Virus record (IMG/VR): IMGVR_UViG_2681813232_000007
Direction: 5' to 3' (one strand)
Origin: a virus
Lineage: Duplodnaviria > Heunggongvirae > Uroviricota > Caudoviricetes
Length of the DNA: 37,702 nt
The position numbers and the translations under genes were made by a program. Below, piece after piece: positions 1 to 37,702 of this stretch (its first letter is position 1; every line of letters begins with the position of its first letter). The notes beneath the pieces are model-generated. The model was not told the DNA's origin and ran no database searches. It saw only the letters and a list, made by a program, of their open reading frames with translations.

Positions 1-258
1 ATGCAAACCGTTATTTTTGGTCGTTCGGGTTGCCCTTACTGTGTGCGTGCAAAAGATCTGGCTGAGAAATTGAGCAATGAACGCGATGATTTTCAGTATC
101 AGTATGTAGATATTCGTGCGGAAGGGATCACTAAAGAAGATCTACAACAAAAGGCAGGTAAACCCGTAGAAACCGTGCCGCAGATTTTTGTCGATCAGCA
201 ACATATCGGCGGCTATACCGATTTTGCTGCATGGGTGAAAGAAAATCTGGACGCCTGA
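1..258 (+). CDS. grxA: glutaredoxin 1
   Basis: 85-aa ORF with CPYC active-site motif (GCPYCVRAK), full-length match by recall to E. coli GrxA; synteny with ybjM/ybjL. Confidence 0.93.
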   Translation: MQTVIFGRSGCPYCVRAKDLAEKLSNERDDFQYQYVDIRAEGITKEDLQQKAGKPVETVPQIFVDQQHIGGYTDFAAWVKENLDA

Positions 259-268
259 TCGTCTGACA

Positions 269-299
269 AGCCCTCGCGTTGAGGGCTTTACTGATTTTT
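269..299 (+). terminator. putative intrinsic terminator after grxA
   Basis: hairpin agccctc-gcgtt-gagggct (269-287) followed by T-rich tract; the T-run is not immediately adjacent so strength is uncertain. Confidence 0.4.
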
Positions 300-665
300 T
301 CTGTGCTGTGGTTTAAACAAACTACTGATAAATAAGAAACACAGTGCCCCCAGCGCACACCAGAACACCGCGCTTAGTAACCATGCCAGCTCTTGCCAGA
401 ATGAGCGCGTCGGTGAAAAAAACAGCCGCATAATGAGCATCGAACAGGGTGCCGCCAGCATTGCGCCAAACAGAGGTTTCAGGACTTCTCTACGCTGTGA
501 AAAGAAGCTGGCGACTGCTCCAGGAAGAATGAAAAATAGCAAGCCGATTTCAGGATGCCCGGCAGCCCGAAAAGCGCCTTTCATGTGCGTCGCCAGAAAA
601 AGGCACACCACAATGAAGAGGACAAAACAGCAGATTGCCCCCGCCCAACGTTGTTTATGTTTCAC
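288..665 (-). CDS. ybjM: inner membrane protein YbjM
   Basis: 125-aa hydrophobic ORF, expected size and position between grxA and ybjL. Confidence 0.8.
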   Translation of the reverse strand: MKHKQRWAGAICCFVLFIVVCLFLATHMKGAFRAAGHPEIGLLFFILPGAVASFFSQRREVLKPLFGAMLAAPCSMLIMRLFFSPTRSFWQELAWLLSAVFWCALGALCFLFISSLFKPQHRKNQ

Positions 666-934
666 TCGTTCCTCCTGACACTGCGTCTATCGAACACATT
701 TTTCGCCAGTGTGGCGTTCAGTAAGATAAAGCCGCTTCGCATTCCATGCTAATATAGGCCAACGCAATTCATATAGCCGTTGATACCTAATGTGATTACA
801 CTAGTAAAATATATTGTTACTTTACTATCGTTTAGGTGCGCTGAATGAATCTGCGCCCTGAATTCTGGTAAAAAACATTATCGTAAATTACCATTTCTTT
901 CAACAGCTTACTAGTAAACAAGAAGTTAGCCTCC

Positions 935-2620
935 GTGAATATAAACGTCGCCGAATTGTTAAATGGGAATTACATTCTGTTATTATTTGTGGTCCTCGCG
1001 CTTGGGCTATGTCTCGGAAAGTTACGACTTGGTTCGATCCAACTGGGTAATTCCATTGGCGTTTTAGTCGTATCGCTGTTATTAGGCCAACAACATTTCA
1101 GCATTAACACCGATGCGCTTAATCTTGGCTTTATGCTGTTTATTTTCTGCGTCGGGGTCGAAGCCGGACCGAACTTTTTTTCCATTTTTTTTCGCGATGG
1201 GAAAAATTACCTAATGTTAGCACTGGTGATGGTTGGCAGTGCGCTGGTGATCGCCTTAGGGTTAGGTAAGCTGTTTGGCTGGGATATTGGCCTGACGGCC
1301 GGTATGTTAGCAGGCTCTATGACGTCGACACCGGTTCTGGTCGGTGCTGGCGATACACTGCGTCATTCCGGCATGGAAAGCAGGCAGCTCTCACTGGCAC
1401 TGGATAATCTGAGCCTCGGGTATGCCTTAACCTATTTAATCGGTCTGGTGAGTTTGATTGTTGGTGCGCGTTACTTGCCGAAATTGCAGCATCAGGACTT
1501 ACAGACCAGCGCCCAGCAAATCGCCCGCGAACGTGGCCTGGACACTGATGCCAACCGTAAGGTTTATTTACCGGTGATCCGCGCCTATCGCGTCGGCCCG
1601 GAACTGGTGGCCTGGACCGACGGCAAAAATCTGCGTGAACTGGGTATTTATCGACAAACCGGCTGCTACATTGAACGTATTCGACGTAACGGGATTCTGG
1701 CAAATCCAGACGGTGATGCCGTGCTACAAATGGGCGATGAAATAGCGTTGGTAGGCTATCCCGACGCCCATGCCCGACTCGATCCCAGCTTCCGTAACGG
1801 TAAAGAAGTTTTCGATCGTGACCTTCTCGACATGCGTATCGTCACTGAAGAAGTGGTCGTTAAAAACCATAACGCTGTAGGTAAACGTCTCGCACAACTG
1901 AAGTTGACCGATCACGGTTGCTTCCTTAACCGCGTCATTCGTAGCCAGATTGAGATGCCGATAGATGACAACGTCGTGCTTAACAAAGGTGACGTTTTAC
2001 AAGTCAGCGGCGATGCCCGCCGCGTAAAAACCATCGCCGATCGCATCGGCTTTATCTCGATTCACAGCCAGGTCACTGACCTGCTGGCATTCTGCGCCTT
2101 CTTTGTTATTGGGCTGATGATCGGGATGATCACCTTCCAGTTCAGCACATTCAGTTTCGGCATGGGGAACGCTGCCGGGTTGTTATTCGCCGGAATTATG
2201 CTGGGCTTTATGCGTGCTAACCACCCGACCTTCGGTTACATTCCGCAGGGTGCATTAAGCATGGTGAAAGAGTTCGGCTTGATGGTGTTTATGGCAGGCG
2301 TTGGTCTGAGCGCCGGTAGCGGTATTAATAACGGCCTGGGCGCGATTGGCGGTCAGATGTTGATTGCCGGATTGATTGTCAGTCTGGTGCCCGTGGTTAT
2401 CTGTTTCTTGTTCGGTGCTTATGTATTGCGAATGAACCGCGCGCTGTTGTTCGGCGCAATGATGGGCGCACGTACCTGCGCGCCGGCAATGGAGATCATC
2501 AGTGATACAGCTCGCAGTAACATCCCGGCGCTGGGCTATGCGGGCACCTATGCAATCGCCAACGTCCTGCTGACGCTGGCAGGGACAATCATCGTCATGG
2601 TATGGCCAGGATTAGGATAA
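935..2620 (+). CDS. ybjL: putative transporter YbjL (two membrane domains flanking a cytoplasmic TrkA-C-like region)
   Basis: 561-aa ORF, GTG start at 935, hydrophobic N- and C-terminal blocks, size and neighbourhood match ybjL; intact, so prophage insertion did not disrupt it. Confidence 0.9.
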
Positions 2621-2732
2621 AACTGAAGTTGCCCTGAAAATGAAATTTTTTTGCACAACCGCAGAACTTTTCCGCAGGGCATCAGTCTTAATTAGTGCCA
2701 CTGCTTTTCTTTGATGTCCCCATTTTGTGGAG

Positions 2733-2775
2733 CCCATCAACCCCGCCATTTCGGTTCAAGGTTGATGGGTTTTTT
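2733..2775 (+). terminator. intrinsic terminator-like hairpin (probably ybjL terminator, near prophage right junction)
   Basis: cccatcaacc (2733-2742) pairs with ggttgatggg (2760-2769), followed by TTTTTT (2770-2775). Confidence 0.45.
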
Positions 2776-2855
2776 GTTGCCTGAAATTTAAGCTGTTTAA
2801 AATCATGATGTTAGAAACACTGTTTTTTAACGATGGCGACAAAATGGCGGCAGCG

Positions 2856-3074
2856 TCAAAGAGAGAGCGCCACCTGTCCTGATTTCATTGGATGTGGCTG
2901 AACCGGATTTGACTCTTTTGGCGTTGCAATCGAACGAACAAAAGTTTCATGGGTAACAAAAGTATGGCTGCAGTTAATGTTCTGGCACTGGTTGTAACGC
3001 TCTTTGGTCAATGAAGATACCTGAAAACTGCTGCGAGTATGGGCGGCACTTCCACACAGTGGGCAAATCATCAT
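2856..3074 (-). CDS. ogr: Ogr-type zinc-finger late-gene transcription activator
   Basis: MMICPLCGSAAHTRSS...YNQCQNINCSHTF: C4 zinc finger like P2 Ogr; start moved to the internal ATG at 3074 because GGGGAG Shine-Dalgarno lies ~9 nt upstream; the ORF-track start at 3107 is an N-terminal extension. Confidence 0.85.
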   Translation of the reverse strand: MMICPLCGSAAHTRSSFQVSSLTKERYNQCQNINCSHTFVTHETFVRSIATPKESNPVQPHPMKSGQVALSL

Positions 3075-3164
3075 TTTTCGAATTCTCCCCATTTTTGCTA
3101 AATTCACAATAATGATACCGCATTATTCCATTTTGCAAACTTAAAAGTTCTCCATTGCGAAGAA

Positions 3165-4265
3165 TCATTCCATTTCGAAATCATCAATCCTCACTTCAAG
3201 CTCCAGACTGGTTGTAAAACCGTTATCGGGGTTGACGGTATGCGTCAGAGTCGTAATGGTCCATTCCGCATCATCTATCGGCTGTTTAAAGCCACTGACT
3301 TTCACTGGCATTTCCGTGTAGAGATCTGCCCGCCCTTCCGCCAGTTGTAGCGAGAATGACGCAACGCCGCGTTGCAGGCGTTCCCACTGCATTTTCGCTG
3401 CCCGTTCGGCGTTACTCCGATTAGCATAGGTGCGATTAAGTACCAGCACGTTTTCATCCGTACCCACCAGATAATCGCCCTGCTTCGTTTCCGGCTCTTT
3501 CTTCTGCTTCTTAGTCCTGCGCTTACGCTTCACCGCGGTGCTTTCTTTCTTCGCGGGTTCGCGGGTATGCAACCAGCTGGCAATTACGCCCGTGTAAGCT
3601 CCGCGATCTGCCAGGGTAAAGCGGTGACTGTCGCCGTCCTTACGTGTGATAGTGATAACCGGTAGTGGTTTACCACTGGCGCTTTTACCCTGCCCCTGTC
3701 GGATGAATAACAGATTGCCATTTTTCACCGACGCAATAGCACCGTACTGGCGCGCCAGCCGCATCAGAAAACTGCCGTCACTCTCATTGGTCTGATCTAT
3801 ATGTTCCACGGGTTTATCTGACAGGTCTTTACCCAATGCCATCTTCAGTTTGTGCCGCGCAGCTATTTCCTTCACCACTTCCCCAACGGTGGTCTTGTGC
3901 CACGACTTTTCACGACGGGTATTCAGTGTTTCACGAAAATCAGCACTTCGCGCCCGGATAGTCAGGCGGTCCGGTGCGCCAGTGTGTTCAATCTCGTCCA
4001 CCGTGAATGCCCCTTTCGGGAAAAGCGGCTGCCCCTTCCAGCCCAGCGCCAGCGTAATGACCGCACCACGGCGCGGCAGCACGATTTTTCCGTCGGCGTC
4101 GTCCAGCTCCAGATCAAGCTGGTCCGCTTCAAAGCCCCGATTGTCCGTCAGCGTCAAACTCATCAGGCGGTTATCCAGCACAGTGGTGATATCCCTGCCC
4201 TCAATACTGATGCTGAATGCGGGAGTTTTGTTGCCTTTGTTAAGCAGTTCAGAGCTGAAATTCAT
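3165..4265 (-). CDS. D: tail protein D (late control gene D family)
   Basis: 366 aa, position between ogr and U as in P2; stop overlaps ogr region, start overlaps U stop. Confidence 0.85.
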   Translation of the reverse strand: MNFSSELLNKGNKTPAFSISIEGRDITTVLDNRLMSLTLTDNRGFEADQLDLELDDADGKIVLPRRGAVITLALGWKGQPLFPKGAFTVDEIEHTGAPDRLTIRARSADFRETLNTRREKSWHKTTVGEVVKEIAARHKLKMALGKDLSDKPVEHIDQTNESDGSFLMRLARQYGAIASVKNGNLLFIRQGQGKSASGKPLPVITITRKDGDSHRFTLADRGAYTGVIASWLHTREPAKKESTAVKRKRRTKKQKKEPETKQGDYLVGTDENVLVLNRTYANRSNAERAAKMQWERLQRGVASFSLQLAEGRADLYTEMPVKVSGFKQPIDDAEWTITTLTHTVNPDNGFTTSLELEVRIDDFEME

Positions 4266-4747
4266 GACAGCAGCCCTCCCACCGTTTTACTGATATCGCT
4301 TAAGGCAGACGTTGCTGTGTCCTGCAGATTATTCAGTTGCGCACTGAGATCACCGAATATATCGGACAGGGATTCATCCACCCGTTTGAGCGACAGGGTG
4401 AACTCAATCCGGCGCGGCATACCGTCGCGGAAAAACTCCGTTTTAGTCTGATTCAGTCCCTCAATCACATACATGCCATAAATCGTGCCACTGCCTTCAA
4501 TCAGGGGCCATGCTTTCCCCTGTTCTGCCATCTGCTCCAGTGCCAGCAACGACAGCCTGCCACCTGTTATCTCCGGCATAAGAACACCGGAAAGCGTCAG
4601 CATGTCGTTGTCCGGTCCCAGAAACTGCGTGGACGGACATCGGTTTACCCGGCTGTTTGCCGCATGTCGCCAGCTGCGTTGATACTGCAGCTCCTGATAT
4701 GGCACGGTGCGCAGCATAAACACGTACAATCCCAGCACCATCATCAT
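4262..4747 (-). CDS. U: tail protein U
   Basis: 161 aa, size and position match P2 gpU; 4-nt overlap with D and T. Confidence 0.85.
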   Translation of the reverse strand: MMMVLGLYVFMLRTVPYQELQYQRSWRHAANSRVNRCPSTQFLGPDNDMLTLSGVLMPEITGGRLSLLALEQMAEQGKAWPLIEGSGTIYGMYVIEGLNQTKTEFFRDGMPRRIEFTLSLKRVDESLSDIFGDLSAQLNNLQDTATSALSDISKTVGGLLS

Positions 4748-7700
4748 GCGTCGTATCCCCCCTGATCGCTGTAGTTACTCCTGGCTTTTGCCTTCAGCCT
4801 GCGTTCACGTTCATCAAGCTGGCGGGCCACCTCCCGCGCAATATCCTGCGCACTTTGTCCTGGCTGTGTCTGGATGATGATCTGCGTCGGTGCTTCAATC
4901 CGGTAAATGGGCGGCACAGTAGCTGCACGACTCACCATCGCTTCACCGCCTTTTGCGGGAAGCGCCAAAGGATGCAACGGTGGAAGCTCTGCTGGCGCGG
5001 CAGCAACACCCATCATTCCGGCGACAACGGCAGCCAGTGCAGCTGTATTTCTCCGGCTGGTCACGTTTGCCGGGCCGTTAACAATTTCCGGCCCGTTTTC
5101 ACCGACGATGCCAAACTGCCCGCGCGGGATATAGCCGCCGCTGTCATACATCCCCGCAAAGCCATATCCCCATGACGGAAAATCACCCGATGGCATCATC
5201 ACTTTACCGTCTGCCTTCACCGTCGCAGGTTGCTGACGCGTCACGCTTTCCGGCAGTTTCGCCTTTGCAGCCTCTTTACTGACAATGCCGAGTTTCTCCA
5301 GCAACCAGGAAACGCCGGATTTCAGGGAGTCCAGCGGATGCATGACCATATTCAGCCCTTCTGCCAGTGCCTCCCCGAATCGTCGCCCCATGGCCGCTGC
5401 GCTCTGCAGTTCGGCAGAGGTCGACTTAACGGGCGTCAGCAGATCAGTAAACCAGCCCCACAGCGCCTGCACTTTGTCGCCAATCCACTGGAACACGGGC
5501 TTAAGCGGTTCGAACGCTGCACTGATGGGACCTGCCGCCGCTTTGAATCCTTCCACCACGCCACCGAGAAATGCGGTGATGGGTTGCCAGTATTTCCAGA
5601 CAACCAGCGCCACGCCCGCCAGTGCAGTAACCACAAGACCTATCGGACTGAGCAGAGCACCTAACAGACCAGATATGGCATACAGGGCAACGCGCAGCAT
5701 CGCCAGTGGACCAGATGCCAGTACTCGCAGCACCGTGCCTGCGGCGGCCAGTCCACCGCGCAGTACCGCCAGAGGATTCATAAACATCACAGCAACAGCA
5801 CGTAAACCGGATAATCCAGACCGCAAAAGTGCAACCGGCGCACCTGCTACAGTTTTCAGGACATTTCCCGTCAGTGATGCCGTGCGGCGCAAAGACGACA
5901 ACGGCGCAGTAAGTAAACCTGCGGCGTTGCCCGATGAAGCAAGCCCGCGTCGCAGCAGTGCCAGTGGCGCGCCAGCCAGCCAGGACAACGCGCTGCTGGT
6001 TCGAGTTACTGCTGCCGTAACGGAAGATAACGTTTTGATACCCAACACAGAGAATCCCAGACGGATCACTGCCAGCGGCCCCAGCACTGCAGCCAGCGCC
6101 ACCGCTAAGGTGCCGAGGCCGACGGTAACCGCAGCCACAACAGCCGATGCTTTCATCAGTGTGCCTGTCAGTTCCGGGTTAGCTTCCACCCAGCGACGCA
6201 ACGCCCCCGTGACGCTTTTCACCGTGTACAGAATATCCATCAGCGGCTGGCGCAGCGTTTCGCCCAGGCTGCTGAAGGTGTTCTGCGCTCCGGTTTTGAC
6301 CAGCAACCACTGCGCAGAAAGTGAATCCTTGTTAATGTCGGATTCTTTCTGCATGGAGCCGAGCGCATCATTGCCCGCTGTCAGTTTTAACTGACGCTGC
6401 AGTTCCGGCAGGTTGTTTGCCAGTTTCGCCGCGTCATCGCCAAACTCTTTACCAAACAACATAGTCATGGCAGACAGGCGCTTGTCCTGCGGCAGCGCGT
6501 TTACCTTCTCCAGCACGCGCTGGATGGTTCCCATCGCATCCTTCGTCATCTGCTTTTCAATCACTTCAGGATTGAGTTTCAGCAGATTCATCCCTTCAAA
6601 GAAACTCTTGCTTTGCATGGTGGCAATGGACAATTCACGCACCATCGCGTTTGCTGCACTGGCTGCAACCTCTGGCGCAGCGCCCAGTGTCAGGAAGGTG
6701 GAACCCAGCGCCGCCGCTTTACGATAATCCAGACGGTCAGCCACACCGCCCAGACGTTGCATCACATCAATGATGTCTGCCCCTTTCGACATGGCGTTAT
6801 CATCCAGATAGTTCAGCGCATCACCGAGCTGTTCAATATTGCGGGTGGGGATTTTGTAGAGCTGGGCGATTTTCCCCAGACTTTCTGACAGTTCATCCGC
6901 TGGCAGCTCAAAGGCTGTTGCCGCCTTTGCTGCCGTACTGGCGAAGGCCAGCAGGTCACGTTTCTGATCTTCCCAGCTGTCGTCAGGGTTTGCGACGTTC
7001 ATGCGCGCACCACCTTCAACCAGTGCAGCGAAGTCCACCGCACCGTTTTCCATCGGCAACTGTTCGCTGGCAGCCTTGATGGCATCCTGCATTTCATAAA
7101 AACGTGCAGTGCGGTTGCCATTATCGTCACGCAGACCATTGACCTGCTTTGCCACACCTTTCATGGCATCTTCCATGCTGGTATAGCTTTTTACTGCCGC
7201 CATCACTGGCGCACCCATTGCCAGCCCTGCAGCCGTGGTGGTGGCTCCGGCACCTGCAATACGATCACGCACCTCCAGCGAACGGGCATAACTGGCACGC
7301 GCTGCATTCATCCTGCGCTGAGCTTCCCCCAGTCGCTTCAGCCGCGCCTCCTGTTTCGAAAGTTCCTGGTTATAACGTGATGTTTCACGGGCTAAACGGG
7401 CAGTTGCTCCCGCATCGTCTTTCGCAGAAATTCCCGCCCGGTACAGTTCAGCACGCACAAGCGCCGTCTGCTGCTGCAGCTTTTTCTGGCGTTCTTCCAG
7501 GCGCTGAACAGCCAGCCGTTGACGGCCCAGAGCAACAACCTGACGTTGCGAAGGCGGCCCCATCGCTCCCAGTTCCTGACTGAGCAAATTTGCACGCTGG
7601 CGGGCATAGTTCAGCCTGTCGCCTAATTTCTGATTTTCTGCCTGCAGCTCTCGGAAGCTGTCCAGACTGCTCCCGGCCTGATCAAGCTGCTTTATTGCAT

Positions 7701-7821
7701 CGCGGGATTTTTTGACAGCAGCAGCCAGTTCTCTTGAACTGGCCTGCGCAGATCGAAATGGGCGGGTGAGCTTGTCAACCGCATTAAGAATGACCTGCAG
7801 ACGCAGATTGTTATCACTCAT
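4744..7821 (-). CDS. T: tail tape measure protein
   Basis: 1025-aa Ala/Leu-rich ORF with coiled-coil N-terminus and hydrophobic repeats, directly downstream of E/E' as in P2. Confidence 0.9.
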   Translation of the reverse strand: MSDNNLRLQVILNAVDKLTRPFRSAQASSRELAAAVKKSRDAIKQLDQAGSSLDSFRELQAENQKLGDRLNYARQRANLLSQELGAMGPPSQRQVVALGRQRLAVQRLEERQKKLQQQTALVRAELYRAGISAKDDAGATARLARETSRYNQELSKQEARLKRLGEAQRRMNAARASYARSLEVRDRIAGAGATTTAAGLAMGAPVMAAVKSYTSMEDAMKGVAKQVNGLRDDNGNRTARFYEMQDAIKAASEQLPMENGAVDFAALVEGGARMNVANPDDSWEDQKRDLLAFASTAAKAATAFELPADELSESLGKIAQLYKIPTRNIEQLGDALNYLDDNAMSKGADIIDVMQRLGGVADRLDYRKAAALGSTFLTLGAAPEVAASAANAMVRELSIATMQSKSFFEGMNLLKLNPEVIEKQMTKDAMGTIQRVLEKVNALPQDKRLSAMTMLFGKEFGDDAAKLANNLPELQRQLKLTAGNDALGSMQKESDINKDSLSAQWLLVKTGAQNTFSSLGETLRQPLMDILYTVKSVTGALRRWVEANPELTGTLMKASAVVAAVTVGLGTLAVALAAVLGPLAVIRLGFSVLGIKTLSSVTAAVTRTSSALSWLAGAPLALLRRGLASSGNAAGLLTAPLSSLRRTASLTGNVLKTVAGAPVALLRSGLSGLRAVAVMFMNPLAVLRGGLAAAGTVLRVLASGPLAMLRVALYAISGLLGALLSPIGLVVTALAGVALVVWKYWQPITAFLGGVVEGFKAAAGPISAAFEPLKPVFQWIGDKVQALWGWFTDLLTPVKSTSAELQSAAAMGRRFGEALAEGLNMVMHPLDSLKSGVSWLLEKLGIVSKEAAKAKLPESVTRQQPATVKADGKVMMPSGDFPSWGYGFAGMYDSGGYIPRGQFGIVGENGPEIVNGPANVTSRRNTAALAAVVAGMMGVAAAPAELPPLHPLALPAKGGEAMVSRAATVPPIYRIEAPTQIIIQTQPGQSAQDIAREVARQLDERERRLKAKARSNYSDQGGYDA

Positions 7822-8250
7822 CGTTGGCCCCGCTTCTCTGAATCGCTTTATACCGCCATTCCAGCACTTCGGTCAGCGGCATAACGTCAGTAACGGATGG
7901 CGGCCAGTGAAAAATGGTGGCGATATCTGCCACCAGATCGTCAACCGTCAGGCTGTCGGTAAACCGGCAAGCACCGACTTCTTCAACAAAAAAGTGACAA
8001 CCTCAACCGACATGGCAGTGAGATCTGCCGGGTCCATCTCTGCAATTTCCTGTGCAGTCAGTGCCGGACTGGAGATGCGGGGGATCACGGTCATCATCGC
8101 GTTTACATCCATATCCATAATGGCCTGCAGGCGTGTACCGCGCAGCGCACCGGACTGCGGTTTACGCAGCACAATTTCGGTGATTTCTGTTTTACCGCGC
8201 TTGATGGGGGTATCCAGTTGAATGGTCTTTTCAGTCTGCTTATCGCTCAT
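7814..8250 (-). CDS. E': E+E' tail chaperone produced by programmed -1 frameshift
   Basis: minus-strand TTTTTTG at 7987-7993 inside E; hand translation of the -1 frame continues open (FFVEEVGACRF...RSGANDE) to a TGA at 7814-7816 that overlaps the T start codon (GATGAGTGA). Confidence 0.75.
7948..8250 (-). CDS. E: tail assembly chaperone E
   Basis: 100-aa ORF upstream of T; contains the T6G slippery site near its 3' end. Confidence 0.85.
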   Translation of the reverse strand: MSDKQTEKTIQLDTPIKRGKTEITEIVLRKPQSGALRGTRLQAIMDMDVNAMMTVIPRISSPALTAQEIAEMDPADLTAMSVEVVTFLLKKSVLAGLPTA

Positions 8251-8304
8251 TTTGCTGTCCTGTCAATTGGGTTCTGGCGCGGTATCCCGCGCCGTTCAGA
8301 TATA

Positions 8305-8820
8305 TCAGAGGCCGAGGGCGTTGCGGTGCGCTTCCATCAGGTCCACACCGTCCACAATTTCCACCATGTTGATAAGGTCCACTTCATAGAGCACCTCACC
8401 ATTGATGGTCAGCTTCGCGTAGCTGTTGGTACTGGTCACTTTGGTGGTGTTGCTTTCGCCCGTCTTCCACTCGCCGGAATCCACTTCTTTGTGACGTCCA
8501 CGCACGACAAGCTCCACGGCCTGCACTTCCCCGGTATCGTCACGCTGAATAGAGCCGGTAAAGCGCAGCTGGATGCCATCCACCGTGGCTTTACCCATCT
8601 GTTTAAACAGCAGCAATTCAGTACCACCAATGGAAAATTCTGTGTCCAGCGCACAGTCATCAAGCCCCAGATCCACATCCACCGCACCCGGCATTCCGCC
8701 GCCGCGATACTTCTCATATTTGCGGGTAAATTTCGGCAGCGTCAGCGACTCAACGATCCCCTGCCAGTTGTTCCCGTCGTTAAACAGGTTCAGGTGTTTT
8801 AATTTGCGTGGTAAAGCCAT
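8305..8820 (-). CDS. FII: tail tube protein FII
   Basis: 171 aa, size and position match P2 FII. Confidence 0.88.
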   Translation of the reverse strand: MALPRKLKHLNLFNDGNNWQGIVESLTLPKFTRKYEKYRGGGMPGAVDVDLGLDDCALDTEFSIGGTELLLFKQMGKATVDGIQLRFTGSIQRDDTGEVQAVELVVRGRHKEVDSGEWKTGESNTTKVTSTNSYAKLTINGEVLYEVDLINMVEIVDGVDLMEAHRNALGL

Positions 8821-8829
8821 GTTGTCCCC

Positions 8830-10002
8830 TTACGCGCTGACCTGGCTGGCGAAATTCACCAGGTACTGATCGGTGATGCGCTGACGCAGCATCAGGTTTT
8901 CAAGTGGCGGCACTGGCGTGTAGTCGTAGTCGATGGTGAGTTTTCCGGCTTTCAGCGTGTCTTTGTCGTTCACCGACTCATCCAGCCAGCAATCACCACC
9001 AATGAGATAGCCCTGACTGACCAGGCTGCGCATTTTGGCGCGGATACCTTCGATAATGTCGCGGGCCAGCGACGGGTTAAGCGGTTTATCCACCGCCCAC
9101 ATGTGTGCTTCTGCCATCGTGTCCATCAGCACCTGCGCCGTGCGGGTGTAGTTTTCGAAGGCAAAGAGCGGGTCATCACTCAGGCAGCGGGAACCCCAGA
9201 AGCGGAAACCGTCTTTACGCACAAGCGTGGTGACGTCGTTCTGGTTCAGCAGACCTGCATCGGTTGCCGGGTCCTGCAGATCCCAGAACACATCTGCAGA
9301 AATTCCGGTGATACCGTTCACGCCCACGTTGGACAGGCTTTTGTGCCATCCGGTCTGCTCGTCAATTTTGGCGCGCAGACCAAGCGCACGGGCGGTGGCA
9401 TATGCCGTTGCTTCGGCATTCAGCACCGTGTCCCAGCCAGTAAAGTCAGGCCAGATCAGCATCCCTTCGCGCTGGCTGAAGTTTTCGCGGTAAGTGATCG
9501 CCTCCTGCACTGTCTTGCAGCCATACGCTGACAGGTAAGCAAATCCACGCAGGCTTTGCGCCACGCTCAGCAACTCAGTAGCTACCGCCTTGGTGTCGTG
9601 GCCTGGCACGCCGAGAATGCGCGGTTTAACGCCGAGCTGTGACTGGGCAGATAACAGGGCTTTCATACCTGTTTTTTTACCTTCAGCAGTCACTGCGCCG
9701 ATGATATTGGTCGTGGTTTCGTCTTCCGTTTCACCCTGCGGCACACGCACAACAATGGTCACGGGTTTTGCCTGGTCAGCGATGGCATCCAGCGAACGGG
9801 CCAGAGTACCTGACTCACCCGCTTTACCGCTGGCAGTCAGCACATCAGTGATCAGTACGGGTTTATTAAGAGGAAACATTTTTGCATCGGCATCATCGCC
9901 CGTGCAGACCATACCCACGATGGCGGTGCTCACCGTGGTAATAGATCGGGTGCCTTCGTTGACTTCAACAACGCGCACCCCGTGGTGGTAATCCTGAGCC
10001 AT
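8830..10002 (-). CDS. FI: contractile tail sheath protein FI
   Basis: 390 aa, size and position match P2 FI. Confidence 0.9.
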
Positions 10003-10078
10003 AGTGGCGAACCTCCTGATTGGATTAGGCTTCGCCCTATGTTGAAGTGATTGTGCCTGACAAACAGCTAAGCGCAGT

Positions 10079-10096
10079 TGTGTCGTTATTCACACA
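10079..10096. promoter_or_regulatory. candidate Ogr-binding site (TGT-N12-ACA) of the late promoter upstream of FI
   Basis: TGTgtcgttattcacACA in the FI upstream intergenic region, centred ~85 nt from the FI start codon. Confidence 0.5.
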
Positions 10097-10144
10097 AAAT
10101 GACGGTATTTGTCTACTTGCAGGGATAATCAAAATAATGCTGAT

Positions 10145-10711
10145 TCAGGGGGATTCATTGCTCTTATTTGCCGGAAATTTTCTATAAATGGTAGAAACGC
10201 CTACATCAAAAATCAGTGCAATACGCTGTCTTGATTCTCCGGCCTCGAGTAAACGCCCAATCTGTGCCCACTGTTCGGTGGTCAACTTAGGACGGCGTCC
10301 ACCTACTCTGCCTTTGGCACGAGCTGCAGCCAGCCCTGCCATGGTATGTTCAACTATCAGTTCGCGTTCCATTTCAGCCAGGGCCCCCATGACATGAAAA
10401 AAGAAACGGCCCATTGGGGTGCTGGTATCAATACTGTCAGTCAGGCTTCGGAAATTCACGCCACGCTGACGCAACTCTTCTATCAGCGTAACAAGATGCC
10501 GCATACTGCGCCCCAACCTGTCCAGCTTCCAGACAACCAGAGTGTCTCCTGCCGATAGTGTCCTGAGCAGCTTTTTCAGCCCCGGTCTGTCGGACTTGGT
10601 GCCACTGATTTTATCCTCAAAAATCCGCTCACATCCCGCACAGTTCAGTGCATTGCGTTGCAAATCGGTGTTCTGGTCATTTGTTGACACGCGTACATAG
10701 CCAATAAGCAT
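10145..10711 (-). CDS. serine recombinase, DNA invertase (Gin/Pin/Cin/Hin family)
   Basis: MLIGYVRVSTNDQNTDLQRNAL... with catalytic Ser in the YVRVSTxDQ motif and C-terminal HTH (GVSTIYRKF); near-identical by recall to Mu Gin over the N-terminus; ORF-track N-terminal extension to 11026 rejected. Confidence 0.9.
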   Translation of the reverse strand: MLIGYVRVSTNDQNTDLQRNALNCAGCERIFEDKISGTKSDRPGLKKLLRTLSAGDTLVVWKLDRLGRSMRHLVTLIEELRQRGVNFRSLTDSIDTSTPMGRFFFHVMGALAEMERELIVEHTMAGLAAARAKGRVGGRRPKLTTEQWAQIGRLLEAGESRQRIALIFDVGVSTIYRKFPANKSNESP

Positions 10712-10738
10712 GATCATCCCCCTGAATAAAAACCGGAG

Positions 10739-11215
10739 ATGATGCCAGTTAGCCGTTATCTCTGCATTTTCATAAACGTTCAATTGGGAGAAGCGGCAAA
10801 ACGGGATGTCGGAACCGGTAATAATCAACTCCCGGACATGTCCGCATTTGGTATGTCGCGAAACGGACAAACTGCCTGGGATATTCTCCCAAATGGTATG
10901 ATTCGACAGGCTGGCACTGTGACACTGACACCAGTTGGTAACTTCAACGCGCAGGTGCTTGGTGGGGTGACGTACTACACCCATTACTACAGGGTTAATT
11001 TCCCCAGACAATTCCCAAATGCACAAATAGCAACGCTGGCAACACTAGCGAGTTACAGCTATTCGACCCAGGCAACAATGGCCGGAAAATCACTGGCAAC
11101 GCATCGCGATACTGATTCTGGCACTGACGTATCAAGAACGCGATTCACTGTGGCGTATACGACACCCAATCTCGGCGAAACACCGACACTGCATTTTGAA
11201 GCAATAGGATACTAA
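10739..11215 (+). CDS. alternative tail-fibre C-terminal variable segment (Sv'-like, promoterless until inversion)
   Basis: opposite orientation to H, homologous to the H variable-region start, ends in ...EAIGY like H ends ...IALGY; the 5' end of this ORF upstream of the crossover is probably not translated in this orientation. Confidence 0.6.
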   Translation: MMPVSRYLCIFINVQLGEAAKRDVGTGNNQLPDMSAFGMSRNGQTAWDILPNGMIRQAGTVTLTPVGNFNAQVLGGVTYYTHYYRVNFPRQFPNAQIATLATLASYSYSTQATMAGKSLATHRDTDSGTDVSRTRFTVAYTTPNLGETPTLHFEAIGY

Positions 11216-11217
11216 AT

Positions 11218-11451
11218 ATGGAGAATATCTATTTCAGCCCAACGACCGTTGGTTTTTATGTTTCTGAACAAGAGCGACCTGATGATGCGGTTGAAGTCTC
11301 GCCAGAGGTGGAGGCATTTTTGAGGGAGTGTGTTATCTGGGGAGCGGATACATTTAACGTAGAGCGAGATGCAGCAACGGTGACATATCCAACAGAACTG
11401 CTTGAATATGTCACCACCTACAACGCCCCCGTTAAATATCCTGCGGATTGA
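11218..11451 (+). CDS. tail-fibre assembly protein fragment (U'-like, apparently truncated)
   Basis: 77-aa ORF with a Tfa-like N-terminus (MENIYFSPTTVGFYVSE), lacking the conserved C-terminal Tfa region; convergent with and overlapping the 3' end of the other Tfa gene. Confidence 0.45.
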   Translation: MENIYFSPTTVGFYVSEQERPDDAVEVSPEVEAFLRECVIWGADTFNVERDAATVTYPTELLEYVTTYNAPVKYPAD

Positions 11452-11842
11452 CAGGCCATACGGGTTTTGCTGTATCAACGCGCATCAGCAAGACCCGGTA
11501 TTTTTTCCATTCAGATAACGCGGCGGTTTCTTCTGCCGTCGCGATTTCCGCATCAAAAGCATCCTGTCTCCAGGCTATTTCCTTATCAGCCATAGAACGC
11601 AATACCGTTCTTTTCTGTTCAGCCTGAATAATCTGTTGTTCAGCGGAGAGTGGCGGGATATCAATCCACGCAGGATTACCATTTTTATCAGCCCCCAGCG
11701 TTTTGCCTTGTGGCGCTACGCCTGTGTAAATTGCCATTGTTTCATCATCAACATCAACGCCATTTTCAGGCCATGAACCGGCGCTGATATATACCTCTTT
11801 TAGTGCTTTCGGATAGAAAGAGCCTTTATAAAATTTATTCAT
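11432..11842 (-). CDS. G: tail-fibre assembly chaperone (gpG/U-like)
   Basis: start set to MNKFYKGSFY (ATG at 11842, GGGG Shine-Dalgarno upstream) immediately after the H stop; C-terminal Tfa-like motif SEWKKYRVLLMRVDTAKPVWPVNP. Confidence 0.8.
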   Translation of the reverse strand: MNKFYKGSFYPKALKEVYISAGSWPENGVDVDDETMAIYTGVAPQGKTLGADKNGNPAWIDIPPLSAEQQIIQAEQKRTVLRSMADKEIAWRQDAFDAEIATAEETAALSEWKKYRVLLMRVDTAKPVWPVNPQDI

Positions 11843-11844
11843 TC

Positions 11845-13362
11845 TTAATACCCCAGCGCGATAAAACAACAATCTTCGGTGCCCTCTCCGGATGGCGACC
11901 AGTTCTGAATACTGATATGCGTTCTGCTGGCAATACGCACATTCATCGCGGCATTGTAGCCAGATGTTCCACGGTTTCCGGTCGCAAATAAGCCTGCATA
12001 GGGAAAAGCAAATGGTAAGGCATATCCAGCATCAGCTCCCTTTTGTGTTGCCACCGTTCCCCACTGCAACATAAGTTTCACCGGGTTTCCTGTCGTCGCA
12101 ATGCATGGAATGTAGATGTAGCCATTCCCTGACATCATTGACCTGAAGCTGTCTAAATCCAGTAACTTCGAGGCATTATCTGCTCCAACATCTCGTGTTG
12201 CGGCGGTCCCTAACTGGAGCGCATTTTGGAAGGCTGATACATCAGAAATATCAGCTCCATTAGCCGATTTCTGCATAGCTCCGGAGGCTTTATTTATCGT
12301 TTCGCCCAAACCAAGGTATGCGAGAAGACCAGCTACATCCTTTCCACTCAAATTAGTCAGCGTATTGTCCAGCGGTTGTTTACCTGCCAGCGCATTAAGC
12401 ATTGTCGTGGCAAAGTTCGGGTCATTCCCCAGCGCCGCAGCCAGTTCGTTCAGTGTATCCAGTGCAGCAGGTGCAGACCCCACCATTGCCGCAATTGCCG
12501 ATTTCACAAAAGCCGTGGTGGCAATCTGTGTATTGTTAACCGACTGTGCGGCAGTGGGGGCTGTTGGCGTTCCGGTGAGTGCCGGACTTAACAGCGGCGC
12601 TTTCAGTGCCAGCGCATTGTTAATGGTGGTACTGAATTTCGGGTCATTGTTTATGGCTGCGGCAATTTCTTTCAGCGTGTCCAGCGTGGCTGGCGCACCA
12701 TTAATAAGAGCCGTCAGTGCCACCTGAACAAACGCGGTGGTCGCAACCTGCGTGGTGTTATTCCCCGCCGCTGGCGTTGGCGCTTTGGGTGTCCCGGTAA
12801 ACATAGGACTTTCTTTGGGTGCATACTGTGAATGCGGGTCCGGTGCTGCAAGATGTTTTGCCATCTGATCATCCACGTACACCTTCAGCTCCAGTACCTT
12901 ATCATCCACATACTTGCGGGTTGCCAGCACGACGGCAGGGTCGATTTTCAGGGTGATATTGTCCGTGCTGCTGGTAATCAGCACCATGCGCACGGTCTGG
13001 GTGCGCCCGCTGCCTTCAGCCAGTTGCGGCTTATAGCTTTCCGGGCAGTTGCCCACGGCAATCAATGCCCCGGATTCATCAAACAGGCCCACTTCACGTA
13101 TCCACCAACCGCCCTCGTTTTCAGGGATCACCTGTTCAGCAATAATCTGGCTGCTGTTTTGCGGGTCGATATAGAGCATATTCAGCGCAGCCCGGCGTTT
13201 CTCATTTACCAGTGCAGTCTGCTTTGCGTCCGGCGTTGGTAATGTTCCGCCGCCATCGCCTACCGCCATATGGGTAATTTTTAACGGCACACCGAGCGCG
13301 GCGGCGCTGGCAAGTTTCGCCGCGCCAATATCCGTCAGCAGGGTATAAAATTTTGTGCTCAT
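11845..13362 (-). CDS. H: tail fibre protein H
   Basis: 505 aa; N-terminal ~300 aa resemble P2 gpH by recall (MAVGDGGG, ESYKP.LAEGSGR, LNELAAALGNDPNFATTM.NALAGKQP); C-terminal part variable. Confidence 0.9.
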   Translation of the reverse strand: MSTKFYTLLTDIGAAKLASAAALGVPLKITHMAVGDGGGTLPTPDAKQTALVNEKRRAALNMLYIDPQNSSQIIAEQVIPENEGGWWIREVGLFDESGALIAVGNCPESYKPQLAEGSGRTQTVRMVLITSSTDNITLKIDPAVVLATRKYVDDKVLELKVYVDDQMAKHLAAPDPHSQYAPKESPMFTGTPKAPTPAAGNNTTQVATTAFVQVALTALINGAPATLDTLKEIAAAINNDPKFSTTINNALALKAPLLSPALTGTPTAPTAAQSVNNTQIATTAFVKSAIAAMVGSAPAALDTLNELAAALGNDPNFATTMLNALAGKQPLDNTLTNLSGKDVAGLLAYLGLGETINKASGAMQKSANGADISDVSAFQNALQLGTAATRDVGADNASKLLDLDSFRSMMSGNGYIYIPCIATTGNPVKLMLQWGTVATQKGADAGYALPFAFPYAGLFATGNRGTSGYNAAMNVRIASRTHISIQNWSPSGEGTEDCCFIALGY

Positions 13363-13964
13363 GGATTCACTCTCATTGTGTCAATAACATGGACCGCCCC
13401 GCCTTCATGCGCGGTGCCGCCAGAAATAATTGTTTCGTTGATATACGGATAGATCGTGATTTCTTCACCAAGATAGCTGGCGGCCCCTACCCAGTGCGGG
13501 CCACTAGTTTGCAGATTGATGGACATGCCGATCATGTGACGGCTACATGGTTTGGCATCGCTTATCAGCCGCTCAAGTTCCAGATAGGTATCTTCAGTGA
13601 TGCCCTGGTCTTGCACGCCGATGTCCAGGCGAAACGTGCCCGGTGTTTCTCCAGTCTGCCACCACTCAATAATGCGTATCAGGAAGCCGAACGGCTCCAC
13701 CACCCGCCGCACGGCACTGGTGGTTCCTTTATGCTGATGAATATAAAAAGCATCCTTCACCACCTGGCGCTTGACGCTTTCTGTCCAGCCCTCGTCCCAG
13801 CGATCCACAGAGAACGCCCAGGCGAGATAAGGCAGGAAACTGACCGGACAGGTCGCCGGATCCCACAGGTCACGCAGCGGCACCTGCAAATCAGAAATCC
13901 CGCTGCACGCTTGCGCCAGTCGGCGCTCCAGTGGCGTTGAACCCGGTGGCAGCAGACTATTCAT
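13359..13964 (-). CDS. I: baseplate assembly protein I
   Basis: 201 aa, size and position match P2 gpI; overlaps H start by 4 nt. Confidence 0.85.
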   Translation of the reverse strand: MNSLLPPGSTPLERRLAQACSGISDLQVPLRDLWDPATCPVSFLPYLAWAFSVDRWDEGWTESVKRQVVKDAFYIHQHKGTTSAVRRVVEPFGFLIRIIEWWQTGETPGTFRLDIGVQDQGITEDTYLELERLISDAKPCSRHMIGMSINLQTSGPHWVGAASYLGEEITIYPYINETIISGGTAHEGGAVHVIDTMRVNP

Positions 13965-14865
13965 CCGTTCCTCCGTTGGTTACGCTCCACTGCGTACATG
14001 ATGCCGCCTGTGTTTTGTTCAGGACCACATCCGCCAGAGGGGAAGCCAGCTCCACACGCTGCACACCCTCAACATGCAGGGCGGCAAAGATGGCGCTACG
14101 GCGAATATCCCGACCAAGACGCGTCTGACTGGCGATGTACTTCTGCAGGCTGGCTTTTGCCGCTGCCATTACCGGCTCTGCTTCCGGTCCCGGATAAAGA
14201 AAAATGGTGGCTTCCACTCGGTACGGGATGATTTCTGCGCTGCGAACCGTCAGACGGTCAGCCACCGGGCGGACGTTCTCACTGTTCAGGGCGTTCTCCA
14301 CCACATCCAGCAAGTCTTTTTCTGCAGTTCCGTCGCCTTCGCGGCTAAGGACAGTCAGCACCACCTCTGCAGGTGCCGGGCTGGTTGCACTGGCATCCGC
14401 CACCCGACCGTCGGCGCTTCGGGCATGAAATTCATAAGCGGCAGTTGGCCCCGCAACCGAAAGCCCTTCAAAGGCTGCAGGCACACGCAGGCGTAACGCT
14501 TCATCGCTTTCCATCACAGCCGCAACGGGCGGCACAGCGTCATTATCAGCAGGCGTCACCGTCAGGCGTTTCACGTTGTAGTTGGCAGCGAGCTGGTCAA
14601 GATCGCCGCCCATCGCGTAAGCCACCATCACCGCCTGCGCGGCTTCGTTAATGCGCTGGCGCAGAAGCAACTCACGGTAAGCGTTCTCCTGCAACAATTT
14701 GGTGACTGGTTCAGATTCCAGTTCCAGCGTGCGGATCACTGCTTCCTGCTCATCTTTCGGATGAAGCGCCACAAATTCTGCCTTGCGTTCGGCAAGCAGC
14801 GTCTCAAAGTCCGGCACATCCACAATCTGCGGTGCAGGCAACTGCGAAAGGTCAATCACTGCCAT
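13957..14865 (-). CDS. J: baseplate protein J
   Basis: start set at MAVIDLSQLP (ATG at 14865, AGGAGC upstream); ORF-track start at 14904 is an extension; size then ~302 aa like P2 gpJ. Confidence 0.85.
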   Translation of the reverse strand: MAVIDLSQLPAPQIVDVPDFETLLAERKAEFVALHPKDEQEAVIRTLELESEPVTKLLQENAYRELLLRQRINEAAQAVMVAYAMGGDLDQLAANYNVKRLTVTPADNDAVPPVAAVMESDEALRLRVPAAFEGLSVAGPTAAYEFHARSADGRVADASATSPAPAEVVLTVLSREGDGTAEKDLLDVVENALNSENVRPVADRLTVRSAEIIPYRVEATIFLYPGPEAEPVMAAAKASLQKYIASQTRLGRDIRRSAIFAALHVEGVQRVELASPLADVVLNKTQAASCTQWSVTNGGTDE

Positions 14866-15211
14866 TCTCTGCTCCTGTTGATACGGAAAGGGACACAGGC
14901 ACACCGTTATTCCGCCGCCCGGTCAGCTCCACCACCATTGAACCGTCAAAATTGCTGTTAATAGTGATGGAATCCAGCGTCAGCCGTGGCTCCCAGCGAC
15001 TCAGTGCCACATACACAGCCGACATGACCTGCAGGCGTAACGCCGGATTTTGTGGCTGGTCTATCAGTGCCGACAGCAGGGAACCATATTCCCGACGGGC
15101 AATGCGGCTACCCTGCGGCGTCAGCAAAATGTCCCGCACCGACTGGCGCAGATGGTCAATATCAGTAATGGCTTTACCGCTGGTATTGTTCATCCCGCTA
15201 TAAAGCGTCAT
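14852..15211 (-). CDS. W: baseplate wedge protein W
   Basis: 119 aa, size and position match P2 gpW. Confidence 0.85.
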   Translation of the reverse strand: MTLYSGMNNTSGKAITDIDHLRQSVRDILLTPQGSRIARREYGSLLSALIDQPQNPALRLQVMSAVYVALSRWEPRLTLDSITINSNFDGSMVVELTGRRNNGVPVSLSVSTGAENGSD

Positions 15212-15786
15212 ACCGGGCCTCCGGTTGTGTCGCCGCCTTTCAGGACGCCAGTATGCTGATGTGCATCAACCACAATTCCGTTAGAACTCATTGCACCGCC
15301 GCCCTGGGTAACACCACCATTGATCACTACTTCGCTGTTAATGCGTGTGCGGTCAGCCTCCAGTACAAACTCACTGGTTTTCAGGGTGATGTTGTCGGCA
15401 GCTTCAATGACCATGGATTTGATTCCCCTGACATACCAGCGCCCGGTAGCGGGTTCGTATTCAAACCAGCCACCGTCAGGATGTTCTGTCACACAGGCGT
15501 CCACCGACGCCGACGGTGGTGCGAACTGATTCGAATATACAGCGGGCAGCGCAAAGGCGGTTTCCAGATTGCCGCCCAGACTCAGCAGCACCACCTGCTC
15601 ACCTTCCGATGGTCGCCACCATGTGCGGGCATTACCCGCGCGCAGCGTCAGCCAGTTAATCCAGTTGGTTTCAAGGTCGCCCGTTTTCACCCGACAAAGC
15701 CAGTGTTCCCGGTCCACTTCGGTGACTACACCAGTGCGGATCAGGTTGGTGATAAGGCGCATGATTTCGGTTAATTGTGCGTTCAT
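15208..15786 (-). CDS. V: baseplate spike/hub protein V
   Basis: 192 aa, N-terminus and overall sequence resemble P2 gpV by recall. Confidence 0.85.
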   Translation of the reverse strand: MNAQLTEIMRLITNLIRTGVVTEVDREHWLCRVKTGDLETNWINWLTLRAGNARTWWRPSEGEQVVLLSLGGNLETAFALPAVYSNQFAPPSASVDACVTEHPDGGWFEYEPATGRWYVRGIKSMVIEAADNITLKTSEFVLEADRTRINSEVVINGGVTQGGGAMSSNGIVVDAHQHTGVLKGGDTTGGPV

Positions 15787-15832
15787 AATTTAATCATGCC
15801 GAGATAAGATTGATAAAAAAACTCTTTAGTTT

Positions 15833-15850
15833 TGTGCCAGTTATGATACA
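15833..15850. promoter_or_regulatory. candidate Ogr-binding site (TGT-N12-ACA) of late promoter PV
   Basis: TGTgccagttatgatACA in the 100-bp gap between V and the divergent cargo operon, centred ~55 nt from the V start codon. Confidence 0.5.
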
Positions 15851-15886
15851 AAGTGCATTTACTCATGGACTAAATAAAGGATTCCT

Positions 15887-17146
15887 ATGTTTAGATTATC
15901 TAGTGTCAAGATTGAAGGTTTTTGGGGAAGACTAAATGCATCATGTTCATTTAATGAAGATGTAAATATTATTATTGGTCGAAATGGGACCGGTAAAACA
16001 ACCTTTATGAATATTCTTCACTCAGTTCTGGCATTAGAACTCGAATCACTAAATGAGAATAGTTTTGATAATGTAACAATAAAAATAAAAGAAGGAAGCA
16101 AAACTAAAACAATAAAAGTTGTGAGTAAATTTGACATAACTAAAGCTTTGCCTACGTTTGAATATACAATTTCTAGAAAGAAATATATTATCAGATCCTT
16201 TGAAGATCGTAGACTACCTATATATATGAGGAGAAAATATCAGGAAGACGTTGAAAAACTTAAGTTAGAGTTAGATAAATTAGTTGCTTTATCTTCTCTA
16301 TCAGTTTACCGACTTAGAAGCGGTGAAGATTTTGAAATCAGAGACAAATATGGCTCAAAATTAATCAACCCTGTTGATTACCGATTAGAACAATTATTGC
16401 AGAACCTAACAAAATATCAACTTTATTTATCACAAAGAGCTCGTGATGTTTCTGCAATATTACAGAAAGAGGTTCTTGCTTCTATTCTTTATAGTAAAGA
16501 AGATGGTATCGATGACACATTTAACTTTTCTTTTGATAAAGAAAAAGAACGTAGAAATTTAATAGCTGCATATTCTCAGCTTGGAGCTTTTGATAGTGAT
16601 GTCAGAAAGAAGATTAACTTTCACGTTGAATCTATTGCCAAAACATTTGAAGAATTACGACTTGCAGAAAAAAATAACAGAAATATTTTAAATGTAGATT
16701 ACAGATCATTTGAGGCATTACGAAAGACGCAAAGAATTATAAAGATGTCTTTAAAATCCGAGGAGAAAATAAAAAACATATTTCTTCCTATAAATCTATT
16801 TTTAGAAACATTACATGAGTTCATAACCGATAAAAAATTTAATTTTATCTCCGGTGAGCTAGTAATAGAAAACGAGCATGGGCCGATTAGCCATAGTAAT
16901 TTATCGTCTGGTGAAAAACAGCTATTAATTCTTTTTATTGAAACTTTGCTACAGCAAAACAAACCTTTCATCTATCTTACTGATGAACCAGAATTATCGC
17001 TACATATTGCATGGCAACGAAAAATAATACCTGCAATCAAACAACTTAATCCTAATGCGCAAATTATCGCCGCTACGCATTCACCAGAAGTGGCTTCTAA
17101 ATATCGAAATGCAATCTTTGATATGGAGAAATTGGTTCATGGATGA
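15887..17146 (+). CDS. ABC-type ATPase, candidate anti-phage protein (AriA/AbiLi-like)
   Basis: 419 aa; Walker A GRNGTGKTT (residues 31-39), signature-like LSSGEKQ, Walker B-like FIYLTDEPELSLH; AAGGA Shine-Dalgarno upstream; strongly AT-rich compared with flanking phage genes. Confidence 0.7.
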   Translation: MFRLSSVKIEGFWGRLNASCSFNEDVNIIIGRNGTGKTTFMNILHSVLALELESLNENSFDNVTIKIKEGSKTKTIKVVSKFDITKALPTFEYTISRKKYIIRSFEDRRLPIYMRRKYQEDVEKLKLELDKLVALSSLSVYRLRSGEDFEIRDKYGSKLINPVDYRLEQLLQNLTKYQLYLSQRARDVSAILQKEVLASILYSKEDGIDDTFNFSFDKEKERRNLIAAYSQLGAFDSDVRKKINFHVESIAKTFEELRLAEKNNRNILNVDYRSFEALRKTQRIIKMSLKSEEKIKNIFLPINLFLETLHEFITDKKFNFISGELVIENEHGPISHSNLSSGEKQLLILFIETLLQQNKPFIYLTDEPELSLHIAWQRKIIPAIKQLNPNAQIIAATHSPEVASKYRNAIFDMEKLVHG

Positions 17147-17990
17147 TTTCCATTATTCTGCCGAAGCAGAAAATGTAATGAATTTATTTTACCAAGCTGA
17201 AGCCATGGTTTATGTTGAAGGCCCAGATGATATTTGCTTTTGGGAAATCATCTTTAATAAAGCTAGTTCATTAAAGGTTGAAATCAAAGATGTTGGCGGC
17301 TGTGAAGAATTAAAAAAATATATTGATAGAGTTACTGATGAAGATCTTCAAATTATAATTGCATGTGATGCAGACTTCACTACATTTGAAAATGAGGAAA
17401 ACGCTGATAGTCGCATTGTAAAAACTTATGGGCACTCCATCGAAAACACGTTTATTGACAAAACAGGCATATATAAGGCAATAAAAACTCTAGGAAAATT
17501 ACCTCAAAAGATAATGAACGATGTCAACGTCGATTCTTGGACAGAAGACTTTTATACCAAAATGGAACCCCTAATAAAACTTGATATATACAATCATATT
17601 TATAGAAAAGGCATTTCAGTTATTGGTGACAGTGCAGATCGTTTCATGAAATCTAGAAAATCAAATGAAATTTGCGAGCAAAAAATCACGAGTTACAAAA
17701 ACACCATCATTGAAAAATTAGGTGTGGAACCAGATAACATCGATTCATCTTTCAAATCAAAATCGATAGAATACAGAAAGTGGCTTAGAGGTCATTTTCT
17801 TTTTTCTGCAGTACATAGGTACATTAGCACAACTGCAGAAAAAAATGGAAAAAAAGTATCCTTATCATATGAATCATTATATTCCAATTTAATGAATACA
17901 TTTGAATCCAATTTTACCAATACTCATATTGAGTTTAATCATTACCACGAAAAAATTAAAGCCATAAATATGCCACACGAAATGAAATAA
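17139..17990 (+). CDS. DUF4435/TOPRIM-like putative nuclease, candidate anti-phage effector (AriB/AbiLii-like)
   Basis: start set at MDDFHY (ATG at 17139) overlapping the upstream stop as ATGGATGA; conserved acidic motifs YVEGPDD and IIACDADF consistent with a TOPRIM Glu plus DxD; AT-rich. Confidence 0.65.
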   Translation: MDDFHYSAEAENVMNLFYQAEAMVYVEGPDDICFWEIIFNKASSLKVEIKDVGGCEELKKYIDRVTDEDLQIIIACDADFTTFENEENADSRIVKTYGHSIENTFIDKTGIYKAIKTLGKLPQKIMNDVNVDSWTEDFYTKMEPLIKLDIYNHIYRKGISVIGDSADRFMKSRKSNEICEQKITSYKNTIIEKLGVEPDNIDSSFKSKSIEYRKWLRGHFLFSAVHRYISTTAEKNGKKVSLSYESLYSNLMNTFESNFTNTHIEFNHYHEKIKAINMPHEMK

Positions 17991-18015
17991 GAAAAAATAC
18001 AGATGTATTTTTATA

Positions 18016-18462
18016 TTATGTAGATAACCATTCAAATAGGGTATCCTTGATTTGATAATATTCTTTATCGTGGATACCCAATAGCTTACGCTCTGCGTAA
18101 CGGACCTCAGGTCCTTTGCGACTGACGCGATCACGCAGGCCGTAGTGATGAACGCGGGCAATGCGCTGCACCTTGCCTTCAAACTGCACGCTGGCAGAAT
18201 CGGCGCTGGCGGCAGTTTTCAGGTATTTTGTGGTGCGCAGCTTCGCAAACATCTGACGTTTAATGCGGCCTTTTTTACTGCGTGCTGTTACCCGTCGCGG
18301 TTCATAGCTGCTGCCGTCAGGGTTGCGCTGCATCCTGATATTCTGCTGCTGTGTCCGGCGAAGTTCCTGCGCCAGTTGGCGCATCATACGGCTTCTTGCG
18401 GCTGGCTCCAGATTCGCCAGCAAGGCACTCAGCCAGTCGTCCACCTTCTGCAATTCAGCCAC
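18016..18462 (-). CDS. S: tail completion protein S
   Basis: 148 aa, resembles P2 gpS by recall (DSWLSALLANLEPAAR..., FAKLRT.YLK, VQFEGKVQRIARVH.YGLRDRV.RKGP). Confidence 0.85.
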   Translation of the reverse strand: MAELQKVDDWLSALLANLEPAARSRMMRQLAQELRRTQQQNIRMQRNPDGSSYEPRRVTARSKKGRIKRQMFAKLRTTKYLKTAASADSASVQFEGKVQRIARVHHYGLRDRVSRKGPEVRYAERKLLGIHDKEYYQIKDTLFEWLST

Positions 18463-18907
18463 GTTTCACCGTCCACATTTCTTCAGGTTCATCGGGTTCC
18501 GCTACAGCTTCAACGCTGGACACTGTGCCGTCAGTGCTGACCAGCACACGTTCCGTCAGTTGCAGGTTAAGGCTGATATCACAGACATCGTTGCGCAGAA
18601 TATCCACCTCAAAGGTGAATAACTTTTCCCGTAAAGCGGGATTATTGATGGCATCGGGCTGGTTATCACGCAGCCACAGCAAAACCGGGGCCATCAACAG
18701 ATTCTGGTCACCACTGAAATCCTCTATCACCACGTTCAGGGTGTAGCGGTACTCCCATGACATGGAGCTGGCCCCCGTGGCAACCAGCGAACCGTTATCC
18801 ACAAACAGATGCAGTTTGTCCGGGTTATTACGGACATAAGGCACTGCTTTATTAAGGGCGTGGCGCAGGGATTGTGGTTTGTTCACTGTTTCGCTCCTGA
18901 CACGCAA
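18455..18907 (-). CDS. R: tail completion protein R
   Basis: 150 aa, resembles P2 gpR by recall (FVDNGS, YTLNV...DF.GD..LL..PVL.WLR.NQPD). Confidence 0.85.
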   Translation of the reverse strand: MRVRSETVNKPQSLRHALNKAVPYVRNNPDKLHLFVDNGSLVATGASSMSWEYRYTLNVVIEDFSGDQNLLMAPVLLWLRDNQPDAINNPALREKLFTFEVDILRNDVCDISLNLQLTERVLVSTDGTVSSVEAVAEPDEPEEMWTVKRG

Positions 18908-19139
18908 TAATCATGTCCACTTTGTCTGCACAGACCGCCCAGGCGGCCTCCGTTTCATCCAGCAATGCGTTCAGATCACCGTTAGTGCGCGGCGCTGTCT
19001 GATCCAGCCGACACGGCGTCACTCGCGGACAACCACTGACGGTAAGCTGCACCTCCGGTGAGTGCCGGACGTTCCCGCAGCCGGATAATGTCAACAGGCA
19101 AAGGAGTATCAGCCCAGCGGCGTAAATCCTCGTTCTCAC
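18852..19139 (-). CDS. lysC: outer-membrane spanin lipoprotein (LysC, Rz1-like), nested out of frame in lysB
   Basis: 95 aa with signal peptide and lipobox LTLSGC; starts inside the lysB ORF in another frame and extends past its stop. Confidence 0.75.
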   Translation of the reverse strand: MRTRIYAAGLILLCLLTLSGCGNVRHSPEVQLTVSGCPRVTPCRLDQTAPRTNGDLNALLDETEAAWAVCADKVDMIIACQERNSEQTTIPAPRP

Positions 19140-19410
19140 GTTTCAGTTCTTCGATCCGGCGTTGTCGTTGTCTCAGCTGTGCGCTGGTCTGTTCTGCTTC
19201 GGCATAGAGCCGCGCCTGCTCCCGGTTATTAGTTTCAGTCAGAATGGACAGGCTGATAAGCTGGCTGTTGCTCTTTGCCAGTGCCTGACTTTTGCTCTGC
19301 AGCTCGTCTGCCTGCGTGCTGATGGTCTGGCTGGCATCAGCCAGCCGCCACGTCTGCCAGCCCAGCGCCGCCAGTAATAACGCCAGCACAACCAGCAGCA
19401 ACCGGTTCAT
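18982..19410 (-). CDS. lysB: inner-membrane spanin (LysB, Rz-like)
   Basis: 142 aa, N-terminal transmembrane helix then coiled-coil region. Confidence 0.8.
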   Translation of the reverse strand: MNRLLLVVLALLLAALGWQTWRLADASQTISTQADELQSKSQALAKSNSQLISLSILTETNNREQARLYAEAEQTSAQLRQRQRRIEELKRENEDLRRWADTPLPVDIIRLRERPALTGGAAYRQWLSASDAVSAGSDSAAH

Positions 19411-19784
19411 GCTGCTACCTGTTGCGCCATCTGATTACGGGTGATCCAGAAGGCAATAACGGTCAGTAGATAAAAGACCAGGGTAATAGCCCACCCCGTC
19501 CAGGCGAGACTTACGACAATCAGCAATCGCATCACCCAGCTGATAAATACGTTTTCTTTTCGGGTAATGGTCTTCAGCAAAGATGCCCTCAACTCCTGCC
19601 AGAGCGAGCCATTCTTAATTAACGCAGCCAGTGCTACCGGAATTACCGCCCATGTCAGTAAACAGGCTACCCAAACGCCGGACGCTGCCAGTACCGGAAA
19701 AATCCCCTGCGGATACACCATTGCTGCAATTAACAGCGCCATCCATAACATCAGAAACAGCCCGCTGATTAATTTCTTTTTCAT
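19407..19784 (-). CDS. lysA: lysis regulatory membrane protein LysA
   Basis: start set at MKKKLISG (ATG at 19784, overlapping K stop as TGAAATGA); about four hydrophobic helices. Confidence 0.75.
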   Translation of the reverse strand: MKKKLISGLFLMLWMALLIAAMVYPQGIFPVLAASGVWVACLLTWAVIPVALAALIKNGSLWQELRASLLKTITRKENVFISWVMRLLIVVSLAWTGWAITLVFYLLTVIAFWITRNQMAQQVAA

Positions 19785-19785
19785 T

Positions 19786-20298
19786 TCAGTTTGCTCCCTG
19801 TAAACACCAGGCCATCTCCCGCGCACGGCGGTTATCCAGCCCCTGATTAAACACACCTTTCACATAAACCCAGCGCGGTAACTGTCGGCACGCATCCGCC
19901 CAGCGCCGCTGATTGAGCAATTTCACCAGTGTGGAACTGCAGGCATTGCTAGTTCCCACGTTGAAGGCAAACGACACCGTAGCGTCATACACCTTCTGTG
20001 GTGGCTGTTGCTTCACACACCTTTCCAGTGCCCGCTCCACACGCAGCACGTTGGAGATCAGCCCTTCTGCTGCCTGTCGTTCCGTGATTGTTTTGCCGGG
20101 AATGACGCCCGATGTATTACCAATGCCGTCAGTCCAGACACCCGCGCTGCACTGATACGGCTGCAGACGACAGCCTTCGTAATCGGCAATCAGTTTCAGC
20201 CCTTCCACGGACGTATGAAGCTGCTGAAAGCCCGGCAGCGTGGCAGCAATAGCCAGCACGGCCCCGACAAGGCAGCGTTTAACGACTGATGGATTCAT
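19786..20298 (-). CDS. K: endolysin (lysozyme family)
   Basis: 170 aa; lysozyme-like core, position between holin and lysA as in P2; hydrophobic N-terminal stretch suggests a signal-anchor. Confidence 0.85.
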   Translation of the reverse strand: MNPSVVKRCLVGAVLAIAATLPGFQQLHTSVEGLKLIADYEGCRLQPYQCSAGVWTDGIGNTSGVIPGKTITERQAAEGLISNVLRVERALERCVKQQPPQKVYDATVSFAFNVGTSNACSSTLVKLLNQRRWADACRQLPRWVYVKGVFNQGLDNRRAREMAWCLQGAN

Positions 20299-20494
20299 AG
20301 TCCTCCCGCGAGATCTGCCCGTCGCGCAGAAGCTGGTAGGCTTTGTGTTTGTAGTACCAGTTGATAGCCAGCATCAGCACACCAATCATCAGGCCGCCCA
20401 GCGTTGAGATATCCTTGATGGACAAATCGCCCAGCCAGGCCAGCACGACGGCGATGCAATACGTGATAAAGGCGCTGATTCGCTCAAGCGTCAT
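20279..20494 (-). CDS. Y: holin
   Basis: 71 aa, two hydrophobic helices and a charged C-terminus; immediately upstream of the endolysin. Confidence 0.8.
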   Translation of the reverse strand: MTLERISAFITYCIAVVLAWLGDLSIKDISTLGGLMIGVLMLAINWYYKHKAYQLLRDGQISREDYESISR

Positions 20495-20497
20495 AAT

Positions 20498-20701
20498 TCA
20501 GTCCCATAGCTGGACGGTCTGCACGGTGGTGGTTGCCGGAATGTCCGGCAGCTCCACCTGCAGCCCGTGAGGTAAAAAGGGGCCGTATTCGGCAAGCCCC
20601 GGATTTGCCTTCAGTACCTGCTCCGTGACACCCTGCGTGCGCCCGTAATGACGCCAGCAAAGCGCGTCCACCGTGTCATACTGATGCGCACGCACTTTCA
20701 T
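20498..20701 (-). CDS. X: tail protein X
   Basis: 67 aa, size and position match P2 gpX. Confidence 0.8.
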   Translation of the reverse strand: MKVRAHQYDTVDALCWRHYGRTQGVTEQVLKANPGLAEYGPFLPHGLQVELPDIPATTTVQTVQLWD

Positions 20702-21165
20702 CAGATAAGCTCCACTGTGCAGTGCGGCGCATCCTGCACCCGGCTGATGGCCCAGCGGGCGTCACGCCACAAATCACCGCTTGCTTCCGCCAGTTCCTCG
20801 CCTCGCTTCACACCGGACGCCGTGGCGTCATAGTCCTGATAACGCTCGTTGAGCATGGCGCGTGCCCAGCAGTAAACCGCGTTGAAATAGTGCTGAATGC
20901 GCTCACTTTTGCCGTCCAACTGTTCCGCCGGAACCTCAGCCAGCGACGCATACCCCAGCATCTGCTGACGTCTGCGAAACTCATACAGCTCTGCGTTGAC
21001 CTCCGAAATTGCCGACAGCGCAACCTGCTTTAAACGCGGCTGCGTCACCGTGCCGTCAGTGCGCATCACACTGCGAAACTCCGACAGGTCCACATCAGGC
21101 CAGAACGGCGTATTTCTGATGATTTCCGCCTGTTCCGGTGCCTGTTCTGGCGCAACAAACTTCAT
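20701..21165 (-). CDS. L: head completion/stabilisation protein L
   Basis: start set at MKFVAPEQ (ATG at 21165) because AGGAGA lies 7 nt upstream; ORF-track start 21228 is an extension. Confidence 0.8.
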   Translation of the reverse strand: MKFVAPEQAPEQAEIIRNTPFWPDVDLSEFRSVMRTDGTVTQPRLKQVALSAISEVNAELYEFRRRQQMLGYASLAEVPAEQLDGKSERIQHYFNAVYCWARAMLNERYQDYDATASGVKRGEELAEASGDLWRDARWAISRVQDAPHCTVELI

Positions 21166-21260
21166 GCTGCTTTCTCCTGAAATAAAGGGCGGTGGACGGG
21201 GTTTTGATGTGGCAGAGCCTTTCGCCACCCCGTGCCGCCCGTGCGCGGGGGCACGTTCTG

Positions 21261-21911
21261 TCAGCGGCTGTCATTGCGCAGTCTGCGCTCCAGCTGCTGT
21301 TTGTCTTTTTTCACGCCACAGCGGGGATCGAGCTGTAACGCATGGTTGAGATGATTAAGGGCGGAAGCCGGATTGCTTTCACTCAGGACTGCGCCAATCG
21401 CTTTATGCAGACGCGCCCGTGACTGGTCCGGCATATCCAGATCGTCTGTCAGTTCCAGCGTCTGCAGCAACAGATCAGCATCAAAGCCGATGGCGGCAAG
21501 CATTGCGCTCTGCGCTGCGTCTGCCATTTCCTCTGCCAGCACGGTCTGCACGTTGCGGTTACCCAGCGGCATCACCCAGCCATGACGCAGGGCATGACGC
21601 CCGATCTCCAGCGCCCCGGCATAATCTCCGGCATCAATGCGCCACAGCATCACGTACATCAGCACGTCATCCTGCTGTGCGCCTCCGGCAGCCAGGACAC
21701 CCTCCGCCCAGGCGGCGTACTTCGGCAGCAGCTCCACTTTGATTTCCGCTTTTTTGACCGTGGACTGAACGCCCTTGAGACGGCGGCGGTCTTCCGCCAG
21801 TTGCAGTAGCATCAGGTCATAGCCCGACGCGTGGCGAACACTGCCGCCCTCGCGGGCGGCCTGTTCAGCCTGAACGCGCAGGCGATGCTGCCGTGCGGGA
21901 CTCAGGCTCAT
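21261..21911 (-). CDS. M: terminase small (endonuclease) subunit M
   Basis: 216 aa, position between N and L as in P2. Confidence 0.8.
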   Translation of the reverse strand: MSLSPARQHRLRVQAEQAAREGGSVRHASGYDLMLLQLAEDRRRLKGVQSTVKKAEIKVELLPKYAAWAEGVLAAGGAQQDDVLMYVMLWRIDAGDYAGALEIGRHALRHGWVMPLGNRNVQTVLAEEMADAAQSAMLAAIGFDADLLLQTLELTDDLDMPDQSRARLHKAIGAVLSESNPASALNHLNHALQLDPRCGVKKDKQQLERRLRNDSR

Positions 21912-21914
21912 GGT

Positions 21915-22970
21915 TTATGCTCCGGCTTCTGCGGCGGTGCTGAAGTCGCCAATCTGGATGTTTTCCACCAGTGCTGCGCAGCGGTAGTCCTCAACCACAT
22001 AGGCTTCGTTAACGGATTCAAAGTTTTCAATCCGGTCACGTTTCGGGTTGTCGATAACTGAACGGCGGCGGGTGTCTTCCTGCCAGTAGATGGACAGGTT
22101 ATCCAGACGGGTGATCAGCAGCGCATTCGGCGGGAAGAACGGCGCACGCACGGCCTGCAGGCCACCCATGCGTTTCTGGCTGATGATCATATCGGCAGCC
22201 AGTTTTTCACTGTTTTCCTGCTCTTTGTTGACCAGCGGGAAATACTTATCAGACAACAGTTCACGACCGCAAATCACCACCAGATCGTCATCGTCCTGGT
22301 AGACCACGTCGATAAGCTCATTAACGGCATCCATCACCACGGCGTCCAGGTTGGCATATTCGCCACCTTTACCGACTTTCACCGCGCCCGGTGTGGTTTC
22401 ACCGCCCGTGGTGGTGCTGCCCATGACGTGATCCGGTGCATCCTCACGGATTTTCTGCAGCCAGCCTTTATTCACATCCTGCAGCAGCGGGTTTTCGCTA
22501 CGGTTGGAGGTTTTCGCACGCTTCACGCCGTTAAAGCCGATCATGATGCGGTCCAGTGCCTGACGTTTCACGATGGCGTCACGGATACGCACCTGAAAAT
22601 CCTGAAACTTCGCCCACAGGTCCAGCTTCGCGTAGGTCAGCACCGTGTCAAAGTTGGTCTGCTCGCATTTATATTCCACATCGACCATCAGCGTCGGATC
22701 GACAGGTTCACGCTCTTTCGCGGTGGTATCAGTGGTTCCGGCAATGGTGCTGCCAACTCCCAACCCCAGCAGCTGACCGGACTGCTCAGTCACTGGCGTG
22801 ACGTTAATCAGCGTCAGGAAAGCGGCGGACTGCTGGATCTGGTCTTCCAATGTCTGCTGCACGGACGGCTCTACGGTGAACTTGCTGGACAGTTCTTCAA
22901 CTGCCACACCGTTCAGACGCGCCAGTTGCTGCAGGTAAGCGTTAAAAGCAAAGCGGGTATTCTTCTTCAT
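21915..22970 (-). CDS. N: major capsid protein N
   Basis: 351 aa, extensive resemblance to P2 gpN by recall (FNAYL, KFTVEPSV.QTL, DLVVI.GR.LL.DKYFP.VNKEQ.NSE.LAAD.IISQKR). Confidence 0.92.
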   Translation of the reverse strand: MKKNTRFAFNAYLQQLARLNGVAVEELSSKFTVEPSVQQTLEDQIQQSAAFLTLINVTPVTEQSGQLLGLGVGSTIAGTTDTTAKEREPVDPTLMVDVEYKCEQTNFDTVLTYAKLDLWAKFQDFQVRIRDAIVKRQALDRIMIGFNGVKRAKTSNRSENPLLQDVNKGWLQKIREDAPDHVMGSTTTGGETTPGAVKVGKGGEYANLDAVVMDAVNELIDVVYQDDDDLVVICGRELLSDKYFPLVNKEQENSEKLAADMIISQKRMGGLQAVRAPFFPPNALLITRLDNLSIYWQEDTRRRSVIDNPKRDRIENFESVNEAYVVEDYRCAALVENIQIGDFSTAAEAGA

Positions 22971-22986
22971 CAGGTTTTGTGCTCCA

Positions 22987-23820
22987 TCAGCAATTGGTCA
23001 GAGTGTCAGCGGGGGCGTTACCGCCTGTTGCACGCTGGCGGTAGTCCTGGCGGCTGTCTTCTTGGCTCAGCTTGTCCACCAGTTCGTTAAAGGCGGTCTG
23101 CTGTGCCTGCAGGGCTGTCTCCAGCTCAGACAGGCGCTCTTCCTGCTCAGACAGGGATTTTTCGGTGCGCGCACTCAGGTTCTGCTGCTCAGTGGCGACC
23201 AGTTCCACGGCCTTATGCACATCAGAGAACCGGGCGTCATCGGACTGCTCTTTTTTGGTGAACAGCGCCGTGACACGGGCAAACAGGGACGGCTTGTCCT
23301 CCTGGATTTCTTCCAGTTCGATCACCGTTTCCTCTGCGGCTGTAAAGAGATTGGCGGGATTCTGCTTGCGGTTTGCCAGCGGGTTATGGGCTGCACTGGC
23401 GCTGAATGTCAGCATTTCAGTGCCCAGACTGGCAGGGTCATCAGTGGCTGCCAGGCCGACCAGGTAGGCTTTGCCCGTATCAGCAAACTTCGGGCTGACT
23501 TCCATAGAGGTGAATAATTTCTGGCCTTTTTTCACCAGTTCCACCAGGGACTCCGTTGGCTCAACGTCGGCATACAGCGCCATCTTGCCTGCCAGCGGAC
23601 CTTCCGTGATTTCTTCAGCAAACAGCGCCGTCACCTTACCGTAGCGGTTAAAGGTGCTGTCCGGCAGATAAGACTTGATGTGCTCAAGGTTAATCAGCGC
23701 GGTATACACCGCCGGGTTGTAGCTGGCTGCCATCTGTTCCAGCCATTCACGCTGGATTTCGCGTCCGTCGGTGGTGGCACCTTCCACCCCGATGCGAAAA
23801 CGCTTTGCTTTCACTGTCAT
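22987..23820 (-). CDS. O: capsid scaffolding protein O
   Basis: 277 aa, N-terminus FRIGVEG.T.DGR...INLEH like P2 gpO by recall. Confidence 0.9.
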   Translation of the reverse strand: MTVKAKRFRIGVEGATTDGREIQREWLEQMAASYNPAVYTALINLEHIKSYLPDSTFNRYGKVTALFAEEITEGPLAGKMALYADVEPTESLVELVKKGQKLFTSMEVSPKFADTGKAYLVGLAATDDPASLGTEMLTFSASAAHNPLANRKQNPANLFTAAEETVIELEEIQEDKPSLFARVTALFTKKEQSDDARFSDVHKAVELVATEQQNLSARTEKSLSEQEERLSELETALQAQQTAFNELVDKLSQEDSRQDYRQRATGGNAPADTLTNC

Positions 23821-23898
23821 GAGCCGTGCTCCGTTAGAAAAAACTTACTGGAGCCTTATGGTTGCGGTGATGGGGGCAGTGAAACAATGCGCGGTATT

Positions 23899-23916
23899 TG
23901 TACCGACAACCACACA
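23899..23916. promoter_or_regulatory. candidate Ogr-binding site (TGT-N12-ACA) in the divergent O/P late promoter region
   Basis: TGTaccgacaaccacACA between O (minus) and P (plus); centre ~55 nt from the P start codon and ~87 nt from the O start codon. Confidence 0.5.
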
Positions 23917-23962
23917 AACCGCAGGCGGGGAAAGCCTTCATTCAAGGTTGTAGGTTTGTGCC

Positions 23963-25729
23963 ATGAACACCACACTGACACCCGCAGATCTCGATCCCCG
24001 TCGGCAGGCCATGCTGCTGTACTTTCAGGGATACCGCGTAGCCCGCATTGCTGAAATGCTGGGCGAGAAAGTTGCAACCGTTCACAGCTGGAAAAAACGC
24101 GACAAGTGGGGTGACTATGGGCCGCTGGATCAGATGCAGCTCACCACCGCCGCACGCTACTGCCAGCTCATCATGAAGGAGCACAAAGAAGGGAAAGATT
24201 TCAAAGAGATTGACCTGCTGGCGCGCCAGTCGGAGCGCCACGCGCGGATCGGCAAGTTTAACAATGGCGGCAACGAAGCTGACTTAAACCCTAACGTCGC
24301 CAACCGCAACAAAGGCCCACGCCGTCAGCCTGAAAAGAATGTTTTCACCGATGAACAGATTGAGAAGCTGGAAGAAATTTTCCATTCCTCCATGTTCAAC
24401 TACCAGCGCCACTGGTGGGAAGCCGGAAAAACCAACCGCATCCGCAACCTGCTGAAGTCACGCCAGATCGGCGCGACCTTCTATTTTGCCCGTGAAGCCC
24501 TGATTGACGCCCTGCTTACCGGACGTAACCAGATTTTCCTTTCTGCCAGTAAGGCACAGGCCCACGTCTTTAAGCAGTACATCATCGACTTCGCCAAAGA
24601 AGTGGAGGTGGAGCTGAAAGGCGATCCGATGGTGCTTCCCAACGGGGCCACGCTTTACTTCCTCGGCACCAATGCCCGCACGGCCCAGAGTTACCACGGC
24701 AACCTGTATCTGGATGAATATTTCTGGATACCGAAATTCCAGGAGCTGCGCAAAGTGGCTTCCGGTATGGCTATTCACAAAAAATGGCGACAAACCTATT
24801 TTTCCACGCCATCCAGCCTGACACACAGTGCTTATCCGTTCTGGTCCGGTGCGCTGTTCAACCGTGGGCGCAACAAAGCCGATAAGGTGGACATCGACCT
24901 GTCCCACAGCAATCTGGCCCCCGGCCTGCTGTGCGCAGACGGGCAATACCGCCAGATAGTCACCGTGGAAGATGCGGTGCGCGGCGGCTGTAACCTGTTC
25001 GACCTTGACCAGTTGCGCATGGAGTACAGCCCGGACGAATACCAGAACCTGCTGATGTGCGAGTTTGTGGACGATCTCGCGTCCGTGTTCCCGCTCAGCG
25101 AGCTGCAGGCGTGCATGGTAGACAGCTGGGAAGTCTGGACTGACTTTCATGCACTGGCCCTGCGCCCGTTTGGCTGGCGCGAAGTATGGATCGGTTATGA
25201 CCCGGCGAAAGGTACGCAGAATGGCGACAGCGCCGGATGCGTGGTGGTGGCACCGCCAGCCGTGCCGGGCGGCAAGTTCCGCATTCTTGAGCGTCACCAG
25301 TGGCGCGGAATGGACTTTCGCGCCCAGGCTGACGCCATCAAAAAACTGACCGAACAGTACAACGTGACCTACATCGGCATCGACTCGACAGGTGTCGGCC
25401 ACGGGGTTTACGAGAACGTGAAAGCGTTTTTTCCAGCCGTCCGGGAGTTTGTCTACAACCCCAACGTTAAAAACGCCCTGGTACTCAAGGCCTACGACAT
25501 TATCAGTCACCGTCGTCTGGAGTTTGACGCCGGACACACCGACATAGCGCAGTCATTTATGGCAATCCGTCGCGCCACCACCGCCAGCGGCAACCGCCCA
25601 ACCTATGAAGCCAGCCGCAGCGAAGAAGCCAGCCATGCCGATCTGGCCTGGGCAACAATGCACGCACTGTTTAACGAACCGCTGCAGGGCGAATCCGCCA
25701 ATACCAGCAATATTGTGGAGATTTTTTGA
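23963..25729 (+). CDS. P: terminase large (ATPase) subunit P
   Basis: 588 aa, size and divergent position relative to O match P2 gpP. Confidence 0.9.
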   Translation: MNTTLTPADLDPRRQAMLLYFQGYRVARIAEMLGEKVATVHSWKKRDKWGDYGPLDQMQLTTAARYCQLIMKEHKEGKDFKEIDLLARQSERHARIGKFNNGGNEADLNPNVANRNKGPRRQPEKNVFTDEQIEKLEEIFHSSMFNYQRHWWEAGKTNRIRNLLKSRQIGATFYFAREALIDALLTGRNQIFLSASKAQAHVFKQYIIDFAKEVEVELKGDPMVLPNGATLYFLGTNARTAQSYHGNLYLDEYFWIPKFQELRKVASGMAIHKKWRQTYFSTPSSLTHSAYPFWSGALFNRGRNKADKVDIDLSHSNLAPGLLCADGQYRQIVTVEDAVRGGCNLFDLDQLRMEYSPDEYQNLLMCEFVDDLASVFPLSELQACMVDSWEVWTDFHALALRPFGWREVWIGYDPAKGTQNGDSAGCVVVAPPAVPGGKFRILERHQWRGMDFRAQADAIKKLTEQYNVTYIGIDSTGVGHGVYENVKAFFPAVREFVYNPNVKNALVLKAYDIISHRRLEFDAGHTDIAQSFMAIRRATTASGNRPTYEASRSEEASHADLAWATMHALFNEPLQGESANTSNIVEIF

Positions 25730-26763
25730 TGGGAAAGAGTAAGAAGAACCGCGCTGCGGCGACGAAACAGATCCAGCTTAAAAGTCAAACTACAGCCGAA
25801 GCATTCAGCTTCGGCGATCCCGTTCCTGTTCTGGACCGCCGAGAACTGCTGGATTATGTGGAATGCGTACAGATGGACCGTTGGTATGAGCCGCCCGTCA
25901 GCTTTGACGGACTGGCGCGCACCTTCCGCGCTGCCGTGCATCACAGTTCCCCGATTGCAGTAAAGTGCAACATTCTGACCAGTACCTATATCCCTCACCC
26001 GCTGCTCAGCCAGCAGGCTTTTTCACGTTTTGTGCAGGACTACCTGGTATTTGGTAACGCCTACCTGGAGAAACGCACGAACCGCTTCGGTGAAGTTATC
26101 GCCCTTGAGCCTGCCCTGGCAAAATATACCCGACGCGGGTTAGACCTGGATACCTACTGGTTTGTGCAATACGGTATGACAACCCAGCCATATCAGTTCA
26201 CGAAAGGCAGCATTTTTCATCTGATGGAACCAGATATTAATCAGGAGATCTACGGCCTGCCCGGCTATCTTTCTGCCATCCCATCCGCTTTGCTCAACGA
26301 GTCCGCCACGCTGTTCCGCCGCAAATATTACATTAACGGTAGTCATGCAGGCTTCATCATGTACATGACCGATGCCGCGCAGAACCAGGAGGATGTGAAC
26401 AACCTCCGCAATGCGATGAAAAGCGCCAAAGGGCCGGGCAACTTCCGCAACTTGTTTATGTACTCACCCAACGGAAAGAAAGACGGGATTCAGATCATCC
26501 CGCTGTCAGAGGTGGCGGCAAAAGATGAGTTTCTTAACATCAAGAACGTGAGCCGGGATGACATGATGGCAGCGCACCGTGTACCGCCGCAGATGATGGG
26601 GATTATGCCTAGTAATGTTGGCGGGTTTGGGGATGTTGAAAAGGCTAGTAAGGTTTTTGTCAGGAATGAGTTAATTCCGCTACAACACAGAATATCTGAA
26701 ATTAACTCATGGATTGGACTTAATGAAGAACTGGTTAAATTTACCTCATATGAATTAGATTAG
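25726..26763 (+). CDS. Q: portal protein Q
   Basis: 345 aa, size and position match P2 gpQ; overlaps P stop by 4 nt; the last ~40 codons are conspicuously AT-rich. Confidence 0.9.
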   Translation: MMGKSKKNRAAATKQIQLKSQTTAEAFSFGDPVPVLDRRELLDYVECVQMDRWYEPPVSFDGLARTFRAAVHHSSPIAVKCNILTSTYIPHPLLSQQAFSRFVQDYLVFGNAYLEKRTNRFGEVIALEPALAKYTRRGLDLDTYWFVQYGMTTQPYQFTKGSIFHLMEPDINQEIYGLPGYLSAIPSALLNESATLFRRKYYINGSHAGFIMYMTDAAQNQEDVNNLRNAMKSAKGPGNFRNLFMYSPNGKKDGIQIIPLSEVAAKDEFLNIKNVSRDDMMAAHRVPPQMMGIMPSNVGGFGDVEKASKVFVRNELIPLQHRISEINSWIGLNEELVKFTSYELD

Positions 26764-26814
26764 GCATATAGAAATGCACCTAACATCGAAAGTGAGATTA
26801 GGTGCAAATAATAA

Positions 26815-27969
26815 TCAGCTTATTTGACCTAATAATTCTTCCGCATATTTTTTATCACTATCCATCCGTTGCTGAACAGCATCCCTAAGATGCTCTTTCA
26901 ACTTATCAGGATAATTTTTACATGCATCAATCAATTTTGTTCGTAAAAGCTTAGCACCATTTACAATGGTGGCATAAGCTAAAGCATCAGCTAACTCCTT
27001 AACTTTCACATCATCAGTAATGATAGAAGGGATTGAAAAAACGTAATATTTCGCAACATAATTTTGCGTATACCAACTATCATATAACAATCCAATTAAA
27101 GCATCACCAAGATCACCTCTTCTTTTAAATTTGCTACCAAATGTATTACCCCATGTTCCTATAGCTCCTTTGGTCGCATCAGAATAGAAATCCAAATATC
27201 CTTTTTTGCACTCTTCGATGATTATATTTTCCATTCTAATTAAAACATCATCAGGAAGATTTCTCCATGCGCTCGGCTTAATTATTCTAAATACATTAGC
27301 AAACTCAACATTATTGCTAGCCTTGCGTAACTCATCACCTAGCAACCGCATTGCGGCTTTTTCTTCCTCTCCTGAAAAGCGTTGGTTTATTGCTTTGAAT
27401 ATAGAATCAATTTCCTTGGTTGGCCTTTCATTAAAGCGAGAAATTAAACTTTGGAAAAAATCTAGTAGTTTTTTTTCTGGAATTTGTGATATTAAAGCTT
27501 CTGCATAATCAGAATTATTTACAAAGTGAACCTCATAAATTCTTTCAAGAATTGCTGTGTAATCGAACTCAGCAACATCTCTTTTTAAATACTTAATAAA
27601 AGTATCCAACATGATCAATATTCTCATGCAGGAATCTTCTGTATCAGGGAAATTGTCATGTGTCCTTGGATTTCTTATACACTGATAGTAGCCTCTTAAT
27701 AGTGCTTCAAATCCGCGCTGTTCGTCCTGCTCTGATACAGATTGAAGACTATTAATTTGGATTCTAGGTGATTGTCCACCCAAAACAGTACCAACAAGCT
27801 GAGCCCCATCCCCTTCACATTGCCCTTTTTCACGCAGCAAAGTTGTTAGATATTTGGTTCCTGCAAGTATTGCATCCGAAAATTGGTTGTTTTCCAGCCT
27901 ATTACCAATCGCTTCAACTAATTCCGCATCGAAATTATTTGTATTAAAGTTATTTTTTACAAACATCAC
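26815..27969 (-). CDS. orphan cargo protein with N-terminal HEPN-like RNxxxH motif, candidate abortive-infection RNase
   Basis: 384 aa, AT-rich; motif IRNPRTH (R99-H104; codons 27658-27675); GGGGAG Shine-Dalgarno upstream of the ATG; sits between the portal gene and the cos-like site. Confidence 0.6.
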   Translation of the reverse strand: MMFVKNNFNTNNFDAELVEAIGNRLENNQFSDAILAGTKYLTTLLREKGQCEGDGAQLVGTVLGGQSPRIQINSLQSVSEQDEQRGFEALLRGYYQCIRNPRTHDNFPDTEDSCMRILIMLDTFIKYLKRDVAEFDYTAILERIYEVHFVNNSDYAEALISQIPEKKLLDFFQSLISRFNERPTKEIDSIFKAINQRFSGEEEKAAMRLLGDELRKASNNVEFANVFRIIKPSAWRNLPDDVLIRMENIIIEECKKGYLDFYSDATKGAIGTWGNTFGSKFKRRGDLGDALIGLLYDSWYTQNYVAKYYVFSIPSIITDDVKVKELADALAYATIVNGAKLLRTKLIDACKNYPDKLKEHLRDAVQQRMDSDKKYAEELLGQIS

Positions 27970-28052
27970 ACTCCCCTTTTTTTGAAAGGGTATTGTATTG
28001 AACCTTGTTAAGATTTCTCAGATAAGTATCACACTATCTCAAGTTGCGCGCG

Positions 28053-28071
28053 CTCGTATCCCCGCCACGCC
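28053..28071 (-). other. cos-like cohesive-end site (186/P2 type)
   Basis: minus strand reads GGCGTGGCGGGGATACGAG; the first 13 nt match the remembered 186 cohesive end GGCGTGGCGGGGA; located between Q and the tum-like operon as expected. Confidence 0.45.
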
Positions 28072-28116
28072 TGCCCGCTTTATGTAGTGGTTTTCATGCA
28101 CCTGCATGATCTACGC

Positions 28117-28142
28117 AAAAGCCCGCCAGTTCTGGCGGGCCT
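28117..28142 (-). terminator. intrinsic terminator of the tum/dinI-like operon
   Basis: perfect hairpin gcccgccag-ttc-tggcgggc (28121-28140) followed on the minus strand by TTTTG. Confidence 0.7.
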
Positions 28143-28275
28143 TAGCAAAAACGATCCTCAAACGATCATGCGATCTCATGCGGCATAGACATGCACTACA
28201 GAGCTAACGCCTCGCAAGGGCTCGTTGTTCAACCTTGCTGACGCCAGAAGCAAGTTCAGACGCCAGCAACGTTTC

Positions 28276-28509
28276 TTAATGCAGCCAGCTGTCGTCTTCC
28301 CACACCTTCTGCATAATTTTCATCACTTGTTTTCTTTCTTCGTCCAGTTGCAGTCCGGTTAGTTCCACACCGTTAGAGCTACCTTTGCGAATGCGAATTA
28401 CCGTTTTGGGATACAGGGGGCGCAGATTGCGGTAAAGCTCGGATTCAAGGGCGTCCAGGGTAGACTGGCTAATCTTCTGCTCTTTATCGATCATTATTTC
28501 AATGCGCAT
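28276..28509 (-). CDS. DinI-family protein (C-terminal module of a split Tum-like antirepressor)
   Basis: start set at MRIEIMIDKEQ (ATG at 28509, GAGGTG upstream); 77 aa, alignable by eye to E. coli DinI (MRIEV...WESADDW versus MRIEIM...WEDDSW). Confidence 0.8.
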   Translation of the reverse strand: MRIEIMIDKEQKISQSTLDALESELYRNLRPLYPKTVIRIRKGSSNGVELTGLQLDEERKQVMKIMQKVWEDDSWLH

Positions 28510-28519
28510 AAAAGTCACC

Positions 28520-28708
28520 TCAGCTGATGACATCCATTGAGCGGTTGTATTCGTGGGTTCTGATTTTTGCCATGAGTTCATCAGTCAATTCAGAAACCCA
28601 CTGCAGAGCCAGCCCCTTCTCTTCATCACTACACTCACTAGCCGCTACAAGCTTAAGAAAAAAATCAATGCGCTGGAGCTTCAAAGACTCCAAAAAATAG
28701 TCCTGCAT
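28520..28708 (-). CDS. small protein co-transcribed with the dinI-like gene (possible N-terminal module of a Tum-like antirepressor)
   Basis: start set at MQDYFLES (ATG at 28708, AGGAGG upstream); 62 aa; lies directly downstream of the LexA box. Confidence 0.55.
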   Translation of the reverse strand: MQDYFLESLKLQRIDFFLKLVAASECSDEEKGLALQWVSELTDELMAKIRTHEYNRSMDVIS

Positions 28709-28751
28709 CTTTCCTCCTATGACACCACACGCAATACTGTACGCATAACCA

Positions 28752-28767
28752 CTGTTTATATTTACAG
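28752..28767 (-). promoter_or_regulatory. LexA operator (SOS box) overlapping the promoter of the tum/dinI-like operon
   Basis: CTGT-N8-ACAG: cACTGTTTATATTTACAGta matches the TACTGTATATATATACAGTA consensus at 17/20; minus-strand -35 TTTACA (28788-28793) and -10 TATACT (28766-28771) with 16-nt spacer. Confidence 0.8.
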
Positions 28768-28861
28768 TATATAATAATCTTACTGATGTAAAACGTTTTT
28801 TTACGTTCATCAGCCTGATATGCCTGGTATTATAAAGAGCACGAATTGTTAACCCGCGTAA

Positions 28862-31273
28862 TTAATACAGGTTCCGCCACTGATCATCTTCTTGCAAACG
28901 CTGGTTCCGATAGAAGATACGCAGGCCTGCTCCTGACGGAATACTGCCTCCGCGAAGGAGTAAATCGACCTCTTTCTCGCTGCCATCAAATCCTCTGGAC
29001 TTCAGCTCATACACGAGCTGCAGTCGCTGATGGTCTGTAATTCGCTGTTTGTAGTCTTTACGCCGTTTCGGTTTCACCAGGCGTAACCTTGCAGCCAGTT
29101 CCCGGCGCTCTTTTTTGTTCATACTGTGCAGGTAATCGTGCAACTCCTTGTCATCCATGCTGGTAATGTCCGTTCTGGGGTCCCCATCAGCTGATTTATC
29201 TTTCTCCTGTTGGTTCAAATTTTCAGCAAGGGGACAGTTATTGCCACGAGTCCAAGGGGCGCAAGCGCCCTGGGCTGCCGCCTCCTGAACGTCAACGGCT
29301 TTACGAACCATTTTCCACTTCACTGCATGAGTGCAGATCTTGCCCTCTGCAATGGGTGACCAGATGCCATAAATACGAATGCCGTGATCGCCATAGGCGG
29401 TCGGCTCTTCGTTGATTTCATAAGCGGTTCTGATGAGGTGATATTTACGGGGAACCAGTACGCCGCCCTGCTTCATGATGTAGGTGGCAAAACAACCAGC
29501 ATCAGCAGCAGCCAGAATGGCATCAAGACGCGGGTTATCCAGTACCGGCGCACCTGCTTTTTTGTCACCCTGTTGCCTTGCCGCCTGACCAGCCAGCAAG
29601 CGAAGTTCACGGTAAGCCTGACGCCCCGGAATACCAAAGAAGCGGAATTGCTGAACACGATGCAGAGACGCCCAGGCATTCACGTATTCAGCGTTATCAC
29701 GCAGAGATTTACCCGTTTCCTTGCTGATCTCGCCAGCCAGACCACGACCGTCAATGTTCTTACTGATATATTTCGCGATGTAGCTTGTCGGCGTTCCTTT
29801 GCGCGGGTTAATCAACTCAGACTTAAAGCGCGGCCCAGTGTTATTGCCCAGCTCCTCGCGGTCTTCACGGATGGCAAACTTACGCAGTAATGCAGTGATG
29901 GCACGGCGGTCTTTTTTGCGCATGAAACACAACAGGTGCCAGTGAACTGTGCCATCATGATGCGGCTCAGCCACCCGCACGCCATACCAGCGCAACCCGG
30001 CTTTGTGCATCGCCTTACGAAATGCAGCAAACATGCCGACCAGATAATCGCTGCTTTGTCTTACCGTCGCGTTTGTCCAGGTCGGGTTTGGTCTGCCGTT
30101 ATTTAGCGTGGAATGGAAACGCGACGGACAGGTGATAGTGTAGAAAACGGCGCAGTCACCGCGCATTTCCGCGATAAGCTCCAGACCTTTAACACAGGCC
30201 ATCATCTCATTGCGGCGATGCGCAGGGTTGCTGCTGCTGGCGTTTACCACATCCTCCATGTCCAGCGTGTCGCCGTCTTCGTTCACCAGTTCATGAGAAC
30301 GGAAAAACTCCAGCGACTTACGGCGCTGCTCACGTTTATGCATCACGGCTTCATAGCTGACATAAGGAGATGCTTTTTTGCTGACCAGGCAAACAGCGCG
30401 CAACTGCTCTTCCCGCCATTCGCAACGCATCTTCCATAATTTCCGATACCACCAGTCGGCGCACAACATACGCGCCAGCGAACCCGGAATGAGTTCATAG
30501 GGCACGGGTTTACGGCGGTTTCTTTTCCGACGGAGTTGCTCAAACGCAGGTGGGATGACATCCAGACGCAGGGTTTCCGCTGCCACCTTTTCCCATGTCT
30601 TGCGGATTTCTTCTGGCTTAACGTCATCGGTGGCATACAAATCACCACAAGCTGCATCAAGGCACATACTCATATGCGCAGCTACCAGGGTGGACAGGCG
30701 TTTCACCTGATCCTGACTCATTTCAGGCAGGATCAGCAGGCCGTCCAGCCCTTCATGGCTTGCCATAAAGCGAAAAGATGCAGATAGCTGACTGTCGCGT
30801 ACATGCTCCAGTCGTTCCAGACATGGCTTAATCGTCTCACGTAAATAGCGGGAATAAGCCTTTGGCCTGCCCAGGCTGCTGAAGTATTCAATACGTTGCA
30901 TCAGCGGCTTGCTGATATTGGAAGGCTGGGCGTTGACGTCCGCCAGAATGACCATGTCTGAATTAAAACGCTGCTGCTCATGCGCCAGCTTTGCCCGGCT
31001 AATGAGCTTATCCTGCTCCATTTCGCGCTGGACAGGATCACGTGATTCATTAAAGAAATAACGCTCCCAGACCTGATCACTCAGTGCCTCGCGGCGCAAC
31101 TGTTCCTGCTCGTTATCGGCAGCGTACAGAGTGATCAGGTTTGAAAGCGTAGAAACCGGCGCAACTTCCGCCGGGTCCAGATAAGGGTTAATGGCCTTTT
31201 TCGGGCTGTTCCATGAGAATGCTGCGGCAGCCTCGTTAAAGCCGCAGCACTTGTTCATATCGGCATGACTCAT
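28862..31273 (-). CDS. A: replication initiation protein A (rolling-circle nicking endonuclease)
   Basis: 803 aa, size and position match P2/186 gpA; tandem His motif WHLLCF; start overlaps dam stop. Confidence 0.88.
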
Positions 31274-32127
31274 GCACGTACTCCGTACACGGCAGAACTA
31301 TCCACGCCACGCGAATAATCAAATCCCATCCAGCAGCGCGGCCCGGAAACAGCAATGATTTCTGTTGCTGATTTACCCTCGCCAGCTGCCACACCGATGC
31401 TGCGTTTTACCTTGATATAGTGGTGAGTAAAATTGCGATACAGCGAACGGATCAGGGATGTGTCACTGTTAGAAACAATGACCGGATGTCCTTCTGATGA
31501 CCGATGTTCAAGAACGGATGCCAGGTGATACTGGTCATCTTCAGTGAAACCATCAGTGTGATAGCCGGAAAACGTACCGTCATATGGCGGATCGCAATAC
31601 ACCACATCTCCCGCCTTCAACATCGCCAGCGTTTCATCAAAGCTGGCGCAGATAAACGTTGCTCGCTGGGCTTTTTCTGCAAATGTGCGAAGTTCTTTTT
31701 CAGGGAAATACGGATTTTTATAATTACCGTAGGGAATGTTGAAATGCCCGCTCTTGTTATAGCGACATAAACCACGGTAACCGTGACGATTGAGATACAG
31801 GAAATATACCGCTTTCATGAAATCAGTAATTTCAGTTGAGCAGTTAAACTCCTGCCTTATGTTGTAATAAGCCACCTCCCTGTTTGCGATCTCAAATAAA
31901 ACTCTGGCGCGAGATATAAACGATTCACAATCAGCGGCAACCTTTTTATAGAGGTTGATTAAATCAGGATTAATATCCGCAACCAGATAGCTGGGATAAT
32001 CCGTTTCCATCATCACAGCACAGGAACCCGCGAAAGGTTCAACCAGTCGCGGGCCAGCAGGAAGGTATTTTTTCAGTTCTGGCATAATGGCGGTTTTATT
32101 TCCCGCCCATTTCAGGATAGTGCTCAT
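31270..32127 (-). CDS. dam: DNA adenine methyltransferase (Dam family, N6-adenine)
   Basis: start set at [11 protein letters not shown] (ATG at 32127, GGAGG upstream); motif I EPFAGS and motif IV DPPY; long stretches alignable to E. coli Dam (FLYLNR.GY.GLCRYN..G.FN.P.G.YK.PYFPE). Confidence 0.85.
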
Positions 32128-32351
32128 ACAGCACCTCCGTTGTAATGTTTGCCTTTCAGTTCTGCGATTTCCTGACAGGTAATGCAAAGCTGCACTCCCG
32201 GAATGGCGCGGCGTCGTGCTGGCGGAATTGGCGCTTCACATTCAATGCAAAGTACGCGTGACACGCCCGGTGATTTGGCACGGGCTGCACGGATATGGCG
32301 CTGGCGTTCTTCTTCAACGCGCTGCTGTACGAGATCCATTGCATCAGCCAT
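32124..32351 (-). CDS. TraR/DksA-family C4 zinc-finger protein
   Basis: 75 aa with CIECEAPIP...CITCQ (CxxC-N17-CxxC). Confidence 0.75.
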   Translation of the reverse strand: MADAMDLVQQRVEEERQRHIRAARAKSPGVSRVLCIECEAPIPPARRRAIPGVQLCITCQEIAELKGKHYNGGAV

Positions 32352-32590
32352 TAGTGGATCTCCTGCGCTTCGTTCTGGATTGCTTCAGCAGTCACGCGCA
32401 GCAGTTCTGCCGCTTCCACGTGGTTTAGCTGGCGGGATGAGATATGACACGCCAGGCTATCAAGGCGAGCAGCCATTGCTTCAGCCCTTGCCCGGCGTTC
32501 TTCCAGACGAGCCTCTGTCAGTAAAATATTAAGCCCTGCGTCATCCGGTCCGGTTTTAGTCGTGAGGGTTTCAATATTACGCATAATCAA
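32351..32590 (-). CDS. hypothetical early-region protein
   Basis: 79-aa ORF in the early operon, same strand and tightly packed; no recognisable motif. Confidence 0.5.
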   Translation of the reverse strand: MIMRNIETLTTKTGPDDAGLNILLTEARLEERRARAEAMAARLDSLACHISSRQLNHVEAAELLRVTAEAIQNEAQEIH

Positions 32591-32651
32591 TTCTCCTGAA
32601 TTTAGATAAAGGGATGCCCGGCGGGTTTACGCCATTAATTTCATTAGTTGG

Positions 32652-32993
32652 TTAATTCGGCATGGTTAGCCGTCTGGGAAATAAGCTCACCACTGCACGA
32701 AAATGATTCATTGCTTTAATCAGCTCCCGCTTTTCGTCAGTGGTCAGCTCATTAATGCTGATGCTATGACGTTCAGCTGGAATTTTTGCCATAAAGAATA
32801 TGGCAGCCAGTGCCCGTTTATTTTGTTCATTATTGATATCCCGTGGATCACGCATATCTTTAATAAACCGCTCAAGCTCTGACTCAATATTCAGGCCAAA
32901 AACTTTCGCCCTTAACTCCGCAATGTGATTAAGTCCATTCAGGCGTTCACCGGGGCTTAATGGAACAGTTGCTGCAGCGCCATTAATTGCCAT
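32652..32993 (-). CDS. hypothetical early-region protein
   Basis: 113-aa ORF in the early operon; no recognisable motif. Confidence 0.5.
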   Translation of the reverse strand: MAINGAAATVPLSPGERLNGLNHIAELRAKVFGLNIESELERFIKDMRDPRDINNEQNKRALAAIFFMAKIPAERHSISINELTTDEKRELIKAMNHFRAVVSLFPRRLTMPN

Positions 32994-33015
32994 ACTTCAT
33001 ATCCCCCAAACGCAG

Positions 33016-33240
33016 CTATCGTTCTTTGTTCTTACGGTAACGCTCAAGAGGAGATACATTTTTTCGTATCGTCTCTTTAACCTGCTCTCCCCGTAAAAAC
33101 GTCCCATCCTTTAACGTGAAAAAGTAACTGCCATCGCCCGACAATGACGGATAGCAACAGAGCAAATCATCTTCAGGTACTGAATAACTCTCCCCTCTGT
33201 AACGAAACTGATAAACCACTTCACTTTCTGCCGCATACAT
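33016..33240 (-). CDS. hypothetical early-region protein
   Basis: 74-aa ORF; overlaps an alternative-frame ORF (33111-33407), so only one of the two is likely to be real over the shared stretch. Confidence 0.4.
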   Translation of the reverse strand: MYAAESEVVYQFRYRGESYSVPEDDLLCCYPSLSGDGSYFFTLKDGTFLRGEQVKETIRKNVSPLERYRKNKER

Positions 33241-33414
33241 TTGGACTTTCTCCGTTTCCTCGTGGTCAATTCAGACAGCAATTCATCTTGTGAATGACAT
33301 GGATGCCAGCGTTTTCCATCCTCACCCGTGATCCAGCCGTGACCGTAGTGCATTGCCGGGCTTTGTTTTACCAGCAGCGATGCAAATGATGGTTCTTTCG
33401 TCAGCATAAACACC

Positions 33415-33924
33415 TCACAGCAAACCGAATGAAGCACCAAGGCCAGTCATGGTATCAACTGCACTCGCCATCGCAGGATTAGCCTGTAAACGGGCTTGCA
33501 ATGAAACAGCAGCCAGCGCCATCAGTCGTGTTACAGAGTTAATGCTGCTGATAGCATCACGACGACCGGCACTAGTTTTTACATCACCAGATACCGCACC
33601 TGCTGCAACACGCCCGATCTCTGCAGTTGCGCTCATGACGTAATGCGGCAGTTTCTCTTTTGCTACCTCATTAATCGGTACACATGGCAGACAATGAATC
33701 TGTGCCAGAAAACCATCTACCAACGTTGAATCTTCAGTCAGATCGGTAAGCAGCCAGATTTCTGGTGCGGTTAATAAATGAGGTTGAGCTGGGTTCAGCT
33801 TGTTCCGCAGAATCTGCACATTCATGCCCGCACGTTCTGCCAGTTGCACCAGATTGTGGCGCAGTGCGAATGCACGACAGGCTTCATCAAAATGTGGATG
33901 TTTGGAAACTTGGTAATCAAACAT
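33415..33924 (-). CDS. cII: CII-like lysogeny establishment activator (186 CII type)
   Basis: start set at [19 protein letters not shown]...; near-identical by recall to phage 186 CII over most of its length, including the HTH region. Confidence 0.85.
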
Positions 33925-33956
33925 GGTCGACACCTCTGATGTATCCCAAAATGGAA

Positions 33957-34178
33957 CTAGTTGAATACAACATTGCAATCAGTAAGTGCATCAACGGTAA
34001 GAGCAGCAAGGTTGATCATTACCTTTTCTCTTTTCTTGTCTTTACGAAGACGATGCCGAGGAATGCGACCATCCGCCAACATATCGTTGATTGTGTCGAT
34101 TGAAAGACCAGTAAGTTCGCTATAACGCTCGATTGTGACGTGTGGCGTATTCAGAGTTATTGAAATGTTAGGGGTCAT
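33957..34178 (-). CDS. apl: Apl/Cox-like excisionase and lytic-switch repressor
   Basis: start set at MTPNISITL (ATG at 34178, AGGAG upstream); 73 aa with HTH; divergent from cI. Confidence 0.7.
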
Positions 34179-34228
34179 GATGCAACATCTCCTATTGGCT
34201 TGTGGTGAGCCTGTAGTAATCGTGACAA

Positions 34229-34244
34229 GTACCCAATTGGGTAC
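34229..34244. promoter_or_regulatory. perfect 16-bp palindrome in the cI/apl switch region, candidate operator
   Basis: GTACCCAATTGGGTAC, 30 bp upstream of the cI start codon. Confidence 0.4.
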
Positions 34245-34273
34245 AAAACTGATACTAGGATCGCAAAAGAGAT

Positions 34274-34870
34274 ATGTCAACATCAAAGTACCCAAGTGAG
34301 ATCAAAATAAATCCCAATAAAGGTGGTAAGGCTGCGATTGAGCGATTAGTCGAAGCCTATGGCTTTACGACACGACAGGCTTTAGCTGATCACTTGGAAG
34401 TATCAAAAAGCACACTAGCGAACAGGTATTTGCGGGATACATTTCCTGCTGACTGGATAATCCAATGTGCTCTTGAAACAGGAACCTCCCTCAAATGGTT
34501 AACTACCGGACAAGGCCTTAAGCAAAGCTCGCTGACAGCAGCTACAGAAGAGCTTGTTAAGTTTCGCCTTGCCGCAGGCAAAATGATTGAAGACGGTTCA
34601 TATGTCTTCGATTCATCATTTCTTCCTGCAAACCTTTCATCACCAATTGTTGTTCAGGATGGACTCGTCACATACATTTGTGATCAAAAATTTTCTGAAG
34701 TACTTGATGGAAACTGGTTAATCAATATCGACGGAACCTATTCCATTCGAAAAATCACAAGGCTTCCTAAAGGAATGATTAAAATTACAACAGCAGAGAA
34801 TAGCTTTGAATGTGCATTTTCTGATATTGAAGTGGTTGCTTGTATAAGAAGTACAATAGTCTCGAATTAA
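34274..34870 (+). CDS. cI: CI immunity repressor (186 CI type)
   Basis: 198 aa; N-terminal HTH and motifs EAYGF, CALETG..L.WL.TG.G shared with 186 CI by recall. Confidence 0.8.
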   Translation: MSTSKYPSEIKINPNKGGKAAIERLVEAYGFTTRQALADHLEVSKSTLANRYLRDTFPADWIIQCALETGTSLKWLTTGQGLKQSSLTAATEELVKFRLAAGKMIEDGSYVFDSSFLPANLSSPIVVQDGLVTYICDQKFSEVLDGNWLINIDGTYSIRKITRLPKGMIKITTAENSFECAFSDIEVVACIRSTIVSN

Positions 34871-34890
34871 TATAGTAAAAGGATTTTAAA

Positions 34891-36567
34891 ATGAATTCAT
34901 TTGCCATCGTTATACTCTTATTAGCATTTCTCGCCCCTGTTCTAGCTGTAATATTATTTAAACAAAGTAAAAAACACAAAGCGGCTATAGATAACCTGAC
35001 AGCTAACAACATAGCCCTTTCTAACCAACTGATTGAAAATCAAGAAAAACTAGCACAGACCGTACGAGAATTATCAGAGCTTGAAGGGCGAGCAGCACCA
35101 TTGTGGCAATACGAAGAATTGCACAGCGCAGTAATGGATGCAGAGAATAAGATAAAAAATGCGGACTCAATAGCCAAGCAAAAAATAGATGAAGCCCAAA
35201 TTAAGGCGGCTAAAACAGTAAACGAAGCAAATTATCAAGCTCAGATGACAATAAGCAACGCTAATAGCGAAGCTATAGCAATCACCAAAGACGCTCGCGA
35301 TGCACGCCTGAAAGCCAAAGAACGTCTTGATAATGCTAATAATAAAGCAAATGAGCTAATCTCAAATGCTAATGACAATGCAGTAAAAATTATTTCTGAT
35401 GCAGAAGAAAGAGCAAAGGAGATTGCTGGTTCAGCATATGAAGCTAAAGAGTTTGCAGAAAAATATGAAGCAGTTGCAAAATCAATGAAAAATAAAATTG
35501 AAGGTTATGGTGATGAATGGATCATCCCTAACCGTAGTGTACTTGATGAGCTGGCAGAAAATTATGAATTTACAGATGCAGGCAAGGAATTACAAAAAGC
35601 CAGAGAGTTAACCAAATCATTAATAAAAACTAATAAAGCTGCTTCGTGTGATTATGTTGAGCAAAACAGGCGTAATACTGCCATAAACTTTGTTTTGGAT
35701 GCCTTCAATGGAAGAGTTGACAGTATTTTATCAAAAGTCAAACACAACAATTTTGGAAAACTTTCCCAAGAAATAAAAGATGCATTTCAACTAGTAAATT
35801 ACAATGGCTCTGCCTTTAGGTCCGCAAAAATAAGTGACATCTATCTTCAGGCAAGACTCAACGAGCTAAAATGGGGTGTAGCAGTTAATGAAATTATGCT
35901 CGAAGAAAAAGAAGAGCAAAGAAGGATTAAAGAACAGCTTCGTGAAGAGGAAAGAGCTCGTAGAGAATATGAAAAAGCGATAAAAGAAGCTGAAAAAGAA
36001 GAAAAAGCTATTCAGCAAGCTATAAATAAAGCAACGAAAGAACTTATGCTTGCAAATGAAGAACAACGCTTAGCTTTAGAGCAAAAAATAGCTGAACTAC
36101 AGTTAAAATATGAAGAAGCTGAAGCTAAAAATCAACGAGCTATTTCTATGGCTCAACAAACCAGATCAGGCCACGTCTATATCATTAGTAATATTGGTTC
36201 ATTTGGCGAAGATGTATATAAAATTGGAATGACACGCCGCCTTGAACCACTTGATCGTGTTCGTGAACTCGGAGATGCTAGTGTTCCTTTTTCGTTCGAT
36301 GTTCATGCGATGATTTATAGTGATGATGCACCATCATTAGAAAACCATCTGCATAAAGTTTTCAACGAAAAGCAGGTCAATAAAATTAACTCACGAAAAG
36401 AGTTTTTTAACGTAAATTTAAAAGAAATCAAATCAGTTATTGAAGACATGAACATCAACGCCCACTGGACAATGTTTGCAGAGGCGAAAGAATATAGAGA
36501 GTCTCTATCTATTGAGCAGGAGCGCAAAGCAGCCACTTCCGCCAACGATGAACTACATGTTGCTTAG
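34891..36567 (+). CDS. membrane-anchored coiled-coil protein with C-terminal GIY-YIG-like (T5orf172-type) domain; candidate anti-phage cargo
   Basis: 558 aa, AT-rich; N-terminal transmembrane helix (FAIVILLLAFLAPVLAVILF), long Lys/Glu/Ala-rich helical region, C-terminal GHVYIISN...YKIGMTRRLEPLDRVREL; inserted between cI and int. Confidence 0.65.
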   Translation: MNSFAIVILLLAFLAPVLAVILFKQSKKHKAAIDNLTANNIALSNQLIENQEKLAQTVRELSELEGRAAPLWQYEELHSAVMDAENKIKNADSIAKQKIDEAQIKAAKTVNEANYQAQMTISNANSEAIAITKDARDARLKAKERLDNANNKANELISNANDNAVKIISDAEERAKEIAGSAYEAKEFAEKYEAVAKSMKNKIEGYGDEWIIPNRSVLDELAENYEFTDAGKELQKARELTKSLIKTNKAASCDYVEQNRRNTAINFVLDAFNGRVDSILSKVKHNNFGKLSQEIKDAFQLVNYNGSAFRSAKISDIYLQARLNELKWGVAVNEIMLEEKEEQRRIKEQLREEERARREYEKAIKEAEKEEKAIQQAINKATKELMLANEEQRLALEQKIAELQLKYEEAEAKNQRAISMAQQTRSGHVYIISNIGSFGEDVYKIGMTRRLEPLDRVRELGDASVPFSFDVHAMIYSDDAPSLENHLHKVFNEKQVNKINSRKEFFNVNLKEIKSVIEDMNINAHWTMFAEAKEYRESLSIEQERKAATSANDELHVA

Positions 36568-36625
36568 CAATGTATGTTTCATAGTAATCACACATTGATT
36601 ACTGGTTACATATACAGTTAAATTT

Positions 36626-36649
36626 AGCCCTCTGATATGAGGGCTTTTT
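36626..36649 (+). terminator. hairpin plus T-tract immediately upstream of int (terminator and/or RBS-sequestering structure)
   Basis: agccctc-tgatat-gagggct (36626-36645) followed by TTTTT, then the int ATG at 36650; the 3' arm GAGGG doubles as the only Shine-Dalgarno-like element for int. Confidence 0.6.
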
Positions 36650-37702
36650 ATGGCAGTACGAAAACTAACCACAGGGAAATGGCTTTGCGAATGTTACCCC
36701 GCCGGACGAAGTGGGCGTCGTGTGCGTAAACAATTCGCTACCAAAGGCGAAGCACTGGCTTTTGAGCGCCACACGATGGAAGAAACCGAAGCAAAGCCCT
36801 GGCTGGGTGAATCAGTGGATCGTCGAACACTGAAAGACGTGGTTGAGCTATGGTTCAAACTACATGGTAAATCTCTGACAGCTGGGCAGCATGTCTATGA
36901 CAAATTGCTGTTGATGGTTGACGCTCTGGGCAATCCTCTTGCAACCGATCTCACCTCTAAAATGTTTGCCCACTATCGAGATAAACGCCTGACAGGCGAG
37001 ATCTACTTCAGCGAGAAATGGAAGAAAGGAGCAAGCCCGGTCACCATTAACCTGGAGCAAAGCTATCTAAGTAGTGTTTTTAGCGAACTATCCCGTCTGG
37101 GCGAATGGTCGTATCCGAACCCACTGGAGAACATGCGAAAATTCACCATCGCAGAAAAAGAGATGGCATGGCTTACCCATGAGCAGATTGTTGAATTGCT
37201 GGCTGATTGCAAACGTCAGGACCCAATTCTGGCACTGGTAGTTAAGATATGCTTAAGCACAGGCGCACGCTGGCGTGAAGCCGTAAATCTTACCCGCTCA
37301 CAGGTGACCAAATACCGAATTACCTTTGTCAGAACGAAGGGGAAGAAAAACAGAAGCATCCCTATCAGTAAAGAGCTTTACGAAGAGATCATGGCGCTTG
37401 ATGGGTTCAATTTCTTCACAGACTGCTATTTTCAATTTTTATCCGTGATGGAAAAAACGTCTATCGTGCTCCCTCGCGGTCAACTCACACACGTTCTGCG
37501 CCATACGTTTGCGGCGCACTTCATGATGTCGGGTGGAAACATTCTGGCCTTACAAAAAATTCTCGGACACCACGATATAAAAATGACTATGCGTTACGCA
37601 CATCTGGCACCGGATCATCTAGAAACGGCGCTCCGTTTCAATCCTCTGGCAACGCTGCCAAGTGGCGACAAAGTGGCGGCAGCGGTTGGCATTACCCCGT
37701 AA
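36650..37702 (+). CDS. int: tyrosine integrase (P2/186 family)
   Basis: 350 aa; catalytic region with HVLRHTFAAHF and MRYAHL (R..H..R..Y); stop codon is the final triplet of the window. Confidence 0.9.
   Translation: MAVRKLTTGKWLCECYPAGRSGRRVRKQFATKGEALAFERHTMEETEAKPWLGESVDRRTLKDVVELWFKLHGKSLTAGQHVYDKLLLMVDALGNPLATDLTSKMFAHYRDKRLTGEIYFSEKWKKGASPVTINLEQSYLSSVFSELSRLGEWSYPNPLENMRKFTIAEKEMAWLTHEQIVELLADCKRQDPILALVVKICLSTGARWREAVNLTRSQVTKYRITFVRTKGKKNRSIPISKELYEEIMALDGFNFFTDCYFQFLSVMEKTSIVLPRGQLTHVLRHTFAAHFMMSGGNILALQKILGHHDIKMTMRYAHLAPDHLETALRFNPLATLPSGDKVAAAVGITP

Follow-up and report, generated by a model that had tools for sequence, protein, structure and literature searches.

The gene that separates the cI repressor gene from the integrase gene in the phage DNA analysed here (37,702 nucleotides, hereafter the window) very probably encodes an anti-phage nuclease of the SNIPE (PD-lambda-1) family, carried as defence cargo in the cI-int slot of a 186-like (Peduoviridae) prophage. 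Its assignment as a nuclease comes from matches to domain profiles and from its homology with SNIPE. Published work already covers the family, how it acts and the tendency of P2-like prophages to carry defence cargo, and the protein has already been named by annotation pipelines: the newer RefSeq annotation calls a copy with 99.9% DNA identity a 'SNIPE associated domain-containing protein', and proteins identical to the 558-residue product of the window are present in NCBI.

The founding member, PD-lambda-1, emerged from functional screening of E. coli DNA (ECOR26, RCP76574.1, 500 residues; Vassallo 2022, PMC9519451), and was renamed SNIPE and characterised in Nature in 2026 (Saxton 2026, PMC13190303). 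The experiments of that study, which used the ECOR26 protein only and not its homologues, describe an inner-membrane protein with a single transmembrane helix and a periplasmic N-terminus (N-out/C-in), whose cytoplasmic DUF4041 domain binds DNA and probably also the phage tape measure protein. SNIPE cuts radiolabelled lambda DNA during injection, and defence is abolished either by the E414A substitution in the GIY-YIG nuclease domain or by deletion of DUF4041 (PMC13190303).

A SNIPE family gene between cI and int

In phage 186 (NC_001317), the stop codon of cI overlaps the start of int at position 22433, so that the two genes abut, and both are annotated in the pL lysogenic operon. In the window, a single, intact open reading frame of 558 codons (34891-36567, + strand) occupies a 1.78-kb AT-rich gap between the cI repressor gene (34274-34870, +; Pfam Phage_CI_repr, 8e-32, and Phage_CI_C, 3.5e-27), which forms the left border of the cargo slot, and the tyrosine integrase gene int (36650-37702, +; Pfam Int_N, 3e-32, and Phage_integrase, 7e-22), which forms its right flank. 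All three genes are on the + strand, and the GC content of the cI-int interval is 0.33-0.39, compared with 0.43-0.55 in the flanks. An earlier, sequence-only reading of this DNA had recognised an extra AT-rich gene of 1.7 kb, on the same strand, between two genes that are adjacent in 186, and the comparison with NC_001317 and the gene coordinates bear this out.

The spacer between cI and the 558-codon gene is 20 nt long and contains an AGGA Shine-Dalgarno sequence, read from the sequence at 34880-34883 (+), 7 nt before the ATG. A terminator scan found no terminator-like site in this spacer, and a consensus promoter scan found no sigma-70-like site on the + strand upstream of the gene, promoter-like sites in the region being fewer than in shuffled sequence. 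An equivalent of pL could not be placed by eye in 34100-34273. The geometry of the junction, with its 20-nt gap, its AGGA and the lack of a terminator-like site, suggests that the gene is co-transcribed with cI.

Family membership is indicated by profile and sequence searches. The protein matches the PD-Lambda-1 model of PADLOC (PDLC03976) with E=3.1e-120, residues 106-550 being aligned with positions 36-481 of the 491 in the model, and it matches phrog_1847 in PHROG (E=1e-132), to which no function is assigned. For direct comparison we used as the reference a 500-residue protein from a lambdoid prophage (L002:4984-6486), since it carries all nine of the residues mutated in the SNIPE paper at their published positions. 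BLASTP against this SNIPE sequence gave 51% identity over residues 265-541 of the window protein (E=2e-76) and aligned Glu484 with the catalytic residue E414.

The predicted layout of the protein begins with an N-terminal transmembrane anchor at residues 4-23 (34900-34959, +), where the Kyte-Doolittle average over 19 residues reaches a maximum of 3.16 at residues 4-5, followed by the basic sequence KQSKKHK. The net charge of residues 24-40 is +3, and this basic patch next to the hydrophobic segment fits the positive-inside rule, with the bulk of the protein predicted to be cytoplasmic; as a prediction, the single N-terminal transmembrane helix claimed earlier is therefore upheld. After the anchor come a stalk (approximately residues 24-203), a compact DUF4041 domain (approximately 215-325), a helical hairpin (316-423) and the nuclease domain. 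Within the stalk, residues 85-200 (35143-35490, +) form about ten 11-residue (hendecad) repeats, recognised by a residue identity of 0.276 at a lag of 11, compared with about 0.09 at other lags, and the hydrophobic periodicity of the stalk is 3.6-3.67 rather than 3.5. NCBIfam gave weak matches of the N-terminal part to DivIVA and to V-ATPase subunit E, and Pfam returned nothing at E<=0.001 when the N-terminal 264 residues were searched alone.

The DUF4041 domain (PF13250), which Pfam now names "SNIPE" and which appears on homologues under the precomputed label 'PF13250:SNIPE', is matched at residues 267-322 (35689-35856, +; 3e-12) with a score of 46.6 bits, compared with a gathering cut-off of 27. 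The GIY-YIG-type nuclease domain occupies residues 427-520 (36169-36450, +) and is matched by two Pfam families, T5orf172 at residues 427-520 (3e-17) and MUG113 at residues 443-520 (4e-20), its motif pieces GHVYIISN and YKIGMTRR starting at residues 427 and 443, respectively. The domain search proposed in the sequence-only reading thus returned DUF4041 and T5orf172/GIY-YIG above their cut-offs. In an alignment of 61 homologues, Y430, K444, G446, R449, R450, E484, H488 and N497 are invariant; the codon for Glu484, the predicted catalytic residue, lies at 36340-36342. That reading had also described one Lys/Glu-rich helical region of some 400 residues; the stalk and the hairpin are indeed predicted to be helical, but they are not continuous, DUF4041 lying between them, and the composition is rich in Ala, Glu, Lys and Asn rather than in Lys and Glu alone.

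Structure modelling of residues 201-558 with AF2, using the 61 homologues, gave a mean pLDDT of 78.7, with block means of 76-95 for residues 231-330. In this model DUF4041 is compact, the helical hairpin is long, and residues 427-494 form a beta-beta-alpha-beta-alpha core. The full-length model, made with 24 close homologues, was poor (mean pLDDT of 53.9) and its Foldseek matches were meaningless. When all PDB chains were searched by sequence, the protein alone matched none and the family profile matched only one, at chance level (E=3.1), so that neither search found a solved relative.

The phage records ON470620 and OM835953 in GenBank carry the label 'chromosome segregation ATPase', which would make the protein SMC-like, and weak coiled-coil matches to the SMC model could be taken in the same sense. 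A pattern search, however, found neither a Walker A nor a Walker B motif, and the score for the SMC model, 15.7 bits, is far below its cut-off of 729. We consider the label to be wrong and an SMC-like ATPase scarcely conceivable.

Proposed mechanism and determinants of specificity

By homology to the characterised SNIPE, we infer how the window protein is expressed, how it is oriented in the membrane, how it acts and on which phages. [quoted passage not shown] When a siphovirus injects its genome, the DUF4041 domain would bind the complex of the tape measure protein together with the entering DNA, the GIY-YIG domain (Glu484) would then cut this DNA, and the cell would survive. The hendecad stalk, which is unlike the stalk of the reference, is probably an adaptor that determines which entry machinery the protein monitors. 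Published work shows that plasmid transformation and prophage induction still proceed in the presence of SNIPE, and that within the BASEL collection SNIPE is active on siphoviruses only, no myovirus being affected (PMC13190303). Since the carrier of the window gene is a myovirus and SNIPE spares DNA that is already inside the cell, the prophage would be unharmed, and its host would be protected from competing siphoviruses at no cost to the prophage.

A different outcome would be expected if the protein were an abortive-infection toxin, in which infection frees the nuclease from the membrane, so that it destroys the host DNA and kills the cell. Removal of the transmembrane helix makes SNIPE toxic, with cleavage of the chromosome (PMC13190303), and the earlier idea of a 'sensor plus effector' protein would fit such a toxin. 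Cells that contain full-length SNIPE, however, survive and continue to grow even when the multiplicity of infection is high, with no lysis seen (PMC13190303), and the window protein has the same architecture, which makes a suicidal mode of action very unlikely. The suggestion of an exclusion or defence protein is accordingly retained in one respect, because the protein belongs to the PD-Lambda-1 family, whose founding member defends its host, and revised in another, because this family provides direct defence by cutting DNA rather than abortive suicide by a sensor and an effector (PMC13190303). The membrane anchor is typical of SNIPE proteins but not obligatory, since 34% of the family has no transmembrane helix (PMC13190303).

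The specificity of the window protein may differ from that of the reference. [quoted passage not shown] Residues 1-264 of the window protein, which hold the repeats, gave no BLASTP alignment to SNIPE, and the association with ManYZ and the phage range of the reference are therefore not transferable to the window protein. In addition, Lys327 of the window protein stands at the position of SNIPE W257, and Ser292 at that of E223; the W257R substitution in SNIPE improves binding to the tape measure protein of Bas14 (PMC13190303).

These same differences in the adaptor and on the DUF4041 surface would be expected of a SNIPE homologue that is inactive, or that targets phages other than the siphoviruses of the reference. 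Two PD-Lambda-1 homologues from S. thermophilus share 98.5% identity and yet have completely different activity (PMC12322248), so the presence of a gene does not prove its function. Against this, the gene is intact and occurs in many enterobacterial genera, the homologues among the listed matches are 82-100% identical and nearly all are 558 residues long, and the nuclease motifs are invariant. Such intactness and strong conservation argue for selection on function, and we regard inactivity or a different target range as unlikely.

The cI-int slot and its inheritance

To place the gene in context, we surveyed 77 loci from species-representative genomes that encode relatives of the window integrase. 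Where the integrase is approximately 49-56% identical to that of the window and cI was detected next to it, cI mostly abuts int, as in 186, with gaps of 0.5-3.3 kb at several loci; where the integrase is approximately 64-100% identical and cI was detected, the gaps range from 411 to 3311 bp. The cargo of the 32 loci with cI-int gaps of more than 300 bp has a GC content of 0.30-0.41, lies on the same strand in all but one ORF, and comprises about 29 protein clusters. No other cargo is as frequent as the SNIPE variant, which is present at 7 of the 32 loci. Other cargo proteins match the PADLOC models PDC-S20 (KAP/PifA-like NTPases), PDC-M11A, PDC-M18A, AbiU and HEC-01, and by our tally strong PADLOC matches to these five or to SNIPE are found at 16 of the 32 loci. 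The slot between cI and int in prophages of this integrase type is a defence hotspot with varied and often defence-related cargo. Its position is not new, as it belongs to a known kind of prophage defence hotspot: a cI-int hotspot appears in the account of K139-like, P2-related Vibrio prophages (Rousset 2022, PMC9122126), and an 'integrase to primase' interval is named as a minor hotspot of P2-like prophages (PMC13586616).

Full-length copies of the 558-residue variant are present in 165 of 5426 complete E. coli genomes (~3%), and one copy is split by an ISVsa5 element. Among the matches listed, identical or near-identical proteins occur in E. coli, and copies that are 82-87% identical occur in Citrobacter, Salmonella, Klebsiella, Enterobacter, Raoultella and other genera. 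All copies inspected are flanked by cI and int in a 186-like prophage, always starting 20 nt after cI and ending 82-83 nt before int. The window type of int is found in 1118-1135 complete E. coli genomes; the window allele of cI is found in 163-171, compared with the 165 that have the SNIPE variant. Strain MS8345 (NZ_CP025401) has both a cI and an int that are 100% identical to those of the window, and the gene of strain N61 shows 99.9% DNA identity. In the species survey, cI is 82-96% identical to that of the window at all seven SNIPE loci, and at most 56% identical at all others. The cI allele and the SNIPE variant are therefore inherited together.

This pattern of inheritance bears on a further explanation, in which the gene is a selfish, free-standing homing endonuclease of the GIY-YIG type that has inserted itself between two conserved phage genes. 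An AT-rich insert with a GIY-YIG-type domain at such a place would be expected of a mobile gene of this kind. The insert, however, is co-inherited with one cI allele rather than spread across alleles, and some 29 unrelated families of cargo, many with links to defence, are found in the slot that it occupies. The protein itself also departs from the expected small, soluble enzyme, since it is 558 residues long and has a transmembrane anchor, an N-terminal part of 400 residues and a DUF4041 domain, and Pfam reported no DNA-binding module of the homing type. Taken together, these features make a homing endonuclease most improbable.

The right border of the slot is formed by a promoter-like and hairpin element immediately before int (36590-36649, +), recognised by a terminator-like call and by its conservation in 22 int loci. 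In the window, a promoter-like sequence, TTGATT-17 nt-TTAAAT, lies at 36595-36623, and a hairpin at 36626-36645 contains the Shine-Dalgarno sequence of int in its 3' arm and is followed by TTTT. The 60 nt before int are kept in the 22 int loci whatever the cargo, and include a promoter-like TTGAC(C)-17 nt-TTAAAT whose spacer contains an ACTG/CAGT inverted repeat. Across the int loci the arms of the hairpin co-vary and a T run usually follows, and the hairpin is absent at loci where cI abuts int. The element could both terminate transcription of cI and cargo and provide int with a regulated start of its own. In the passages of the two reports that describe the hotspots (PMC9122126, PMC13586616), there is no mention of a promoter-like and hairpin border or of the co-inheritance of cI and cargo.

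These observations raise the tentative possibility, which we consider rather less than even, that the 558-residue variant represents a distinct specificity class of SNIPE within a co-inherited 'immunity plus defence' cassette. In such a class, the ATP-synthase-b-like hendecad stalk and an altered DUF4041 surface, with Lys at the W257 position, might steer the protein away from ManYZ and the lambda tape measure protein and towards other entry machinery. In such a cassette, cI and SNIPE might be expressed from the lysogenic promoter on a transcript ended by the conserved hairpin, which would insulate int and leave it with its own promoter and a masked ribosome-binding site. Whichever specificity it has, the SNIPE variant is a common natural allele at one fixed prophage position, found also in many Klebsiella, Citrobacter, Salmonella and Enterobacter genomes, and it could serve to study how phage range depends on the N-terminal adaptor and on the DUF4041 surface. 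In the species that carry it, the variant may also influence the host range of phage therapy with respect to siphoviruses.

Comparison with known defence systems

The window protein and SNIPE share the same order of parts, from the transmembrane helix through the helical stalk, DUF4041 and the helical hairpin to the GIY-YIG/T5orf172 nuclease. In both the window protein and the reference SNIPE, the most hydrophobic 19-residue stretch falls at residues 4-24 and is followed by Lys/Arg, and both genes are carried by prophages. The prophages differ, since the copy that matches the reference is in a lambdoid prophage beside ren and replication genes rather than in the cI-int slot of a P2/186-like prophage. 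The window protein is 58 residues longer than SNIPE, its numbering is offset by about +70 from DUF4041 onward, and its stalk, which belongs to the variable adaptor region, is about 70 residues longer than that of the reference.

The hotspot in K139-like prophages shows the same pattern of cargo between cI and int, but its description concerns the Vibrionaceae (PMC9122126), whereas the 32 loci found here are enterobacterial; the published interval for Enterobacteria, as given in PMC13586616, is the coarse one from integrase to primase.

A distant relative, PD-Lambda-1 EU01 of S. thermophilus, is detected by the same defence-system model as the window protein and has anti-phage activity, but it is chromosomal and belongs to a Gram-positive host (PMC12322248), to which it gives resistance against Brussowvirus, Vansinderenvirus and Piorkowskivirus phages (PMC12322248). 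Zorya and Kiwa, like SNIPE, defend from the inner membrane and are considered to target DNA upon injection or shortly afterwards, but they consist of unrelated proteins encoded by several genes, whereas in SNIPE one polypeptide includes the nuclease.

Joint inheritance of cI and SNIPE

The cI allele of this prophage and the SNIPE variant, a 558-residue member of the PD-Lambda-1 family, are inherited together (window 34274-36567). Of the complete genomes of E. coli, 163-171 contain the cI allele and 165 the SNIPE variant, compared with 1118-1135 for the neighbouring int type. In other species, cI of the window type (82-96% identity) occurs at all of the SNIPE-bearing loci and at no other locus.

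Individual records of the gene and of its genomic slot were also noted. In E. coli DETEC-S560 (NZ_CP116094.1, 1542550-1545564), an otherwise identical SNIPE gene is cut in two by an IS4-like ISVsa5 element and represents a natural knockout. Two GenBank phage records, OM835953.1 and ON470620.1, label the SNIPE homologue as a 'chromosome segregation ATPase'. The first of these, Klebsiella phage KP12 clone KP12_3, is filed under Vequintavirinae, yet the clone is P2/186-like. Since the sequence of ON470620 continues into the host genes rcdA, ybjJ and mdfA, this record comprises a prophage region with its chromosomal flank. The shortest filled interval between cI and int is 411 bp and contains only a 63-residue ORF (L007:6621-6812 and L008:1378-1569), which has a signal peptide-like N-terminus and several cysteine residues.

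A conserved element upstream of int

Directly upstream of int lies a conserved element of approximately 60 nt (window 36590-36649), which is retained in 22 of the 22 related int loci examined, independently of the cargo that precedes it, and is absent from loci where cI abuts int, such as that of phage 186. Its 5′ part resembles a promoter (TTGATT-17 nt-TTAAAT), contains the inverted repeat ACTG/CAGT and is followed by a hairpin (36626-36645), the arms of which co-vary and which contains the int Shine-Dalgarno sequence, and then by a T run. The element may serve as a terminator of the transcript spanning cI and the cargo, as an int promoter combined with a translational control element, or as both.

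Further defence cargo of the prophage

A PARIS-like two-gene system is located amid the tail and baseplate genes (window 15887-17990, + strand). The first gene encodes an AriA-like AAA_21/AAA_15 ATPase of 419 residues (PADLOC AriA, 6e-40) and the second an AriB-like DUF4435 protein of 283 residues (AriB, 2e-24). The pair is a second defence cargo of the prophage that carries the SNIPE variant. A 383-residue protein encoded on the minus strand (window 26815-27966) has an N-terminal Hypoth_Ymh domain (Pfam, 3e-23) and PADLOC matches to PD-Lambda-3_B (2e-14) and Aga_HEPN (2e-9). Its gene is flanked by the portal gene and a replication gene, the position of the classical P2 hotspot, and is therefore a candidate for a third defence cargo.

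Follow-up and report, generated by a model that had tools for sequence, protein, structure and literature searches.

Phages P2 and 186 are the textbook models of their family, and both simply transcribe int together with the repressor gene. The promoter pE and the lysogenic operon of phage 186 have reportedly been characterised. As in the locus described here, int of P2 is situated downstream from the immunity repressor gene; its expression is limited post-transcriptionally, as is proposed below for our locus, and P2 Int is reported to be an RNA-binding protein with an autoregulatory role. The C-int spacer of P2 contains no LexA box, CII repeat or hairpin pairing the Shine-Dalgarno (SD) element of the type found here. 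A literature search on P2-like phages gave no report of a LexA box or of a separate int promoter, which does not prove their absence. For phage 186, GenBank U32222 annotates a CII site, GGATGTTTG-N13-CAAACAT, with the comment 'activate pE', and this site at pE is the only one annotated. The int gene of 186 overlaps the cI stop codon (TAATG) and has no separate promoter, LexA box or hairpin; the module described below is absent from this phage.

In IS10/Tn10, fold-back inhibition reportedly protects against outside transcription, and IS50 and other IS elements are similar to IS10 in this respect. Upstream sequence on the outside transcripts pairs with the recombinase ribosome-binding site, whereas RNA made from the promoter of the element itself is without the 5' partner and is translated. 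Phage lambda has a CII-responsive promoter adjacent to int, pI, and RNA structure ties int expression to the promoter from which a transcript came. Integron integrase promoters are repressed by LexA (Guerin et al. 2009; PMC3108266). An upstream LexA site of a Firmicutes phage integrase is bound by LexA in EMSA (PMC3998124).

The stretch of DNA analysed here, the window, comprises 37,702 nucleotides of a Caudoviricetes phage (IMG/VR record IMGVR_UViG_2681813232_000007), and its relevant features are listed in Table 1. The cI, CII and Int proteins are of the same families as those of phage 186, and cI is the first gene of a lysogenic operon reading towards int, with a gene for the anti-phage defence protein PD-Lambda-1 as cargo. 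A preliminary description of this DNA had noted a terminator-like hairpin directly before int and had proposed that it terminates read-through from cI and the cargo gene and at the same time occludes int translation, keeping integrase low in the lysogen. The LexA box, the promoter hexamers and the CII-type site upstream of int were missed in that description. With these elements included, the reading that we moderately favour is that the hairpin is the downstream half of an int module, which silences read-through RNA and permits translation of mRNA made from a LexA- and CII-controlled promoter, Pint. The proposed order of the elements would be CII-type repeat, -35, LexA box, -10, anti-SD arm, loop, SD arm, T-tract (in this clade) and ATG.

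Table 1. Positions of the elements and genes discussed in the text, numbered from the first nucleotide of the window.
Feature	Position	Strand	Remarks
DinI-like gene	28276-28581	-	Pfam DinI 1.3e-22
Other predicted LexA boxes	28735-28769		28750-28769 scores 24.0; tandem 28735-28754 scores 14.3
cII, 186-type regulator	33415-33924	-	ORF; PGAP 'phage regulatory CII family protein' in identical prophage
Perfect CII site, ATGTTTG-N13-CAAACAT	33898-33924	+	at cII start codon; pE-equivalent, position as in phage 186
cI, 186-type immunity repressor	34274-34870	+	Pfam Phage_CI_repr 8e-32, Phage_CI_C 3.5e-27
PD-Lambda-1 anti-phage defence protein, cargo gene	34891-36567	+	PADLOC 3e-120; Pfam DUF4041 + T5orf172/MUG113
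Inverted repeat ATGTATG-N12-CACACAT, putative 186-CII-type activator site	36570-36595	+	abuts -35
Putative Pint -35, TTGATT	36595-36600	+	TTGA core conserved
Predicted LexA box, TACTGGTTACATATACAGTT	36600-36619		in Pint promoter spacer; PWM score 23.6
Putative Pint -10, TAAATT	36619-36624	+	predicted start ~36630-36631
Hairpin 5' arm AGCCCTC (anti-SD)	36626-36632	+	straddles predicted Pint start
Hairpin loop TGATAT	36633-36638	+	from sequence and fold
Hairpin 3' arm GAGGGCT	36639-36645	+	holds int SD GAGGG, 36639-36643
T5 tract	36645-36649	+	terminator-like, lineage-specific
int, tyrosine integrase, 350 aa	36650-37702	+	Pfam Int_N 3e-32, Phage_integrase 7e-22; PGAP start identical

The hairpin before the integrase gene is real and conserved. 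Its 7-bp stem contains five G-C pairs and closes a 6-nt loop, and the isolated hairpin has a folding energy of -12.9 kcal/mol (z -4.23), a stability equalled by none of 200 shuffled sequences. Folding of positions 36600-36670 also gave the hairpin (-18.9 kcal/mol, z -2.96), and it is the centroid structure within a 126-nt read-through RNA as well. It is followed by the T5 tract and then by ATGG, so that the GC-rich stem, the T-tract and the int start codon directly behind them are as first described. The GAGGG element is the sole purine-rich SD-like sequence within 20 nt of the int ATG and lies fully inside the 3' arm, in agreement with the earlier claim that it is the only candidate ribosome-binding site. 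An Rfam scan of the hairpin region gave no family at gathering score; a match to RyhB was below threshold (28.5 vs 55 bits) and reflects the hairpin and T-run alone.

The alternative that int uses a downstream start codon with an SD of its own was looked for and is ruled out. In an identical E. coli prophage PGAP places the start of int at this codon, all the homologues start at this position, and the Int N-terminus M-[A/T/S]-[V/I]-R-K is kept in all of the 70+ relatives and also in the integrases of phages 186 and P2. Since, in addition, the next in-frame ATG is only at codon 43, the assignment of the start codon is correct. The int gene of Klebsiella phage 4LV2017 is annotated as shorter, which is an annotation difference.

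The cargo gene ends with a TAG codon at 36565-36567, and the CII-type repeat begins 3 nt after it. Homology to phage 4LV2017, which carries a different cargo, begins at 36568, directly past this stop codon. ESSI2_ev040 and ev129 have the module and no cargo, and in some relatives a hairpin-bearing module is found where int follows ogr instead of cI. Given that the homology with phages of differing or absent cargo starts at 36568, the hairpin belongs to an int-proximal module, and the suggestion that it is the cargo gene's own terminator has been abandoned.

In the predicted promoter, a LexA box takes up the stretch from the -35, which is of a conserved TTGAC type, to the AT-rich -10. Scoring used a position weight matrix (PWM) compiled ad hoc from known operators, which themselves score 12.7-26.8, and a LexA operator was taken to be a 20-bp palindrome, TACTG(TA)5CAGTA, with CTG and CAG intact and a score within the known range. 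TACTGGTTACATATACAGTT fits this description, and its score of 23.6 on this matrix is the second best among 37,683 positions. There are only two strong hits in the 37.7 kb and the background does not exceed 8.4. The other hit lies upstream of a minus-strand operon, 28276-28810, which ends in the DinI-like gene; these predicted boxes suggest that the phage already uses host LexA. LexA boxes scoring 13.4-27.0 are found in all 44 module loci at a fixed position 27-36 nt before the ATG, and the best LexA score is at most 7.2 in the remaining 29 of the 73 scored int loci, which do not have the module. The box of ev129 shares 19 of 20 positions with the tisB operator, which has served in studies of LexA binding. 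It is thus expected that LexA would bind the box upstream of int. A minus-strand promoter at the LexA box was considered and set aside, as its hexamers are poor on reading the sequence.

The CII-type repeat resembles the phage 186 site in having 7-bp half-sites about two helical turns apart. It is the window's only N12 match with one mismatch or fewer. The site may be weakened by its single mismatch and by its spacer, which is shorter by 1 bp than that of 186 pE; 186 CII is reportedly sensitive to 1-bp changes in spacing. Of the 44 module loci, 41 have a CII-type repeat at -77 to -86 relative to the int ATG, some relatives (e.g. ev040) have perfect N13 copies before int, and CII homologues were detected in relatives by tblastn. 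CII is predicted to bind the repeat at 36570-36595. It could be argued that neither the LexA-like box nor the CII-like repeat functions as an operator, that they mark a recombination boundary or the site of another protein, and that int is expressed by read-through damped by the hairpin. The left half-site is indeed the exact edge of the variable cargo region and the N12 spacing differs from the N13 of 186 pE. However, the box scores like bona fide E. coli operators and the phage's other strong site is at the DinI-like operon. In an alignment of 37 sequences conservation falls exactly on the CTG/CAG contacts of the LexA box and the TTGA of the -35, and the repeat matches the CII site annotated in 186 as well as that at the phage's own pE. 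We consider this explanation very improbable.

The -35 hexamer is TTGACA, TTGACC or TTTACA in relatives, with the TTGA core invariant or nearly so in the same alignment, and the distance to the -10-like hexamer is 17-18 nt. In the window TTGATT and TAAATT together give 8 of 12 matches, which is under the threshold of the promoter scan. The position of the -10-like hexamer, 21-23 nt past the right CII half-site, is alike in Pint, in 186 pE and in the pE promoters of relatives. Transcription from 186 pE starts about 35 nt past the half-site and the same offset here corresponds to 36630, and a rule of the -10 plus 7 nt places the Pint start at 36631. The agreement between sigma-70 spacing and the geometry of 186 pE leads to a predicted start near 36630, inside the 5' arm of the hairpin. 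Moreover, a promoter with a terminator about 20 nt past its own start would defeat itself, which again points to a start inside the hairpin. The Pint start is thus inferred to be at 36630-36631.

The two kinds of transcript differ strongly in the predicted accessibility of the int ribosome-binding site. In the window the cost of opening this site is 14.1 kcal/mol on the read-through RNA vs 4.8 kcal/mol on RNA from the predicted start, and RNA beginning at 36630 is unstructured (z +0.46). For the region -17 to +4 of the module loci the mean cost is 14.4 kcal/mol on read-through RNA and 4.4 kcal/mol on RNA from the predicted start; the mean for the 29 int genes without the module is 5.7 kcal/mol. 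The part of the preliminary description concerning occlusion of int translation therefore stands in that pairing of the SD is conserved and costly to open (about 14 vs about 5.7 kcal/mol). It does not stand as a constitutive brake on all int mRNA.

Such a brake would follow if Pint started upstream of 36626. All int mRNAs would then carry the hairpin, which could attenuate translation constitutively, stabilise the 5' end or be recognised by a trans-acting factor. The hexamer TACAGT within the LexA box would as an alternative -10 place the start at about 36625, just before the hairpin, and the trans-acting factor might for example be Int itself, autoregulating on its own mRNA as is reported for P2. 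However, TACAGT lies no more than 11-12 nt away from the conserved -35, is shifted by 4-5 nt relative to the pE register, and is unlikely as a -10. In the T-tract clade the terminator 20 nt downstream would abort Pint's own transcripts, and P2, the source of the autoregulation analogy, itself has neither the module nor the hairpin. An upstream start is for these reasons judged unlikely, and the predicted start inside the 5' arm is retained in what follows.

The tail sequences of the relatives comprise 37 distinct sequences, of which 24 distinct ones were tested by folding against shuffles, including a version of the shuffles with the SD half held fixed. The DNA sites align well, but the lengths of the hairpin arms and loop are too variable for column-wise covariation to be usable on the MAFFT alignment; this analysis was dropped and per-sequence shuffle tests and ribosome-binding site opening energies were used in its place. 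Seventeen of the 24 tested tails fold far more stably than their shuffles, with z of about -4 to -8. At least 12 unrelated stem sequences occur among the relatives and the SD is paired in each, so the pairing has been maintained by compensatory change while the stem sequences differ. The end of the 5' arm is 11-13 nt past the LexA box in every hairpin type. The hairpin is weak or missing in a few module loci (L027, L046, L037 and L017).

The T-run is much more restricted. It is confined to the clade whose Int proteins are at least 85% identical, with T5-T8 in the close clade, and is absent from L002/3, L018, L021, L024, L028-L039, L052, L073 and L075. Relatives with an SD-pairing hairpin and no T-tract include ev040, L021, L024, L028-L033, L052, L073 and L075, among others. 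Given that SD pairing is kept while the T-tract is limited to a clade, occlusion of the SD is the conserved property of the hairpin, and termination a lineage-specific addition. The earlier proposal of read-through termination is thus plausible for the T-tract clade, there being no terminator other than the hairpin between the cargo gene and int, but it does not hold generally since the T-tract is often missing.

The same observations bear on a simpler explanation, that the hairpin is a plain intrinsic terminator of the cI-cargo operon, that its overlap with the SD is incidental and that int is expressed at a low level from read-through. The hairpin has the canonical form of a terminator, with a stem of 7 bp (five G-C pairs), a 6-nt loop and T5. 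A consensus scan of 33300-37702 ranked the hairpin first among terminator-like sites, it is the only such site after the cargo gene, and the T-run persists in the close clade. However, many relatives keep the SD-pairing hairpin at this place with no T-tract at all, and the hairpin module is also found where int follows ogr. Nor does the explanation say why an invariant LexA box, a -35 and a CII-type repeat should stand directly upstream. We think it improbable that the hairpin is nothing but a terminator.

In the reading preferred here, integrase is probably silenced by the hairpin when the transcript comes from the repressor and defence genes. Transcripts from pL or pE which pass through cI and the PD-Lambda-1 gene would carry both arms of the hairpin, and the only SD would be buried on this read-through RNA; in the T-tract clade the hairpin would also be an intrinsic terminator. 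With the full hairpin present, transcripts from cI and the cargo gene would be terminated or untranslatable, so that no integrase would be made from those of the lysogenic operon. The Pint mRNA starting at about 36630 would have a leader of only about 20 nt in which the hairpin is impossible, the SD free and the terminator gone. As the predicted start is inside the 5' arm, the hairpin is best read as discriminating between transcripts by their origin. Pint would be repressed by host LexA and derepressed during the SOS response together with the 28276-28810 operon, and would probably also respond to CII while lysogeny is established, like lambda pI. Termination efficiency and the consequences for the amount of Int belong to the inferred part of this scheme. 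Should LexA and the hairpin both be effective in an infected cell that is not induced, Int for lysogenisation would require that CII overcomes LexA, or some leakiness.

The likeness to IS10 is thus in principle close, but here the recombinase is the tyrosine integrase of a phage, whose own cI and cargo operon provides the 'outside' transcription. In addition, the hairpin is terminator-like in this clade, LexA and CII sites are found at the promoter, and the start is a predicted one. Lambda differs in discriminating at the 3' end of the transcript, via the sib RNase III site (retroregulation), and its CII is unrelated, whereas the locus described here would use occlusion of the SD at the 5' end, a CII of the 186 type and predicted direct control by LexA. 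As with integron integrases, the predicted promoter of a tyrosine recombinase gene would be overlapped by an SOS box, which would couple recombination to DNA damage. In contrast to them, the recombinase belongs to a temperate phage of the P2/186 type, and the box occurs together with a CII site and with a hairpin that would silence read-through.

It is possible, though we put it slightly below an even chance, that a large P2/186-like lineage has uncoupled int from the cI operon by means of this three-input module of about 80 bp, terminates or silences all RNA arriving from upstream, and makes Int only on CII signals at establishment or SOS signals at excision. If so, a very common sister lineage of the textbook phages runs int through host LexA, a second CII promoter and a transcript-sorting hairpin. 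This would account for the supply of integrase at induction, with the lysogenic promoter off, and for the low spontaneous expression of Int that is possible in lysogens. The cI-int junction would also be a safe insertion point for defence cargo expressed in the lysogen, such as PD-Lambda-1, as expression with cI need not bring expression of int, and the existence of an anti-phage defence hotspot in the cI-int gap would be explained. The module may also be regarded as a compact natural part for promoter-selective translation.

An insulating role fits a further difference among the relatives. Where a dedicated terminator lies just upstream, the SD hairpin has an energy of only -7.1 kcal/mol, vs -13.2 kcal/mol otherwise (p = 0.0014, uncorrected for phylogeny). 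The module is found in Klebsiella, Enterobacter, Citrobacter, Serratia, Yersinia, Rahnella, Pantoea and others; among complete E. coli genomes about 20% carry it. One of these is the BL21 derivative C43(DE3), so that the idea is testable in ordinary laboratory strains.

The int-proximal hairpin was confirmed, and its sequence agrees with the preliminary description. In isolation it folds with -12.9 kcal/mol (z -4.2) and 0 of 200 shuffles were equally stable. It remained the centroid structure of a 126-nt read-through RNA, i.e. RNA entering from upstream and carrying both arms, and it ranked top among the terminator-like sites in 33300-37702. An Rfam search of the hairpin region found no family up to its gathering score. 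The further claim that the hairpin holds the only int Shine-Dalgarno element (SD) also stood, GAGGG of the 3' arm being the single SD-like element. Sequence comparison makes the int start codon secure: PGAP made the same call in an identical E. coli prophage, and the N-terminus M-[A/T/S]-[V/I]-R-K is common to all relatives and to the 186 and P2 integrases. The deposited integrase CDS of Klebsiella phage 4LV2017 (KY271398) begins 72 nt 3' of the conserved ATG (locus 3581 versus 3653) and therefore lacks the conserved N-terminal 24 residues, probably a start-codon miscall.

Features of the cI-int region and of the pE-equivalent repeat (window coordinates)
Feature	Position	Strand	Basis or remark
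Perfect repeat ATGTTTG-N13-CAAACAT, pE-equivalent position	33898-33924	+	overlaps cII start codon
cI, 186-type	34274-34870	+	Pfam Phage_CI_repr, Phage_CI_C
Cargo gene, 558 aa, PD-Lambda-1 anti-phage defence protein	34891-36567	+	PADLOC 3e-120; DUF4041 + T5orf172/MUG113 (Pfam)
CII-type inverted repeat, N12 spacing, one mismatch	36570-36595		abuts -35
LexA (SOS) box TACTGGTTACATATACAGTT, 20 bp, core of conserved block	36600-36619		PWM score 23.6
Putative Pint -10, TAAATT	36619-36624	+	sequence
Hairpin 5' arm AGCCCTC	36626-36632	+	sequence
Hairpin loop TGATAT	between 36632 and 36639	+	sequence
Hairpin 3' arm GAGGGCT	36639-36645	+	sequence; GAGGG = sole SD-like element
T-run	up to 36649	+	sequence
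int ATG	36650	+	sequence
int	36650-37702	+	Int_N, Phage_integrase

The window is a P2/186-like (Peduoviridae) prophage, and Escherichia phage vB_EcoM-813R9 is 100% identical to it over the segment tested. The three genes cI, cargo and int share the plus strand. What had been described as a coiled-coil cargo gene was identified from its PADLOC and Pfam matches as a PD-Lambda-1 defence protein. Assignment of the hairpin to this gene was ruled out. 4LV2017 has another gene in the cI-int gap, and its homology to the window sets in at 36568, the first base past the cargo stop codon (BLAST, phage genomes); phages ESSI2_ev040 and ev129, which have no cargo and only 78 nt between the cI stop and int, carry the hairpin at the same position. 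By these comparisons the hairpin therefore belongs to int. Nearly all module loci with cI-to-int order contain varied cargo of 0.3-2.6 kb in the gap, PGAP names for the E. coli relatives being DUF4041, SNIPE-associated domain and ATP-dependent endonuclease. Relatives fill this gap with different genes, among them those for a protein with a SNIPE-associated domain, for an ATP-dependent endonuclease and for small hypothetical proteins, and only ESSI2_ev040 and ev129 leave it empty, so it has the look of a hotspot for defence genes or other cargo.

The 110 nt 5' of each start were compared in 77 genomic loci encoding integrase relatives of 48-100% identity. The SD was paired in a hairpin in 44 loci, a count that includes the window and the named phages, and the stem sequence was wholly different between lineages, the two arms covarying: AGCCCTC/GAGGGCT, TGCTCTCC/GGAGGGCA, ACTCTCCTAAA/TTTAGGAGAGT, TAGCCC/GGGCTA, ACCCCCTT/AAGGGGGT, CACATTCTC/GAGAATGTG, CCTCCATT/AATGGAGG and ATACCCCT/AGGGGTAT. 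A few module loci had no convincing hairpin. Seventeen of 24 distinct tail sequences tested were much more stable than their shuffled versions (z about -4 to -8), and this persisted when the SD-containing half was fixed and the 5' half alone was shuffled. The T-tract was confined to the clade nearest the window; in other lineages the stem led to the ATG directly or via unrelated bases. Given that SD pairing is kept while the T-tract is not, this comparison indicates that SD occlusion is the conserved property and the terminator-like look an addition in the window's lineage. The original interpretation was half right: occlusion holds, termination is plausible in the window's clade, and the promoter context, which likely gives the hairpin its purpose, was missed. 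In one hairpin type, AAAATGC...GCATTTT (L001, which is 4LV2017, and loci L004, L012, L016 and L083), the T-tract finds its pairing partner in the A-run of the -10 region, giving a 12-bp stem between A- and T-runs, so this element looks like a bidirectional terminator.

The block directly 5' of the hairpin is conserved in sequence and not in structure, and its core is the LexA box. The PWM used for scoring was trained on E. coli LexA operators, which themselves score 12.7-26.8. Scores were bimodal across loci: 13.4-27.0 in the 44 module loci, where the box ends 27-36 nt ahead of the int ATG, and at most 7.2 in the other 29, which include 186-type loci with cI abutting int. The ev129 box agrees at 19 of 20 positions with the tisB operator, which has served in structural work on LexA (PMC3159453). 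The only comparable site elsewhere in the window was 28750-28769 (24.0; next best anywhere 8.4). It belongs to tandem boxes at 28735-28769 (14.3 and 24.0) upstream of minus-strand ORFs 28520-28810 and 28276-28581, an operon ending in a DinI-like gene (Pfam DinI 1.3e-22). Its first ORF had no Pfam match and occupies the position of a Tum-type antirepressor. Together the tandem boxes, the operon and the Tum position suggest that this phage, like 186, is inducible by the SOS response.

A TTGAC-type -35 ends at position 1-2 of the LexA box and an AT-rich -10-like hexamer starts from position 19-20, with 17-18 nt between the two; the hexamers of the window itself are modest (8/12, under the promoter-scan threshold). 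The CII-type repeat has the general form ATGT(A/T)TG-N12/13-CA(A/T)ACAT, lies at -77 to -86 from the int ATG in 41 of the 44 module loci and usually comes with a second, perfect copy at pE, 1-3 kb upstream. In the phage 186 GenBank record, ATGTTTG-N13-CAAACAT at the cII start codon is annotated as the CII binding site activating pE. A CAAAAT -10-like hexamer lies 22 nt 3' of the window's perfect repeat. A 7-bp inverted repeat, AGTAATC...GATTACT (36583-36603), runs across the right CII half-site and the -35; as it was seen only in the window and in locus L006, it is probably due to chance.

The start of Pint, the predicted int promoter, was estimated in two independent ways. Counting 7 nt from TAAATT gives 36631. 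In 186 pE the promoter feature ends ~35 nt past the right half-site and the -10 lies 21 nt past it (offsets were 21-23 nt for -10-like hexamers in pE of relatives and in all Pint copies), and this geometry gives 36630. The estimates agree on a predicted start at ~36630-36631, inside the 5' arm. An alternative -10, TACAGT within the LexA box, is conceivable and would put the entire hairpin in the Pint mRNA, but its distance to the -35 is 11-12 nt, it does not keep the pE register, and a terminator placed 20 nt past the start site would be self-defeating. The predicted ~20-nt leader never holds the anti-SD partner, because the 5' arm ends 11-13 nt past the LexA box in every hairpin type. The energetics fit such a leader. 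Read-through RNA needed on average 14.4 kcal/mol to open -17 to +4, against 4.4 for RNA from the predicted start and 5.7 for 29 module-less int genes (window: 14.1 versus 4.8), and RNA from 36630 was unstructured (z +0.46).

We infer the following regulation. A transcript that runs through the lysogenic operon (cI followed by PD-Lambda-1) contains both arms and would be stopped at the hairpin and T-tract; if it went on, ribosomes could not load at int. Pint transcripts, without the 5' arm, would be translated. LexA would bind and repress Pint in the lysogen and free it on SOS, in parallel with the operon at 28276-28810. By analogy with lambda pI, Pint probably also responds to CII binding on infection; Int supply for lysogenisation would be puzzling if LexA stayed bound. 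The proposed regulation would work much like IS10 fold-back inhibition and is functionally akin to lambda sib: in both, RNA structure ties recombinase expression to the promoter of origin.

Integron integrases are established targets of LexA control (PMC3108266), and in a Firmicutes phage a LexA site upstream of the integrase was bound by LexA in EMSA, with extension of such control to phage integrases discussed as possible (PMC3998124). LexA, SOS, stem-loops and terminators all go unmentioned in a paper that compares P2-like integrases and regulatory genes (PMC3448106). Among the papers that our literature search covered, none described the module. The hairpin by itself is ordinary; the CII/LexA/fold-back module is widespread, apparently undescribed and built on known regulatory principles, and it is readily testable.

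The module was absent from the P2 and 186 genomes, and 186-type loci have overlapping cI and int genes. Rahnella- and Pantoea-type prophages place int after D and ogr, all on one strand, instead of after cI; the module is still present there, so it travels with int. This order was seen in loci L028-L038 and L079 (Rahnella) and L032 (Pantoea), e.g. L033 2575-2601 and 2629-2862, and an extra repeat, ATGTATG-N13-CATACAA, lies ~50 nt upstream of their ogr-like (Ogr-type zinc-finger) gene. SD hairpins were weaker where a dedicated terminator directly precedes the CII-type repeat (mean -7.1 versus -13.2 kcal/mol; Mann-Whitney p = 0.0014, ignoring phylogeny), which fits an insulating role. Segment 36540-36800 matched 1095 of 5426 complete E. 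coli genomes, and in 1053 of these at least 80% of it, including the -35, LexA box and hairpin, was covered. Among the matches was the BL21 derivative C43(DE3), whose remnant P2-like prophage (L083; NZ_CP011938 ~872.9 kb, locus 3183-3263) keeps the complete module: a perfect CII-type repeat, TTGACA, a LexA box, and an SD hairpin of 12 bp followed by T6. In this remnant int is intact while cII and the replication genes are pseudogenes.
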